From Myxococcota bacterium (GTDB taxonomy: Bacteria; Myxococcota_A; UBA9160; UBA6930), in the NCBI GenBank assembly GCA_965223705.1, contig OZ245015.1, forward strand, positions 4,160,001-4,224,000: 64,000 nucleotides of DNA, read 5' to 3'. How positions within the stretch are numbered: position 1 is the first letter of the stretch; the number at the start of each line of letters is the position of its first letter. Of this stretch, positions 1 to 64,000 are shown one piece after another. The position numbers were made by a program, and so were the translations under genes. Under the pieces are notes generated by a model that worked only from the letters and a program-made list of their open reading frames with translations, was not told where the DNA came from and did not search any database.

Positions 1-963
1 TTCGACGGGCAGGGACTTGATCGCACCGTAAGAGGGGAACTGTCGCATCGGATTGACGGTGCCCTCGAGGGTCATGAGCACGGAGGCCGGTCGCGCCCCC
101 ACCTGAGGACGAATCTCAAGCCCTTCGGGGTTGAGCCGGGCGGCGAGATCCCAGATCCCCCGGTTGACGTCGGGCGTCACCAAGAACGTCATCGGCCGCC
201 GCGTCTTCCGGGCGATGCTCTCGATCCAGCGGAGCTCCTCCTCGGTATCGAGATGATCCGAGATGATCTCGAAGGTCCCGTGGTCGACCGCGGTGAAAGC
301 GTCGCCGATCGCCATCATCTCCGCGGCGCTGGCGTTCGTCCCGGGAACGAGGTTGCCCTCTTTGTCGAGGTGACCGTAGAAGCGGGATGTGGAGAAGCCG
401 AGCGCGCCGTCGCGGAGCGCCTGCTCGGTAATGGCCGCCATCTGCGCCATGTCTTCCGGCGTCGCGTCGTCGTAGCAGCGATCGCCCATCACGTAGTGGC
501 GCACCGCGACGTGAGGAACCTGCGAACCGATATCGACGGCGTAGGGCGTGTCGATCGCATCGAGATACTGACCGTAGGTCTCCCAACCCCACGGAATGCC
601 CTCGTGGAGTGCGGTACCGGGGATGTCCTCGACGCTCTCCATCAGCTCGACCAGCTGGTTCTCGCTGCCCGCATGGACCGGCGCGAATCCCACTCCGCAG
701 TTCCCCATGACCACCGTGGTGACACCGTGCCAGCAGCTCGGGGAGACGCGCTTGTCCCAACACACCTGGCCGTCGTAGTGCGTGTGAATGTCGACAAAGC
801 CCGGGGTGACCAGCTGGCCCATGGCGTCGATCTCTCGTTTCGCGCGGCCTTCGACCTTGCCCACGTCTGTGATGCGCCCGCCGGTGATGGCGATATCCCC
901 GGAGAACGCGTCGCTTCCGGTACCGTCGACAATCTCTGCGTGGCGTAGAATGAGGTCGTGCAT
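1..963 (-). CDS. N-acyl-D-amino-acid deacylase / amidohydrolase (runs off window edge)
   Basis: Hand translation from ATG at 963: MHDLILRHAEIVDGTG...PGFVDIHTHYDGQ...HGVTTVVMGNCGVGFAP; HxH metal motif. No stop before base 1, so absent from the ORF track. Confidence 0.9.
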   Translation of the reverse strand, partial: MHDLILRHAEIVDGTGSDAFSGDIAITGGRITDVGKVEGRAKREIDAMGQLVTPGFVDIHTHYDGQVCWDKRVSPSCWHGVTTVVMGNCGVGFAPVHAGSENQLVELMESVEDIPGTALHEGIPWGWETYGQYLDAIDTPYAVDIGSQVPHVAVRHYVMGDRCYDDATPEDMAQMAAITEQALRDGALGFSTSRFYGHLDKEGNLVPGTNASAAEMMAIGDAFTAVDHGTFEIISDHLDTEEELRWIESIARKTRRPMTFLVTPDVNRGIWDLAARLNPEGLEIRPQVGARPASVLMTLEGTVNPMRQFPSYGAIKSLPVE

Positions 964-1026
964 CGCGGGCTCCCTGGTGGGTGGGTTCCTTCAACCTAGC
1001 ACTGCCGGCTCGCCGAGGAGATTCTC

Positions 1027-1377
1027 ATGCTCGACGGCATCCACCATGTGTCCATCAACGTGTCCGACGTGCAAGCCGCCCGGGACTTCTACGAGAACGT
1101 CCTGGGGCTCGAGCGGCTGGCGCGCCCGGACTTCCGCTTTGACGGCGCCTGGCTGCGCTCCGGGGAGCAAGAAGTGCATTTGATCGGCATCGACTCCGGA
1201 CCGCCGGTGAAGGAGCAGCACTTCGCCTTCCGGGTCGCGAACCTCGAGGCGGTGCGCGAGGCCTTGGCGGCCGCGGGGCACTCGTGCTCCGAGACCAGCG
1301 AGATCTCGGGGGTGTGCCTACAGGCGTTCACCCGGGATCCGAGCGGCAACCTCATCGAGTTCAACCAGCGCCTGTAG
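1027..1377 (+). CDS. VOC/glyoxalase family protein
   Basis: HHVSINV...FYENVLGL...HFAFRV...RDPSGNLIE; GAGGAG RBS. Confidence 0.9.
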   Translation: MLDGIHHVSINVSDVQAARDFYENVLGLERLARPDFRFDGAWLRSGEQEVHLIGIDSGPPVKEQHFAFRVANLEAVREALAAAGHSCSETSEISGVCLQAFTRDPSGNLIEFNQRL

Positions 1378-1384
1378 CTTGGCG

Positions 1385-2461
1385 CTACCAACCTCCGAGT
1401 TCGGCCTGACGTCGGCGGTGTTCTCGCGGCGCGCCGAGGAACGCGCGGTCGAAGAGCGCGCGCTTGCACCAGATCTGGACATCGCCTTCCCACGTAAAGC
1501 CGATCCCGCCGTGGATCTCGACCGCGGCCCGCGCGATATCGGCGAAGCGATCGGCGTTGTGCGCTTTCGCAACCGATGCGAGACGCGATGCCTCGTCTTC
1601 TTCTCGGTCGTTCAGGTACGCGGCGTACCAGTAGAGCCCGCGGTTGGGTTCGATTTCGAGGGCCAGGTCCGCGAGCTCGTGCTTCAGCGACTGGAAGCTT
1701 CCGATCTTTACACCGAACTGTTCGCGGGTGAGGGCGTAGTCGATGCACATGTCGAGGAGTCGCTTCCCGCCGCCGAACGCGTCCGCTGCGAGCAGGACGG
1801 CGCCGGTGTCGATCACCCGCTGTGCGAGATCGGAGTGGTCGGGCAGAAGGTCCACCGCGCAGTTCCGAAACGTGACGTTTGCCAAGGGTCGCGTCCAATC
1901 CGCCGCCTCGACGGAAGAGGACGAGAATCCGTCCGCGCCCTTTTCGACGATTCCTAGGCGTCCGCCGGCGAGACCGACGACGATGCAATCGGCGTGGTCC
2001 GCGTGGGGCACGAGCGTCTTTGCTCCGTCGATCCGAGTCGCGGCGTCGAGGGTCCAACCGGCGGGAGACCAGCCGCCCGAAGCTTCCGCCAACGCGACAG
2101 TGCCCACGAGCTCGCCGGACGCCAAGCCGGGCAGCCAGCGCTCCTGTTGCGCCGCGCTCCCGCCCAAGGTGAGTGCGCGAATCGCCAAAACGTGGCCGAG
2201 AAACGGACCGGGCACGGCGTAGCGACCGAGAACTTCCGCGGCGCACGCCAGGTCGAGTACGTCGAGGCCGGCTCCGCCGTGCGCTTCAGGAGCGTGCAAA
2301 CCGACGATTCCGAGCTCCGCGAGGCCTTTCCACAGCTCGCGGTCGAGGCCCGTGTCTCTTTCCGCGAGATCGCGGATCTGTTGCGGCGAGCACCGATCCG
2401 AGAGGAATTGGTTGAGCGTTTCCTGGAGAAGCTGTTGCTCTTCGCTGAGATCGAAATTCAT
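1385..2461 (-). CDS. Acyl-CoA dehydrogenase (short subunit type)
   Basis: MNFDLSEEQQLL start overlaps upstream stop; REQFGVKIGSFQSLKH and EIHGGIGFTWE motifs. Confidence 0.92.
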   Translation of the reverse strand: MNFDLSEEQQLLQETLNQFLSDRCSPQQIRDLAERDTGLDRELWKGLAELGIVGLHAPEAHGGAGLDVLDLACAAEVLGRYAVPGPFLGHVLAIRALTLGGSAAQQERWLPGLASGELVGTVALAEASGGWSPAGWTLDAATRIDGAKTLVPHADHADCIVVGLAGGRLGIVEKGADGFSSSSVEAADWTRPLANVTFRNCAVDLLPDHSDLAQRVIDTGAVLLAADAFGGGKRLLDMCIDYALTREQFGVKIGSFQSLKHELADLALEIEPNRGLYWYAAYLNDREEDEASRLASVAKAHNADRFADIARAAVEIHGGIGFTWEGDVQIWCKRALFDRAFLGAPREHRRRQAELGGW

Positions 2462-3669
2462 TTCGACGTTCCGCGGTCCGCCGCGCGGTCGCGGGGCAAG
2501 CCCAGCCCACGCTCGGCGATGACGTTGCGTTGGATGTTGCTCGTGCCGCCGGCGATCGCGAGCCCGAGTGAGGTGAAGTAGTTCGCGACCCAACCGGGCG
2601 GGTCTTTCGGTCGGCCGAAGAGCCCGAGTTCGCCGGGGGCGACGAGCGCGTCGTCGCCCAGTAGGTCGATGGCGATGCGCGACACTTTGTGTCCGATCTC
2701 GGTGGAGTAGAGCTTGCCCATCATGGTCAAGAGCCCGGCGCCCTCGCCTTTGGCGCCTGCGGTCAACTGCCGAAGTCCCGACGCCTGGTGCGCCCAGACG
2801 TAGCCTTCGAGCTCGGCCAACCTTTGGCGAACGCCTTCGTCTTCGATGGCGGGGCGTCCGCCGAGTTGCGTTTCCTGCGCGAGTTTCACCAGACGCCGAA
2901 ATGCTTCGAGGCTTCGCCGTGAAGTCCCGACCAGGTTGCGTTCGTGCTTGAGCGTCGTTCGCGAGACCTTCCACCCCTGGCCGCGTTCGCCGACGATCCA
3001 ATCTTCGGGCGTCCGCACGTCGTGGAAGAAGACCTCGTTGAAATCCGAAATGCCCGTCATCATGCGGAGCGGTCTCACGTCGATGCCCGGTTGTTTCATA
3101 TCGATCAAGAGGTACGAAATACCGGCGTGCTTCGGCGCCTCGGGCTCGGTGCGCACGAGGCAAAACATGTAGTCGGCCATGTGAGCGTCGCTGGTCCACA
3201 CCTTTTGCCCATTGATCACCCACTCGCCGTCGCGAAGTTCTCCGCGCGTCTTCACGCTCGCCAAGTCGCTGCCCGATCCCGGCTCGCTGTATCCCTGACA
3301 CCATGTGATCTCGCCGCTGAGGGTCGGCCGGATGAACTTTTCCTTCTGCCAGTCCGAGCCGTGCTCGAGAAGGGTGGGCACCAGCATCGCCGTACCCATC
3401 CGGGTGTCTTCCTGCGGCGCGCGCTGCGCCGCAAACTCGTCGCGAATGACCTGGGCGCGGAGCACGTCGGCCTCTTGTTCCGAACCGCCGTACTGCTTGG
3501 GAATTCCGCGATAGAGAAGCCCCGCCGCCACCGCGCGCTCGCGAAAGAGCGCAACGGCTTCGCCTTTCGGCAGATCGGCCTCGGCCCCGCGGAGCGGCCA
3601 ATTGTCGCGCAGGAAAGCGCGAACTTCTTCGCGAAAGCTCTCGAGCTCGCTTCCGTAATCGAGGTCCAT
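2458..3669 (-). CDS. Acyl-CoA dehydrogenase
   Basis: WCQGYSEPGSGSDLA, INGQKVWTS, IAGGTSNIQRNVIAERGLGLP. Confidence 0.93.
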   Translation of the reverse strand: MDLDYGSELESFREEVRAFLRDNWPLRGAEADLPKGEAVALFRERAVAAGLLYRGIPKQYGGSEQEADVLRAQVIRDEFAAQRAPQEDTRMGTAMLVPTLLEHGSDWQKEKFIRPTLSGEITWCQGYSEPGSGSDLASVKTRGELRDGEWVINGQKVWTSDAHMADYMFCLVRTEPEAPKHAGISYLLIDMKQPGIDVRPLRMMTGISDFNEVFFHDVRTPEDWIVGERGQGWKVSRTTLKHERNLVGTSRRSLEAFRRLVKLAQETQLGGRPAIEDEGVRQRLAELEGYVWAHQASGLRQLTAGAKGEGAGLLTMMGKLYSTEIGHKVSRIAIDLLGDDALVAPGELGLFGRPKDPPGWVANYFTSLGLAIAGGTSNIQRNVIAERGLGLPRDRAADRGTSK

Positions 3670-3673
3670 TCGC

Positions 3674-4504
3674 CTACCGTCCTTCCCAAACCGGCGGGCG
3701 TTTCTCCATGAACGCACGCGGCCCTTCACGAGCGTCGCGTGAGGTCACCACGGGTTTCGCATTGCGCGATTCCGTCAAGAACGCTTCGTCGAGATCCATT
3801 CCCTGCACTTCCAGCACGGTCTTCTTGATCGCGTCGAGCGCCAACGGCGCGTTCGCCGCGATGGTCGCCGCGAGTTCGATCGCCTGGGGCAGCAGCTGAG
3901 CGGGCTCGACGATGCGATTGATGAAGCCGCACTCGAGTGCCCATTCGGCGGAGAAACGCTCGCCGGTGAGGAGCATTTCCATCGCCTTGACGAAGGGGAT
4001 CATGCGCGGGAGCCGAACCTGGGATCCGCCCGCCGGCACGATGCCGCGCTTCGGTTCGGGCAAACCCAGTGTCGCGGTCGGTACCGCGAGCCGGAGATCG
4101 CACGCTTGTACGAGCTCGGCCCCACCCGCCAGGGCAGTGCCGTTCACGGCGGCGATGACGGGTTTCGGGAAGATCCGATCCTTCAGCAGAACTTTGTCGA
4201 GGAGCCGGCGATCGCTGACGTAGCGCTCGTCCCACTCGTCCTCCGGTTCGCGCGCTTTCGTGATCAGCGGGATGAGGCTTCCGAGATCGGCCCCGGCGCT
4301 GAAGGCGTCGGTGCCGGCACCGGTGATAATGATGACGCGGGCATCCGCGTCTTCCGCGAGCTCGGCCCACGCGTCGGCCAAACGCACCATCATCTGGGGC
4401 GTCAGGGTGTTTTTGCGTTCGGGTCGGTTGAGGGTCAACACGACACACCCGTCATCCCTCCGGTCGATCAAAAGGTGAGCTTTGGGATCTTGTTCCGCGG
4501 TCAA
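3674..4504 (-). CDS. Enoyl-CoA hydratase/isomerase
   Basis: LNRPERKN, AFSAGADL, AAVNGTALAGGAE, GLPEPKRG; TTG start with AAAGGAG RBS. Confidence 0.92.
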   Translation of the reverse strand: MTAEQDPKAHLLIDRRDDGCVVLTLNRPERKNTLTPQMMVRLADAWAELAEDADARVIIITGAGTDAFSAGADLGSLIPLITKAREPEDEWDERYVSDRRLLDKVLLKDRIFPKPVIAAVNGTALAGGAELVQACDLRLAVPTATLGLPEPKRGIVPAGGSQVRLPRMIPFVKAMEMLLTGERFSAEWALECGFINRIVEPAQLLPQAIELAATIAANAPLALDAIKKTVLEVQGMDLDEAFLTESRNAKPVVTSRDAREGPRAFMEKRPPVWEGR

Positions 4505-4514
4505 GGCTTCTCCT

Positions 4515-5978
4515 TTAGCGAGGTGCAACGGTCCATCGGCCCGCTTCGACTTCGACGCTCCGTCCGACCCATTCTTCGGCCACCATAGAGGCCATGACGT
4601 CCGGATCGTCATTGCGCGCCACGGCGCGACGCGCGTCGCGAGTATCCACGACGACAACACCGGCGGTAGGGCCCTTGCGGTCGTGCATGACGGTGCACCC
4701 CGCGACGCGACCGGGGCCGCTGTAGTCGCTCGCGACCGGAATCTCGGCGAAACGGCGTCGCGTTTCGCCGGTGACATCCTGTGCGCGGAAACCTTCGGGG
4801 TTGGGATCACGGCCCCAGACGGCGAACCCCTGCTTCGTCAGCACTCCCGAAACGGTGCTCACCAGTCCGCGTGAACCGGGCCGCGTGCGGAGCCGCTTCG
4901 CGAGTTGTGCCGTCGCATGGATCACGAAATTGTTGAACGGACCGCCGGCGAAAGGCATGCCTCCGGTGAAGCTGCGCGCAGCACCGGGCGGGAGCTCGAG
5001 CGCTTCAGCGTAGAGATCCATCGCGACGGGGAAGCAGCTGTAGAGCTCGACCCAGTCGAGTTCTGCTGCCGTGCACTGAGCCGCCTCGAGCGCGGCACGC
5101 GCCGCGACCTCGGCGCCCGGACACCGATCGAGCTCGGCCCGCGCCGAAGTGTTCACCATGTGGTTCGCTTCGGCGCTGCTCATGGCAAACGCGAGATCGG
5201 ATGCCGGCACGCCCGCCCGCTTCGCCGCCGCGTGGGACATCAAGAGGAGCGACGAGGCCTGATCGACGCTCCAGTTCGCGACGTGGAACTTGCCGTAGGG
5301 ATCGGCGAGCGGCCGTCCTTCGAGAATCGCTTGCTGCGAGACGACTTCGTCATCCCACCCGTCGGGGTTGGCAACGGCGATCCGGGACAGCTCGTGATAC
5401 TGCGCGGCCACGTTGTTCGCGCGCTCGTCGCGCGGAATGCCTCGCGCCACGCGGTAAGCGCTTTCGAGAACGGCGTAGTAGCCCACGGCATCGTTGCCGA
5501 GCCCGGCCTCGCGTTCGTAGGCGGGGACGATTTCCTTGTCGGGTTTCCAGACAACATCCGAAGGCTCGGCGCTCTCGCGGTCGCGGAGCTCAACGCCATC
5601 GATGCGGGCGCGCAGCAAGCGATAACCAGCTTCACCGCCCGCGACCAGGGCACACTCGATTTCGCCGTCGGCGATGCGCGAGCACGCATCGGCGATCACG
5701 GTCTGCTGCGAGACACCGACGAGCGCGCTCACCGTCTTCGCGCGTTCCGCACCGACGGCAGTAGCGATCAATCCACCGGGGTCGCGGTAGCGCCAACGAC
5801 CGATGGGAACGTAGATGCGCTCGAGGTTCGAGAGAATGCGGGGGTTTCCGGCATCTTCCGCCGCGATCTTCGCCGCGCGGATCATGAGCTCGATCGGCTC
5901 ATCCGCCTCGAGCGCATTTTCTGTTCGCTGGGTCACGAGGCCCACGCCTGCGATGACCGGCGTTCTTGCTTCGTTCAT
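4515..5978 (-). CDS. Thiolase-like protein (acetyl-CoA acetyltransferase family, TLP1-like)
   Basis: PVIAGVG N-terminus, LYSCFP and TGGMPFAGGPFNN motifs, extra C-terminal domain. Confidence 0.85.
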   Translation of the reverse strand: MNEARTPVIAGVGLVTQRTENALEADEPIELMIRAAKIAAEDAGNPRILSNLERIYVPIGRWRYRDPGGLIATAVGAERAKTVSALVGVSQQTVIADACSRIADGEIECALVAGGEAGYRLLRARIDGVELRDRESAEPSDVVWKPDKEIVPAYEREAGLGNDAVGYYAVLESAYRVARGIPRDERANNVAAQYHELSRIAVANPDGWDDEVVSQQAILEGRPLADPYGKFHVANWSVDQASSLLLMSHAAAKRAGVPASDLAFAMSSAEANHMVNTSARAELDRCPGAEVAARAALEAAQCTAAELDWVELYSCFPVAMDLYAEALELPPGAARSFTGGMPFAGGPFNNFVIHATAQLAKRLRTRPGSRGLVSTVSGVLTKQGFAVWGRDPNPEGFRAQDVTGETRRRFAEIPVASDYSGPGRVAGCTVMHDRKGPTAGVVVVDTRDARRAVARNDDPDVMASMVAEEWVGRSVEVEAGRWTVAPR

Positions 5979-6027
5979 GCCGAGGAGCCCAGTACGCCGG
6001 CACCGACCACTTCGACTACTTTCACGG

Positions 6028-6597
6028 CTAACCGATCGGACACGCCGGGGCGTCGGCAACCGACTCGCGCGTGCTCGAGTCGACGTCGGTCTCGAACGTG
6101 GCGTGCACGCGGTTGACCATCGCCGCGAGTCCGACGGTCATGGCGAGCTCCAGCCGCTCCTCTTGAGAAAAAGCGGCTTCGAGCGCTGCATAGAGCTCGT
6201 CGTTCACTCGGTTGTGCCGAGTCAGCTCCTCGGAAAACCGCAACACCAAGCGGTCCTTCTCATCCAATGACTCGCAGGTTTCAGGGGCCGCCATGGCCGC
6301 CATCTCTCGATCCGTCAGTCCGACGCTCCGACCGAGCATCACGTGGGTCGGGATTCAGTAGTGACAACTGTTGACTTGCGAGGCGCGCAGGTAGGCGAGT
6401 TCGCGCAGGCGCGGCGCCAACGTGGGCTCGCCGTAGAGCGCCTCGGCGATTCCGAGAAACCCTTCCGCGGCCTTTTCGTTGTGCGCCCACAACTTGAATA
6501 CGTTGAGGACGGAGAACCCGAGTGTCTCCATGCGCTGAAAGAGTGCTCGTTGCGCGTTCGAAGCAGCGCTCTCTTCGACCAGGGGAATCCGAGACAT
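6028..6597 (-). CDS. AhpD/carboxymuconolactone decarboxylase family protein, probable selenoprotein (UGA at 6355-6357 as Sec)
   Basis: Two ORF-track pieces are in the same frame: LRELAYLRASQVNSCHY-TGA-IPTHVMLGRSVGLT; TGA sits at the second Cys of CxxC; AAAGGAG RBS. Confidence 0.88.
6322..6340 (-). promoter_or_regulatory. Bacterial SECIS-like hairpin
   Basis: GAUGCUC-GGUCG-GAGCGUC, 7-bp stem (one GU); loop begins with G, 21 nt after the UGA. Confidence 0.7.
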
Positions 6598-6653
6598 GCG
6601 TCTCCTTTCGTGGTTGCGTTGGGCCGGATCTTTCCACGCTCGGGCGGTTTCGG

Positions 6654-7505
6654 CTAGCGCCACACCGGATCTCGAACGAGATGGCAGCTGCGAAAGCGCT
6701 GATTCTCCAAATAAGAGAAAGCGAGTCTCTCACCGGCAAGGAAACGCCGGTTGAGCTCCTCCGGCGACACGTCGCCGCTCGGATAGCGGTGCAGCTCATC
6801 CACGCGGTTGAACGCCAAATTGACCAGGCGGGGGGCGGCGTAGCAGAGCATTCGGTCTGCCCAGGGCTCGCTGGCTTGCAGCTCGGGTTCGATTCTCGTG
6901 ATGTGCTGAAACACCGGAACGGAATCGAGATGCCGCCGGAAGCGCTCTGTGAGGAAGACGTTCCCGTCCACCGAGAAGCGAACTTCCCAGTCGCCGCGAG
7001 GGCACTTCGAATAGTGCGCCCAAGCGCGTCGAACGTAGGTTGCGGAGGCGCGCGGTGGGACGCGCCAGGTTCTCCCACGGCGCATGAACGGGGGACGCGT
7101 GATCCAATCCATCGGTTGGCACCAGACCACTCCCCGGTGGAGACGCAACGACAAGGCCAGGAGATCCGGTTCGGTGCGAAGGCGCTGGAACTCGCGATCG
7201 TCTGTCGAAAAGTCGCGCAGCAACACGTCGTCATCGACGAAGAACGCGAAGAACTCGCGAGGGTTGGCGTCGATGAGTGCCGTGAGCTGTCGATTGAGCG
7301 GCGCGTCTGTTTCCTTCGCAAAGCGCACCTCTGGGTGGAAGCTCGCGACGCGTTCGTATCCGCGCTCGAACTGCACGTCCGTCGCCTTGTAGAGGACGTT
7401 GATTGCGTACGCCGCGCTGTCTCGACCGTAGCGGTACATCGAGGAAAGCAGCTGGTCGAGCTGTGCCGCGCGATCGCGCGAAAAGACGATCGCGCTGAGA
7501 CTCAT
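6654..7505 (-). CDS. GT-A-fold glycosyltransferase-like protein
   Basis: IVFSRDRAAQL N-terminus, FFVDDD (DxD-like), LSLRL, SVDGNVF. Confidence 0.65.
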   Translation of the reverse strand: MSLSAIVFSRDRAAQLDQLLSSMYRYGRDSAAYAINVLYKATDVQFERGYERVASFHPEVRFAKETDAPLNRQLTALIDANPREFFAFFVDDDVLLRDFSTDDREFQRLRTEPDLLALSLRLHRGVVWCQPMDWITRPPFMRRGRTWRVPPRASATYVRRAWAHYSKCPRGDWEVRFSVDGNVFLTERFRRHLDSVPVFQHITRIEPELQASEPWADRMLCYAAPRLVNLAFNRVDELHRYPSGDVSPEELNRRFLAGERLAFSYLENQRFRSCHLVRDPVWR

Positions 7506-7540
7506 CTTCGCTTGCCGGCGGCGCTATATTTCACCGTCCC

Positions 7541-8524
7541 ATGGCCGCTGACAAAACGCCCAAGGTCACCGTCGTCGTCACGCAGCGCGAGCGCTTTAGC
7601 GGATCGCTCGAATCGCTGGATTCCCTGCTGGCCAACACTTCCGAGCCGTTTGCGCTGGTGTACGTCGATGCCGGTGGGCCGAAGAAGATGTCGACCGCGC
7701 TTCGCCGCCGTGTCGAAGCGCGCGGTGGCATGTTCCTTCGGATCGACTCGTTCCTGTCGCCCAATGCGGCGCGCAACCTCGGACTCGCCCGGGTCGAGAC
7801 ACCGTACCTCGCCTTCGTCGACAACGACGTGCGGTTCCGCGAAGGCTGGCTCGAAGAGCTCGTCGCCTGCGCCGAAGACACGGGTGCCGTCCTCGTTTCT
7901 CCGATCACGTGTCAGGGTGAACCCCTTCACTCGGAGATCCATTGTCTGGCGGGCACGACCTGTATCGAGATCGACGAGAAAGGCCGACGCGTCCTCAGGG
8001 ATTGGGCCGGCCGCCAAGGGGAGCCGCTCTCGTCGTTTACCGGTGGGGACGAGCCCTTCGAAATGGAGACGGTCGAATACCATACGCTCCTCGCGCGAAC
8101 GGCGTTCTTCGAGGAGCATGGGCCCCTCGACGAGAAGCTTCCGGCATTGCACGAGCACGCCGATCTCTCGCTTTGCGTTCGCGAACAGGGCGGTCGGATC
8201 TTTCTCGCACCGCGTTCGGTCGTGACGTACGTCGGTCCGAAATCCTTCACTCTCCGCGACGCTCGCTTCTTCCTGCTGCGTTGGAGCGACGCCTGGCTTC
8301 TCCAGAGCATCGAGCGCATGGAGGAGAAATGGCAACTCGATCGCTCGCCCGAGTTCGGGGCGTTGCTCCGCGGCAACGGCTGGCAGCGGCGGCAGCTGGT
8401 ACTGCGCGGATTGGCCAACCGGGTTCCCGCCGGGCGGTGCAAGGAAGCCGCGAAATCGCTTCTCTTTCGAATCGACCACTGGGTCGGGCGAGCGAAGGGC
8501 CTTACCACAGACTCGCACCGGTAG
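7541..8524 (+). CDS. Glycosyltransferase family 2
   Basis: VTVVV...YVDAG...ARNLG...AFVDND (DxD)...HEHADL. Confidence 0.88.
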   Translation: MAADKTPKVTVVVTQRERFSGSLESLDSLLANTSEPFALVYVDAGGPKKMSTALRRRVEARGGMFLRIDSFLSPNAARNLGLARVETPYLAFVDNDVRFREGWLEELVACAEDTGAVLVSPITCQGEPLHSEIHCLAGTTCIEIDEKGRRVLRDWAGRQGEPLSSFTGGDEPFEMETVEYHTLLARTAFFEEHGPLDEKLPALHEHADLSLCVREQGGRIFLAPRSVVTYVGPKSFTLRDARFFLLRWSDAWLLQSIERMEEKWQLDRSPEFGALLRGNGWQRRQLVLRGLANRVPAGRCKEAAKSLLFRIDHWVGRAKGLTTDSHR

Positions 8525-9401
8525 TGCGCGCGCCGCGTTTCTGCGCGAGCGATCGCACGCCGTCGCGAGCACGGCGCTCGATCGCCCGCGGCAGGACCGC
8601 CAGCAACCGCCCCGCCATCGCGATGCGCTCGGGCCACGGAACGCTGAAGTCGGGATGCTCGCTCGCCGCGTACAGACTTGTGAAATCCCGAAAGCAATCC
8701 CAGAAGCGCAGCTCGCGTCGGCTGAAGCCCTCACCCGCATAGTGAATAAAGTGCGCACAGCGCCGGACGCGAGCATCGCGGCCAAAAAGATTCATCCAGT
8801 TGAACTCGCCCGCGAGCGGCCGAATCTCGAAATCGTGACGGGCGATCAGCAGGTTGAAGTAGGTCTGGTCCCAGTGGTCGTCGATGAGGACCGCGCGCAG
8901 GAACTCCTCTTCGACGAGGTGATCGAGAAACGTCGCATCTCGGCCGAACAACATGACACCGGAGTTGTAGTAGACAGGCCGGCCTTCGTGGCGCGGCCAG
9001 TTCGGCAGTGGCCCGAGAGCCTCGCACAACGTCGCGACGTCGAGGGATCGATCGGCGTGGCGGCCCTCTTCGAGCAGGTAGCAAGCTGCGGCGTTCGGGT
9101 GCGTTTCGAAGATGTCCGGCGCCTCGGGCGCGATGAGAACGTCGCCGTCGACGTAGAGCACCCGCTCGTAGTCGCGAAGCAGGCTCCGTACGTGGATTTT
9201 CTCGAGGACGGCGGAGGCGGCCGGATGCCCTAGCGGCGGGAACCGTCGCGACACGGAGGCCTCGCGGCACGCGATGAAATCCGCGCCGATCCGCGCCGCG
9301 TAGTGGCGCATCGCGGGCAGCGTGTAGCGAAAGATCGGATCGGAGCCGATCGCGACCGTATAAATCGCGCAGCGGCTGGACGGTTCGGCTCGCACGGTCA
9401 A
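8502..9401 (-). CDS. Glycosyltransferase (GT8/GT34-like)
   Basis: VLYVDGD, YNSGVM, DQTYFN, FIHYAG motifs; start uncertain. Confidence 0.82.
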   Translation of the reverse strand: MTVRAEPSSRCAIYTVAIGSDPIFRYTLPAMRHYAARIGADFIACREASVSRRFPPLGHPAASAVLEKIHVRSLLRDYERVLYVDGDVLIAPEAPDIFETHPNAAACYLLEEGRHADRSLDVATLCEALGPLPNWPRHEGRPVYYNSGVMLFGRDATFLDHLVEEEFLRAVLIDDHWDQTYFNLLIARHDFEIRPLAGEFNWMNLFGRDARVRRCAHFIHYAGEGFSRRELRFWDCFRDFTSLYAASEHPDFSVPWPERIAMAGRLLAVLPRAIERRARDGVRSLAQKRGARTTGASLW

Positions 9402-9432
9402 AGATTGTAGGGGCGAAGACCCGTCTTCGGGC

Positions 9433-9615
9433 TCAGGCTGAGCCTCCCCTCCGCTCGTGCACTCGCTGGCGGATCCGGGCGGCGAGCCGCCGCAGCAGGT
9501 CCGGCGACGCGGGGCCGCTCATCGCCCGCCGTTCGAGCTCGCGAGCGACGGCGTCGAGGAGCTTTTCCCGCCAGTCGGGCTGATTCTCCGGGTCCGCCGG
9601 ACGCTGTTGGATCAT
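9433..9615 (-). CDS. Small hypothetical helical protein
   Basis: Fills the intergenic gap; MIQQRPADPENQPDWREKLLDAVARELERR; alternative GTG start at 9630. Confidence 0.45.
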   Translation of the reverse strand: MIQQRPADPENQPDWREKLLDAVARELERRAMSGPASPDLLRRLAARIRQRVHERRGGSA

Positions 9616-9673
9616 GCGATCGGTTAGCACACTTTCGTTCTAATTTCGCTTTTTAACTGGATCCCTTACGGGC

Positions 9674-10060
9674 GTGAGCGATCCTTCCATCATGTTCGAA
9701 CCGCTCTCCGGCCGCTGTTATTGCGACAAGATCCGCTTCGAAGTGACGTCGGAGCCGCTCGAGACGGTGGTCTGTCATTGCCCGGACTGCCGGCGTGCGA
9801 TCGGGGCACAATCCGTCGCCTGGATCTTCGTGGCGACGGACCGCTTCCGCGTGGTCGACGGCGAGCTCGCGAGCGTCAGCATCCGCCCCGGAATCGAGCG
9901 ATTGTTTTGCGGAGCGTGCGGAACATCCATCGCGTGGGTGAGTGACGAGTATCCGGGTCGCATCGACATCACGGTGGGAAGCCTCGACGATCCGGCGCGA
10001 GTGCCTCCCGAGAAAGCGGTCCATCGTCGCCACCGGATCCCCTGGGCGTCGCGAATCTAA
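9674..10060 (+). CDS. GFA/CENP-V family Zn-binding protein
   Basis: GRCYCD, CHCPDCRR, RLFCGACGT, VGSLDD. Confidence 0.92.
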   Translation: MSDPSIMFEPLSGRCYCDKIRFEVTSEPLETVVCHCPDCRRAIGAQSVAWIFVATDRFRVVDGELASVSIRPGIERLFCGACGTSIAWVSDEYPGRIDITVGSLDDPARVPPEKAVHRRHRIPWASRI

Positions 10061-10064
10061 GGGA

Positions 10065-11309
10065 ATGAGCGGTTTCAAGGCGCCGCGACTCCCGCTGAAT
10101 CTCGCCGGCAGAGCGTTTGGCGCACATAAGTACGAGACCTACCGCTGGTTGCTCGAGCATGCGCCCGTGTGTCGGGGGCGCATCGGCTGGCTCCGCTTCG
10201 TGCTGGTCGCGCGCTATGAAGACTGCCAGGCCGTACTCGCCGACCCGCGGCTCCTTCGCAACCGCGGGCGCGCGAGAGGACGCGGCGGCCCGTTGCCTTT
10301 TCCGCTTCCAAAGAACGTCGCCGCCTTGGCCAAGAGCATGATCGTCGAAGACGACCCGGAGCACCGCCGCCTGCGCAATCTCGTGAACAAGGCGTTTACG
10401 CGTCGCGCCGTAACCCGGCTGGAAGCTCGCGTCGAAGCCGACGCACACGCGCTCCTCGATCGCCTGCCGACCCAAGACCGTGTCGACCTCTTGAAGGATT
10501 ACGCGCGACCGATTCCGACGAGTGTCATCGCCGAGATGGTCGGCGTCTCGAAAACAGAGGTCGACCGATTGAAAGACACGCTGCGGGTGCTCTCGGACGG
10601 GTTCTCGGGCTGGGGACTCGTTCGGACGCTCTTTGTTGACTTGCGAAGAACGGGTCGCTTTCTCCGAGAGCTCATCGAGAAGAAGCGCGGCGATCCCGGC
10701 GAAGACATTCTGTCCGACTTGATTCGCGCCGAGGAAGACGGCGATCGCTTGAGCGCCGATGAGCTCGTGAGTCTCGTCTTTCTGCTCATCATCGCGGGAT
10801 TCGAAACGACGCAGCATCTCATCGCAAACGGCGTCGCCGTCCTCCTCGAACATCCGGAGTCGTGGGATGCGTTGCGTCGCGATCCTTCGCTCATGGGCTC
10901 CGCAGTCGAGGAAATCCTGCGCTTCCGCGGCCCGATCCACGGAACGAAACCACAGTACGCGACGCAAGACTTTACCTTGGAGGGGGAGCGCATTTCGCGG
11001 GGCACTGCCGTCATGCCGCTCCTTGGCGCGGCGAACCGCGACCCTGCGGTGTTCGATGATCCCGACGAATTCCGTGTGACGCGCACGCCGAACCGGCACT
11101 TGAGCTTCGGTTTCGGTCGACACTTCTGTCTCGGGGCACAGCTCGCGCGGATGGAGGCCGCGGTGGCGCTGCGCGTGCTTCTCGAGCGGAGCCCGGAGCT
11201 GCGACTGGCCGGCCTTCCGGGCTCCCTCGAACTCGCGAACACCGTCGGGTGGCACCGCTACACCGAGCTCCCAGTTGTTCTCGGCAAAGCGGGTCCGGAC
11301 GTGCGCTAG
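10065..11309 (+). CDS. Cytochrome P450
   Basis: AGFETT I-helix, EEILR (ExxR), FGFGRHFCLG heme ligand. Confidence 0.95.
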   Translation: MSGFKAPRLPLNLAGRAFGAHKYETYRWLLEHAPVCRGRIGWLRFVLVARYEDCQAVLADPRLLRNRGRARGRGGPLPFPLPKNVAALAKSMIVEDDPEHRRLRNLVNKAFTRRAVTRLEARVEADAHALLDRLPTQDRVDLLKDYARPIPTSVIAEMVGVSKTEVDRLKDTLRVLSDGFSGWGLVRTLFVDLRRTGRFLRELIEKKRGDPGEDILSDLIRAEEDGDRLSADELVSLVFLLIIAGFETTQHLIANGVAVLLEHPESWDALRRDPSLMGSAVEEILRFRGPIHGTKPQYATQDFTLEGERISRGTAVMPLLGAANRDPAVFDDPDEFRVTRTPNRHLSFGFGRHFCLGAQLARMEAAVALRVLLERSPELRLAGLPGSLELANTVGWHRYTELPVVLGKAGPDVR

Positions 11310-11318
11310 GTTCCCGGT

Positions 11319-11510
11319 GTGACCAAGCTCTCGTGGCAACAGGCATTGGCGCTCCTCGTGGTGAGTTCAATCGCGAGCTTTGCCGCCGGTGCGCTCTTGA
11401 CGAAGGCCGTTCCCGACATCGGGATGACCAGCGCCGCGACCACTCCCGCCGCCGACGCAGAAGCCTTCGACGTCATCATTTCCGGGAACGGTGCCACGGG
11501 CGCCTGGTAG
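11319..11510 (+). CDS. Small exported/membrane hypothetical protein
   Basis: 63 aa with hydrophobic N-terminus; fills the gap between P450 and the convergent LLM gene. Confidence 0.45.
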   Translation: MTKLSWQQALALLVVSSIASFAAGALLTKAVPDIGMTSAATTPAADAEAFDVIISGNGATGAW

Positions 11511-11512
11511 CC

Positions 11513-12436
11513 CTATCCCGCGTTCGCGGGTGCCAACGCTTCGAGCAACGCCCAATCCGGAACGCACGCATAGCCGAGCTCGACTCCGTGCACCTTCGGC
11601 GTGAGGGGTTGTCCGCCCTCGGCCGATGCGACCGCGTTCACCGCCACCTGTGTCGCCCCGGCGTCGAAGTGTTGCGCGATGCGTCGGCGGATGTCGTCGA
11701 CCGTGCCCCACGCCACGAGGGCGTCGACCAACGCGTCACTCCCACCGTTGTCGAGGTCGGCTTCGCTAAATCCGTAGCGGAACCAGTTTTGATAGTAGTT
11801 GGGAGCCTGCGCGTAGAAGTTCAAGGTGTGTCGACCGATCGCGCGAGCACGATCCGGGTCTTCGCACAAGACGGCGTGCTGCATCGTGCAAATCCACTTG
11901 TCGGGCCCCAAGATCTTGCGTGAACGCTCGGTGTGTTCGACCGGGCAGTTCGCGGGGATCGTGCCATTCGTTCGCGACCCGGCGAGCTCGGTCATCTTCG
12001 GCCCCAGTGCCGCGAGGACAAGTGGCGGATCCTCCCCCGGCAGCGCGGGCTTTGAAGCGTCCATGGCGTCCAAGTAGTTCCGCATGAAGGTGAGCGGTTT
12101 TTCGTAGGTGTGTCCGCGCGCTTCGCTCACGAGAACTCGGTGTGAGACCCCGAGGCCCATGATGAAACGGCCGCCCGAAAAATCGTGGAGCGAGCGCGCA
12201 CCCTGTACGGACGCCATCGGATCGCGCGCGTAGACGTTCGCGATGCCGGAGCCGACCTCGAGGGTGTCGGTCGAGGCCAGCAAGTGTGCCCCGCAGGCGA
12301 AGCTCTCGTGGTGAAGCGCCTCGACGTACCAAAGCGTCTCATAGCCCAGGGATTCGACCCGGCGAGCGGTCGCGGAGAGCTCTGCGCCTGTAAACGCATC
12401 GGAGTAGAGAAACATTCCGAGACTTCCAGTCTTCAC
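11513..12436 (-). CDS. LLM-class (probably F420-dependent) oxidoreductase
   Basis: GSGIANVYAR, GRFIMGLGVSH, LAALGPKM, HFDAGA; GTG start with GAGGAGG RBS. Confidence 0.88.
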   Translation of the reverse strand: MKTGSLGMFLYSDAFTGAELSATARRVESLGYETLWYVEALHHESFACGAHLLASTDTLEVGSGIANVYARDPMASVQGARSLHDFSGGRFIMGLGVSHRVLVSEARGHTYEKPLTFMRNYLDAMDASKPALPGEDPPLVLAALGPKMTELAGSRTNGTIPANCPVEHTERSRKILGPDKWICTMQHAVLCEDPDRARAIGRHTLNFYAQAPNYYQNWFRYGFSEADLDNGGSDALVDALVAWGTVDDIRRRIAQHFDAGATQVAVNAVASAEGGQPLTPKVHGVELGYACVPDWALLEALAPANAG

Positions 12437-12484
12437 AAGACCTCCTCGATCGGTGCGTTCGTCGATCCATCCTATCATTGACGA

Positions 12485-13333
12485 ATGCCGAAAGACGTCA
12501 CGGTCTGCCTCTCGTTCGACTTCGATGCGATGTCGGTCTGGATCTCGAGTTTCAAGACCGACTCCCCAAACGCGCTTTCTCGGGGAGAGTTCGGGCGCGT
12601 CGGTGCACACCGCGTCCTCGACCTCTTGCGGGAGCGCGGAATCCCGTCGACCTGGTTTATCCCGGGCCACACGATCGAAGCGTTCCCCGAAGCTTGCCGC
12701 CAGGTCGTGGAAGACGGGCACGAAGTCGGCCACCACGGCTACTGCCACGAGAATCCGCGCTCCCTCTCCGATGAAGAAGAGCGGAACGTATTGCTGCGGG
12801 GCTCCGCTCTCATCGAGAAACTGAGCGGAGCGAAGCCCGTCGGCTACCGCGCCCCGGCCGGCAGCTTCAGCGGGCGAACCATCGGCCTGCTGACGGAGCT
12901 CGGGTTCCGCTACGACAGCAGCATGATGGGGGACGACTTCTCGCCCTACTACTGCCGGGTCGGCGATGAGGCGCCGGTTGACAGCCCCTTTGTATTCGGC
13001 CGGAGTGTGGATCTGGTCGAGCTACCGTTCTCGTGGAACCTCGACGACTTCCCCGCCTTCGAATACACCGCCACGAGGCGAGGCATCCAGCAGGGCCTCG
13101 CCGACCCGGACCGGGTCTACGCGATTTGGCGCGACGAATTCCGATATCTGTACGACAGGATCGGCTCCGGCGTATTCGTGCTGACGATGCACCCCCAAAC
13201 CATCGGGCGTGGGCACCGGATGCTCATGCTCGAACGTCTGCTCGACGACATGGCCGGGCGCGAAGGCGTGCGCTTTGACACCATGGCCACCTATGCGGCG
13301 CGCTGGCGCGAGCGCCACCCGCCGGCGTCTTAG
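12485..13333 (+). CDS. Polysaccharide deacetylase family protein
   Basis: SFDFD, HEVGHHGYCHE, GYRAP, YDSS, LTMHP (NodB motifs). Confidence 0.92.
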   Translation: MPKDVTVCLSFDFDAMSVWISSFKTDSPNALSRGEFGRVGAHRVLDLLRERGIPSTWFIPGHTIEAFPEACRQVVEDGHEVGHHGYCHENPRSLSDEEERNVLLRGSALIEKLSGAKPVGYRAPAGSFSGRTIGLLTELGFRYDSSMMGDDFSPYYCRVGDEAPVDSPFVFGRSVDLVELPFSWNLDDFPAFEYTATRRGIQQGLADPDRVYAIWRDEFRYLYDRIGSGVFVLTMHPQTIGRGHRMLMLERLLDDMAGREGVRFDTMATYAARWRERHPPAS

Positions 13334-13638
13334 CCGTCCACCATGACGTGCTCTTCGGTGAGCAGGATGACGAGGTCTCCCGAACCGTCTGTGGCGCTCT
13401 TCCTGGCGCGCTGGCCCTCGGGCTTGTCGAAGATGGCTTCCATGTGTTCGCGCTTCTCAAACCACACTTCTGCAGCGCCATCGTAGGCCTGGTCGTCCGT
13501 GGTCGAGAGGTTGATGCAGTAGCGAACCAAGCCGGGCCACTGCTTCACCTTCTCCGCGTGCTCCGAAAGCCACCAGCTGCGGAATTCGTCGATGGGCATT
13601 CCTTCAGGGCGCTTCAAAATCCCGACGACTTTGAACAT
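13330..13638 (-). CDS. EthD family protein
   Basis: LKRPEGM...EFRSWW..EH...PGLVRY...YDGAAEVWF. Confidence 0.88.
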   Translation of the reverse strand: MFKVVGILKRPEGMPIDEFRSWWLSEHAEKVKQWPGLVRYCINLSTTDDQAYDGAAEVWFEKREHMEAIFDKPEGQRARKSATDGSGDLVILLTEEHVMVDG

Positions 13639-13866
13639 CGGCTCCTCCTACTTCGTCTGTGATTCTACGCAGAATCGAAACGCCGGGGGTGGAACGTGCT
13701 CGAAAAAGTGATCTTGCTCACGCCTTCCGGCGATCAAAGCCGCAACACTCGGCGTCGCATTTCCCTTGAGGCGTGTCTCTACGCCCGGATAGACTGCGTC
13801 TCCGGCTTTGGCCCACTGCAAAACGCGGCGAGAAAACCCCGAAGCTGTCATGCAAGGAGAGACTGA

Positions 13867-14310
13867 ATGGGACTGTTTGACTTCGTGAAGGAGGCCGGAG
13901 AAGGCCTCATCGGAGCGCTGGGCAAGAGCCGAGACGAGGACTCGAAAGCGCTCGAATCGCGTGTCCGCGATCTGGGAATCTCCGTCGACGGACTCCGGGT
14001 CGACGTCGACGGTGAAAAAGCGGTGCTGCGTGGCAAGGCGGCGAACCAGGCGGATCGCGAGAAAGCCATTCTCGCCGCGGGCAATACGCCCGGCATCGCC
14101 CAGGTCGAAGACGAGATCGAGGTCAGCGCGCCGGAGCCGGAATCCCAGTACTACCGCGTAAAGAGTGGGGATTCGCTTTCGAAGATCGCCAAGCAGTTCT
14201 ATGGCGATCCGATGAAGTACCCCGTTCTCTTCGAAGCGAATCAGCCCATGCTGAAGGACCCGGACAAGATCTATCCGGGGCAGGTGTTGCGAATCCCTCC
14301 CCAATCATAA
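13867..14310 (+). CDS. kbp: BON + LysM protein (Kbp/YgaU-like)
   Basis: MGLFDFVKEAGE N-terminus; YRVKSGDSLSKIAK...IYPGQVLRIP LysM domain. Confidence 0.92.
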   Translation: MGLFDFVKEAGEGLIGALGKSRDEDSKALESRVRDLGISVDGLRVDVDGEKAVLRGKAANQADREKAILAAGNTPGIAQVEDEIEVSAPEPESQYYRVKSGDSLSKIAKQFYGDPMKYPVLFEANQPMLKDPDKIYPGQVLRIPPQS

Positions 14311-14364
14311 GGGGGGTAACTGCGATCGTACCCGCGCAGTCATGCGACGGGAATTGGAGGAACG

Positions 14365-14811
14365 ATGAAAAGAATCATCGCGATCACGCTTGGAATCGGA
14401 ATGACGGTTGCCCTGGCTGCGCTTTCGGGCTGCAGCCGCGATGACGCGCAGCGCGGCGCGGATGCCGTAAGCGAAGCGGCGAGCGAGGCTGCCGATGTTG
14501 CTTCCGACGCGGCAGACGCAGCCGGCGACGCCGCCTCGGACGCCATGAACGCGGCGACGGACGCCGCATCGAATGCGGCGGAGGCCGTGGAGCAAAAGGC
14601 GGAAGAAGGCGCTGAAGGCGCGAAGGGCATGCTCGGCGCGGCAGCTAGCGCGCTCGGCGCGGACAGCCCCGCCGATGTGTGCCGCAAGCTCGCCGGTGAG
14701 GGCGCTTGGGAAAAAGCCCTCGAAGTCTGTCGGAAGGCCCACGAGCTTTTCCCGGATGACATGGCCATCGAACACGCGCTTCAGCAAGCCGAGGCCGCCG
14801 CCGCGGAATAA
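14365..14811 (+). CDS. Ala/Asp-rich lipoprotein
   Basis: Signal peptide with lipobox LSGC; GGAGG RBS; followed by a terminator. Confidence 0.8.
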   Translation: MKRIIAITLGIGMTVALAALSGCSRDDAQRGADAVSEAASEAADVASDAADAAGDAASDAMNAATDAASNAAEAVEQKAEEGAEGAKGMLGAAASALGADSPADVCRKLAGEGAWEKALEVCRKAHELFPDDMAIEHALQQAEAAAAE

Positions 14812-14834
14812 CGCGGGGACTTCGTTCGAAGAAG

Positions 14835-14866
14835 AGGCGGGAAGCGTGAGCTTCCCGCCTTTTTTT
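14835..14866 (+). terminator. Rho-independent terminator
   Basis: AGGCGGGAAGC-GTGA-GCTTCCCGCCT followed by a T-tract. Confidence 0.92.
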
Positions 14867-14975
14867 GTTGGGACTCTCCCCCATCGTACGGCAAACGCCC
14901 GATCTCGAACCGTGCCGATTCTTCCGAAGACGTGGACTCCGACAAAAGCTGCCCGAACGTGGCACTGGAGGCCCT

Positions 14976-16607
14976 GTGAAAGGATCGGATCTCTTCGTCC
15001 GCTGCTTGGAGAACGAAGGCGTCGACACCATCTACGGAATTCCCGGCGAAGAGAATATCGACGTCATGGAATCCCTCCATGACAGCACGATCGAATTCGT
15101 CACCACGCGCCACGAGCAAGGCGCGGCGTTCATGGCCGACGTTCACGGCCGACTGACGGGCACAGCCGGAGTCTGCCTGGCGACCCTCGGTCCCGGTGCG
15201 TGCAACCTCGTCACCGGAGCCGCCGACGCGAACATGGACCGTGCGCCGATGGTGGCGATCGCCGGGCAAGCGGACACCGGCCGCATGCACAAAGAGAGTC
15301 ATCAACACGTCGACCTCGCCCAGCTCTTCGCTCCGGTCGCGAAGTACGTCACCCAAATTCGCGAAGGCGGGGTCATCCCGGAAGTGATGCGCAAGGCCTT
15401 CAAGGTCGCCGAAGGCGAAAAACCGGGACTCTCGTTCGTAGAACTTCCGGAGAATGTCGCCGACGCCCCGGCCGTCGGCGAGCCGCTCAGGCCGCAACAA
15501 GCGACCCAGGCGTACCCACATCCGGGCAAGGTCCGACAAGCGGCGGACGTCATCTCGTCGGCGCGCTCTCCGATGATTCTCGCCGGGAACGGCGTCATCC
15601 GAGGAAACGCGTGTCAGGCGCTTCAGGCCTTCGCTGAAAAACTCAACATTCCCGTCGCAACGACGTTCATGGCGAAAGGCGCGATTCCCTTCTCGCATCC
15701 GCTCTCTCTCGGGAGCGTGGGTCTACAAGCGAGGGACTACGTCGATTGCGGCTTCGAGCAAGCCGACGTCATCGTGTGTGTCGGCTACGACATGGTGGAG
15801 TATCACCCGCGGCTCTGGCATCCCAACGGAACGAGCCGCTTGATTCACCTCGACGCGTCCCCAGCCGAAGTGGATGCCCACTACATCCTTGAAACCGGCG
15901 TGGTCGGTTCCATCGCGGCCGTACTCGAAGCGGTCGCCGAAATCGCGAAACCTTGCGATGCGAGCCCGGTGCGGGCCTTGCGGGAAATCGTCGTCGAAGA
16001 ACTGTCGCGATTTTCGGACGATCTCTCGTTCCCGATGAAGCCGCAAAAAATCGTGTCCGACCTCCGGAAGGTCCTCGATCCGAGAGATATCGTGCTCAGC
16101 GACGTCGGTGCGCACAAGATGTGGATGGCCCGGATGTACGAAGCCGAGGCGCCCAACACGTGCATCATCTCCAATGGTTTCGCATCGATGGGCATCGCCG
16201 TACCGGGCGGCGTCGCGGCGAAGCGGATTCATCCCGACCGCAAGGTCGTCGCGGTCTGCGGTGACGCCGGCTTCCTGATGAACTCTCAGGAAATCGAAAC
16301 CGCACTGCGCGTCGGGACACCGTTTGTCGTGCTGATTTGGAACGACTCGAAGTACGGACTGATCGAGTGGCACCAACATCGAAAGTTCGGCCGAAGCAGC
16401 CATATCGATTTTTCGAACCCGGACTTTGTGAAGTACGCCGAGAGCTTTGGAGCGAAGGGGTACCGCGTAGAAAGCGCGGGCGACCTCGTCCCGACGCTCC
16501 GACAGGCGCTGGCCGACAACACCGTATCGGTGATCGACTGTCCGGTGGACTACTCGGAGAACATGAAGCTCACCGAGAAGCTGGGCCAGCTCGAGCTGCG
16601 GATCTGA
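14976..16607 (+). CDS. ThDP-dependent acetolactate-synthase-like enzyme (possible 2-oxoglutarate decarboxylase)
   Basis: GIPGEEN, RHEQGAAFMAD, GDAGFLMN...WND ThDP motif; GTG start with GGAG RBS. Confidence 0.9.
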   Translation: MKGSDLFVRCLENEGVDTIYGIPGEENIDVMESLHDSTIEFVTTRHEQGAAFMADVHGRLTGTAGVCLATLGPGACNLVTGAADANMDRAPMVAIAGQADTGRMHKESHQHVDLAQLFAPVAKYVTQIREGGVIPEVMRKAFKVAEGEKPGLSFVELPENVADAPAVGEPLRPQQATQAYPHPGKVRQAADVISSARSPMILAGNGVIRGNACQALQAFAEKLNIPVATTFMAKGAIPFSHPLSLGSVGLQARDYVDCGFEQADVIVCVGYDMVEYHPRLWHPNGTSRLIHLDASPAEVDAHYILETGVVGSIAAVLEAVAEIAKPCDASPVRALREIVVEELSRFSDDLSFPMKPQKIVSDLRKVLDPRDIVLSDVGAHKMWMARMYEAEAPNTCIISNGFASMGIAVPGGVAAKRIHPDRKVVAVCGDAGFLMNSQEIETALRVGTPFVVLIWNDSKYGLIEWHQHRKFGRSSHIDFSNPDFVKYAESFGAKGYRVESAGDLVPTLRQALADNTVSVIDCPVDYSENMKLTEKLGQLELRI

Positions 16608-16657
16608 TCGTGCGGAGACAGCGTCTGCGAGTTCCCGGAGCGAAACCCTCGGAACCG

Positions 16658-18043
16658 ATGCCGGTGACAAACCCGTTCGATCTGTCCGTGATCGGAGAGG
16701 TCGAAACCGCGGATGACGCCGGCGTCGAGCTGGCGCTCGCGAACGCGCGACGCGCTTTCGACGACCGCGATGGCTGGCTCAAACCCGCGACGCGCGTCGA
16801 CATCCTGGATCGCGTCGGGAGGCGGATGGCAGCAGAGCGCGAGGAGCTCGCGGAGGAGGCGACACGAGAAGGCGGCAAGCCTCTCAAGGACTCCCTTGTC
16901 GAAGTCGATCGCGCGATCGACGGCGTCAGGAACTGCGCCGAGCTCATACGCGGGAACGGAGGTCGAGAAGTTCCGATGGGCGTAAACGAGGCGTCGCTCG
17001 GTCGCGTGGCGTTTACCCGGAAGGAGCCGATCGGCCCGGTGCTGGCGTTTAGCGCCTTCAACCACCCGCTCAACTTGATCGTCCATCAGATCGGACCCGC
17101 GATCGCCGCCGGCTGCCCGGTGATCGTCAAGCCCGCCGACGCGACGCCTTTTTCGTGTTTTCGAATCGTCGAGATGTTCCTCGATGCGGGGCTTCCCGAA
17201 GCGTGGTGTCAGGCGCTCGTGACCCGAGACCTCGACCTCGCCGGCCGAATGGTCGCCGACCCACGCGTCGCGTTCTTCACCTTCATCGGAAGCGGGCGCG
17301 TCGGTTGGGCGCTCCGCAGCAAGCTCGCCCCGGGAACGCGGTGCGCCCTCGAGCACGGAGGTGCCGCACCGGTGGTCATTGCTGCCGATGCCGATCTCGA
17401 CGAAGCCGCGACCCTGCTGGCGAGAGGCGGCATGTATCACGCCGGGCAAGTGTGCGTCTCGGTGCAGCGCGTCTTCGCCGACCGGAGGATCGTCGATCCG
17501 CTGACGGATCGGCTCGCTGCGGCGTGCGGGAAACTCGAGCTGGGTGACCCCTTGCTCCCCGACACGGATGTCGGACCCCTCATCCGGCCTCAGGAAGTGC
17601 ACCGTGTCCATGACTGGATCGAAGAAGCGCGCGCCGCAGGGGGCCGCGTCGTCACGGGCGGACAGCCGCTCGAACCGTCGTTCTACCACCCCACGATCCT
17701 TCGCGACGCCCCCCGCGAAGCCCGCGTCAATTCGCAAGAGATCTTCGGGCCGGTGGTCAGCATCAACCCGTGTGACGATGTCGACGAGGCCATTCGCGAA
17801 TCGAATCGCCTCCCCTTTGCATTCCAGGCGGCCGTCTTCACGCAATCGCTCGACACGGCACTCGACGTCGGTCAGAGGCTCTGCGCCGCAACCGTGATGG
17901 TGAACGATCACACCGCCTTCCGGGTCGACTGGATGCCCTTCGCCGGACTGAGAGAATCGGGCTACGGCGTCGGCGGGATCCCCCACACCTTCGAAGACAT
18001 GCAAACCGAAAAGCTCTGGGTCATCCGCTCGAAGGCCCTGTAG
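16658..18043 (+). CDS. Aldehyde dehydrogenase (ALDH21-related)
   Basis: AFNHP, FIGSGRVG, LEHGG, GQVCVS catalytic Cys, EIFGP. Confidence 0.93.
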   Translation: MPVTNPFDLSVIGEVETADDAGVELALANARRAFDDRDGWLKPATRVDILDRVGRRMAAEREELAEEATREGGKPLKDSLVEVDRAIDGVRNCAELIRGNGGREVPMGVNEASLGRVAFTRKEPIGPVLAFSAFNHPLNLIVHQIGPAIAAGCPVIVKPADATPFSCFRIVEMFLDAGLPEAWCQALVTRDLDLAGRMVADPRVAFFTFIGSGRVGWALRSKLAPGTRCALEHGGAAPVVIAADADLDEAATLLARGGMYHAGQVCVSVQRVFADRRIVDPLTDRLAAACGKLELGDPLLPDTDVGPLIRPQEVHRVHDWIEEARAAGGRVVTGGQPLEPSFYHPTILRDAPREARVNSQEIFGPVVSINPCDDVDEAIRESNRLPFAFQAAVFTQSLDTALDVGQRLCAATVMVNDHTAFRVDWMPFAGLRESGYGVGGIPHTFEDMQTEKLWVIRSKAL

Positions 18044-18142
18044 AGCCTCCGCGACCCGCTAAGGTGTGCCGGAACCGGCGTCCGACTTCGATTCGGACAG
18101 CTACAGCGACTGGGACCGCGTTTGCACCACCGCATCCGCAAG

Positions 18143-18715
18143 ATGGAAGCGCTCGCCTACGACCTTTTGGCCCGCTTTCGCGAGCGGCTGGGTCGCGGCT
18201 CCGCCGGCTTTCGGGCGCTGACCGAACTCCCGGCGACCCGACCCATCGACGTCCTGGTGCTCTGCCAAGGCAACGTCTGCCGCAGCCCTTACGCGGAAGC
18301 CAAGCTGCGCGAGGCGCTCGGCGACCCCGAAGAACGGCGCGTCCGCGTACGCTCGGCCGGCCTGTTGACCACGCCGGGCAAGCCCGCGCACCCGACGGGT
18401 TCTGAAGTCGCACGCAGGCGGCGCGTGGACCTGACGCAACATCGCACGCGAGACGCCGACCCCGAACGGCTCTTCGCAGCGCACGTACTGCTCATCATGG
18501 ACCCTTCGCATCGCCGACGAGTTGCGGCAATCGATCCCTCGCTCCTGCGGAAGACGATGTTCTTTTGCGCGCCGGCTGTCGCAGAAGGCGTACCCCTCGT
18601 CGTTCCCGACCCTTACGGTCTGCCGACCGAAGTCTTTGAGGCGTGCTTCGATCAGCTCGATCGCGCTGCGGCGGTCCTCGCGCGCGAACTCCTCGATCGA
18701 CTCGACGTCCCGTGA
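18143..18715 (+). CDS. Low-molecular-weight protein Tyr/Arg phosphatase
   Basis: CQGNVCRS P-loop, SAG, DPY general-acid motif. Confidence 0.88.
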   Translation: MEALAYDLLARFRERLGRGSAGFRALTELPATRPIDVLVLCQGNVCRSPYAEAKLREALGDPEERRVRVRSAGLLTTPGKPAHPTGSEVARRRRVDLTQHRTRDADPERLFAAHVLLIMDPSHRRRVAAIDPSLLRKTMFFCAPAVAEGVPLVVPDPYGLPTEVFEACFDQLDRAAAVLARELLDRLDVP

Positions 18716-19377
18716 ACGAGGTGCGGGGCCGACTCGAGGAGCTCTTGCCGGCGGAAATCGCGGTGCGCGTCTGCGCAGCCGATGTCGCTGCGCCCGTAGG
18801 GTTTCCCGAGGAGGAACAGACGATCTCGAGGGCGGCCGAGCGCCGTGTGCGCGAGTTTCGTCTCGGCCGTGCGCTGGCCCGCGAATGCCTCGCCGCACTC
18901 GGAGAACCGCCGGCGGCGATCCCGATAGGCGAGAACCGTGCGCCCCGGTTTCCCGAGGGCTACGTCGGCAGCGTCTCCCACTGCGCGGACGCGGTGTGTG
19001 CCGTGGCAGCCCGGACGCGTTCGATTCGCAGCGTCGGAATCGATATCGAGCGCTTTGCGCGCCTCGGCGAGCGGCTCGAGGAGCGGATCTTGACCCCTGG
19101 CGAGGCGCAAGAGCTACGCGCCGTTGCACCGGAAGAACGCGCGGTCCGCGCGGGCCTGGCCTTCAGTGCGAAAGAAGTGATCCACAAGAACGTCTCGCCG
19201 CTGTTTGGACGCAATTTGCGCTTTCTCGACGTGTCGATCGCGTTCGAGTTCGACGCCGGTCGGTGGTCGGTCTCGTCGGCGTCCGATCGCTCGCGCGACC
19301 TTCCCTGGTCGGATTTTCGCGGCGTGCACAGCCGGAGCGGCGACCTCGTCGTGACCGCTGGCTACTTCCCGGCGTAG
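18712..19377 (+). CDS. 4'-phosphopantetheinyl transferase (EntD-like)
   Basis: RREF-like RVREFRLGR, GSVSHC, VGIDIE, FSAKE; GTGA overlap with upstream stop. Confidence 0.9.
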   Translation: MNEVRGRLEELLPAEIAVRVCAADVAAPVGFPEEEQTISRAAERRVREFRLGRALARECLAALGEPPAAIPIGENRAPRFPEGYVGSVSHCADAVCAVAARTRSIRSVGIDIERFARLGERLEERILTPGEAQELRAVAPEERAVRAGLAFSAKEVIHKNVSPLFGRNLRFLDVSIAFEFDAGRWSVSSASDRSRDLPWSDFRGVHSRSGDLVVTAGYFPA

Positions 19378-19406
19378 CCGGCGTTTCAAACTGGAAGCGT
19401 CTCCCC

Positions 19407-19438
19407 TTTCGTTCTGAAACACCTCTTTCAGAGCGAAA
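19407..19438. repeat. 13-bp inverted repeat (terminator or enhancer-binding site)
   Basis: TTTCGTTCTGAAA-CACCTC-TTTCAGAGCGAAA, one mismatch. Confidence 0.7.
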
Positions 19439-19529
19439 CGTGCCCCCGCAGGGTCCCTAGCGGCAGCTGGTTGCAAAGACCCTCGATTTTTCTCTTGAGA
19501 TTGAACGGCAATGTTTCGATGGGGCCTGA

Positions 19530-19545
19530 TGGCACCAGCGTTGCA
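19530..19545 (+). promoter_or_regulatory. Sigma54 -24/-12 promoter of flagellin
   Basis: TGGCAC-CAGCG-TTGCA, exact consensus spacing. Confidence 0.85.
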
Positions 19546-19658
19546 CAAACCCCGCGTTCAAGGTGATAGCCAGGTAGCGCTACGCCTCGCCGCCTCGCTC
19601 GATTGAACGGGCGTGGGCGTAAAAACAACACCTGAGTACCAGGGAAGGGAAAGAACTG

Positions 19659-20480
19659 ATGGGACTTCGAGTGAATACGAACGTCGCTTCGCTCAATGCG
19701 CAGCGCAATCTCTCCAATGCGACGGAGAGTCTGAGTCGATCCTTTGATCGGCTGTCGTCCGGCTTGCGCATCACGCGCGCATCTGACGACGCCGCGGGGT
19801 TGGCCATTTCCGAGCGCTTTCGGGCCGACGTCCGGAGCCTCCAGCAAGCGCAGCGCAACGCGAACGACGGCATCTCGATGCTTCAGGTTGCCGAAGGCTC
19901 GCTCAACGAATCGAGCAATATCTTGGTTCGGATGCGAGAGCTCGCTGTCCAGGCCGCCAACGGCACGTTGGGATCGGCGGAGCGCGCCACGCTCGATCAG
20001 GAGTTCCAGGACCTGATCTCCGAGATCGACCGCATCGCGGCGGTGACCGAGTTCAACGGCATCCAACTGCTCGACGGAAGCGCGACCTCGGTCACATTCC
20101 AGGTGGGCGCGGGCAACAGCGCGAACGACCGCATTTCGGTTTCGGGCGTGGATGCGACGGCGACGGGTCTCTCGATCGGCGCTGCGGACATCACGACCGA
20201 CACGAACGCCCAGTCGGCCATCGGGACGATCGACACGGCGATCGATTCTCTCACGGGTTTGCGCGCGGACTTCGGTACCGCTCAGAACCGGCTCGAATCG
20301 ACGGTCCGCTCGATTGCCGTCGCTGTCGAGAACACCGCCGCAGCGGAATCGCGTATTCGAGACGTCGATGTGGCGAGCGAAACCGCTCAACTGACCCGGA
20401 ACCAAGTCCTACAGCAAGCCGCCGTGTCGGTGCTGGCCCAGGCGAACTTGTCGAGTTCCCTGGCGCTTCAACTGCTGTAG
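19659..20480 (+). CDS. fliC: Flagellin (short, D0/D1 only)
   Basis: RVNTNVASLNAQRNL, RLSSGLRITRASDDAAGLAI, GTAQNRLE, SRIRDVDVA. Confidence 0.97.
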   Translation: MGLRVNTNVASLNAQRNLSNATESLSRSFDRLSSGLRITRASDDAAGLAISERFRADVRSLQQAQRNANDGISMLQVAEGSLNESSNILVRMRELAVQAANGTLGSAERATLDQEFQDLISEIDRIAAVTEFNGIQLLDGSATSVTFQVGAGNSANDRISVSGVDATATGLSIGAADITTDTNAQSAIGTIDTAIDSLTGLRADFGTAQNRLESTVRSIAVAVENTAAAESRIRDVDVASETAQLTRNQVLQQAAVSVLAQANLSSSLALQLL

Positions 20481-20484
20481 AGCC

Positions 20485-21375
20485 TCAGGAAACGCTCGCG
20501 ATGCGCTCATTCGGAGGGGATGACCGTCGCCGGCGAAGGACGCCGAAAAGCCGCAGCACCACCTGAGCGACGACGCCTCGCACGAAGTGTTCGTCCCGTT
20601 CGTGCTGCCACAGCTCGCGGAGGAACCGCGAGTAGTTCGACGCGGAAACACCCAGACGGGCGACCGAAACAGAGAGCGCGGAGCGCGTCTTTCCCTCGTG
20701 CCACCAGCACCCCGGGACAAAGATCGTGTCTCCTGGCTCGAGCTCCACGGAGATCGCTCGAAACTGTCCGAGTGCCGGGTAGTTGCGAAAGTCGAGACGA
20801 TCGAGCTCGGGTAGCGAGGAGCGGAACCCGCCGCGCACGCTCCGCATCGGTCCGAGCGCCAGCGCTGCTTCCGGGGGGAGAAGCGCGACGCGCTGCGTCC
20901 CGACGAGCTGGGTTTCCAGACGGTAAGCGCCCAAGGGCTCGCGACGGAGCGGCGAGACGCTGCCGGCTCCGCCGAGTTCGAGTTCCGGCTCGGGGTCGAT
21001 GCGACCCACCCAGCCGTTCGGAACGAGGGGGTGAGGGAACCAGGAGCGATCGATCCCGCGCAGATCGTCGATATCCTCGAAGAGCTCTCGCGACATTCTG
21101 CGCACCGCGACGCCCCACAGGTGGGGCGACATCTCGTCGTCCAGCGCCTCGAACAAGTCCGAGAGCAGGACTTCGCCGTCTCCGCAGGGGATCGGCATTT
21201 CGCCATAGCGCGCGCGTAGGTAGCCCCCGGACCAACGGTCGCGGGCTTTCCAGTGGTCCGCAGCTCCGCCGAATACGATCGGACGTTCCTTCTCGAAGAA
21301 CTGGCGGCGGAGGGTGAGTGCGTGGATGCGCTCCCGTCGCTCGATCCGCCCTGTCGATGTTCGGTCGACCGCCAT
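20485..21375 (-). CDS. JmjC/cupin-8-like protein with degenerate metal site
   Basis: RPIVFGG..DHWKA..RWS, LGGAGS, LEPGDTIFVPGCWWHE; alternative GTG start at 21390. Confidence 0.78.
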   Translation of the reverse strand: MAVDRTSTGRIERRERIHALTLRRQFFEKERPIVFGGAADHWKARDRWSGGYLRARYGEMPIPCGDGEVLLSDLFEALDDEMSPHLWGVAVRRMSRELFEDIDDLRGIDRSWFPHPLVPNGWVGRIDPEPELELGGAGSVSPLRREPLGAYRLETQLVGTQRVALLPPEAALALGPMRSVRGGFRSSLPELDRLDFRNYPALGQFRAISVELEPGDTIFVPGCWWHEGKTRSALSVSVARLGVSASNYSRFLRELWQHERDEHFVRGVVAQVVLRLFGVLRRRRSSPPNERIASVS

Positions 21376-21441
21376 CCCGGTGGGTGCCACCCTCGGCGCA
21401 AAGGTGGCGGCGGCGGCTTTGATTTTCTCCTCGCCTGCCGG

Positions 21442-21990
21442 CTAGAGGAACTTGCTCGCGAGATTCAGGACATCGTCGATGACAGAGCCATCTCGATCCG
21501 AATCGAGAAACGCCTCGAGCAGCCCGCCGCCCCCTTGGCTGCGGGGCTCGTTCGGCGAAAGACCGCTCAAAGAGCCACCGCCGGTGGCCTGCTTGCTCAA
21601 AGCGCCCATTGCTGCCGCCGCCAACAGCGGCAGCATCTTTTTCAGCAGGGAGCTGTCGAGCCCGGTGCGCCTAGCGGCGTGTCCCGCCATGTTCCGACTG
21701 ACGTCTTTGCTGCCCAGGACGTGCCCGAGAATCGCGTTGCCGTCGTCTCGCGTCGACGGCTGGCCCAGGACCCGCGGATCGTCGACGTAACGGCTGTGCC
21801 CGCCGCCCTTGAGGGCGTCGAGGAGACTCTCGAGGCCGCCGGGCTGTCTCGCGTTGCGCTGCAGGCCACGGGCCAAGCCGGGCAGGAGTGCTTCCATTCC
21901 GGAGCGCGTGTCGCTCTGGCCCAGGCCCAGCGAGCCGGCGACGCTCTTCACGAGTTCGGGGTTGTCGAGAAGCATCTCTGCCAAGTTCAT
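21442..21990 (-). CDS. DUF937-like protein
   Basis: GGLESLLDAL, DGNAILGHVLG, LKKMLPLLA, LDSDRDGSVIDD. Confidence 0.85.
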   Translation of the reverse strand: MNLAEMLLDNPELVKSVAGSLGLGQSDTRSGMEALLPGLARGLQRNARQPGGLESLLDALKGGGHSRYVDDPRVLGQPSTRDDGNAILGHVLGSKDVSRNMAGHAARRTGLDSSLLKKMLPLLAAAAMGALSKQATGGGSLSGLSPNEPRSQGGGGLLEAFLDSDRDGSVIDDVLNLASKFL

Positions 21991-22017
21991 CGGGAAGCCT
22001 CCGCTTGAACGACCATC

Positions 22018-22707
22018 CTACATGAAACCGCGGGCCGTTCCGTCTTCGACTTGCAGGTTTACGACGGCGAGGTCGCCTTCAAGGCGCACCGGGCCCCTGG
22101 CCAGGGGGATTGCCGTCTCGAACATCGGACCGTCCCACACGTAGGTGTGAAACTCACCGCGTTCGCCACAGGAGTCGACCGATGCCGGCAAGGCAGCGAG
22201 AAACGCCCGGTCGAAGGCCGCCCCTGCGAAATCGGCCGTGAGGCGCGTCGTGTCGACGGCGGTCACGACGGCGCGAAGCCCCTCATCCAGCATTTCGTCC
22301 GCCAGGGCTCTCGTCGGGCTTTGCCACAGCGGAAACAGGAGCTCGACCCCGAGCGGCGCAAAGAGTGACCTTCGATAGTCGCGAATGTCCTCGAGAAAAA
22401 GATCGCCGAACGCCATCGACCCGACGCCGGCCGCGCGCGCGACCGCCGCAACGCGCGCCACGGCGGCTTCGTACCGGTCGTTCGGGCACGGCGTCGGCAA
22501 CGACTCGACGTGGAGGGGCAGGCCGACAGCCCGAGCCTGCGCTTCGACCAATTCCCACGGCGTGCCGTGGATGGGAACGCGCCCGTCTCGCTCCGCGCGC
22601 GTTGTCACGAGGCCGGTCACGCGGTAGCGGGGATCGCGAGCCAACCGAGCGAGCGCCCACGCGCTGTCTTTGCCACTGCTCCACCAGAGCCATACCGGTT
22701 CTGCCAT
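22018..22707 (-). CDS. Adenine-nucleotide alpha hydrolase (diphthine-ammonia ligase/MJ0570-like)
   Basis: SSGKDS PP-loop, FGDLFLEDIRDYR, FPLW, CGERGEFHT. Confidence 0.9.
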   Translation of the reverse strand: MAEPVWLWWSSGKDSAWALARLARDPRYRVTGLVTTRAERDGRVPIHGTPWELVEAQARAVGLPLHVESLPTPCPNDRYEAAVARVAAVARAAGVGSMAFGDLFLEDIRDYRRSLFAPLGVELLFPLWQSPTRALADEMLDEGLRAVVTAVDTTRLTADFAGAAFDRAFLAALPASVDSCGERGEFHTYVWDGPMFETAIPLARGPVRLEGDLAVVNLQVEDGTARGFM

Positions 22708-22710
22708 GGC

Positions 22711-24699
22711 TCAGTAGCGGAAGCGAAAGCCCGCGTACGCACCGAAGCCCGGGGATTCGTAGCCCGCGATTTCGTGATAGTCGTCGTCGAGCAGGTTCTC
22801 GATGCGTCCGAACATCTCAATGCGATCGCTCAACTGGTACGAGCCAGTGAGCTGCACCAGCGTGTAGGCACCGAGTCTGACTTCTTCGTTGGTCGAGAAA
22901 TCCGTGTCCAGCTGACTTCCGTTGTAGAGGACGGCGAGGTTGATGTTCGCCCTGTCTCGCAGAAAACGCAGATTCGCTGCTACGGAGCCGGTGTGTTTGG
23001 GTCGCCGAATCTCGTGTTGCGTCTCCACGACGCTCAACTTGTCCGAAGACAACGTCGTCTGATCCGAATCGACGTAGCTGTAGGTGGCTGTCAGATCGAA
23101 CCCGGTCCACGGCACGATACGAAGGGTGGCTTCGAATCCATCTCGTTCGCTCTCCCCGATCACGTTGTCTGCCGTGAAAGCCGGATCTCCGCCCGTCGAA
23201 ACAAAACCGTCGATCTCGTCCTCGAGGTCATTCTCGAAATACGTAAGACCGAAAGTCGCTGCCCCGTTGAGGAGCTCTTGTTCGAATCCGATGTCCCATC
23301 CTTCACTCGTCTCGGGTTTTAAGTTCGGATTACCCCGAAAGAAGAAGCCGGGACCGAAGAAATTCGGCAGCTCACCAAACAAATCGAACATACCGGGGTT
23401 CTTGACGCCTTCGCCCCAGCTCGCATGCAAGCGAGTGCTCTCCCAAGGGAGGACATAGCTCAGTGTCGCTCGGTATGTCGTCGCGTTGTCGAAATCATCG
23501 TTGTTGTCCCTTCGCACGCTTCCGGAGAGGAAAAGGGTTTCGTCGAAGTTGACCCGATACTCCCCGATCCAACTGTTCTCGCGGAGCGTCTGAGTTTGTT
23601 CGGTCCCTAGAGAACCGACGAATTGCAAACGTCCGTGCTCATAGGCGCCCGTCACAACGTGGGACAGGCCTCCGGCTTCGAACACGCCGGTCGTTTGATA
23701 GCGATAGCGGCGCTTATCTCCCCGGGTCTCCGAGAGCAGGAACCCATCGTCACGCTCGTCGCGTTTCGTATCGAGTTTCGAGATGTCTACGCGATGGGTC
23801 CACCGACCCTCCAAGAGACTTACTTCCGCCCACGCGCGTCCGGTTCCGTGTTCGCTGACCGAGTTCTCGCGCGTATTGACGATCAAACCGAAGGTAGACG
23901 GCCCGACAAAATCCTGTGTATCTCGTTCGTGATCCTCGCGGCTGTAGCGGACGGAACCACCGACTCGGAAGAACGGTGCCAACCGCGCGGAGCCCCGAAG
24001 GTTGTAGGTATGGTTGCGATAGCCGTCCCGCTCGCCGCCAGTGGGCGAATGGCTGATACCGTGGGTATCGAGAAAATTGATGGAGCCCGTCAACCGCCAG
24101 TCGACCCCACCTCCACCGACAATGGCGTGAGCGCGGCGCGTACCGAAAGTGCCAGCTTCAACGAGCGCTCCTGCGTGAACGCCTTCGGGAAGCTCTCGAG
24201 TTACGATATTGATGACTCCACCGACCGCCTCGCTGCCGTAGAGCGCGCTTTGTGAGCCGCGCAAGACTTCGATTCGCTCGATGTCATCGGCGAGTAAATT
24301 GCCGAAATCAAACTCGTCATTCAGCGCGGGATCTGTCACTTCGACACCGTCGATCATGACGAGGGTGTGGTTGCCTTCCGCGCCTCGAATGCGGACCTGG
24401 GTGAGCGAGCCAAAACTACCGGTTCGGCTCACCGCGACACCGGGGACCTCGCGCAAGAGATCAGAAGCGAAAGGCACGCCTCGGCGCTCGATTTCCTCAC
24501 GGTCGATCACCGTGACCGAACTTCCGAGCTCGATCACGGCGCGCGGCGTGAGGGAGCCGATACCGACGCGCTCGTCGGACGCGAGCGAAGCATGAGAAAC
24601 GACAGAAGACAGGACGACGCAAAGAGGGAGCCAGTGCGCTCGGCGCACGGCATGCACTAGGGACAAGCGATCCACCTCGGCGCCGATTCCGAGCGCCAT
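22711..24699 (-). CDS. btuB: TonB-dependent cobalamin receptor
   Basis: Plug domain (LLREVPGV, IRG, VMIDGV, IERIEVLRGSQSALYGSEAVGGVINI), C-terminal aromatic residue; downstream of a cobalamin riboswitch. Confidence 0.9.
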   Translation of the reverse strand: MALGIGAEVDRLSLVHAVRRAHWLPLCVVLSSVVSHASLASDERVGIGSLTPRAVIELGSSVTVIDREEIERRGVPFASDLLREVPGVAVSRTGSFGSLTQVRIRGAEGNHTLVMIDGVEVTDPALNDEFDFGNLLADDIERIEVLRGSQSALYGSEAVGGVINIVTRELPEGVHAGALVEAGTFGTRRAHAIVGGGGVDWRLTGSINFLDTHGISHSPTGGERDGYRNHTYNLRGSARLAPFFRVGGSVRYSREDHERDTQDFVGPSTFGLIVNTRENSVSEHGTGRAWAEVSLLEGRWTHRVDISKLDTKRDERDDGFLLSETRGDKRRYRYQTTGVFEAGGLSHVVTGAYEHGRLQFVGSLGTEQTQTLRENSWIGEYRVNFDETLFLSGSVRRDNNDDFDNATTYRATLSYVLPWESTRLHASWGEGVKNPGMFDLFGELPNFFGPGFFFRGNPNLKPETSEGWDIGFEQELLNGAATFGLTYFENDLEDEIDGFVSTGGDPAFTADNVIGESERDGFEATLRIVPWTGFDLTATYSYVDSDQTTLSSDKLSVVETQHEIRRPKHTGSVAANLRFLRDRANINLAVLYNGSQLDTDFSTNEEVRLGAYTLVQLTGSYQLSDRIEMFGRIENLLDDDYHEIAGYESPGFGAYAGFRFRY

Positions 24700-24713
24700 T
24701 CAACGTGCCTGCG

Positions 24714-24905
24714 AGGCCCGGTCTTCTGGCTCCCGGTTCAGCCTCCCGCGATGCCTTCCCGGGTGTGGCGCAACTTGTCGCCTACCCAGTGGCTGTGTCT
24801 CGCGGTCGTCCCCGGTTACAGCGGCGGTCCCGCGCCGGTTTTTCACCGGCTTCCCGCGGCGCGCCCGAGCGCGCCGGCTCCGGGCCTTTCCCGGAGCGCT
24901 TCCTC
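24714..24905 (-). ncRNA. Cobalamin (AdoCbl) riboswitch
   Basis: Minus strand: GGGAAGCCGGTGAAAAACCGGCGCGGGACCGCCGCTGTAA...GCCACTGGG...CCCGGGAAGG...GAGCCAGAAGACC (B12 box). Confidence 0.93.
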
Positions 24906-24914
24906 GCTCGGCGT

Positions 24915-24944
24915 AGAGTGAGGGCCACAGGACTTCTTTGTCAA
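24915..24944 (-). promoter_or_regulatory. Putative sigma70 promoter of riboswitch-btuB
   Basis: TTGACA-N18-CACTCT immediately 5' of the riboswitch. Confidence 0.5.
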
Positions 24945-24969
24945 GCTGGGGCACGCTTGGGGGCCGCTC

Positions 24970-25974
24970 ATGCCGGCACCCCGAAACTTCTCGTGGCGAA
25001 CCGCCGTCGATCACCAAGCACTCCGCGTTGCGGCGCTGTGCGCGGGAGCCGTGCTTCTCGGTGTGTCGCTCCTGGCGCCCGGGGAGGCCGCGCTTCGAGG
25101 GCTCCGCGTAGTGCCCGAAGCGACCGGCGTCCTGGGTGCCGCGTTTCCCATCACGCTGCGAAACGATTCGCAGACGACCGTCCTCTCCGAGCCACCCTCC
25201 CGCATGGTCTCCATCGCGGTGACGTCCGACGAAATCCTCGCCGACCTGGGCGCGGCCTCGCGGACCGTGGGCGTGAGTCGCTTCGTAGACGATCCCCGGG
25301 CGTCTTCCGCAATCGGCCGTTTTCCCCCTTCGGTCGCTCGACTCTACGGCGATGCCGAATCCGTCCTCGCACTGGAGCCCGATCTCGCCATCGTTTCGGG
25401 CTACACCCACGCGGAACACGTGGCGCTACTCGAAGAAGCGGGGATCGCGGTCTTCCGCCTCGGCCGCCCCCAAACCTTCGCCGCGATCGACGAAACACTG
25501 CGAAGGCTGGGCACTGCGGTGGGGTTGCGCGGAGAGGCGGACCGACTGCGCGAGGCGGTTCACAAGCGGTTGACGGCGGCGGAAGAAGCGGTGACGGGGC
25601 GCCCTCGCCCACGCGTTCTGTTTCTCAGCTGGGCGGGTTACACGTCGGGCACGGAAACGCTGATCGACGAAATCATCACACGCGGCGGCGGCACCAATGC
25701 GGCGCGTGATGTCGGTCTCCGCGGCACAGTGCCCCTGTCGCTCGAAATCGCGCTGGCCTTGAGGCCCGACTTCGTGCTCACGTCCTCGGATGTCGCCGGC
25801 GAAGACGTCGCTGCAAACGCGCTCCGCACCGATCCGCGCTGGAGCCAAATCGATGCGGTTCGCGAGGGTCGCATTCTCGCTCTGCCCGGAGCCCTTGCGT
25901 TATCGACGTCCCACCACGCTGCGGGCGCCGTGACAAAGGTCGCGGCCTGGCTCCACGGCGAGTCGGCGCCGTGA
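24970..25974 (+). CDS. btuF: Cobalamin ABC transporter substrate-binding protein
   Basis: FPITLRND, PSRMVSI, EILADLG, ESVLALEPDL, GGTNAA. Confidence 0.85.
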   Translation: MPAPRNFSWRTAVDHQALRVAALCAGAVLLGVSLLAPGEAALRGLRVVPEATGVLGAAFPITLRNDSQTTVLSEPPSRMVSIAVTSDEILADLGAASRTVGVSRFVDDPRASSAIGRFPPSVARLYGDAESVLALEPDLAIVSGYTHAEHVALLEEAGIAVFRLGRPQTFAAIDETLRRLGTAVGLRGEADRLREAVHKRLTAAEEAVTGRPRPRVLFLSWAGYTSGTETLIDEIITRGGGTNAARDVGLRGTVPLSLEIALALRPDFVLTSSDVAGEDVAANALRTDPRWSQIDAVREGRILALPGALALSTSHHAAGAVTKVAAWLHGESAP

Positions 25975-26996
25975 ACCGCGCTGCGGGCGTCGGCCTCGCG
26001 TGCGTGACCGCACTCGCGGGCCTTCTGTTCGCGAGCTTCTGGGTCGGGTCCGCGCCGCTCGACGGGGAAACAATCCGCAGCGCGCTGGCGGCGCGTTTCG
26101 GTGCGGAATCCCCGCCCGTGCCGGCCTGGATCGACACCATCCTGTTTCAGATTCGATTGCCGCGGGCGGTGTGCGCGGCCCTTGTCGGCGGCAGCCTCGC
26201 GGTCACCGGGTGCGCGCTCCAAGGGTTGTTCCGCAATCCCTTGGCAGACCCCGGCGTCCTCGGCGTCTCCTCGGGAGCCGCGCTCGCCGCGGTGACGTGT
26301 CTTTATCTCGGGCTCGCGACGCTATCGCCGTGGGCGCTTCCCTTGGCCGCTTTTTCCGGTGCCTTGGCAACAGGCGTGCTCGTGTACCGCGTCGCTTCGG
26401 TGCGCGGCCAAACCCCGCTCGCCACGTTGCTACTCGCGGGGATCGCGGCGAGCACCATCGCACAGGCGGGTCTCGCCCTCGTGCTCTTTCTCGCGCTCGA
26501 AGAATTCGACGTCGGACGGCAGATCGTTCAGTGGAGTCTCGGCGGCGTCGAGGGGCGCGGCTGGAGTCACGTTGCGCTCATCGCGCCTTCGACCCTCATC
26601 GGAGCGGGATTGCTCCTCTATCACGCGCGCGATCTCGACGCGATGTCGCTGGGAGAAACGCAAGCGGCATCGGTGGGTGTCGACGTGCGCGCCTTGCGCC
26701 ACCGGGTGATCACCGCGTCGGCGGTGTTGGTGGGCGCCGCGGTCTCCGTCGCCGGCGTCATCGGATTCGTCGGTTTGGTCATTCCCCACGCCCTGCGCCT
26801 CCTCATCGGACCTCGACATCGCGCGCTCCTGTTCGCGTCGCTCGTCGGCGGCGCTGCGTTTCTCGTGTTGGCCGACCTGTTCGCGCGCAGCGTGTGGGCG
26901 CCGAAAGAAATGCGCCTGGGGATCGTCACCGCGGCGATCGGCGGACCGTTCTTCCTGGCGCTGCTTCTCGCCAAGAAACGCGAGGGATTGTTGTGA
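25971..26996 (+). CDS. btuC: FecCD/BtuC permease
   Basis: IRLPR, LQGLFRNPLADPGVLGVSSGA, IGFVGLVIPH, GGPFF. Confidence 0.92.
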   Translation: MNRAAGVGLACVTALAGLLFASFWVGSAPLDGETIRSALAARFGAESPPVPAWIDTILFQIRLPRAVCAALVGGSLAVTGCALQGLFRNPLADPGVLGVSSGAALAAVTCLYLGLATLSPWALPLAAFSGALATGVLVYRVASVRGQTPLATLLLAGIAASTIAQAGLALVLFLALEEFDVGRQIVQWSLGGVEGRGWSHVALIAPSTLIGAGLLLYHARDLDAMSLGETQAASVGVDVRALRHRVITASAVLVGAAVSVAGVIGFVGLVIPHALRLLIGPRHRALLFASLVGGAAFLVLADLFARSVWAPKEMRLGIVTAAIGGPFFLALLLAKKREGLL

Positions 26997-27796
26997 CGAC
27001 ACCGCTTCTGTCCGTCGAAGATGCGGAGGTTCAGTACGGTGATGTCCGGGTGCTGACCGGTGCTTCTTTCACCGTAGAGGCGGGTGAATTCGTCGGTCTT
27101 CTGGGGAGAAACGGCGCGGGCAAGACCACGCTGCTCCACGCGACACTGGGGTTACTTCCGATGCGCGCCGGAGAAGTGCGCGTGGGGGGCGTACCGATTC
27201 GCGAACTCCGTCGCAAAGACATCGCACGGCGCGTTGCCCTCCTCCCACAAGACGGTGTGTTTGGCAGCCACTTCCGTGTGCGGGACGTCGTCGCCATGGG
27301 CCGCTATGCGCACCGTACACCGCTCGCGCCGGAAAGCGACGCCGATCGAGCGAGCATCGATTCCGCTCTTCGAGCGACGGAGCTTCAGCGCCTCGCGACG
27401 CGTCGCGTGACCGAACTTTCGGGGGGTGAACGACAACGACTGCTGTTTGCCCGCGCCCTCGCCCAGGAAGCGCCGATGCTCTTGCTCGACGAACCCACCT
27501 CGAATCTCGATCTGGTCCACCAACTCGAGACCCTCGAGCGCGTTCGGGCACACACCCGTGAGGCACCGGGCCGGGCCGCGCTCGCGGCGCTCCATGATCT
27601 CAGCTTGGCGGCGCGGTATTGCGATCGCCTCCTCCTGCTCGACGCAGGGACGATTGCGCTGGACGGTCCCCCGGAAGACGTGCTCCACTCATCGGTGCTC
27701 GAGCGCTATTTCGGCGTTGAGGGCACGGTCGAACGCGACCCCGAGCTCGGGCTTCGGGTCGTCGCGCGACGGCGCGCAGGAACGAGAGCGGTATGA
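26993..27796 (+). CDS. btuD: ABC ATP-binding protein
   Basis: GRNGAGKT, LSGGERQR, LLLDEPT, LHDL. Confidence 0.92.
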   Translation: MTTPLLSVEDAEVQYGDVRVLTGASFTVEAGEFVGLLGRNGAGKTTLLHATLGLLPMRAGEVRVGGVPIRELRRKDIARRVALLPQDGVFGSHFRVRDVVAMGRYAHRTPLAPESDADRASIDSALRATELQRLATRRVTELSGGERQRLLFARALAQEAPMLLLDEPTSNLDLVHQLETLERVRAHTREAPGRAALAALHDLSLAARYCDRLLLLDAGTIALDGPPEDVLHSSVLERYFGVEGTVERDPELGLRVVARRRAGTRAV

Positions 27797-28696
27797 GCCA
27801 GGATCTAGACGAGATCGCGTTGGGGCACGTCGTCAAGCTGCGCGGGCATCTACCCGCTTCGGCGGCGAGCGCGTGGGCCGACGAACAAGCCCGTCCGGCG
27901 GAAGCCCTGGTCGCCATCGAACGGGCGGCGAAGCGCTTCGCCGACGCCCCTCGCGCGCTCTTTCGCTGCCGCGGTGAGGCGTGCCGCGAAGCCGCGGGGT
28001 CCGTCGACGTGCGGGCGGACCTTCCGGTCATCGACACGGGCTGCCAAGGCAATTGCGAGCACGCGCCGATGGCGACGTTGATGTTCGACGGCGCTTCGCG
28101 AAGTTTTGGCGGGCTCGGGACGCCCGATGCCTGGGCCGCCGTCGAGGTGTTCGCCGGGCGCTGTGCCAAAGAAGGAACGGCGCTGGTCGAAGACGGGGCC
28201 GTTCGCAGTTTCCTCTTCGACCCGATGCACGCCGAGCATGGCCCCGACCTGTCGGCGTTCGCGTTCCTCCAGGGTCACTTCCGCGGGACCGGCCACTACG
28301 CGGTGGGAAAACATTCGTTTCACAAGGAAGTGATCGGTCGCTGGGAGGCTTCGGGAGCCGCGCTCTGCCTGCGGATGGAAGTCGCCTACCCGCTCCCGCG
28401 CGGCGGGGTCGACGCCCACGAAGCGTGCGTGTGGGTCACACCCGAACGCGACGGGGACTTCTGGCTCGGTTACGCCATCACCGACGGAGGGGCTACGCGG
28501 CAATACCGGTATGCCGTCGACCCACAGACGGGAGCGCTCTACTTTGAGGATCGTCCACCGGGACATGGCCACAGCGCGAAAGACCGCGCGCAAGTTGCTG
28601 ATCCCCAATGAGCGGGGCTACGAAGAACGGCTCGAAGTCGAGCAGGACGGCGCGTTCCGTCTGTACTCAAGCATTCAGCTCGAGCGCGTCGCATAG
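27793..28696 (+). CDS. Thioredoxin-like [2Fe-2S] motif + beta-barrel protein; probable +1 frameshift near 28580 (unshifted stop at 28611)
   Basis: C-x4-C-x19-C-x3-C motif; ATGA overlap with btuD stop; +1 frame continues to a stop at 28696 next to the downstream RBS. Confidence 0.65.
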
Positions 28697-28710
28697 GAGA
28701 AGAGAACGCT

Positions 28711-29502
28711 GTGTCGGATGTGTTGTACGAGCAGAATGACGGCGTCGCCACGTTGACACTCAATCGCCCGGATCGCCTCAACGCCATGGGAGGCGAGATG
28801 CTTCCGGAGGCCTTGTTGGCGATCGAAGGAGCCGCCGCAGACGACGACGTCAAAGTGTTGGTGATGACGGGAGCCGGTCGGGGCTTTTGCGCCGGCGGCG
28901 ACCTTTCGGAAGGTGCCGGCGGCGGCTTCGGCGGGACGCGCCCGATCGACACCCAGGTGCGCGAGCTCCGCAGTTGGATGCGCACCTCCCAGCTCCTTCA
29001 CGAAATGCCGAAAGTGACCATCGCCGCGATCAACGGCGCGTGCGCCGGCGCCGGCTTCTCGTGGGCGTGCGCGTGCGATCTCCGGTTCGCCGCAGAAGGT
29101 GCGAAATTCTCGACGGCGTTCCTCAACGCGGGATTGACCGGAGACTTCGGCGGCACCTGGACGCTTCCCCGCCTCGTCGGACCGGCGAAGGCGCGGGAGC
29201 TGTATTTGCTGTCGGAACCCTTCCCAGCGGACGAGGCTCACCGAATCGGCCTGGTCTCAGAAGTGCTGCCCAAAGAGAAGCTGATGGACCGGGTCCACGA
29301 AGTCGCCGCCCGCTTGGCGGCCCGCGCGCCGATCGCCGTGCGGGGGATCAAGGAAAACCTGAACGACTCGTTGCGGTTGTCCTTCAGCGAGGCCCTCGAT
29401 CGAGAAGCGGAGCGCCACCAACGGGCGTGTCAGACCGAAGACGCCGCCGAAGCCGCCAAGGCGTTCATCGAGAAGCGCGAGCCTCGCTTCATCGGCCGCT
29501 AG
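28711..29502 (+). CDS. Enoyl-CoA hydratase/isomerase
   Basis: LNRPDRLNA, GFCAGGDL, AINGACAGAG, GLTGDFGG. Confidence 0.93.
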   Translation: MSDVLYEQNDGVATLTLNRPDRLNAMGGEMLPEALLAIEGAAADDDVKVLVMTGAGRGFCAGGDLSEGAGGGFGGTRPIDTQVRELRSWMRTSQLLHEMPKVTIAAINGACAGAGFSWACACDLRFAAEGAKFSTAFLNAGLTGDFGGTWTLPRLVGPAKARELYLLSEPFPADEAHRIGLVSEVLPKEKLMDRVHEVAARLAARAPIAVRGIKENLNDSLRLSFSEALDREAERHQRACQTEDAAEAAKAFIEKREPRFIGR

Positions 29503-31023
29503 CTAGCGCGAGGAATAGAAGACGACGCGCGCACCGTCGCGTGCCTCCTGCCTGCGCATCATGACGCTGCCGTCGGGAAGACGCGCGATAAAGCGCTGAG
29601 AGCCCGGTGGGATCGGGAGCGGTCCCGAGAACGGCGCGGGCCCGAACAAGCGCCCTGCGACCTCGACCAACGTCCCATCGGGCGCCTCGACGGACACCCT
29701 TGCGGGCGGAGTTTCGCGGACCGAGCGGTCCGGTTCGGAGACCGGCGCGATCGCCGCGGGTGCCTCGATCCCGTCCTCCGCGTCAGCACGTTGTCGTTGT
29801 TGCGAATCTTCGAGCCCGGGCGGCGGCGGGCTCGAGACAGGCGGCAGTGTGGCGGAAGGCTCCTCAACCGGGGCTTCTGCAACGCGGAGATCTTCCGTGA
29901 TCGCGGGCTGTTCCAGGGCCTGACCGTCGGGCTCCGCCGCCGCCCCACGGGCGGCGGGCGCAGGCGTGGGGCGAAACGAGACGGAAGGTGGCGCGAGATC
30001 GGTTTCGTGAACGAGAGACGCGATTTCCGTCTCTGAAGGTGCCGGCGAAGCCGTCGGCGTGGCCATACGCTGGAAAAAAAACGGGTCCGCCAACCCCACC
30101 AGACCGATCGCAATCAGTGTTCCCGAGGCCGCCCCCAAACCGAAGCGCCAGAAGTTCCGATCCGTGGCAGCCGTAGCGAGCCCGGGCGGCGGCGCCCACG
30201 GTGGCCGCGTCGCACTCGGACGCCGCGGCGGCGTCTTGCGCTGTGGGGCCGTTCGCTTCGGAGCACGCGCCGCGAGGCGCGGCTCAGAGGGCGGCGCCTC
30301 CTTGGGCGTTGCGCCTCGCAGCAACAAGTCGGACGCCGCGAAGTCGACGGCCCCGGGGCAGCCGTCGCTCTCCGCCCAAATCGCGTGAACGCGATCGGCC
30401 GAAAACACGTCCCGCCGCGTTGCGTCGAGGCGCCGAAGCTTCGCATCGACGTACGCGACACACTCGCTCGCGGCGAGCGGCGCGGTGTAGTTGACGCTTT
30501 CGACGGCCGAATGGGCGGACAGGCGCGACGACGCCTCGCACGGAACGGCGGCGAACGCGAACCGGAGCCGGCCCTCGCTCGCGTCGGCGAACTCGAACAA
30601 CTGGCGGGTCGTTTCCGCAGGCAGAGAATCGGCTTCGTCGATGAGTAGGATCAAGCCGCGAACGGAACGATCGCTCGACGCCTCCGCCAGCAGGGCCCCT
30701 TCCGGATCCGGCTCATCATCGATTCCCAGGGAAAGCAGTGCCCAACGACAGAGTTCGTCCGCGGTGAGCATCGGATACGGCAGGTAGACCGGCGCCCAGC
30801 TCGCTGCCAGCCGACAGGCGAGCACATGGAGCATCAGCGTCTTTCCATAACCCGGCGGTGCCACCAGGAACGGGTGCCGATCGTCCTCACCGTCGATTGC
30901 GCTTTGCATCGCGTCGAGGGCTTCTTCGGCGGCGGGCCGTGCCACGTAGAGGGACGGGTCGGCAGAGTTCAGGAACGGATCCCGCCGGACCGGAGCCCCC
31001 TCGCGAATCACGCCACCCGCCAT
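29503..31023 (-). CDS. ExeA-like AAA ATPase with TM segment and Pro/Ala-rich periplasmic region
   Basis: RDPF...Y N-terminus, APPGYGKT Walker A, LLIDEAD Walker B, SDGCP, TM helix. Confidence 0.72.
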   Translation of the reverse strand: MAGGVIREGAPVRRDPFLNSADPSLYVARPAAEEALDAMQSAIDGEDDRHPFLVAPPGYGKTLMLHVLACRLAASWAPVYLPYPMLTADELCRWALLSLGIDDEPDPEGALLAEASSDRSVRGLILLIDEADSLPAETTRQLFEFADASEGRLRFAFAAVPCEASSRLSAHSAVESVNYTAPLAASECVAYVDAKLRRLDATRRDVFSADRVHAIWAESDGCPGAVDFAASDLLLRGATPKEAPPSEPRLAARAPKRTAPQRKTPPRRPSATRPPWAPPPGLATAATDRNFWRFGLGAASGTLIAIGLVGLADPFFFQRMATPTASPAPSETEIASLVHETDLAPPSVSFRPTPAPAARGAAAEPDGQALEQPAITEDLRVAEAPVEEPSATLPPVSSPPPPGLEDSQQRQRADAEDGIEAPAAIAPVSEPDRSVRETPPARVSVEAPDGTLVEVAGRLFGPAPFSGPLPIPPGSQRFIARLPDGSVMMRRQEARDGARVVFYSSR

Positions 31024-31031
31024 GCGTGCGG

Positions 31032-31640
31032 CTAAGCCTTGGCGCTCGGGCGAGCGGACACGGTTTCGTGCCAGCGGGCGAGGTGTTTCTGCTCGGGAGC
31101 GACGCCGATCTTGCTGACGCGACCGAAGTCAATTCCGCACAGGGCCGTGACATCGGCGATCGTGTACCGGTCGCCCGCGATGAACTCGCGACCCGAGAGC
31201 TCGCTGTCGAGCCATGCGAGCCTTTTCTCGGCCTGGCGGCGGCAGGCTGCGCCGTAATCGGGCACCTGTTCGATCCGGCCCTTGAAGAACTCGTGGCTGT
31301 TCCGAAAGACCTGGGCGATGGGGAGGAGCACCTCGAATTCCATCCGGCGCTGCCACATTTCGACCCGGGCTTTGTCCTCGGCGCCCACTCCCATGAGCGG
31401 CGGCTCGGGCTCCAACTCTTCGAAATAGCGACAGATCGCGACGCTCTCCGCGATGAAGCTCCCATCGTCGAGCTCGAGAACCGGCACCGTTCCCATCGGA
31501 TTCTTTGCGGTGAACGCGGGCTCGCGGTTGGCCGCCTTGGCGATGTCGACCGGCTCGAGCGGTACCTCGATGCCTTTCTCCGCCAGGAATATCCGCACGC
31601 GCCGACAGTTCGGCGCCATCGTGCTTTCGTGAAGCTTCAT
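31032..31640 (-). CDS. Glutathione S-transferase
   Basis: APNCRRVRIFLAEKG, NPMGTVPVL, ESVAICRY, YTIADV. Confidence 0.94.
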   Translation of the reverse strand: MKLHESTMAPNCRRVRIFLAEKGIEVPLEPVDIAKAANREPAFTAKNPMGTVPVLELDDGSFIAESVAICRYFEELEPEPPLMGVGAEDKARVEMWQRRMEFEVLLPIAQVFRNSHEFFKGRIEQVPDYGAACRRQAEKRLAWLDSELSGREFIAGDRYTIADVTALCGIDFGRVSKIGVAPEQKHLARWHETVSARPSAKA

Positions 31641-31709
31641 CGTCCCTCCCCGACCGGGAGGAGTGTAGGGGCTTCGCGCGGGCTCGCGAGGGTGTCTCCC
31701 CGCAGGCGA

Positions 31710-32039
31710 TTACTGCAGGAAGGGCAGGACCTTGAGCGCACCTCGGCCGGCGAGATCGAGAGCCTCCCCGAACCGTTCCCCGAGGGTCGGTGCGGGCACA
31801 TGCTCCGGGCAGCGAGCACGGAGCCGGTGGTGAAGACGCCGCAGCTGAGCTTTCGTGGCCTCTTCCCAGAGCTCGTTTCCGCGGCTCTCGGCGCGCGCGA
31901 GGTCGCCCTGGTAGCGCGCGATCTGGCGGGTCAACCGGTGGCACTCGCCGCGCGGAGGCTCGTCCCCTGCCGCGGCGGCCGCGGCGAAGAAACCCGCGAT
32001 GAGCAGGACAATCGAACATGTTGCGCCGAAGTTGCGCAT
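31710..32039 (-). CDS. Small secreted hypothetical protein
   Basis: Signal peptide, helical body with two Cys; GGAGG RBS. Confidence 0.6.
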   Translation of the reverse strand: MRNFGATCSIVLLIAGFFAAAAAAGDEPPRGECHRLTRQIARYQGDLARAESRGNELWEEATKAQLRRLHHRLRARCPEHVPAPTLGERFGEALDLAGRGALKVLPFLQ

Positions 32040-32106
32040 CGGAGACCTCCCCACCGGAGCCGGGTGATGCCTGTGTATCGGCGCGACGCGGAAGTCAGTG
32101 AAGCCG

Positions 32107-32961
32107 CTAGCTCTCGAAAGGCGGCTCCTGCCACCAGGGGTAGAACGAGGGCAGGTCCCGGCTCACGCGGGACGGAAACGCCGGAGGCCGTTTTTCGAGG
32201 AAGCTCGTCACGCCCTCTCGGGCGTCTGCGCCGCGTCCGAGCTCGTAGATGGCCTTCGAATCGACGCGGTGGGCGTCCATGGGATGATCTTCGCCGAGCA
32301 TCTTCCAGAGCATTTGCCGCGCGACGCACACGGAGACGGCGCTCGTGTTTCCCGCGCAGGAGGCAGCGAGTCGGCGCGCTGTCGGGAGCAACGCGTCGGG
32401 CGCAACCACGCGAGAGACGAGGCCGCCGCGAAGCGCATCCTCCGCCGGGAACACCTCCCCGGTCATTACCCATTCCATCGCTTGGCTGATTCCGACGACA
32501 CGCGGAAGAAACCACGAACTGCAGGCCTCGGGCACCAGTCCGCGGCGCGCGAAGACAAAGCCGAACCGCGCCGCGTCGGAAGCGATCCGAACGTCCATCG
32601 GCAGCGTCATCGTGACGCCGACCCCGACGGCCGGACCGTTGATCGCCGCGATGAGCGGCTTCTTCGCGTTGAAGAGGCGCAGCGTGAGAATGCCGCCGCC
32701 GTCGCGATGCTCTTCCAAACGCGTCGTCTTCGACGAATTGAAGGTTTCGCCGCCCTTCCCGAGATCGGCCCCGGCGCAAAAGCCGCGCCCCGCGCCGGTG
32801 AAGATCGCCACGCGAACTTCGTCATCTTCGTCGATGCGATCGATCACATCGAGAAGTTCGTCGAGCATCTGCCCGTTGAAGGCGTTCAGCCGGTCGGGAC
32901 GGGAGAGTGTCACGGTGAGAATATTGTCTTCGCATTGAACGTCGAGTGTTTCGTAACCCAT
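32107..32961 (-). CDS. Crotonase/enoyl-CoA hydratase
   Basis: RPDRLNAF, FCAGADL, AINGPAVGVG, GLVPEACSSWFLPR. Confidence 0.94.
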   Translation of the reverse strand: MGYETLDVQCEDNILTVTLSRPDRLNAFNGQMLDELLDVIDRIDEDDEVRVAIFTGAGRGFCAGADLGKGGETFNSSKTTRLEEHRDGGGILTLRLFNAKKPLIAAINGPAVGVGVTMTLPMDVRIASDAARFGFVFARRGLVPEACSSWFLPRVVGISQAMEWVMTGEVFPAEDALRGGLVSRVVAPDALLPTARRLAASCAGNTSAVSVCVARQMLWKMLGEDHPMDAHRVDSKAIYELGRGADAREGVTSFLEKRPPAFPSRVSRDLPSFYPWWQEPPFES

Positions 32962-33052
32962 GGAGCTCCTTCGCAAATCGAGAACGTAACCCGATCGCCT
33001 TTCGCAATGTCGCGGAAGTCGGCGTACACTGTGCCGCCTTTTGGGGAGCTCG

Positions 33053-34021
33053 ATGAACAGCGCACCTGATCTCGGCGCGACGCAGAGGCACGATCCCGGC
33101 CGCGACGCGTTCCTTGCCGACGCGACCGAAGGACTGACAGCGAACCCTAAGACCCTGCCATGTAAGTACTTTTACGACGAGGAGGGCTCGCGCCTCTTCG
33201 ACGAGATCTGCGAGCTCGACGCGTACTATCCGACGCGTACCGAGCTCCGCATCATGCGCGACGCGGCCGCCGAAATCGCGCAGGAACTCGGCGAATCGGT
33301 GCGACTGGTCGAGTACGGAAGCGGCAGCAGCATCAAAACGCGCATCCTCCTCGATCACTTGCGCGACCCGGCCGCCTACGTCCCGGTCGATATTTCCGCA
33401 GAGCACTTGACCCGGTCGGCGGCGGAACTGTCTCGCCTCTATCCCGGGCTGCGTGTCCTCCCGGTATGCGCCGATTTCACGCGACCGTTCCCGCTTCCCG
33501 AAGTGCCCGGGACCCGGCGAACCGTCGTTTATTTTCCCGGCTCGACCATCGGAAATTTTTCCCCGGTGGAGGCGGGGAAATTTCTCCGAGGCATCGCGGA
33601 CCTGTGCGGTACAGGAGGCGGACTCCTCATCGGCGTCGATCTCGTCAAGGACCGCACGATTCTCGAGCGCGCGTACAACGACGAAGAAGGCGTCACCGCC
33701 GCGTTCAACCTCAACCTTCTCGAGCGCATGAATCGAGAGCTGGGCTCGGATTTCTCCCTGCCCGATTTCCTTCACGTCGCGCGTTGGAACGCGGACGAGA
33801 GTCGGATCGAAATGCATCTCACGAGCGAGCGTGACCAGCAAGTCACTCTGGGAAATCACGCCATCTCGTTCGCGAAGGGCGAGACAATTCACACCGAGTC
33901 TTCCTACAAATACCGCGTGGAGGATTTCGAAGCGCTCGCTGCGAACGCGGGCTTCCGTCCCGCGAAGCTCTGGACCGACGAACGCGACTGGTTCAGCGTC
34001 CAGCTCTTCACCGTCGCCTGA
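33053..34021 (+). CDS. egtD: L-histidine N-alpha-trimethyltransferase
   Basis: KTLPCKYFYD, YYPTRTE, EYGSGSSIKT, GSTIGNF, AYND..GVTAAFNLN, HTESSYKY. Confidence 0.95.
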   Translation: MNSAPDLGATQRHDPGRDAFLADATEGLTANPKTLPCKYFYDEEGSRLFDEICELDAYYPTRTELRIMRDAAAEIAQELGESVRLVEYGSGSSIKTRILLDHLRDPAAYVPVDISAEHLTRSAAELSRLYPGLRVLPVCADFTRPFPLPEVPGTRRTVVYFPGSTIGNFSPVEAGKFLRGIADLCGTGGGLLIGVDLVKDRTILERAYNDEEGVTAAFNLNLLERMNRELGSDFSLPDFLHVARWNADESRIEMHLTSERDQQVTLGNHAISFAKGETIHTESSYKYRVEDFEALAANAGFRPAKLWTDERDWFSVQLFTVA

Positions 34022-34027
34022 GCGACC

Positions 34028-34501
34028 GTGCGCGTTCTCTACTTCGCGTACGGATCAAACATGAAGACCGAGCGCATTGCCGACCGCGTCCCGTCGGTGA
34101 CCCCGCTCGGCTGCGCACAGCTCGATCACTACCGCCTTGTGATGAACAAGCGCGGGAGAGACGGCTCGGCCAAAGCCAACATCGAAGTGGCTCGCGATGA
34201 AGCGGTATTCGGCGTGGTGTTTGCCCTGGATACCGACGATTGGACCACCCTCGACGCATTCGAACGCGGCTACACACGACGCGAGATCGAGGTCACGGTG
34301 GCGGAGGATCGGCGCGTCGTCACGACCTATTGCTGCGAAGATCCGACGTTCCTGACCCGCGAGCCGATCGCCTACGACTGGTACGTCGAACTCATGCGAG
34401 ACGGTGCGAAGCAACACGGCCTGCCCGCGTGGTATCGGGAGCGCCTCGCCGGGTTGCCATCACAACCCGATCCCGACGACCGTGTCGAAAAGCGACGCTG
34501 A
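34028..34501 (+). CDS. Gamma-glutamylcyclotransferase family protein
   Basis: YFAYGSNM, ANI, LDAFE catalytic Glu, GAKQHGLP. Confidence 0.9.
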   Translation: MRVLYFAYGSNMKTERIADRVPSVTPLGCAQLDHYRLVMNKRGRDGSAKANIEVARDEAVFGVVFALDTDDWTTLDAFERGYTRREIEVTVAEDRRVVTTYCCEDPTFLTREPIAYDWYVELMRDGAKQHGLPAWYRERLAGLPSQPDPDDRVEKRR

Positions 34502-34504
34502 CGC

Positions 34505-35089
34505 TCAGTGAGCCAGGTTGGCGCCGAACTCGGGCATCGCCCCTGCGTGGGCCGTCTCGGTCCATCGTGCGAGGCGGCCATTGTCCATTTCCCAGAACTG
34601 GCCGCAGGCGTCGAGGTATTCGATCACGGCATCGACCTCTCCCTGTTCGAGGAGGGCCTCGGCCAGGAACATCGTCGGCCCGAACGTATCGAGCTGGGGG
34701 GAGCCGGGGCTCTTGCCGGCGGCGATCAGTTCTTCGCGCGCGCGTCCGACGTCGCCCCGTTCGAGAGCCACCCAACCCCGCACGACGTGGCCGTCGTGAA
34801 CGGCGTTGCCGTAGTTCCAGTTGTTCGGAAACTCGGGCGCCAGAGCGAGCAGTTCGTCCGATAGTGCTTCCGCCTCGCGAGTGTTCCCGGAACGAGCCGC
34901 GTGTTTTGCGAGCTCCGGCAGTGCGTAGAATCGCTCCAGCGTCTTCGAAGTGAAGATCGAATCGGGATTCCAACTGTTCGGGCCGGCCGCCCACCAGAAG
35001 TTCGCAGCCAGCGCCGCCGCCGCGACGACGGCGACCGCCCCGGCGCCGCACAGGAGGCGTCGCAGCAGTTTCGCGACCGGGATGGCCAT
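34505..35089 (-). CDS. Membrane-anchored TPR-like hypothetical protein
   Basis: N-terminal hydrophobic helix, helical repeats, WNYGN...GSPQLDTFGP. Confidence 0.7.
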   Translation of the reverse strand: MAIPVAKLLRRLLCGAGAVAVVAAAALAANFWWAAGPNSWNPDSIFTSKTLERFYALPELAKHAARSGNTREAEALSDELLALAPEFPNNWNYGNAVHDGHVVRGWVALERGDVGRAREELIAAGKSPGSPQLDTFGPTMFLAEALLEQGEVDAVIEYLDACGQFWEMDNGRLARWTETAHAGAMPEFGANLAH

Positions 35090-35144
35090 AGGGCGTGGAT
35101 CGGCGTCCCCGCCGACGGGCTTGACCTGCAGACCGAGGCAGGTC

Positions 35145-37040
35145 CTAGCCGTCGGCGAGGCCCAGCGACTTGAGGCTGATGCGAATTTCGTCGAGGATCG
35201 CGGGATCGTCGATGGTCGCCGGCATCTTGAACGGCTCGCTGTCGGCAATTCGCCGCATCGTTCCGCGCAAGATTTTCCCCGATCGGGTCTTGGGCAAGCG
35301 CTCGACGACGCACGCGGTCTTGAACGCGGCGACCGGGCCGATGGTTGTCCGAACCATCGAAACGAGCTCGTTGACCACATCCTCGTGGCTGCGATCGACG
35401 CCGGCCTTCAGAACGACGAAGCCGACGGGCACCTGGCCTTTCAGGGAATCGGCCACGCCGATGACAGCGCACTCCGCTACGTCGGGATGGCCGGCGAGAA
35501 CCTCTTCCATTCCCCCGGTCGAGAGACGATGTCCGGCGACATTGATGATGTCGTCCGTGCGACTCATGATCCAGACGTAACCGTCCTCGTCGATGTGGCC
35601 CGCGTCCGCAGTTTCGTAGTAACCGGGGAAACGCTCGAGATACGATCGTTTGAAGCCTTCGTCGTTGTTCCAGAGCGTGGGCAAGCACCCGGGCGGAAGC
35701 GGCAGCCGGACCACGATCGCTCCGGTTTCGCCGGCCGGCACTTCTGCCCCGCCCTCGTCGAGCACGCGCACGTCGTACCCTGGAACGGGTCGTGTCGGGG
35801 AGCCGTGCTTCACGGGGAGTGGCTCGATGCCCATGCAGTTCGCCACGATGGGCCAGCCGGTTTCCGTCTGCCACCAATGATCGATGACCGGGACTCCGAG
35901 AGCGTTCTCCGCCCACTGGACCGTGTCGGGATCGGCCCGTTCGCCCGCGAGAAACAGCGTACGCAGGCACGACAGATCGTAGTTCTCGATGTGGGTCGCG
36001 CGCGGGTCCTCGCGCTTGATCGCGCGGAAGGCCGTGGGCGCGGTGAACAACGCGTTGACCTTGTGTTCGGAAATGACACGCCAGAAGGCTCCGGCGTCCG
36101 GCGTTCCGACGGGCTTGCCCTCGTAGAGAATCGTGGTGCAACCGAGAAACAACGGGGCGTACACGATGTAGGAGTGACCGACGACCCAGCCGATGTCGGA
36201 GGCCGCCCAGAACACGTCACCGGGTGACATGCCGTAGATGTGCGAAAGGCTCAAGCGGAGCGCCACGGCGTGCCCGCCGTTGTCGCGCACGACTCCTTTC
36301 GGAACGCCCGTCGTGCCGGACGTGTAGAGAACGTAGAGCGGATCCGTCGCGGCGACCGGTGTGCACGGCACCTCTTCGGCCTCTTCGAGGGTTGCGAAAG
36401 CAACGTCGTCACCACCGAGGGTGACGGATTGCTCGGGGCGCTCGTGCCAAACGCAAAACGCCGGCTTGTGCTGCGCCAACTCGACGGCTCCGCGCAGCAG
36501 TGGCTCGTAGGGGATGACCCGATCGACTTCGATTCCGCACGACGCGGTGATCATGGCGACCGGTTTCGCGTCGTCGATGCGGGTCGCGAGCTCGTTCGAC
36601 GCGAAGCCGCCGAAGACGACGGAATGCACGGCGCCGAGGCGCGCACACGCGAGCATGGCGATCGCAGCTTCGGGAACCATGGGCATGTAGATCAGCACGC
36701 GGTCCCCTTTCGACACACCGCGCGCTGCCAGTCCGCCGGCGAACCGAGCGACGCGCGCGAGCAACGTCGCGTAGGTGATGACCTGCTGCGTGCCCGTGAC
36801 CGGGCTGTCGTAAATGAGCGCCGCCTGCTCGCCCCGGCCTTCCGCGACGTGCCGATCGAGCGCGTTCGCACACGTGTTGAGCTGACCGTCCGGAAACCAG
36901 CGGTAGAGGGGTGCCGCGCTGTCGTCGAGAATGCGCGTCGGTGCGCGCTCCCAGCGAATGTCGCGCGCGGCTTCCGCCCAATACCCTTCGGGATCTTCCT
37001 GGGCTCTCGCGTACAGATCGGTGTAACGGGTCTCTGCCAT
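35145..37040 (-). CDS. prpE: Propionyl-CoA synthetase
   Basis: LYTSGTTGVPKGVVRDNGGH, DHWWQTETG, RTDDIINVAGHRLS, LPKTRSGK. Confidence 0.92.
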   Translation of the reverse strand: MAETRYTDLYARAQEDPEGYWAEAARDIRWERAPTRILDDSAAPLYRWFPDGQLNTCANALDRHVAEGRGEQAALIYDSPVTGTQQVITYATLLARVARFAGGLAARGVSKGDRVLIYMPMVPEAAIAMLACARLGAVHSVVFGGFASNELATRIDDAKPVAMITASCGIEVDRVIPYEPLLRGAVELAQHKPAFCVWHERPEQSVTLGGDDVAFATLEEAEEVPCTPVAATDPLYVLYTSGTTGVPKGVVRDNGGHAVALRLSLSHIYGMSPGDVFWAASDIGWVVGHSYIVYAPLFLGCTTILYEGKPVGTPDAGAFWRVISEHKVNALFTAPTAFRAIKREDPRATHIENYDLSCLRTLFLAGERADPDTVQWAENALGVPVIDHWWQTETGWPIVANCMGIEPLPVKHGSPTRPVPGYDVRVLDEGGAEVPAGETGAIVVRLPLPPGCLPTLWNNDEGFKRSYLERFPGYYETADAGHIDEDGYVWIMSRTDDIINVAGHRLSTGGMEEVLAGHPDVAECAVIGVADSLKGQVPVGFVVLKAGVDRSHEDVVNELVSMVRTTIGPVAAFKTACVVERLPKTRSGKILRGTMRRIADSEPFKMPATIDDPAILDEIRISLKSLGLADG

Positions 37041-37109
37041 GGGTGCTCTCTCCTGGGCTCGGTACAATAGCTCGCCACCCGCGAACCCCTGCGAACATCC
37101 GAGGCGCCT

Positions 37110-38693
37110 TTGTCAGCGGACGACCACGCCGATCGAAACGGGCCCTGGGCCGACGAGCTCGGCGGAATCGCCGCCCGCCGCCAGCGCGCGGGTGAGCTCG
37201 GCGGTCGGGAAGCCGTCGAAGCGCGCCGCGTGAAGGGTCGACTCACCGTCCGAGATCGAATCGAAGAGATGGTCGATCCCGGCTCTTTCCACGAGCAGGG
37301 GCCGATTGCCGGCCACGGCGAAACCGATGCCGAGGGTCGACTCACGGATTTCGCGCCCGCGAACTACGTCCTCGGTCTGGCCAAGCTCGACGGACGGCCC
37401 TGCGTCGTCGGCGGCGAAGATTTCACACAACGCGGGGGCTCGCCGTCTCCCGCGGGCCTTCGCAAGAGTGTCTACGCGGAGAGCCTCGCCGTCCGGATGC
37501 GCGTACCCTTGATCCGCTTTCTCGAGGGCGGCGGAGGAAGTGTCTCCGGGCCCGCGGGCAAGGGGCGACCCGCGGGCGACCCCGTCTTCACCACGCCGCG
37601 GTTTCGGTCCATCGGGCAGATCCTCGGCATCGCGCCGGTTGCCTCGGCCGCATTGGGAGCCGTCGCCGGTTTCCCCGCGGCGCGGCTCGTCGCTTCTCAT
37701 TTCTCGGTCATGACGCGAGAGAACTCGCAGGTCATGATCGGCGGCCCGGCGTTGGTTGCACGCGCGCTCGGCGAGAGCTTGACCAAGGACGAGCTCGGCG
37801 GTGCGAAAGTCCACGCGAGAAGTGGCGTCGTCGACAACATCGCGGAGGACGAACACGACGCGTTCGCGCAGATGCGCCGCTTTCTCTCCTACATGCCGAC
37901 GAACGTTTCGGAGCTTCCACCGGTGGTGCCGTGCGAAGACGACACGGAGCGCACCATTCCAGAGCTGCGCGCGCTGGTTCCTCGGGATCGGCGCAAGGTC
38001 TACGACACCCGCCGCTTGCTTCGTTCGGTCCTCGACCGCGATACGGTGTTCGAACTCACGCCGCACTTCGGGCGTTCCCAGGTAACCGCGTTGGCGCGCC
38101 TCGGCGGCCGCGCGGTGGGCGTACTCGCGAACGACTGTCGCTTCTACGCCGGTGCGATGACCGCCGACGGCGCGCAGAAAGTGCGCCGCTTCGTCGATCT
38201 GTGCGACACCTTTCATCTACCCATCGTGAGCTTCGTCGACGAACCGGGCTTCATGATCGGGCCGGATTCCGAGCGCGATGCGACCATCCGCCACGGCGCG
38301 GCCGCCCTGTTCGCTGTTCAGCAATCGCGCGTCCCGTGGATCAGCGTCGTCGTCCGGAAGTCCTACGGCGTCGCAGCGGCGGCCCACTACGGACCGGACG
38401 GGATCGTCCTGGCGTGGCCGTCCGCCGAATCGGGCGCCCTCCCCCTGGAAGGCGGTATCGCGGTGGCCTATCGGCGCGAGATTGCGGACGCCGACGATCC
38501 CGCCGCGAAACGCGCCGAGCTGGAAGAGAGCTGGGCGTCCAAGCGCTCGCCCTTTCCGCGCGCCGAAGCGTTCGCCGTGCACGACCTGATCGATCCCGCC
38601 GACACGCGCCGCGAGTTGTGTCGCTGGATCGATTGGCACGCGCCTCTCCTGAACGAGCTCCTGGGACCCGCCAGCTACACCTATCGCCCTTGA
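37110..38693 (+). CDS. Acyl-CoA carboxylase, carboxyltransferase subunit
   Basis: GRLTVRDRI, EDFTQRGGS, GGPALV, ELGGAKVH, FVDEPGFMIG. Confidence 0.92.
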   Translation: MSADDHADRNGPWADELGGIAARRQRAGELGGREAVEARRVKGRLTVRDRIEEMVDPGSFHEQGPIAGHGETDAEGRLTDFAPANYVLGLAKLDGRPCVVGGEDFTQRGGSPSPAGLRKSVYAESLAVRMRVPLIRFLEGGGGSVSGPAGKGRPAGDPVFTTPRFRSIGQILGIAPVASAALGAVAGFPAARLVASHFSVMTRENSQVMIGGPALVARALGESLTKDELGGAKVHARSGVVDNIAEDEHDAFAQMRRFLSYMPTNVSELPPVVPCEDDTERTIPELRALVPRDRRKVYDTRRLLRSVLDRDTVFELTPHFGRSQVTALARLGGRAVGVLANDCRFYAGAMTADGAQKVRRFVDLCDTFHLPIVSFVDEPGFMIGPDSERDATIRHGAAALFAVQQSRVPWISVVVRKSYGVAAAAHYGPDGIVLAWPSAESGALPLEGGIAVAYRREIADADDPAAKRAELEESWASKRSPFPRAEAFAVHDLIDPADTRRELCRWIDWHAPLLNELLGPASYTYRP

Positions 38694-38694
38694 C

Positions 38695-41600
38695 TCAGCT
38701 CGCGAACAGATCGAGTTGCGACGCGGCGACGCGACCGGTCTCCGCCGACAACCTCGTGACGGTTCCAGTCCGGAGCCACCACAATTCGAAGGGCGGAGAA
38801 TCGGGAAGATTCAACGCCTCGCGGACGGCGCGAACGTAGATGTCACCTTGTCGCCGGTAGGACTCCCCCGCCAGCGACTCGGTACCCGGCTCGACGCGGT
38901 CGGTCTTGAAATCCGCGATGACAATGCGCCCCGACGCATCTCGGTAGACCAGATCGATGGCACCGGCGATCGCCGCGAGCGCCGGATCGTCCGGAGTCGA
39001 CGGGGCGATGATGGGGAGTTCGCGGGCGATGACGTTCGGCAGCAAGGCCTCGAGACGCGCGAACAATGGCCCTTCGATGAAGCCTTCGAGAATCGCCTCG
39101 ACCTCCGCTCGCGCTGCGCGGATCGACTCGGCGGGAAGGTTCGCCTCGAGGTTGTGGCGTGCGGTTCGAACAAGTGCGGTGCGTGCGTCCCGCGGATCGG
39201 CGACGGAACGAATCTCCTCGAGCGCCGCGTGAACCGCTTCGCCGACCGCGAGGGCCTCGGGCCGCGAGAGCGACGCGACCGAGGTCATCGGTTTCTTCAA
39301 CGCCGGCGTTTCGTCGAGCTCCGCGCGCTCGGACGCGATGCCGACCCAAGGCCGCTCCTCTCGCAACGATGCCTCGCGACGACGCGCGAGGACCCGCGCG
39401 TACTCGGTCCGCCAGGCATCGAGTGAGGCGCTCGACACGGGCGCAGGCGGTGGTTTGGAGCTACCGCCCTCGGGCCGCCAAAGCGCGGGAAACGCGAACG
39501 TCCGACCCGGTTCGGCGTCGGAGCGTGCGCCGGAGTCGCGACGCGCTTCGAGCTCCTCGTGGTCGGGGACGTCTCCCATCGCGATCAAGTCCGCGGTCGT
39601 GCGCGCGAAGCGGAGGTCGCTCGCCCGGTCTTTCGGCCAGATGCCCGAGAGCACGAGATCGTTCTTCGCGCGCGTCATCGCGACGTAGAGGAGCCGGACT
39701 TGTTCCGCCGCTTCGTTCGCGTCGCGAATTTCGGCGAGCTCCCAATCAGGCAGGTTCGCGACACCCGCAAACCGCATGCCCGGCGGCTCCCCGGGCCGCG
39801 AGAGGCGGGTCTCGGGCGGCGCGTTTCGGATGCCCCGGTGCGTGCGCAACAGATAGACGCGCTCCCAGTCGAGCCCCTTCGCCGCGTGGATCGTCGAAAG
39901 CGTGACCGCGTTCCCGTCGGCCGGGAGCACCGCTTCCGCTTCCACGTCGTCGGGTCGGGTGAGGATGCGTTCGACTTCGTCGATGACCGCGAGCGGCGTT
40001 CGACTCGATTCCCCCAAGCCTTCCTCAACCAGCGCGAACACGCGCGACAGCTGCTCGACGCGGTGGGAGCCTTGGGACCAACCGGCCGTCATGGCATCGA
40101 GAACGAACACGCGACGCAGACGGTCGAGCCACGGTGCAGGGGGTTCTCGCTCCGCCTTCTCGCGGACGTGCGCGAGCGCGCTCAGAGCAAAACGCAACGA
40201 GTGGGCCCAGTCGGGAAGTGAATCGCCGGCGGCTTCGCGCAGGAGTGCTTCGACACGCCGTTCCGTGTCGGTATCCCACGCGCGCAGGGTGCGCACGAGC
40301 GCGGGCAGGCCCGCCCGAAGCAGCGCCTCGAGTGACGCGTCGGGAACGCCGACCCAAGCCGATCGCAACCAAGTCACCAGCGCGAAACGATCTTCGGAAC
40401 CGATCGCGCAGCGCAGAAGCGCGAGCGCATCGCGAATCTCTCGTCGGGGGACACCCGCCGTCTCCCGCGCGACCTGATAGGGCACGCCGCGGTCGCGCAG
40501 CGCATCGCAGTAGACGTCGAGATCTCCACCGGTTCGGAACAGCAGGGCGATCTCCGACCAGGACGTGCCTTCCGAATGAGCGCGCGCGACGTCCGCCGCG
40601 ACGGCACGCGCCTCGATTCGCGCCGCTTCATCGACGCGGGGGGGACGATCGTTTTCGTCCCATAGGACCCAATGTGCGACCGATCCGGCCTCGCTTTCTT
40701 TCCGGGCCGGAAGGAGACGTTCGAAGGCCGGCTGCCGCCCGGCCTCGGCGCGCATCACCGCGCCGACGATGCGCTCGACCTCGTCGAGCACCCCGGGCAC
40801 CGATCGAAAATTGACGGTCAGCGCGAGGCGCGCGCCTCCTCGAGATCGCAGCTCCTCGGCAAAGGACTCGTACGCTCGGAGATCGGCGGAGCGAAACCCG
40901 TAGATCGACTGTTTGGGGTCGCCGACGACGAAGAGGCCGGGCCGTTCACCACCCGCGGAATCGAACGCCAAGTATCGGAGAATTTCACACTGCACAGGAT
41001 CCGTGTCTTGAAATTCGTCGACGAGAATTTGCTCGAGGCGTCCCTGCCAGTGACGGCGAATGTCGGCGCGCGTTGCGAGCAGAGAGCGGGTTTCGCCGAG
41101 CAGTGCATCGAACGTGACCACACCCCTCGCCCGCAGTCGCTCGGCTGCCTCGGCGGCGAGCGTTGCCAACACACGGCGTGTCGCGTGAAAGCGCTCCGGG
41201 TCGTAGCTCCGCAGCGCTCGCACCCGAGGCAGCAGCGCGGCGGCGGCTCGCGCCAACTGCGAAGCGTCACCGCCCAAGGCGCGCTCCTCGGAGCGCGTCC
41301 AGCGCGCACGAGACCACGCCGACAAACGGGTGACGAATCGGGGCTCCCAGCCCTCCCCGCGCGAAGCCAACACGTCGGCGTCGGGCTGCGCACCTTGACG
41401 TGCGGCTGCAACGAGAGCTGCGGCGACGCTCCCCGGCAGCCCTTCCGCCGCAGCCACGAGCTCGCGACACGCCGAGCGGAACGACTCCGCGAAGGCCGGC
41501 CCGGGATCTTCGCGATCGTCGGCGAGTCGGCGCGGCCCGTCGTCCGCCGCGAGCACGGTCAACAGCGCCTGTTCCAGCTCTTTCGGCCCCACGCCGTGGG

Positions 41601-42180
41601 TCGCGATTCGCCGCCAATCCGGATCGGCGCCTTCCGCGAACGCGCGGGCCAAGCCCTGCTCGATCACCTCGCGGACGACCGAGCGAGCGAGCGAACCATC
41701 GGCGTCGACCAGAAACTCCGGGTGTAGGCGGGCAGCTAGCGGAGCACCGAGGAGGATGCGTCGACAGAACGCGTGGATCGTGCCAACGAAGAAATGCTCG
41801 AAACTCGCGAGCAGCGCCGCGGCTCGCGGGCGCGCATCCTCGAGCCCCTCCGGGACCATGCCCAACGGGATTCGACCCTCGGCTAACGCCGCGAGCGCTT
41901 CGCGTAGACGCTGTGCCATTTCTCCGGCGGAAGCTTCCGTGAACGTGATGGCGACGCAGCCGCGGAGAACGCGCGCCGCGCGGGCGGCGATATCCGCTTC
42001 GGTTTCTCGACTTGCAGCGCGCTCCCAGCCCGGGCCGGTGCACCAGCGAACCAGACGCGCGACGAGGACCGCCGTCTTTCCCGTTCCGGCGCCCGCTTCG
42101 AGGAGAATCGGCGTGGAGAAATCGGCCTCTGCGCGGTGTCGCGCGTCTCGGTCGGCATGGGGTTGTGTGTTCGCGCTCAT
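38695..42180 (-). CDS. addA: AddA-type helicase-nuclease (UvrD-like + PD-(D/E)XK)
   Basis: EAGAGTGKT, VDEFQDT, VGDPKQSIYGFR, TIHAAKGLDW, LLYVAMTRA, GAIDL..ADFKTD. Confidence 0.9.
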   Translation of the reverse strand: MSANTQPHADRDARHRAEADFSTPILLEAGAGTGKTAVLVARLVRWCTGPGWERAASRETEADIAARAARVLRGCVAITFTEASAGEMAQRLREALAALAEGRIPLGMVPEGLEDARPRAAALLASFEHFFVGTIHAFCRRILLGAPLAARLHPEFLVDADGSLARSVVREVIEQGLARAFAEGADPDWRRIATHGVGPKELEQALLTVLAADDGPRRLADDREDPGPAFAESFRSACRELVAAAEGLPGSVAAALVAAARQGAQPDADVLASRGEGWEPRFVTRLSAWSRARWTRSEERALGGDASQLARAAAALLPRVRALRSYDPERFHATRRVLATLAAEAAERLRARGVVTFDALLGETRSLLATRADIRRHWQGRLEQILVDEFQDTDPVQCEILRYLAFDSAGGERPGLFVVGDPKQSIYGFRSADLRAYESFAEELRSRGGARLALTVNFRSVPGVLDEVERIVGAVMRAEAGRQPAFERLLPARKESEAGSVAHWVLWDENDRPPRVDEAARIEARAVAADVARAHSEGTSWSEIALLFRTGGDLDVYCDALRDRGVPYQVARETAGVPRREIRDALALLRCAIGSEDRFALVTWLRSAWVGVPDASLEALLRAGLPALVRTLRAWDTDTERRVEALLREAAGDSLPDWAHSLRFALSALAHVREKAEREPPAPWLDRLRRVFVLDAMTAGWSQGSHRVEQLSRVFALVEEGLGESSRTPLAVIDEVERILTRPDDVEAEAVLPADGNAVTLSTIHAAKGLDWERVYLLRTHRGIRNAPPETRLSRPGEPPGMRFAGVANLPDWELAEIRDANEAAEQVRLLYVAMTRAKNDLVLSGIWPKDRASDLRFARTTADLIAMGDVPDHEELEARRDSGARSDAEPGRTFAFPALWRPEGGSSKPPPAPVSSASLDAWRTEYARVLARRREASLREERPWVGIASERAELDETPALKKPMTSVASLSRPEALAVGEAVHAALEEIRSVADPRDARTALVRTARHNLEANLPAESIRAARAEVEAILEGFIEGPLFARLEALLPNVIARELPIIAPSTPDDPALAAIAGAIDLVYRDASGRIVIADFKTDRVEPGTESLAGESYRRQGDIYVRAVREALNLPDSPPFELWWLRTGTVTRLSAETGRVAASQLDLFAS

Positions 42181-45170
42181 TGCGACCCGAGTTCCCACGC
42201 GCGAAACCAGTCCTGCGAAGCGTCGTCCGATGTGACCCGTTCGATGCGTTCGAGCAGTGCGCGGCGCTCGCGATCTCCGGATCGGTTGCAGGCCGCGGCG
42301 ACGTCGCAGAGCCGGCAGGCATCGGGTTCGCGGCCTTCGGGTGTGGTCAAGCGCGGAAAGAAGCTCCCCTGTCGCCACACGGCGAGCGCGGCGCTCGCGG
42401 CGTCTTCCAACAACGCGCGCGTCGCCGAATCCGCTCCGTCGAGCGACGTGATGGCACGGTCCGGCGATGCCTCGGGTCGGCTCATCAAGTAACGCCCCGT
42501 CGCGGGGCCTTCCGGCGCCAACGCGTAGGCGGCAGCTTGAAGCGCGGGAGGCTTCGGGGGACGACCTGTCTTGATATCCGTCAGGGTAAAGCGCTCGCCG
42601 TCGCGCTGAATTCGATCGGCTCGAAAGCGGACGCGACCCCCGGGCGCATCCTCGAGGGCAACGTCTCCGTAGGTCTCCACCGCGAGCCACGGCGCATCAC
42701 CCTCCGCCGTGTCGATCTCGCGAATTCGCGCGAGATGGCGGCGGGTTCTTTCGGCGAGAGCCCGCGCGAAGCCCGGCAACAACACACCGGCTTCGCCGCT
42801 ACACGCGGTAGCCACCTCGAGAAGAAGCGCATCGAGCTCGGCGTCCACCGGCCACGCCACCTTCCGGGCGTCTTCCGCCGACAAACTCTCGAGCTCGGCG
42901 TCTGCGGCGACGCCCGACCGAACGCCGATGGCCTCGAGTGCGCGATGCACGCAGTTGCCGACGAGGCGCGGGTCCAAGCCCGGCAAGGCGCCGGGGCTTT
43001 GTTCCCGCGGTCGCGCCCGCAGGATTCGCTCTACGTAGAAGCGCCAGGGACAGCGGAGCAGGCCTTCCATCGCCGTCACGTAGAGCCCGCTCGCCGGAGC
43101 GGGCGGCGGCACGAAACCCCAATCGAGCTCGCCGCGAGCGGCCGATCCGCCGACGACTCGCAGAGCCAGTGCCGCTCCGTCCGCCGTCGTACCGCGTTCA
43201 CCGGCGGCCGCCTCGAAGGCCTCTCCCAGCGCTTCTACGTATCCATCGCGGCCGGCGAGTTCGACCGCGCGAGCGGCTGCCTCGCGATCCAACGCTGTCG
43301 ATCCAGCCGCGCCCTCCGAAATCCGCAGCGTCTCGATGAGAGGTGATCGCGGCAGAGGTCGCCCCTCTGCGTCGAACATCGACCAGGAGAACGTCACACG
43401 ATCCGCAGCACTTCGAAGTTGCGCGGCGAGATAGCGCTCCTCATCGTGACCGCGTTCCTTGATCGGCAAGTCCGGGAGGAGCGGCCGCAGGCTCAGGCGA
43501 ACGGAATCGTCCATCAGGGAGTCTTCGCGGACCGGGCGTGGGAAGATGTCGCGGTTCATTCCCAGAACGAACAAGCGATCGAACCGGAGACCGCGCGCCT
43601 CCATCACCGTCAGGAGTCGAACGCCGCCCCCGTTTCCGCCGAGCGAGACGCGCCCGAGATTCTCGGACGCGCGGTCGAAAAGGAGCGAGAAGTCCTCGGG
43701 GCGGAGGGCGATCCCGTCCGGGAGCCCCTTGCGGATCTCATCGAGCGCGGTGCGCACCGCCGCGTGGGGCTCCTCTCGGTCCGCACGTTCTTTGCCGAGT
43801 GCCCGCATGGCGAGCGCGACACGGGTGTCGAAGCCGCGACCGGAAAAGTCGGCCGCGAAGCGGCGCGCGTCGCGCCACAGGGCGGTCGCCTCGCTTCGAC
43901 CCGCTTCCGGCGTCGACCGACGCGCGGGTTCGGGGCACTGTTCGGGCAGGTCGACGAGTCGGTTCGATGCCCAAAGCGAGACCCAACCCATCGCGTCGGG
44001 CGAAGCATCCCGGGCGGCGAGCCACGTTTCGAGCCGCGCGCGCGGTCCTAGCGCGAGGAGCGCCTGGAGCGCGCGGATCCGTCGGCGCCAAGGCCCCGCA
44101 GCGGTGTGTTCACCCGGCGCACCGGAAAATGGAATGCCCGCAGCGCGCAGCGCTTTTTCGAGCCCTCGTCGGTACGGCTCGAGATCTCGCGCGACCAGAC
44201 CGATTCGCTCGGGGGCTGTCCCGCTCGCGATCTCCTCCGCTACCGCGGCGACCGCGTGTGCTTGTTCTTCTGCGGGATTGCGCGCGGCAATCCCCAACGC
44301 GGTGCTCGAGGGAACCGCGGCGCCCCGAGCCGTACCGGCGATGCCAGCAAAGCGAACCTGCAGGGGCTCGGCAAAGCGCAGCGCTTCGGGTGGCGCGTTC
44401 TCCGGAACGTCGAACACGGCGCGCACCGACTCGCACCGCAGGAGCGTGAGAAGAAAACGCGCTTGGCTTCCGGTGGCGTCGGCGAAGCCGTAGAGCACGG
44501 CGGCGCGCGCGGCGAGCCTTTCCGGGCCATCTTCAAGGATCGCCGCCGCTCGCTCGAAACGATCCGATCGATGTGCGAACCCCAGCCGCCCGAACGCCTC
44601 ACGCACACCGAGAGCGATTCGAAGGATCGCCAGGGTCTCGCCCGCGGCTTGGGTTCCGAGCAGCGCCAACCGCTCGGCGCACGCTTCGAAGTGCTCGGCG
44701 CGGAAACCGGCGTCGAGGAGATCCGCGACGGTCGGTCCAAGGGCTCCGTAGCCGTCTTCAAAACCCGCGAGCGCGCGTCGCAGGGTGCCGGCGTCTCCCT
44801 CGCCCGCGAGGGTTTCCGCGACGCGACGGACCAGGAGCGGAAACAGCAGCTCGCCGTCCGCGGGGCCGGCCCCTTCTTCCGTCGTGAGGATCTCGTCGAC
44901 GAGCGCCCCTAGCGTCTGGACCCGAACGCCAAGGACGCTGCCGCACGCCTCCGCAATGCGTGCCGTGAGGTGCACGCGCAGCGTGCGCGACGGGACGACG
45001 ACGCGCAGCGGCAGAGCACAGCGCCCCGGCTCCGAGCGAAGCACTTCCGCGTCTTCGCGAATCCTCTCGAACAACCAGGCTTCGGCCGCGCGAGCCCCGT
45101 CGCACACGATCGTGCGCGCGTCGCCACGGCTACCGCGATTCGGCGCGCCCCCCGCGCGCGGTGAGACCAC
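42177..45170 (-). CDS. addB: AddB-type inactive helicase + nuclease with Fe-S cysteines
   Basis: EARGLRFD, RCPWRFY, RADRI...DIKTG, CRLCDVAAAC; overlaps the addA start. Confidence 0.85.
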   Translation of the reverse strand: MVSPRAGGAPNRGSRGDARTIVCDGARAAEAWLFERIREDAEVLRSEPGRCALPLRVVVPSRTLRVHLTARIAEACGSVLGVRVQTLGALVDEILTTEEGAGPADGELLFPLLVRRVAETLAGEGDAGTLRRALAGFEDGYGALGPTVADLLDAGFRAEHFEACAERLALLGTQAAGETLAILRIALGVREAFGRLGFAHRSDRFERAAAILEDGPERLAARAAVLYGFADATGSQARFLLTLLRCESVRAVFDVPENAPPEALRFAEPLQVRFAGIAGTARGAAVPSSTALGIAARNPAEEQAHAVAAVAEEIASGTAPERIGLVARDLEPYRRGLEKALRAAGIPFSGAPGEHTAAGPWRRRIRALQALLALGPRARLETWLAARDASPDAMGWVSLWASNRLVDLPEQCPEPARRSTPEAGRSEATALWRDARRFAADFSGRGFDTRVALAMRALGKERADREEPHAAVRTALDEIRKGLPDGIALRPEDFSLLFDRASENLGRVSLGGNGGGVRLLTVMEARGLRFDRLFVLGMNRDIFPRPVREDSLMDDSVRLSLRPLLPDLPIKERGHDEERYLAAQLRSAADRVTFSWSMFDAEGRPLPRSPLIETLRISEGAAGSTALDREAAARAVELAGRDGYVEALGEAFEAAAGERGTTADGAALALRVVGGSAARGELDWGFVPPPAPASGLYVTAMEGLLRCPWRFYVERILRARPREQSPGALPGLDPRLVGNCVHRALEAIGVRSGVAADAELESLSAEDARKVAWPVDAELDALLLEVATACSGEAGVLLPGFARALAERTRRHLARIREIDTAEGDAPWLAVETYGDVALEDAPGGRVRFRADRIQRDGERFTLTDIKTGRPPKPPALQAAAYALAPEGPATGRYLMSRPEASPDRAITSLDGADSATRALLEDAASAALAVWRQGSFFPRLTTPEGREPDACRLCDVAAACNRSGDRERRALLERIERVTSDDASQDWFRAWELGSQ

Positions 45171-45178
45171 CGAAGGTG

Positions 45179-45661
45179 CTAGAGCACCGAAAGGATGGCT
45201 TCGGCTTTGCTCACTTCGAACTTCATCGGCTCTTCGACGGCCAGATGCGTCACAACGCCGTCCTCAGCCACCAGGGCGTATCGCTGACACCGCGCGCCCA
45301 AACCGAAACCGCTGCCGTCCATCTCGAGACCCACGGCGCGCGTGAAGTCCCCGTTTCCATCGGCGACCATCAGCACTTTGTCGCCGACGCCGCGCTCCTG
45401 TCCCCACGCCGACATCACGAAGGGATCGTTGACGGAAATGCAGGCAATCGTGTCGACGCCCTTGGCCAGGATCGCGTCGGCGTTCTCGACGAAACCCGGG
45501 AGATGGTTGTTGGAGCAGGTCGGCGTGAACGCGCCGGGAACGGCAAACAGCACGACTTTCTTACCGCTGAAAATGTCCGCGGTCGTTAGGTCGCTCATGC
45601 CCTCGGACGTCAGCGTCTTGAAGGTCACTGCGGGGATCTTGTCACCTACCTGAATAGCCAT
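45179..45661 (-). CDS. Peroxiredoxin (Prx5-like)
   Basis: VPGAFTPTCSNNHLPG, SVNDPFVM. Confidence 0.94.
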   Translation of the reverse strand: MAIQVGDKIPAVTFKTLTSEGMSDLTTADIFSGKKVVLFAVPGAFTPTCSNNHLPGFVENADAILAKGVDTIACISVNDPFVMSAWGQERGVGDKVLMVADGNGDFTRAVGLEMDGSGFGLGARCQRYALVAEDGVVTHLAVEEPMKFEVSKAEAILSVL

Positions 45662-45733
45662 TTCGATTCTCCGGGGTTTGAGTTGGAGGCCGAGCATACA
45701 GCGTTTTCCGACGGGCTTCCGTAGCATTTCGGC

Positions 45734-46447
45734 GTGCCGAGGATCGCCAAGCCGCGAATCGGAATCGCTCTTCCCCGCGACGACGGATCCTTGCGCCCCG
45801 GCCGCGTCACCCACTACTTGGACGATCTGTATCTCCGCGCGGTCGTCGAGGCCGGCGCCGAGGCCGTGCTCCTGCCGGCCGGGCCACGCGACGCTTCGCT
45901 CGTCGAGACCCTCGACGGCGTGATCTTCCCGGGCGGCGACGATTTCCCTCCCGACCGCCCCTACGAGGGCGCGACTTTCCGATTGGCCCCGACCGAGCAA
46001 CGGGCGGCGGACGCCGCGCTCGTCGAGAGTGCGCGCCTTCACTCCGTTCCCGTGCTGGGCATCTGTTACGGCATGCAGCTTTTGGCGGTCGAGGCCGGGG
46101 GAGTGCTCTACGCGCATCTCCCCGCGGATCTACCCGGAGCGGGTCCTCACCAACTGGTCCCACCCGAAACGCACGCGGTCGAACTTCTCGCGGGTTCGCG
46201 TACCGAGTCATGGCTCGGTGCGTCGGGGAGCATCCAAGTGGGGAGCCGGCATCACCAAGCGGTCAGCGACCCCGGCCCGGGATTCATCGTCAGTGCGCGT
46301 TCTTCAGACGGTGTGATCGAAGGGATCGAGAGCGAGCGGGGTCTCGGCTGGACAGCCGTGGGCGTGCAGTGGCATCCGGAGGAATCGGCCAAGGAGTTGC
46401 GACTTCGCTTTTTCTCGAGCTTCGTCGCGGCGTGCCGCGACGGGTGA
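45734..46447 (+). CDS. Peptidase C26 / gamma-glutamyl-GABA hydrolase family
   Basis: PGGDD, LGICYGMQ, HHQAV, VQWHPE triad. Confidence 0.92.
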   Translation: MPRIAKPRIGIALPRDDGSLRPGRVTHYLDDLYLRAVVEAGAEAVLLPAGPRDASLVETLDGVIFPGGDDFPPDRPYEGATFRLAPTEQRAADAALVESARLHSVPVLGICYGMQLLAVEAGGVLYAHLPADLPGAGPHQLVPPETHAVELLAGSRTESWLGASGSIQVGSRHHQAVSDPGPGFIVSARSSDGVIEGIESERGLGWTAVGVQWHPEESAKELRLRFFSSFVAACRDG

Positions 46448-46467
46448 GGCGGATGCCTCACCCGTCG
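46438..46467. terminator. Hairpin between convergent genes
   Basis: CGACGGGTGAGGC-GGAT-GCCTCACCCGTCG, perfect 13-bp stem, no U-tract. Confidence 0.65.
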
Positions 46468-46475
46468 GGCCGTAC

Positions 46476-46826
<351 letters not shown>

Positions 46827-48197
46827 CTACTGCTCGTTCGTCGCGAGAACGTTTGCGGGTGAGGCTTGCGCTCGGCCTGCACCGCTGGTGTCGAAGATGC
46901 CGGCCGAACTCCCGAGGTCGTAGCCGTGCATACCGTGCTCGGCGAGATCCAAGCCTTCGATCTCTTCTTCCTCGGAAACCCGGATTCCGATCGAGGCTTT
47001 GAGCACGCCGAAGAGAATCATCGCGGACCCGAAGGCGAAGACACCGTAGGCCACGACACCGATCAGCTGCGTAACGAAGCTGTGCTCGGGATTCGTCGAG
47101 AAGATGCCGACGGCGAGAGTTCCCCAGATACCGCACGTCAGGTGCACGGAGATCGCTCCCACCGGGTCGTCGATCTTGATGCGATCGAAGAACACGACGG
47201 AGAGCACCACGAGAACACCCGCGACGAGACCGATCAGGGTCGCCGTGAACGGCGTCATGACGTCGGCGCCGGCCGTGATGCCGACGAGACCCGCGAGAAT
47301 GCCGTTTAGCGCCATCGAGAGGTCGGGCTTACTGGTGATCATCTGCGAGGTGAACATCGCGCCGATCGCACCCGCGGAAGCCGCGATACACGTCGTCACC
47401 AGCGTAAGAGACGTGAGATCGGGGTCTGCGGAGAGAACCGAGCCACCGTTAAAGCCGAACCACCCGAGCCACAACAAGAAGACGCCGATGGTCGCAAGGG
47501 GCATGTTGCTGCCGGGGATCGGCATCATGTTGCCGCTCTTCGTGTATTTCCCGAGGCGCGGACCGAGAAGCCAGGCGCCAGCGAGTGCTCCCCAGCCTCC
47601 GACCGAGTGCACCAGCGTCGAGCCCGCAAAATCGTAGAAGCCCATGCCGTCGAGCCAACCGCCGCCCCACTTCCAGGAGCCGGCGATCGTGTAGACGAAT
47701 GCGACGAACACGACGGAGAACAGCATGAATGCCGAAAGCTTGATCCGTTCGGCGACGGCACCCGAAACGATGGTTGCGGCCGTCGCGGCGAACATCGCTT
47801 GAAACAGGAAATCCGTGTAGTAGGTGTAACCGCCGTCGGCGTAACCCGCCGACTGGCCGTCCGCTCCCGGATCGAGTCCGATGCCGGCGAAACCGACCCA
47901 ACCGTTGAAGTCGCCGGGGTACATCAAATTGAAGCCGCACAGGTAGTAGGTCAGGATGCCCGCCGAGATGATGAACGTGTTCTTGAACAGAATGTTCGTC
48001 GTGTTCTTCGCTCGGGTGAGTCCCGACTCAAGCGACGCAAAGCCCAAGTGCATGATGAAGACGAGGCCCGCGCAGAGCATCATCCAGACGTTGTTGGCTG
48101 TGAATTGGCCGACGCTGATCTCGGCGGCTTCTTCGGCGACAGCGGCGGCGGGAAGAAGGGCCGTAGCGAGGGCGACTACGGTAAGGGCGCGTAACAC
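46827..48197 (-). CDS. amtB: Ammonium transporter
   Basis: FQAMFAATAATIVSGAVAER, DFAGSTLVH, GWFGFNGGS, DDPVGAISVH. Confidence 0.96.
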   Translation of the reverse strand: MLRALTVVALATALLPAAAVAEEAAEISVGQFTANNVWMMLCAGLVFIMHLGFASLESGLTRAKNTTNILFKNTFIISAGILTYYLCGFNLMYPGDFNGWVGFAGIGLDPGADGQSAGYADGGYTYYTDFLFQAMFAATAATIVSGAVAERIKLSAFMLFSVVFVAFVYTIAGSWKWGGGWLDGMGFYDFAGSTLVHSVGGWGALAGAWLLGPRLGKYTKSGNMMPIPGSNMPLATIGVFLLWLGWFGFNGGSVLSADPDLTSLTLVTTCIAASAGAIGAMFTSQMITSKPDLSMALNGILAGLVGITAGADVMTPFTATLIGLVAGVLVVLSVVFFDRIKIDDPVGAISVHLTCGIWGTLAVGIFSTNPEHSFVTQLIGVVAYGVFAFGSAMILFGVLKASIGIRVSEEEEIEGLDLAEHGMHGYDLGSSAGIFDTSGAGRAQASPANVLATNEQ

Positions 48198-48233
48198 GGT
48201 GGGACCTCCATTGGTTGAGACGTAGGTCCACTA

Positions 48234-48249
48234 AGCAACGGGCGTGCCA
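48234..48249 (-). promoter_or_regulatory. Sigma54 promoter of amtB-PII
   Basis: Minus strand TGGCAC-GCCCG-TTGCT. Confidence 0.88.
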
Positions 48250-48297
48250 GGTCGGCTGCGGGTGCGCGGGCGCAACGGGCGCAACAAGGTCCCCGGC

Positions 48298-48336
48298 TGC
48301 TCAGAATTTCGCCCGCAGCTGCTGCCTTTCTGGGCA
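48298..48336. promoter_or_regulatory. Possible tandem NtrC-like sites
   Basis: TGC-N11-GCA at 48320-48336 and a half-match at 48298-48314, 22 bp apart. Confidence 0.35.
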
Positions 48337-48346
48337 GTGCGCGCGC

Positions 48347-49498
48347 TTAAGGCAGGGCGTTGGTGGCCCGGGAGAGACCTTCGCGGAGCAGCTTCGGGCT
48401 GGTGGCGAAGTTGATCCGCACGTAGCCCCGCCCGGGCTCTCCGAAGTGGGCGCCATCGCTGAACGCAACCCGTCCGCGATCTCGGAAATGGGCGTAGGGC
48501 GACGGCGACAGGCCCAGGGCGCGAGCGTCGACCCAGGCCAGATACGTGGCTTCGGGGACGTGGGCCCGAGCTGCGGGCCACTGTCGCCTCACTTCGTCGA
48601 CGGTGAAGTCGCGGTTCACTCGGAGTGCCTGCAATACCTCCTCGAGCCAGGAATCGCCGGCCTCCCACGCCGCCCGGGTCGCCACGAGGCCCATTTGGGA
48701 CAGCCCGCCGCGGACGTGGCCGGGCAGAGCCTTGAACGCCCTTTTCGCCTCGGTACTCCCGAACGCAGCGACGGCGCAGCGCAAGCCCGCGATATTGAAT
48801 GCCTTCGACGCGGAGTAGAGGGTCACGGTACGGGCCCCGATCTCCGGCGAGAGGGAAGCGATCGGGACGTGACGCGCCCCCGGATAGACGAGGTCGGCAT
48901 GGATCTCGTCGCTCACGATCGTCAGATCTCGCTCGATCGCGAGTTCCGCGAGGGCCTCGAGTTCAGCACGGCGGAACACGCGACCGGTCGGGTTGTGCGG
49001 GTTGCATAGGAGGAGGAGCCGCGTCCGATCGTCGCAAGCGGCCCGAGTCACATCGAAGTCGATTTCGTAGCCGTCCCGGGCGTCCACCAACGGCGCCTCC
49101 GCCAGTCGGCGCCCGGTCTCTCGAACGGCCTGCAGGAACGGCGGATAGATGGGCGTCTGTACGAGGATCCCGTCCCCTTCGCGGGTCAGTTGGAGCAGCG
49201 CGACGTAGATCCCCTGAACCACCTCGCACAGGAGCTCGACGTTTCCGGGATCGACGTGCCAGTCGAACCGCCCTTCCATCCGCGCCGCAAACCGTTCGGC
49301 GATGCCGGTCTGGTGCGGGGCGCGTGGATATCCGAAATCCGAGATTTCGAGGCAATCGGCGAGCGCGTCTCGGATTGCGGGCGCCGTGCCGAAATCCATG
49401 TCGGCGACCCACATCGGCAGAACGTCCGGCGGGTAGTGCTGCCATTTTTCACCTTGGGTGCGCCGTCGCTCGGCGAGATCGACCAGGAGCTTCGTCAT
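48347..49498 (-). CDS. MalY/PatB PLP enzyme (cystathionine beta-lyase-like)
   Basis: PMWVADMDF, CNPHNPTG, SDEIHADL, SASKAFN, EATYLAW. Confidence 0.93.
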   Translation of the reverse strand: MTKLLVDLAERRRTQGEKWQHYPPDVLPMWVADMDFGTAPAIRDALADCLEISDFGYPRAPHQTGIAERFAARMEGRFDWHVDPGNVELLCEVVQGIYVALLQLTREGDGILVQTPIYPPFLQAVRETGRRLAEAPLVDARDGYEIDFDVTRAACDDRTRLLLLCNPHNPTGRVFRRAELEALAELAIERDLTIVSDEIHADLVYPGARHVPIASLSPEIGARTVTLYSASKAFNIAGLRCAVAAFGSTEAKRAFKALPGHVRGGLSQMGLVATRAAWEAGDSWLEEVLQALRVNRDFTVDEVRRQWPAARAHVPEATYLAWVDARALGLSPSPYAHFRDRGRVAFSDGAHFGEPGRGYVRINFATSPKLLREGLSRATNALP

Positions 49499-49589
49499 AA
49501 GGGGAGTCTACCCGGCGCAGCACTGCGTCCTATGGATGGCCCGATCCGGCGTAGCCTTGGGGGAAGACGATGCTTATGTTCTTCCGACG

Positions 49590-52252
49590 ATGAAGGATCC
49601 GAACCCCGAACGCGTCCGCTCCGTCGATGCCTCCCGCCTTCCGAAGCACTTTGACGCGCAGGAGGCCGAAGCGCGCTGGGACGCCGCCTGGCAAGCGGCG
49701 GGCGTCCATCGCTTCGATCCCGGTCGCGCCCGAAATGAGACCTTCGTGGTCGACACGCCCCCGCCGACCGCTTCCGGCTCACTCCATCCGGGGCACGTCT
49801 TCAGCTACACCCACACCGACATCCTGGTGCGGTACCAGCGGATGGGCGGAAAGAACATCTACTACCCCATGGGTTGGGACGACAACGGTCTTCCCACCGA
49901 GCGGCGGGTCCAGAACTACTACCACGTGCGGTGCGACCCGAGCGCACCCTACGAGCCGGACTTGGCGCTCGAACAAGCCAGCGCCAAGGTCCGCAAGAAA
50001 CCGCCTCGACAAGTGTCGCGGCAGAACTTCATCGAGCTCTGCCACCACGTCACGACAGAAGACGAGAAAGAGTTCATGGCTTTGTGGAAACGCCTCGGCG
50101 TTTCCGTCGATTGGGACGAGCAGTATCAAACCATCGATGACCACTGCCGACGCATTGCGCAGTTGTCGTTCCTCGACCTTTTCGAGAAGGACCAGGTGTA
50201 CAGCAGCGACGCGCCCACCTTGTGGGACGTCGATTTCCAGTCTGCGATCGCGCAGGCCGAGCTCGAAGACAAGATGATGCCCGGCGCGTATCACGACATC
50301 GAATTCGGCGTCGCGGGCGAAGATCGCGGCTTCGTCATTTCGACCACCCGTCCCGAGCTGTTGCCCGCGTGCGTCGGAGTTACGGCTCATCCGGACGACG
50401 ATCGGTACAAGTCCCTGTTCGGGAAGCACGCCGTCACGCCGCTCTTCTTTGCTCCGGTTCCCATCTTTCCGAGCGAAGTCGCCGATCCCGAAAAGGGCAC
50501 CGGCATTCTGATGGTCTGCACTTTCGGCGACGCGACCGACGTCGCGTGGTGGCGCGACGAGGGGCTCCCGCTCCGCCAGCTGATCGGGCGCAACGGGCGG
50601 CTTGTCCCGGCGACCTTCGGCAGCGAGAACTTCCCGAGCGAAAAGCCCGACGCCGCGAACGGCTACTACGAGGAGCTCGCCGGCAAGACCGTGAAAGCGG
50701 CGCAAGCCCGCATCGTCGAACTTCTCGCCGACCCGGACGGCAGCGCGACCGGGCGCGGAGCCCCCCTGCAGCGAGACCCGCGCCCGATCGAGCACGCGGT
50801 GAAGTTCTTCGAAAAAGGCGACCGGCCGCTCGAGTTCGTTCCAACGCGTCAGTGGTTCGTCCGCTTGCTCGACAAGAAGCCGGAACTGCTCGCGAAGGGT
50901 CGCGCGATCCAGTGGCACCCGGAGCACATGTTGCGCCGCTTCGAAGATTGGACGGAAAACCTGGCCTACGACTGGTGCGTCAGTCGCCAACGTTTCTTCG
51001 GCGTACCGATCCCGGTCTGGTATCCGCTCGACGACGCTTGCCAGCCCGACTACGAACGACCGCTTCTCCCGAAACCGGAAGCGCTCCCAATCGATCCCGT
51101 GGGCGATTGCCCGCCCGACTACGCGGAAGCGCAGCGGGGCGTGCCCGGAGGCTTCGTCGCGGAGCGCGACATCTTCGACACGTGGTTTACGAGCTCGATG
51201 ACGCCTCAAATCAGCTCCCACTGGGGAACCGATCCGGCGCGCCACGCTGCGCTCTACCCCGCCGACGTGCGACCGCAAGCGCACGACATCATTCGAACGT
51301 GGGCGTTCTACACGATCGCGAAGTCGCTGCTCCACGAAGACAGCGTGCCTTGGAATCACGCGACGATCTCCGGATGGATCCTCGATCCGGACCGCAAGAA
51401 GATGTCGAAGAGCAAGGGCAACGTGGTAACGCCCGTTCCGCTAATCGACACGTACACCGCCGACGGCGTTCGCTACTGGGCGGGGAGTGCCAAGTTGGGC
51501 GTCGACACCGCGCTCGACGAAAAGGTCTTCAAGATCGGAAAGCGCCTCGTCACGAAGTTGTTCAATGCGGCGAAGTTCGTCCTCGCGCAGGAGGGAGACG
51601 TTCATCCGATCCGCGACGAGCTCGACCTGGCCTTCGTGCACGAGCTTCGCCAGCTCGTCGTGCGTGCGACGGATGCATTCGACCGCTACGACCAGGCGCG
51701 TGTCCTGATGGATACCGAGAGCTTCTTCTGGACGCGCTTTACGGACACCTACATCGAACTCGCGAAGGTCCGTGCCCGCGGCGAAGACGACCATGCGGGT
51801 GCCGGTTCGGGCTCGGCCATCGCGGCGCTCCGCCTCGGTCTGTCGGTGCTCCTGCGTCTGTTCGCGCCGTTTCTCCCGTTCATCACCGAGGAGGTTTGGT
51901 CGTGGGCGTTCGCCGAAGAGACCGGTGAGGCGTCGATTCACCGCGCGCCGTGGCCCTCAGCCCGAGATTTCGAGGGAATCCCCGCGCCGGCCGACGAAGC
52001 GAGCTTTGCCACGGCGAGCGCGGCCCTCGCCGCCATGAACAAAGCGAAAGCCGACGCTTCGGTATCGATGGGACGCGCCGCCGAGCGATTGACGGTGCGG
52101 GGGCGCGGCGAGGATCTCGATCGACTCGCCCGCGTTCTCGACGACGTCCTGGCCGCCGCTCGCTGTCAGGAGTATCACGCGGAAAGCGCGGACGATCTCG
52201 AGCCTGGTAGCTTCGAGATCACCGACGCCGTCTTCGCGGAGAAAGGAGCCGC

Positions 52253-52256
<4 letters not shown>
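49590..52256 (+). CDS. valS: Valine--tRNA ligase (type 2)
   Basis: DTPPPTASGSLHPGH, GWDDNGLPTERRV, QAHDIIRTW, KMSKS. Confidence 0.95.
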
Positions 52257-53314
<1,058 letters not shown>

Positions 53315-53423
53315 TTGTTTTCTCCGAGGCGTGGAAGCTAGCTCTTTCTGCCGCCGCGGCGTACGCGTCTCCGTGACATTCCGGCGGCTAATCCCCTGCC
53401 GTGCACCGGCCGATGAGATCGGC

Positions 53424-54866
53424 GTGACGACAAACAAATCACTACCTCTGCTCGGACGGGTCGCGATTCGTCTGAAGATCCTGTCCACGGAGCAGGTCCT
53501 TCAGGCGGTCGAGGAAAAGGAAAAGCGGGGCGGAACGACCCCGCTTGGTCAGATCTTCCTCGACCTCGGTTGGGTCAACGAAGACCAGCTGCAACGAATC
53601 GTCGACACCCAAAAACAGATCATCGCGCACCACCGCGCGCAACAAGCCGTCGAGCAGACGGAGCCGACGCCCGCGCCCACCCGTCCCGAGCCGGCCCCCG
53701 CACAGATCGCGCAGCCGGCGACGCCCGCGCCGAAACCGACGCAGGCGCCCGCAACGACGGCGCCCGCTCCCGCGGTCGTCTCGGCTTCGCCCAGTGTGGG
53801 CGGTGCCACCGACGCAGACCCGGAGCTCGTCGGGTTGCTTCGCGCCGCGGCAGAGCAAAACGCGAGCGATATTCATCTCCACGCCGGCGTGAAGCTGTAC
53901 CACCGGGTCGCCGGTTCCTTCGAAACCCAGGGCGACACGCCTCTCGACGGCGCGTTTATCGAGCGGGCGGTGAAATCGGTGCTCGACGCCGATCAGCTCG
54001 CGCGTTTCGAGGAGGCGGGCGAGCTCGATCTAGCGATCACCGTCGCCGGGGTGGGTCGCTACCGAGCCAATGTCTACCGCCAGCAGCACGGGACGGATCT
54101 CGTGCTCCGCGCGCTGCCGCAAACCCCGCCGAATCTGGGTGAGCTCGGGCTTCCCGAAACGCTTTCCAAGCTGACGCAGTACCACCAGGGCATGGTGTTG
54201 GTGACCGGGCCGAAAGGTTGCGGAAAATCATCGACCCTCGCGGCGCTTGTCGACATCATCAACAGCTCGCGCGACGACCACATCCTGACGGTCGAGGATC
54301 CGATCGAGGTCCTCCACCCGTCAAAGCGCTGCGTCGTCAACCAACGCGATGTCGGACGGCACACGGAATCGTTCGCGCGGGCGCTGCGTGCGGCGCTGCG
54401 CGAAGACCCCGACGTGATCGTGATCGGTGAGTTGCGCGATTTCGAAACGATTTCGCTCGCACTCACTGCTGCCGAGACAGGCCACCTGGTGCTCGGGACG
54501 CTGCATACCGACAGCGCGATTCGCACGATCAATCGGCTGGTCGGCGTCTTCCCGGCGGATCAGCAGGATCAAGTCCGAAACATGCTGAGCGAATCGTTGC
54601 GCGCGGTCGTCTCTCAGCGGCTGGTCCCGGTGGCCGACGGATCGCGGCGCGTTCCGGCGCTCGAAACGCTCATCGTGAACCGCGCAGTCGGCAACCTCGT
54701 CCGGGAAAACAAGACCTTCCAGATCTCGTCCATCCTGCAGACCGGTGGCAGTCAGGGTATGTGCATGCTCGACGACTCGCTCCGCGCGCTCATCGCGGAC
54801 GGAACGATCACGAAGGAAGAGGCCCTTCGTCACTGCGACGATCCCAAGAAGCTAGGAGGCGCGTAG
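53424..54866 (+). CDS. pilT: PilT-family ATPase with N-terminal MshEN-like domain
   Basis: SDIHL, GPKGCGKS, EDPIE, LREDPDVIVIGELRD, TGHLVLGTLHT, AVGNLVRE. Confidence 0.88.
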   Translation: MTTNKSLPLLGRVAIRLKILSTEQVLQAVEEKEKRGGTTPLGQIFLDLGWVNEDQLQRIVDTQKQIIAHHRAQQAVEQTEPTPAPTRPEPAPAQIAQPATPAPKPTQAPATTAPAPAVVSASPSVGGATDADPELVGLLRAAAEQNASDIHLHAGVKLYHRVAGSFETQGDTPLDGAFIERAVKSVLDADQLARFEEAGELDLAITVAGVGRYRANVYRQQHGTDLVLRALPQTPPNLGELGLPETLSKLTQYHQGMVLVTGPKGCGKSSTLAALVDIINSSRDDHILTVEDPIEVLHPSKRCVVNQRDVGRHTESFARALRAALREDPDVIVIGELRDFETISLALTAAETGHLVLGTLHTDSAIRTINRLVGVFPADQQDQVRNMLSESLRAVVSQRLVPVADGSRRVPALETLIVNRAVGNLVRENKTFQISSILQTGGSQGMCMLDDSLRALIADGTITKEEALRHCDDPKKLGGA

Positions 54867-55937
54867 ATGCCCCAACTGGACGAGCTACTCCGCCACCTGA
54901 AAGAAGAAGGTGGATCGGACCTGCACCTCGCCGCCGGTCTCGCTCCGCGAATCCGTGTTTCCGGCGGACTGCGAGCGGTCGACGGCTGGGACTCGCTGAC
55001 AGACGAGGCGCTGCGCGCGCTTCTGCAACCGATCACGAACGAGAAGCAGTGGAACGAGTACGAATCGAAGAATGACCTCGACTTTGCCTACGGGCTCGAG
55101 GGTGTCGCTCGGTTCCGCGCGAACTACTTCGCTCAGGAACACGGCTCCGGCGCGGTCTTTCGCGTGATTCCCGAGAAGATCATCACGGTCGAAGAGCTGG
55201 GACTGCCGGACGCGATCGCCAAGCTCTCCGAACTCGAGAAAGGTCTCGTGGTCGTGACCGGCCCCACCGGTTCGGGTAAATCCACAACCCTCGCCGCCGT
55301 GGTCGACAAGATCAATCGCGACTACAAGAAGCACGTGGTGACCATCGAAGACCCCGTCGAGTTCGTCCACAAGGGCCAGCAGTGCGTCCTCTCTCATCGC
55401 GAAGTCGGCGTGCACACCGGGAGCTTCGCCAAGGCGCTTCGCACGGTCATTCGCCAGGACGCGGACGTGGTGCTCGTCGGGGAAATGCGCGACCGCGAGA
55501 CAATCGCCGCCGCGGTCGCCGCAGCGGAAATGGGCATGCTCGTGTTCGGCACGCTCCACACGAACGGCGCGGCGAAGACCATCGACCGGATCGTCGACGC
55601 GTTTCCCGCCGACGAACAACCGCAAATTCGCTTGTCGCTTTCGGAATCGCTCGCGGCCATCGTGTCGCAGCTGCTCGTTCCCAAGGTCGGCGGCGGACGC
55701 GTCGCTGCGAACGAGATTCTCCTGCGTACTCAAGGGCTGCCCAATGTGATCCGCGAAGCGAACACGCAGATGATCAACTCGATCATTCAATCCGGGCGGG
55801 CACAGGGCATGATCGCGATGGACGACGCACTCGCCGCGCACTTGTCGGCCGGGGTGATCAGCCCCGAAGATGCGTACGCGAAGGCGACCGAAAAAGCGCG
55901 CTTCGAGTCACAACTCAGCGACGCTCCGGTCTCCTGA
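54867..55937 (+). CDS. pilT: PilT/PilU-family retraction ATPase
   Basis: SDLHL, GPTGSGKSTT, EDPVE, VGEMRD, GTLHT. Confidence 0.92.
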   Translation: MPQLDELLRHLKEEGGSDLHLAAGLAPRIRVSGGLRAVDGWDSLTDEALRALLQPITNEKQWNEYESKNDLDFAYGLEGVARFRANYFAQEHGSGAVFRVIPEKIITVEELGLPDAIAKLSELEKGLVVVTGPTGSGKSTTLAAVVDKINRDYKKHVVTIEDPVEFVHKGQQCVLSHREVGVHTGSFAKALRTVIRQDADVVLVGEMRDRETIAAAVAAAEMGMLVFGTLHTNGAAKTIDRIVDAFPADEQPQIRLSLSESLAAIVSQLLVPKVGGGRVAANEILLRTQGLPNVIREANTQMINSIIQSGRAQGMIAMDDALAAHLSAGVISPEDAYAKATEKARFESQLSDAPVS

Positions 55938-56781
55938 TTCCTTGCGCCGCTAGATAAGACGCAACGATCGCGGGGTAGCCCTCGCGGTAGGTCGGGTACT
56001 CGAAGACGAACCCGCTCCCGCGGAGCCGCGCGCTCGAGCAGCGTTTGCCGCCGATGTCCGCCGATCCCTCGGTTTCCGGGGCAGGCGGTGCGACGCCGAG
56101 TTGCTGCGCGATCCAACGAACGACCTCGCCGAGCTCCGCCGGCTCGTGGTCGACGCCTACGTAGAGTTCGCCCAGCTCCTCGAGGGACAAGAGGTGGGCG
56201 ACCGCGGACGCCGCATCGTCTCGGTGAATCCGGTTCGTAAACTGCCGACCGCGCAGCGTGACCTCCGCACGGGCGACCCGCTCAATGAGTCGCGTGCGTC
56301 CCGGGCCATAGATCCCGCCGAGTCGCAGCGACGCGGCGCGCGCCGCGAGTGAGGCCGCGGCGGCCTCCCCTTCGAGCATCAAACGTCCGCGAAAACTCTC
56401 GGGAAGACTCGCCGTCGACTCGTCCACCCACGCGCCTTCGCTTTCGCCATAGACCGACGTGCTCGAGACGAAGACGGCGCGCGCCGGAAGCCTCGCGCGC
56501 GCGGCGAGAGCTCGTCCGAGGTTTTGCACGCCTGCGACATAAGCCCGCCGGTACGACGCCTCGTCAGAGCGGTCCGCCGCCGCCGCGTACACCACGGCAT
56601 CGACTCCCTCGGGAATCACTTCGAGCGTCGCCCCATCAGAGAGATCGGCCCGAAGCCGGATCACGCCCTGCGGCAATGGCGCTTCGCTGCGGCGCAGCCC
56701 GAACACGGTGTGACCCTGGCGCGCGAGGTTCGCGGCGAGAGCGGCGCCGACGTAACCACATCCCGCGATCAAAACGCGCAG
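55915..56781 (-). CDS. NAD-dependent epimerase/SDR (YeeZ-like)
   Basis: RVLIAGCGYVG, SSTSVYG, GGIYGPGR, NRIHRDD, YPTYREG; start CTG at 56781 or TTG at 56772. Confidence 0.9.
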   Translation of the reverse strand: MRVLIAGCGYVGAALAANLARQGHTVFGLRRSEAPLPQGVIRLRADLSDGATLEVIPEGVDAVVYAAAADRSDEASYRRAYVAGVQNLGRALAARARLPARAVFVSSTSVYGESEGAWVDESTASLPESFRGRLMLEGEAAAASLAARAASLRLGGIYGPGRTRLIERVARAEVTLRGRQFTNRIHRDDAASAVAHLLSLEELGELYVGVDHEPAELGEVVRWIAQQLGVAPPAPETEGSADIGGKRCSSARLRGSGFVFEYPTYREGYPAIVASYLAAQGIRRPERR

Positions 56782-56787
56782 ACGAAC

Positions 56788-57750
56788 TTACTCGTTCAGG
56801 TGGCGCATGACTTGCGCGACCTCTTCGGAAGAACCGATGACGACCCCGGTGCGCTGGTGGAATTCGTCAGGGGTGACTTCGAGGATCCTGCCGCTCGCCG
56901 CCGCAGCGGCACCGCCGGCCTGCTCGACGAGCAGTGCCATCGGATTCCCTTCGTACAACAATCGGAGTTTCCCGTCCGGCGCTTTGCGCGTCGGCGGGTA
57001 GAGGAAGACGCCGCCCTTGAGCAGCGTGCGATGTACGTCCGCCACCATGGAGCCGATGTAGCGGCTTCCGTAGCCATTCTCGTGGGCAAAGCTCAGGTAC
57101 GAGCGGATGGCGTCGGGAAAATCGTTCCAGTACGCCTCGTTGATCGAGTAGATCTTTTTCTGGGGTGGAATTCGCAACTCGGGCAAGACGAGGACGAAAT
57201 CACCCAACTCGGGGTCGAGTACGAACATGTCGACGCCCGAGCCAGTCGTGAGAACGAGAACGACCGAGGAGCCGTACAGGACGTAACCCGCGGCGAGTTG
57301 CGCGTCCCCCGGTTGGAGCGCGGCCTGGGCGGTGTCGGCGTCGGCCTGCTCGTTGGCGAGGATGCTGAAGATCGTGCCGACGCTTACGGCGACATCGATA
57401 TTCGACGAGCCGTCTAGGGGATCGGCGATCACGCAATACTTCCCGCCTTCTTTGAGAGAGCGGAAAACGACGGGTACCGGCTGCTCTTCGGAGGCATAGA
57501 GAGCGACGTCGGCCCGCTCCTCCAAGCAGCGCTGCAACAGCTCGTCGGCGAGCACGTCGAGTTTCTGCTGAGCTTCGCCGTGCGTGTTGAATTCACCGGC
57601 GGCGCCGACAATGTCCTCGATGCGCGCGCGTCGGACCTTGGCGGCGATCGACTTGGCCGCCAACGCGATCGCGCCGATCACGCCGGCGAGGTCGGTCGCC
57701 GCGCGCCCCCGCGCTAGATGAGTCTGTAGCGTGGTCAGGTTCTCGCGCAT
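56788..57750 (-). CDS. fbp: Fructose-1,6-bisphosphatase class 1
   Basis: QQKLDV, DPLDGSSNID, GTIFSI, RYIGSMVADVHR, KLRLLYE. Confidence 0.96.
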   Translation of the reverse strand: MRENLTTLQTHLARGRAATDLAGVIGAIALAAKSIAAKVRRARIEDIVGAAGEFNTHGEAQQKLDVLADELLQRCLEERADVALYASEEQPVPVVFRSLKEGGKYCVIADPLDGSSNIDVAVSVGTIFSILANEQADADTAQAALQPGDAQLAAGYVLYGSSVVLVLTTGSGVDMFVLDPELGDFVLVLPELRIPPQKKIYSINEAYWNDFPDAIRSYLSFAHENGYGSRYIGSMVADVHRTLLKGGVFLYPPTRKAPDGKLRLLYEGNPMALLVEQAGGAAAAASGRILEVTPDEFHQRTGVVIGSSEEVAQVMRHLNE

Positions 57751-57824
57751 CGGGCGGGGAAGTTACCGGATCCGTTTTTCGCGGGGCTCCCGCGGGAATC
57801 CGACGGGGACGTATCGGGCCCCGT

Positions 57825-57889
57825 AGAGAAGAGGCCCCGTCGGCACTCGCCGCCGGGGCCTCTCGAGGGAAGGAGCGTTGCGTACTCAG
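57825..57889 (-). ncRNA. Candidate ~62-nt small RNA
   Basis: Lies between an ECF-type promoter and a terminator; contains an unpaired CUCCUUCCCUC stretch. Confidence 0.45.
57826..57863 (-). terminator. Intrinsic terminator-like hairpin
   Basis: Minus strand AGAGGCCCCGGCGGC-GAGT-GCCGACGGGGCCTCT followed by TCTCT. Confidence 0.7.
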
Positions 57890-57894
57890 CAGAT

Positions 57895-57922
57895 AAGACG
57901 GGCGAGACGCGCTTTCGGTTCC
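57895..57922 (-). promoter_or_regulatory. ECF sigma-type promoter
   Basis: Minus strand GGAACC-N16-CGTCTT, with an A7 tract upstream. Confidence 0.6.
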
Positions 57923-57949
57923 ACTCGGATCGGATTTTTTTGCGTCCGC

Positions 57950-58378
57950 TCACTGCGCGGCGAGCTTCTCCTTCGCAACCTCGATGGCCGCGGTGTAGTC
58001 GCGATGATCGAGGCGCCCCTTGAAGAGCTCGACCGGGGAGCCATCGGGCATCAGAATTCCCACGGTCCCGGTGCGAGCGACGTTCGCCTCGTAGAACTCT
58101 TCGATCCCGAGCTCCTTCGCGCGAGCGGCAGCCTCCTCTTTGCGTTCCTGGTCCGTCACGTCGAGGACGACGATGTTCGCGTCGTCGGCGTGTCGCTCCA
58201 CGAGCTTCTCCCACGTCAGCGCGAGCATCGCGCAGCTTGTGCACCAATCAGCGTGCACCTTGACCAGATAGGGTTTCGCAGGTGCCTCGGGGGCCTCCCC
58301 CTCGGCCGTCGCGGTGACGGCGACAAGGGCGGCCAGTGAACACGCCAGCGTCCAGTAGAAAAGCTGCTTCCTGATCAT
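57950..58378 (-). CDS. Exported thioredoxin-like protein
   Basis: Signal peptide, HADWCTSC; AGGAG RBS. Confidence 0.85.
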   Translation of the reverse strand: MIRKQLFYWTLACSLAALVAVTATAEGEAPEAPAKPYLVKVHADWCTSCAMLALTWEKLVERHADDANIVVLDVTDQERKEEAAARAKELGIEEFYEANVARTGTVGILMPDGSPVELFKGRLDHRDYTAAIEVAKEKLAAQ

Positions 58379-58474
58379 CCGAATCTCCTAAGCGTCTCGT
58401 GCGGTGGACCGCCTGCACCCGAGTGGGACGCCCTGGCCCCGCCAAGAGTTCAACCCCGTATCATTCGGCCGTTC

Positions 58475-59752
58475 GTGTCCTCACTAAACCCGCAAGAAGT
58501 GCGCGATTCCGACCCCGTAGAGGGGAAGGGAAGCGGCTACCCGGCCTTCGTCCGAGGAGTCGCGTCGTGGTTCGGCGCCTGGGGAATGCACTCGGCCTTG
58601 TTCTCGTGGCTCCTCGTCGTGCAACTCGACTCCTCGCCAGAACGGGTGGGAATCGGGCAGCTCGCGGTGATGTTGCCCACCTTGCTCCTCATACTCATCG
58701 GCGGTTCCGTCGCGGATCGGAGCGATGTCCGCAGGGCGCTCGTCCTGTTTCATCTGGCCGCGGCCGCGGGCCCCCTGGGGCTCTCATGGCTCGTCGCCGA
58801 AGGACAGCTCACCTACAGCTGGCTGCTGGTGTACGGCCTCTGGGTCGGCGTCGTCACCGCGTTCATCATGCCGGCTCGAGATACGCTTCTCTCGCGCGTC
58901 GCGGGCGATGACATGCTTCGCGCGGTGGCGGGAATGACCATTGTCCAGTTCGCGGCGCAGGCCCTGGGCAACCTGCTCGCGGGCGGTGCGCGTTGGGTCG
59001 GAGGCGCGCCGATGTTGGCCGTTCAGGGGTGCATCTTGGCCCTGGGAGCGGTCCTCACGGCCCGGGTGCCGCCGGCGCCGCCACGAAAAACGAAATCCCC
59101 CCGGGGCGCCCTTTCCCTCCGCGAGGTTGTGTCAGGGGTCCAAATCGTTGCGTCAAATCCCCAAATGCGCGCGAGCTTCCTCATCTCGTTTGGCGTCGCG
59201 TTCTTTTTCGCGGGGCCGTTCTACGTGATTTTTCCGCTGATCGTCCGGGACGTGTTCGGCGGCGGCGTCCTCATGCTGTCGATCACGATGATGACGTTCC
59301 CCCTCGGCACCATTCTGGGCTCCATCGCGATCCGCTCCCGCGGGGGCTTGCGTCAGCGGGGCCCAGCCGCGCTCTGGTCCGTACTCGGTGGAGCCTGCGC
59401 ACTGGGCACGATCGGCCTCGGCTTGCCGTACATCGGCATGCTGGCCATGACGCTCATCTGGGGCCTCACGGCCTCGATCTTCATCAACGCAACCCGGACC
59501 CTGTTCCAGGAAGCGGCGCCCGAAGCCGAGCGGGGCCGCGTGCTGTCGGTCTTCCAAATGGCCCTGATGGGCGCGTCGCCGATGGGATCTTTTTTGGCGG
59601 GTGTCTGCGCCGCCAGGCTCGGCCACCACACGACCTTGCTAGTCTTCGCGGGCGCCGTCTTCGTCCTGGTGAGCGCGCTTTGGGTGCCGGTGCGCCGCGC
59701 CGAGCCAGGACACCGCGCGGCCTCGATGGTGAGGAACCCCAAAGGGCCTTAG
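58475..59752 (+). CDS. MFS transporter
   Basis: About 12 TM segments, [12 protein letters not shown] motif A, ERGRVLS. Confidence 0.92.
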
Positions 59753-59828
59753 CCACGCGTTGACAGCCCCACCCCTCTCCTTGAACCTCAATCATTCGCT
59801 CTGCGTCCCAAACAAATGGAGAATTCCA

Positions 59829-61277
59829 GTGACCGATAGCCGCCCTCCCTTCAAAGTCGCCGACCTCGACCTCGCGGAATGGGGGCGCCGGGAAATCCGC
59901 CTCGCCGAGCATGAGATGCCCGGCTTGATGGCCCTGCGCGAACGCTACGGCGATGCGAAGCCCTTCGCCGGCACCCGCATTATGGGCAGCCTGCACATGA
60001 CGATTCAGACCGCCGTGCTGATCGAAACGCTGACGGCGCTCGGTGCCGACGTTCGCTGGGTAAGCTGCAACATCTTCTCGACCCAAGACCACGCGGCAGC
60101 TGCCACGGTGATCGGACCGAACGGCACGGCGTCCTCGCCCGAGGGAACGCCGGTCTTCGCTTGGAAGGGGGAGACCCTCGAGGAATACTGGTGGTGCACG
60201 CGCGAGGCCCTGATCTGGCCCGACGGAAACGGTCCCGATCTCATCGTCGACGACGGCGGCGACGCCACCCTACTCGTTCACAAGGGCCTCGAGTTCGAGC
60301 AGGCCGGTAAGGTCCCGAAGCCCAATCCCGAGACGGACTCCGAAGAATGGATTGTCGTGCTCGAAATGTTGGCGCGGCTCCAGGAAGAAGAGCCCGGGTT
60401 GTGGCAGCGCATCGCGACGAAGATCCGCGGCGTGTCGGAAGAGACCACCACCGGCGTTCACCGCCTCTATCAGATGGAAGAGAACGGCTCACTGCTCTTC
60501 CCCGCGATCAACGTGAACGACTCCGTCACGAAGAGCAAATTCGACAACATCTACGGGTGCCGTCACTCGCTGCCCGACGGCCTCATGCGCGCATCCGACG
60601 TGATGCTCGGCGGAAAGGTCGCCGTCGTCTGCGGCTTCGGCGAAGTGGGTAAAGGCTCGGCCCAAGCCCTGCGCGGCCAGGGCTGCCGCGTGATCGTGAC
60701 TGAAATCGACCCCATCTGCGCCCTACAGGCGGCGATGGAAGGCTACGAGGTCAAGCCCCTCGATGACGTGGTCGGCGAGGCCGACATCTTCGTCACCACG
60801 ACCGGCAACTACGACGTCATCACAGCCGACCATATGTCACGCATGAAGGACAAGGCGCTCGTCGGGAACATCGGTCACTTCGACAACGAGATCGATATGG
60901 CCGGGCTCAAGAAGATCCCCGGGATCGTGTGCAACAACATCAAGCCGCAATACGATGAGTGGGTTTTCCCCGACGGCCACAGCGTCCTGATCCTCGCGGA
61001 AGGCCGCCTGCTGAATCTGGGGTGCGCCACCGGTCACCCGAGCTTCGTCATGTCGGCGTCCTTCACGAATCAGGTCATCGCGCAACTAGAGCTTCACCAA
61101 CACCCCGAGCAGTACGAAAAGAAGGTGTACATGCTTCCCAAGCACCTGGATGAAGAAGTGGCGCGGCTGCATTTGGATCACCTCGGGGTCAAGCTGACCC
61201 GATTGACGCCGGAGCAGGCGGCCTACATCGGAGTCCCGGTGGACGGGCCCTACAAGCCCGATCACTATCGGTACTAG
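59829..61277 (+). CDS. ahcY: Adenosylhomocysteinase
   Basis: [44 protein letters not shown] start with GGAG RBS. Confidence 0.97.
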
Positions 61278-61296
61278 GCAGATCGGAACCGAACGC

Positions 61297-63285
61297 GTGA
61301 CACGAGCATTTTCGAGACGGCGCCTGTGCGCCGCGGCATTCGTCCTTTCGGGCATTGGCTTCGGCAGCCTGGCCGCCGTCTCGGAGGCTCACGCAGCGCT
61401 CGGGTGCCGGGACATCCCGGACTTGATGGGCGTGTACTTCCGCAAGCACGTCGCGGTCGCGTCCGGCGGGCCCGAAATCGGCTTTCGCACCGCCGACACG
61501 TATCTGCGGCGGCAAGATCCTCAGCGCAGTCTGGTGGACCGCGGCGAGGCCGAGAAGCTGCGCCAGTCCTTGCGCGAGGCCTTCAAGGACGCGCGCACCG
61601 GAAAGTGCAAACGCCTCCTCGACATCCACAAGAAGCTGATCTCGTTCCAGTCGCGGACCGAGAGCGAAGTGAAGGCGATCCTCGGCGCAGAAGATTACGC
61701 CGTCGACGAGACCGCCGAACTCGTGCTCGACCCCGACGAAAGGGAACGCCCGAAGTCAGCCGCCGAGCGGAAGGCGTTACTCGAGACCCTGACGCATTTT
61801 CAGATCTCGAACTACCTGGCGAACGATCTCGAACTCGCCGAAGCGAAGCGCCGTCTGACGCACCGTCACGAGCTTCGCGTCAAGCGGTTGCGCGAGCAGA
61901 CGAACGCCCAGGTCTTCTCCACCTTTCTCGACGCGTTCGCCGCCTCGCTGGATCCGCACTCGAGCTACCTCTCGGCTGACGACCTCGAAGATTTCCGCAT
62001 CGGCATGCAGCTCTCGCTCGAGGGCATCGGGGTCGCGCTGTCCGAGCGCGATGGCTACGCCGTCGTGGAACAGATCATCCCCGGCGGCGCTGCCGATCGC
62101 CTGGAAGTCCTGCGGCCCCAAGACAAGATCATCGCGGTCGCCGAAGAAGAGGGCGAGGCCGTCGACGTGATCGACATGGCGCTGCGCGATGTCGTACGTC
62201 TCATCCGTGGACGCAAAGGCAGCACGGTTCACCTGACGGTGCTTCGGCAAGGCGACGAGGCGGAACGCTTCCCGGTCTCGATCGTGCGCGACAAGATCGA
62301 TCTCGACCAACAGGCGGCGAAGCTCGACATCGAAGAAGTGGAGCACGACGGCACCAAGCTCAAACTCGGGGTGCTGGAACTCCCGTCGTTCTACGGCGAC
62401 CGGGATTCCAACGAACGCCTGTCCTCACGCGACGTTCGCGCGCTCCTCGAAGAGGCGCGGGAAGCGAAGGTCGACGGCCTGCTCTTCGACTTGTCGCGCA
62501 ACGGCGGTGGCCTGCTCGAAGACGCGGTCGCGATCTCCGGACTCTTCGTGCGTGAAGGTGGCATCGTCGCCGTGAAAGACGGCGGCAAGCGGAGCCGGGT
62601 GATGCCCGACCCGGATTCCAAGCTGCTGTACAACGGTCCGCTGGTCGTCCTCGTGTCCCGCGTCAGCGCCTCCGCTTCCGAGATCGTCGCCGGCGCGCTG
62701 CGCGACTACAACCGCGCCGTGATCGTCGGCGACTCACAGACCTTCGGCAAAGGGACCGTACAGAGCGTGTTCCCGCTGCAACCCGGCCTCGGCGCATTGC
62801 GGATCACGACAGCGCTCTTTTTCCGCCCCGGTGGCGACTCGACTCAAAAAGCGGGCGTCGCCAGCCACTTCGTGATCCCGTCTCGGTTCGACGTCGAAAG
62901 CATCGGCGAATCGAAGCAGCGGTACGTGCTTCCCGAGCAGAGGATCCCGGAATTCCTGAGCGATCGCGCAAACGCCAAGAAGGAGCAAGACCGCTTCAAA
63001 GCTGTCACGCCGGACCTCGTCAAGGTGTTGGCCGAGCGCTCGCGCGCTCGCGTCGAGAAAGACGAGGAGCTCCAGGAAGTCGTCGAAGATCTAGCCGAGC
63101 GCGAAGGAGACGACGGTGTCGTCGTGCTGTCGGAACTCGTCGAGAACCGCCAAAACGGTAACGGGGAAAGCGTCGAAGGCGGTACCGAGGACGCGGCCGC
63201 GAACGACGACGCCGACGACAAGCGCCCCCCGCAAACCGAGGAAGCGCTCCGGGTGCTTGCGGATCTCGTCCTGCTCTCGCGTTGA
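61297..63285 (+). CDS. prc: Carboxy-terminal processing protease (S41A, Prc/Tsp)
   Basis: LDPHSSY, LEGIG PDZ, NGGGLL, SASASEI, TFGKGTVQ. Confidence 0.93.
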   Translation: MTRAFSRRRLCAAAFVLSGIGFGSLAAVSEAHAALGCRDIPDLMGVYFRKHVAVASGGPEIGFRTADTYLRRQDPQRSLVDRGEAEKLRQSLREAFKDARTGKCKRLLDIHKKLISFQSRTESEVKAILGAEDYAVDETAELVLDPDERERPKSAAERKALLETLTHFQISNYLANDLELAEAKRRLTHRHELRVKRLREQTNAQVFSTFLDAFAASLDPHSSYLSADDLEDFRIGMQLSLEGIGVALSERDGYAVVEQIIPGGAADRLEVLRPQDKIIAVAEEEGEAVDVIDMALRDVVRLIRGRKGSTVHLTVLRQGDEAERFPVSIVRDKIDLDQQAAKLDIEEVEHDGTKLKLGVLELPSFYGDRDSNERLSSRDVRALLEEAREAKVDGLLFDLSRNGGGLLEDAVAISGLFVREGGIVAVKDGGKRSRVMPDPDSKLLYNGPLVVLVSRVSASASEIVAGALRDYNRAVIVGDSQTFGKGTVQSVFPLQPGLGALRITTALFFRPGGDSTQKAGVASHFVIPSRFDVESIGESKQRYVLPEQRIPEFLSDRANAKKEQDRFKAVTPDLVKVLAERSRARVEKDEELQEVVEDLAEREGDDGVVVLSELVENRQNGNGESVEGGTEDAAANDDADDKRPPQTEEALRVLADLVLLSR

Positions 63286-63545
63286 AACCCTGGGTCGCAG
63301 TTCTCGCGATCGCGGCCCTGCTCGCGGTGCTCGTCATCGCCACCCTCCGCGAGACGCGTGGCGTTCACTGCGAAGCGTGCGTGGACTTTCGCGGCCAGGC
63401 ACACTGCGCGACGGCCGTTGCGCCGACCCGCGACGAAGCCGAGCAAGGTGCGCGAATGAGTGCCTGCTCCGTCGTGGCACGCGGCGTAACCCGGAGTCTC
63501 GAGTGCCAGCGCAAGCCGCCGAGCTCCCTTCGCTGCAGTGAGTGA
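63282..63545 (+). CDS. Small membrane-anchored Cys-rich protein
   Basis: TTGA overlap with prc stop; N-terminal TM helix; six Cys. Confidence 0.7.
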   Translation: MKPWVAVLAIAALLAVLVIATLRETRGVHCEACVDFRGQAHCATAVAPTRDEAEQGARMSACSVVARGVTRSLECQRKPPSSLRCSE

Positions 63546-63608
63546 ATCGCTTCGCAGGTGTGCGCGTCTTCGCTATCTTGACCGATCGGACAACAATCGG
63601 AGTCGACC

Positions 63609-64000
63609 ATGGAACTAGAGCCCGCCGTTCGTGAGCGCATCGGAGAACTGATCGCCTCTGAGCGCGTCTTTCTCTTTATGAAGGGCCGTCGCGGGGCACC
63701 GCAATGCGGTTTCTCGGCCACCGTGACGCAGCTCCTCGACCAGCTGATCCCGGACTACGGCACGTACGACGTGCTGCAGGATCCGGAGGTTCGCGAGGGC
63801 ATCAAAGTCTTTTCGACCTGGCCGACCATTCCGCAACTCTACGTCGAGGGAGAGTTCATCGGCGGCTGCGACATCATCACCGAGATGTTCCAGAGCGGCG
63901 AGCTGGAAGATGCTCTCGGCCTCGAACGCGCGGGCGATTCCGTTCCGAGCATCGAGATTTCCGACGATGCCGCCCGAGCGCTGCGCGAACTTTCAAACAA
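63609..64000 (+). CDS. grxD: Monothiol glutaredoxin Grx4 with C-terminal extension (partial)
   Basis: Hand translation: LFMKG...PQCGFS...WPTIPQLYVEGEFIGGCD; frame stays open to the window edge. Confidence 0.92.
   Translation, partial: MELEPAVRERIGELIASERVFLFMKGRRGAPQCGFSATVTQLLDQLIPDYGTYDVLQDPEVREGIKVFSTWPTIPQLYVEGEFIGGCDIITEMFQSGELEDALGLERAGDSVPSIEISDDAARALRELSN

Follow-up and report, generated by a model that had tools for sequence, protein, structure and literature searches.

Two apparent open reading frame fragments on the minus strand of the window (the whole stretch of 64,000 nucleotides analyzed here) belong to a single gene for a small redox protein of the AhpD-like kind, whose UGA81 is very likely decoded as selenocysteine (Sec). 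We infer the decoding of UGA81 as Sec with near certainty. Taken as a whole, the best explanation, held with high confidence, is a single CxxU enzyme gene with hairpin-directed Sec insertion, whose product likely reduces peroxides or oxidized partner proteins.

A single reading frame with an in-frame TGA

Positions 6597-6028 of the minus strand form a single frame of 189 codons, which starts with an ATG at 6597 and is closed by a TAG stop ending at 6028. The sole internal stop is the TGA at 6357-6355 (codon 81), in the motif C78-H-Y-[TGA]-I-P-T-H85 (CHYU, with U81). Under the standard code the gene falls into one fragment at 6663..6355 (102 aa if counted from a GTG further upstream, 80 aa if counted from the ATG) and another at 6342..6028 (104 aa). 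Translation confirmed the preliminary description in that the two fragments are one frame broken only by the TGA at 6355-6357; the C-H-Y-[TGA] context and the 189-aa product given there were also found, on the minus strand, a strand it had left unstated. The features of the gene are as follows.

6028..6597, minus strand: AhpD-like/CMD gene (P0002), 189 aa with the TGA as Sec, assigned from the frame, PF02627, TIGR00778 and the predicted fold
6602..6608, minus strand: Shine-Dalgarno-like AAAGGAG, 4 nt before the ATG, read from the sequence
6355..6357, minus strand: in-frame TGA, codon 81, almost certainly selenocysteine, aligned to PA0269 Cys51 and unchanged in contigs of 4 runs
6343..6402, minus strand: AhpD proton-relay hairpin with Glu66, Cys78, Tyr80, Sec81 and His85, from ungapped alignment to PA0269
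6321..6341, minus strand: candidate bacterial SECIS with a stem of 7-8 bp and a GGUCG loop that begins 21 nt past the TGA, from folding and conservation
6040..6042, minus strand: Cys186 in the C-terminal tail (ACPIG), a possible third redox residue, from tail Cys counts; tail pLDDT 61

An assembly error as the origin of the TGA was rejected: the covering contigs of 4/4 runs agree and show it without difference, although two of them extend over the entire stretch and are possibly its source. An extra cysteine, C108 (window 6276-6274, minus strand), is kept in many close homologues, as judged by eye.

Protein family, predicted fold and catalytic relay

The PF02627 match of the read-through product covers residues 43-104 and crosses the TGA (E 2.5e-13). 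Searched alone, the N-terminal half matches PF02627 as far as its final residue; the C-terminal half gave no profile match on its own. The only model passed was TIGR00778 (AhpD core domain), with 39.4 bits over a cut-off of 27.8. The product scored 62.5 bits against TIGR01926 (cut-off 81.8), and 25, 44 and 14 bits against NF041238, NF053654 and NF041047 (cut-offs 175, 310 and 110, respectively); the subfamily falls below the cut-off of every curated full-length NCBIfam model.

A structure model, built with U modeled as C from an alignment of 87 rows, showed one fold across the TGA with a pLDDT of 95 and a low-confidence C-terminal tail (pLDDT 61). Foldseek matched it to 3c1l, 2prr, 2oyo and 6k40 with a probability of 1.0 and TM values of about 0.8. 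Both halves keep homology and are predicted to form one confident all-helical AhpD-like/CMD fold.

An ungapped alignment to PA0269 covers Glu66, Cys78, Tyr80, U81 and His85 and places U81 opposite Cys51. The relay of that protein, as described in PMC3141380, consists of Glu36, Cys48, Tyr50, Cys51 and His55, and the spacing in our product is identical, as in an AhpD-like protein. Gamma-carboxymuconolactone decarboxylase, which PMC3141380 describes as having neither CxxC nor the relay, is not the identity of the product: the relay is present, and gamma-CMD structures rank far lower. Because the characterized relatives share 19-26% identity, they leave the substrate unconstrained.

A tail cysteine such as Cys186 is found in 94/104 C-terminal halves of the subfamily versus 2/46 CxxC homologues, and in a second Sec subfamily in 38/38 halves versus 0/8 full-length non-Trp hits, counts that are confounded by kinship. 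As a general rule, a Sec-specific adaptation was rejected, since a Cys-only CxFC subfamily has a tail cysteine in 105/119 members and 4/9 Sec paralogues are without one. No report of an AhpD with selenocysteine plus a C-terminal Cys was found in the literature searched.

Conservation of the TGA in homologues

The TGA and the hairpin are kept in 7/7 close homologous loci (62-69% identity), which together with the host genome make up about three independent lineages; the remaining 2 loci returned by the search (31-32% identity) carry TGC at the site. A search for near protein homologues, restricted to lengths of 103-331, gave 108 hits: 95 C-terminal halves and 7 N-terminal halves ending at CxY (102 split halves, whose split at a TGA is an assumption outside the 7 close loci examined as DNA), and 6 hits spanning the site, none of them with CxxC. 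Two of the 108 cross the site with another residue, W in P0004 and G in P0053, as read from the protein sequences. Among 150 distant full-length representatives, 50 have CxxC (at most 44% identity) and most others Glu, with CxxC the commonest equivalent. The nearest Cys forms (P0117, CHYCIPTH, 37% identity) branch as sister group in a quickly built tree, with a support of 93. The column is thus TGA in the close loci and most commonly Cys in the distant ones, as had been anticipated, and not a non-Cys residue lacking a conserved TGA. The adjacent GenBank pairs MFT4583286/7 and MDA0823889/90 are split versions of the gene, which bears out the expectation that annotation pipelines would divide it.

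Both selA and selB were found in 2/3 homologue genomes; the third (G420, possibly incomplete) gave no selA/selB match and only a marginal 49-bit hit of the tRNA-Sec family. No orthologue was detected at E 1e-30 among 400 genomes of the phylum, and therefore the distribution is patchy; the best hits in 40 relatives were at most 39% identical. Judging from these sequences, the subfamily is apparently almost Sec-only.

A candidate SECIS element downstream of the TGA

In the hairpin, positions 6340-6334 pair with 6328-6322, giving a core of 7 bp, or 8 bp when a flanking U-G pair is counted, that closes a 5-nt loop, GGUCG; the folding energy is -11.3 kcal/mol, and the pairs have probabilities of about 0.77. 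The stem begins at +14/+15 and the loop lies 21 nt from the TGA. The 7-bp hairpin with a G-led loop that the preliminary description had noticed is therefore real, but the 21 nt it gave as the distance to the hairpin is the distance to the loop. According to the bSECIS model as quoted in PMC13188914, the loop has 3-9 nt, the stem 4-16 bp, a G stands in the first two loop positions, the distance from the UGA is 16-37 nt and the MFE is at most -7.5. With its 5-nt loop, 7-8 bp, GG, 21 nt and the folding energy given above, the hairpin agrees with all four bSECIS constraints quoted there, a fit judged from the constraints as quoted.

Taken alone, the hairpin is weak to modest evidence for a SECIS. 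The folding energy of the region is unremarkable (z-score 0.12), and among 5000 random TGAs a stem of at least 8 bp follows in 3% and one of at least 6 bp in 15%. The 7 core pairs are kept in 7/7 distinct alignment rows; a single G-C pair has become G-U, and neither covariation nor a compensatory change occurs among these rows. One loop variant, AGUCG, still has a G as its second nucleotide. Across three lineages with GC3 values of 78, 58 and 45%, 4/5 conserved degenerate codons are identical within the hairpin versus 4/64 outside it (p 4e-4, 120 codons compared). Synonymous constraint appears limited to the hairpin.

Nine CxxU paralogues and the wider set of candidate selenoproteins

Searching the genome with an iterated profile gave 15 AhpD/CMD paralogues once 2 additional weak rows were set aside; nine carry CxxU and four CxxC. 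In 9/9 CxxU paralogues a stem of 6-9 bp, with a G in the first two loop positions, was found at +17 to +26, whereas in the six Cys/Trp paralogues the stem is at most 4 bp and the hairpin is missing from all (0/6 vs 9/9, Fisher p 2e-4). A compact SECIS pattern internal to the genome emerges, a stem of 6-9 bp and a G-led loop at +17 to +26, for which nine paralogues serve as positive controls and six as negative ones. The eight further CxxU copies are located as follows.

C1: 4259322, 3205240, 3328292, 3385135, 1586431, 1293633, 2492127, 2352216: AhpD/CMD paralogues with CxxU and hairpin

Two of these eight pass NF041238 and one passes TIGR01926. A recent duplication of the nine paralogues is unsupported, as a quickly built tree with weak support scatters them over several distant branches. 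The AhpD-like candidate at 3205240 stands 1.4 kb from a BCP-type peroxiredoxin (TPGU) at C1:3203801 on the same strand, and the one at 2492127 adjoins a WAxxUGC candidate at 2493300 in divergent orientation.

A scan that combined the coding score on both sides of a TGA, a hairpin or Cys motif, and HMM checks gave at least 31 candidate selenoproteins in the genome: 9 AhpD-like, 5 PrdB-like, 3 UGSC, 3 peroxiredoxin, 3 Prx-like and 3 rhodanese candidates, and one each of the WAxxUGC, thioredoxin-like, ArsC-like, OsmC-like and MerB-like kinds. The number 31 is a lower bound, the crude filter having missed at least one known paralogue; many of the 31 score under curated cut-offs, and further candidates were discarded on inspection by eye, their TGAs being taken for ordinary stops. 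A record selenoproteome was rejected, at least 31 candidates being below the 57 and 63 that PMC13188914 gives as records.

Several of these candidates have features of their own. The five PrdB-like UxxC/UxxD candidates (C1: 2803729, 2137623, 150121, 3213240, 2849225) all score under the PrdB cut-off; three share the GGUCG loop of the gene described here, and in one the best Pfam stretch stops just before U. The MerB (alkylmercury lyase)-like candidate at C1:4501707 (L088:90-698, minus strand) has a 6-bp hairpin and an in-frame TGA that falls within the Pfam match, and the OsmC-like candidate at C1:3447690 (L071:101-568, plus strand) has a TGA at the position of the second cysteine and a 7-bp hairpin. 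A rhodanese with C-L-U at C1:1887603 (L079:98-1141, minus strand) has a C-terminal region that by eye resembles a class III nucleotide cyclase; its Pfam match is to rhodanese only.

Sec machinery and genetic code of the host

The host genome is 95% complete in 2 contigs. Profile searches returned tRNA-Sec (78 bits), selA (486 bits), selB (321 bits) and selD (270 bits), all over their cut-offs, so that the full set of sel genes (selC being the tRNA-Sec) whose absence would have spoken against the preliminary description is present. Within C1:22501-27564, selB and selD lie about 2 kb apart, with selA and tRNA-Sec elsewhere; selD sits at the 3' end of a long frame (736 aa open) and is possibly fused. 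SelD and the best FdhA match carry Cys, not Sec. Since 958/2486 confident ORFs end in TGA as an ordinary stop, the codon is not globally reassigned, and the only tRNA in the genome with a UCA anticodon is of the Sec type. A 93-nt call 'tRNA-?(Glu|SeC)' at C1:4419161 was disregarded, being marked as a possible pseudogene and apparently located within a coding frame.

Genomic context

On the same strand, the gene lies 49 nt upstream of genes for a thiolase-like protein, an enoyl-CoA hydratase and an acyl-CoA dehydrogenase. Neither ahpC/ahpF nor a lipoyl partner was found among the nine neighbors scanned. A conserved operon was rejected, as the thiolase-like and acyl-CoA dehydrogenase neighbors were unmatched in 11 loci tested; the matches there were limited to an enoyl-CoA hydratase-like protein (6 loci, 30-33%) and a GFA-like protein (2 loci). 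Homologues also lie near acyl-CoA enzymes, but different ones. The acyl-CoA neighborhood is a weak hint at lipid-related peroxides. No sigma-70 promoter match was obtained within 5900-7000. Three upstream ORFs (6654-9401, minus strand) appear glycosyltransferase-like, with one weak GT8 hit and two without a Pfam hit. Further along the window, a cobalamin riboswitch (RF00174, 72 bits, 24719-24856, minus strand) precedes a 662-aa ORF (24699..22711).

Proposed function and alternative readings

Two readings of the TGA do without selenocysteine. The gene could be a pseudogene broken by a nonsense codon, or a pair of real small genes encoding two proteins that come together as a split AhpD. In favor of this, translation might start again at an in-frame GTG/ATG (6342/6339), each half has its own database entries, and one homologue genome has no detectable sel genes. 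Against this, the TGA stands at the catalytic column in 7/7 loci and in 9 paralogues with hairpins, and the five codons from the TGA to the restart stay in frame and retain His85. A split gene would moreover have lost the catalytic residue, and no SD-like purine run precedes the restart, so that we regard either version as very improbable. An alternative code that reads TGA as Trp (or Gly), giving a CxxW protein, would fit the full-length CHYW database entries P0004, P0262, P0266 and P0267, and P0053 with G. The W entries all come from one source (JGI), however, and joining the split entries P0259 and P0015 through W plus five residues reproduces P0267; the W entries are therefore likely code-4 gene calls, an explanation that is inferred for P0004 and leaves P0053 (Gly) unexplained. 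With TGA as an ordinary stop in this genome and its only UCA-anticodon tRNA of the Sec type, such a reading is scarcely credible.

For the selenoprotein itself we propose that SelB would bind the G-led loop and deliver Sec-tRNA at UGA81. The roles of the residues of Mycobacterium tuberculosis AhpD, with its two cysteines, are the basis of the proposed chemistry of Sec81 and Cys78. By analogy, the Glu66-His85 relay would stabilize the Sec81 selenolate, which would attack a peroxide or disulfide; Cys78 would then resolve the intermediate to a Se-S bond, to be re-reduced by a lipoyl/NADH or thioredoxin system. Speculatively, Cys186 on its mobile tail might shuttle electrons to the Se-S bond. Among the relatives, PA0269 is described as having weak Cys-dependent peroxidase activity (PMC3141380), and PMC8945050 reports that a Deinococcus radiodurans mutant of an AhpD-like protein is sensitive to H2O2 and that AhpD is regenerated by the lipoyl/NADH system. 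On this analogy we favor, with some reserve, peroxide or disulfide reduction as the job of the enzyme (a selenol peroxidase or disulfide reductase).

The same selenoprotein might, in place of peroxide defense, carry out a selenol-mediated reductive dehalogenation resembling that of the tetrabromopyrrole debrominase Bmp8, or reduce another small molecule. Reductive dehalogenation by Bmp8 is chemically akin to that of deiodinases. Bmp8 was hit by sequence (E 8e-5), by profile (E 5e-25) and by fold (6ohi/6ohj, TM 0.76-0.80, with an AhpD-like core), and nine divergent Sec paralogues suggest different substrates. It ranks under peroxidase-related structures, however, at 19-22% identity, and neither halogenase nor bmp genes occur among the nine neighbors scanned. 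We consider this reading improbable and retain peroxide or disulfide reduction.

Relation to known systems and significance

AhpD-like CxxU selenoproteins are a known kind. PMC1088965 gives 27 sequences from the Sargasso Sea in 2005, PMC2398784 gives 299 ('AhpD-like 1') and 70 from GOS in 2008, and AhpD-like selenoproteins are listed in PMC13188914 and in BSepDB (PMC13326102). Like our product, the catalogued proteins (COG2128/TIGR01926), as far as these sources describe them, carry CxxU in the AhpD core, are about 180-190 aa long, and have a bSECIS-type hairpin downstream and TIGR01926 as the best model; our product differs in scoring under the TIGR01926 cut-off, and the CHYUIPTH subfamily may already be among the catalogued sequences. 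NF041238 (CFYUT), NF053654 (YciW-related) and NF041047 (GSU3128) share the fold and the CxxU column, and the two paralogues mentioned above belong to the first, but the gene product belongs to none of the three. PA0269 (2o4d), the AhpD-like protein of D. radiodurans (6k40) and M. tuberculosis AhpD have the same Glu-Cys-Tyr-Cys-His relay with identical spacing, and 2o4d and 6k40 share the all-helical fold (TM 0.68-0.80); in our product, by contrast, Sec replaces the second Cys, a C-terminal Cys tail is added, identity is about 25% and no ahpC adjoins. What seems new, going by sequence comparison, is an apparently almost Sec-only subfamily under all curated full-length cut-offs, in a genome with nine CxxU paralogues and at least 31 candidate selenoproteins. 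In the literature searched we found neither a study of the CHYUIPTH subfamily or of a nine-copy AhpD expansion nor a biochemical study of an AhpD-fold selenoprotein.

Reading through the TGA restores a gene found in pieces in about 100 clusters of the public databases; the gain is mainly one of annotation, and the understanding of Sec decoding is left unchanged. With nine Sec and four CxxC paralogues, the genome is well suited to testing the contribution of Sec to the AhpD fold. A further proposal, which we consider improbable, is that the gene represents an AhpD subfamily that no model covers, that is almost Sec-only and that uses a three-centre relay of Cys-Sec and tail Cys, and that the AhpD fold is the main selenoprotein family of this genome (nine divergent CxxU paralogues among at least 31 candidates), in which SelD and the best FdhA match have Cys. 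If this were true, AhpD-fold selenoenzymes would be substrate-specialized catabolic reductases, possibly dehalogenases and a bacterial counterpart of deiodinase chemistry, and not generic peroxide scavengers.
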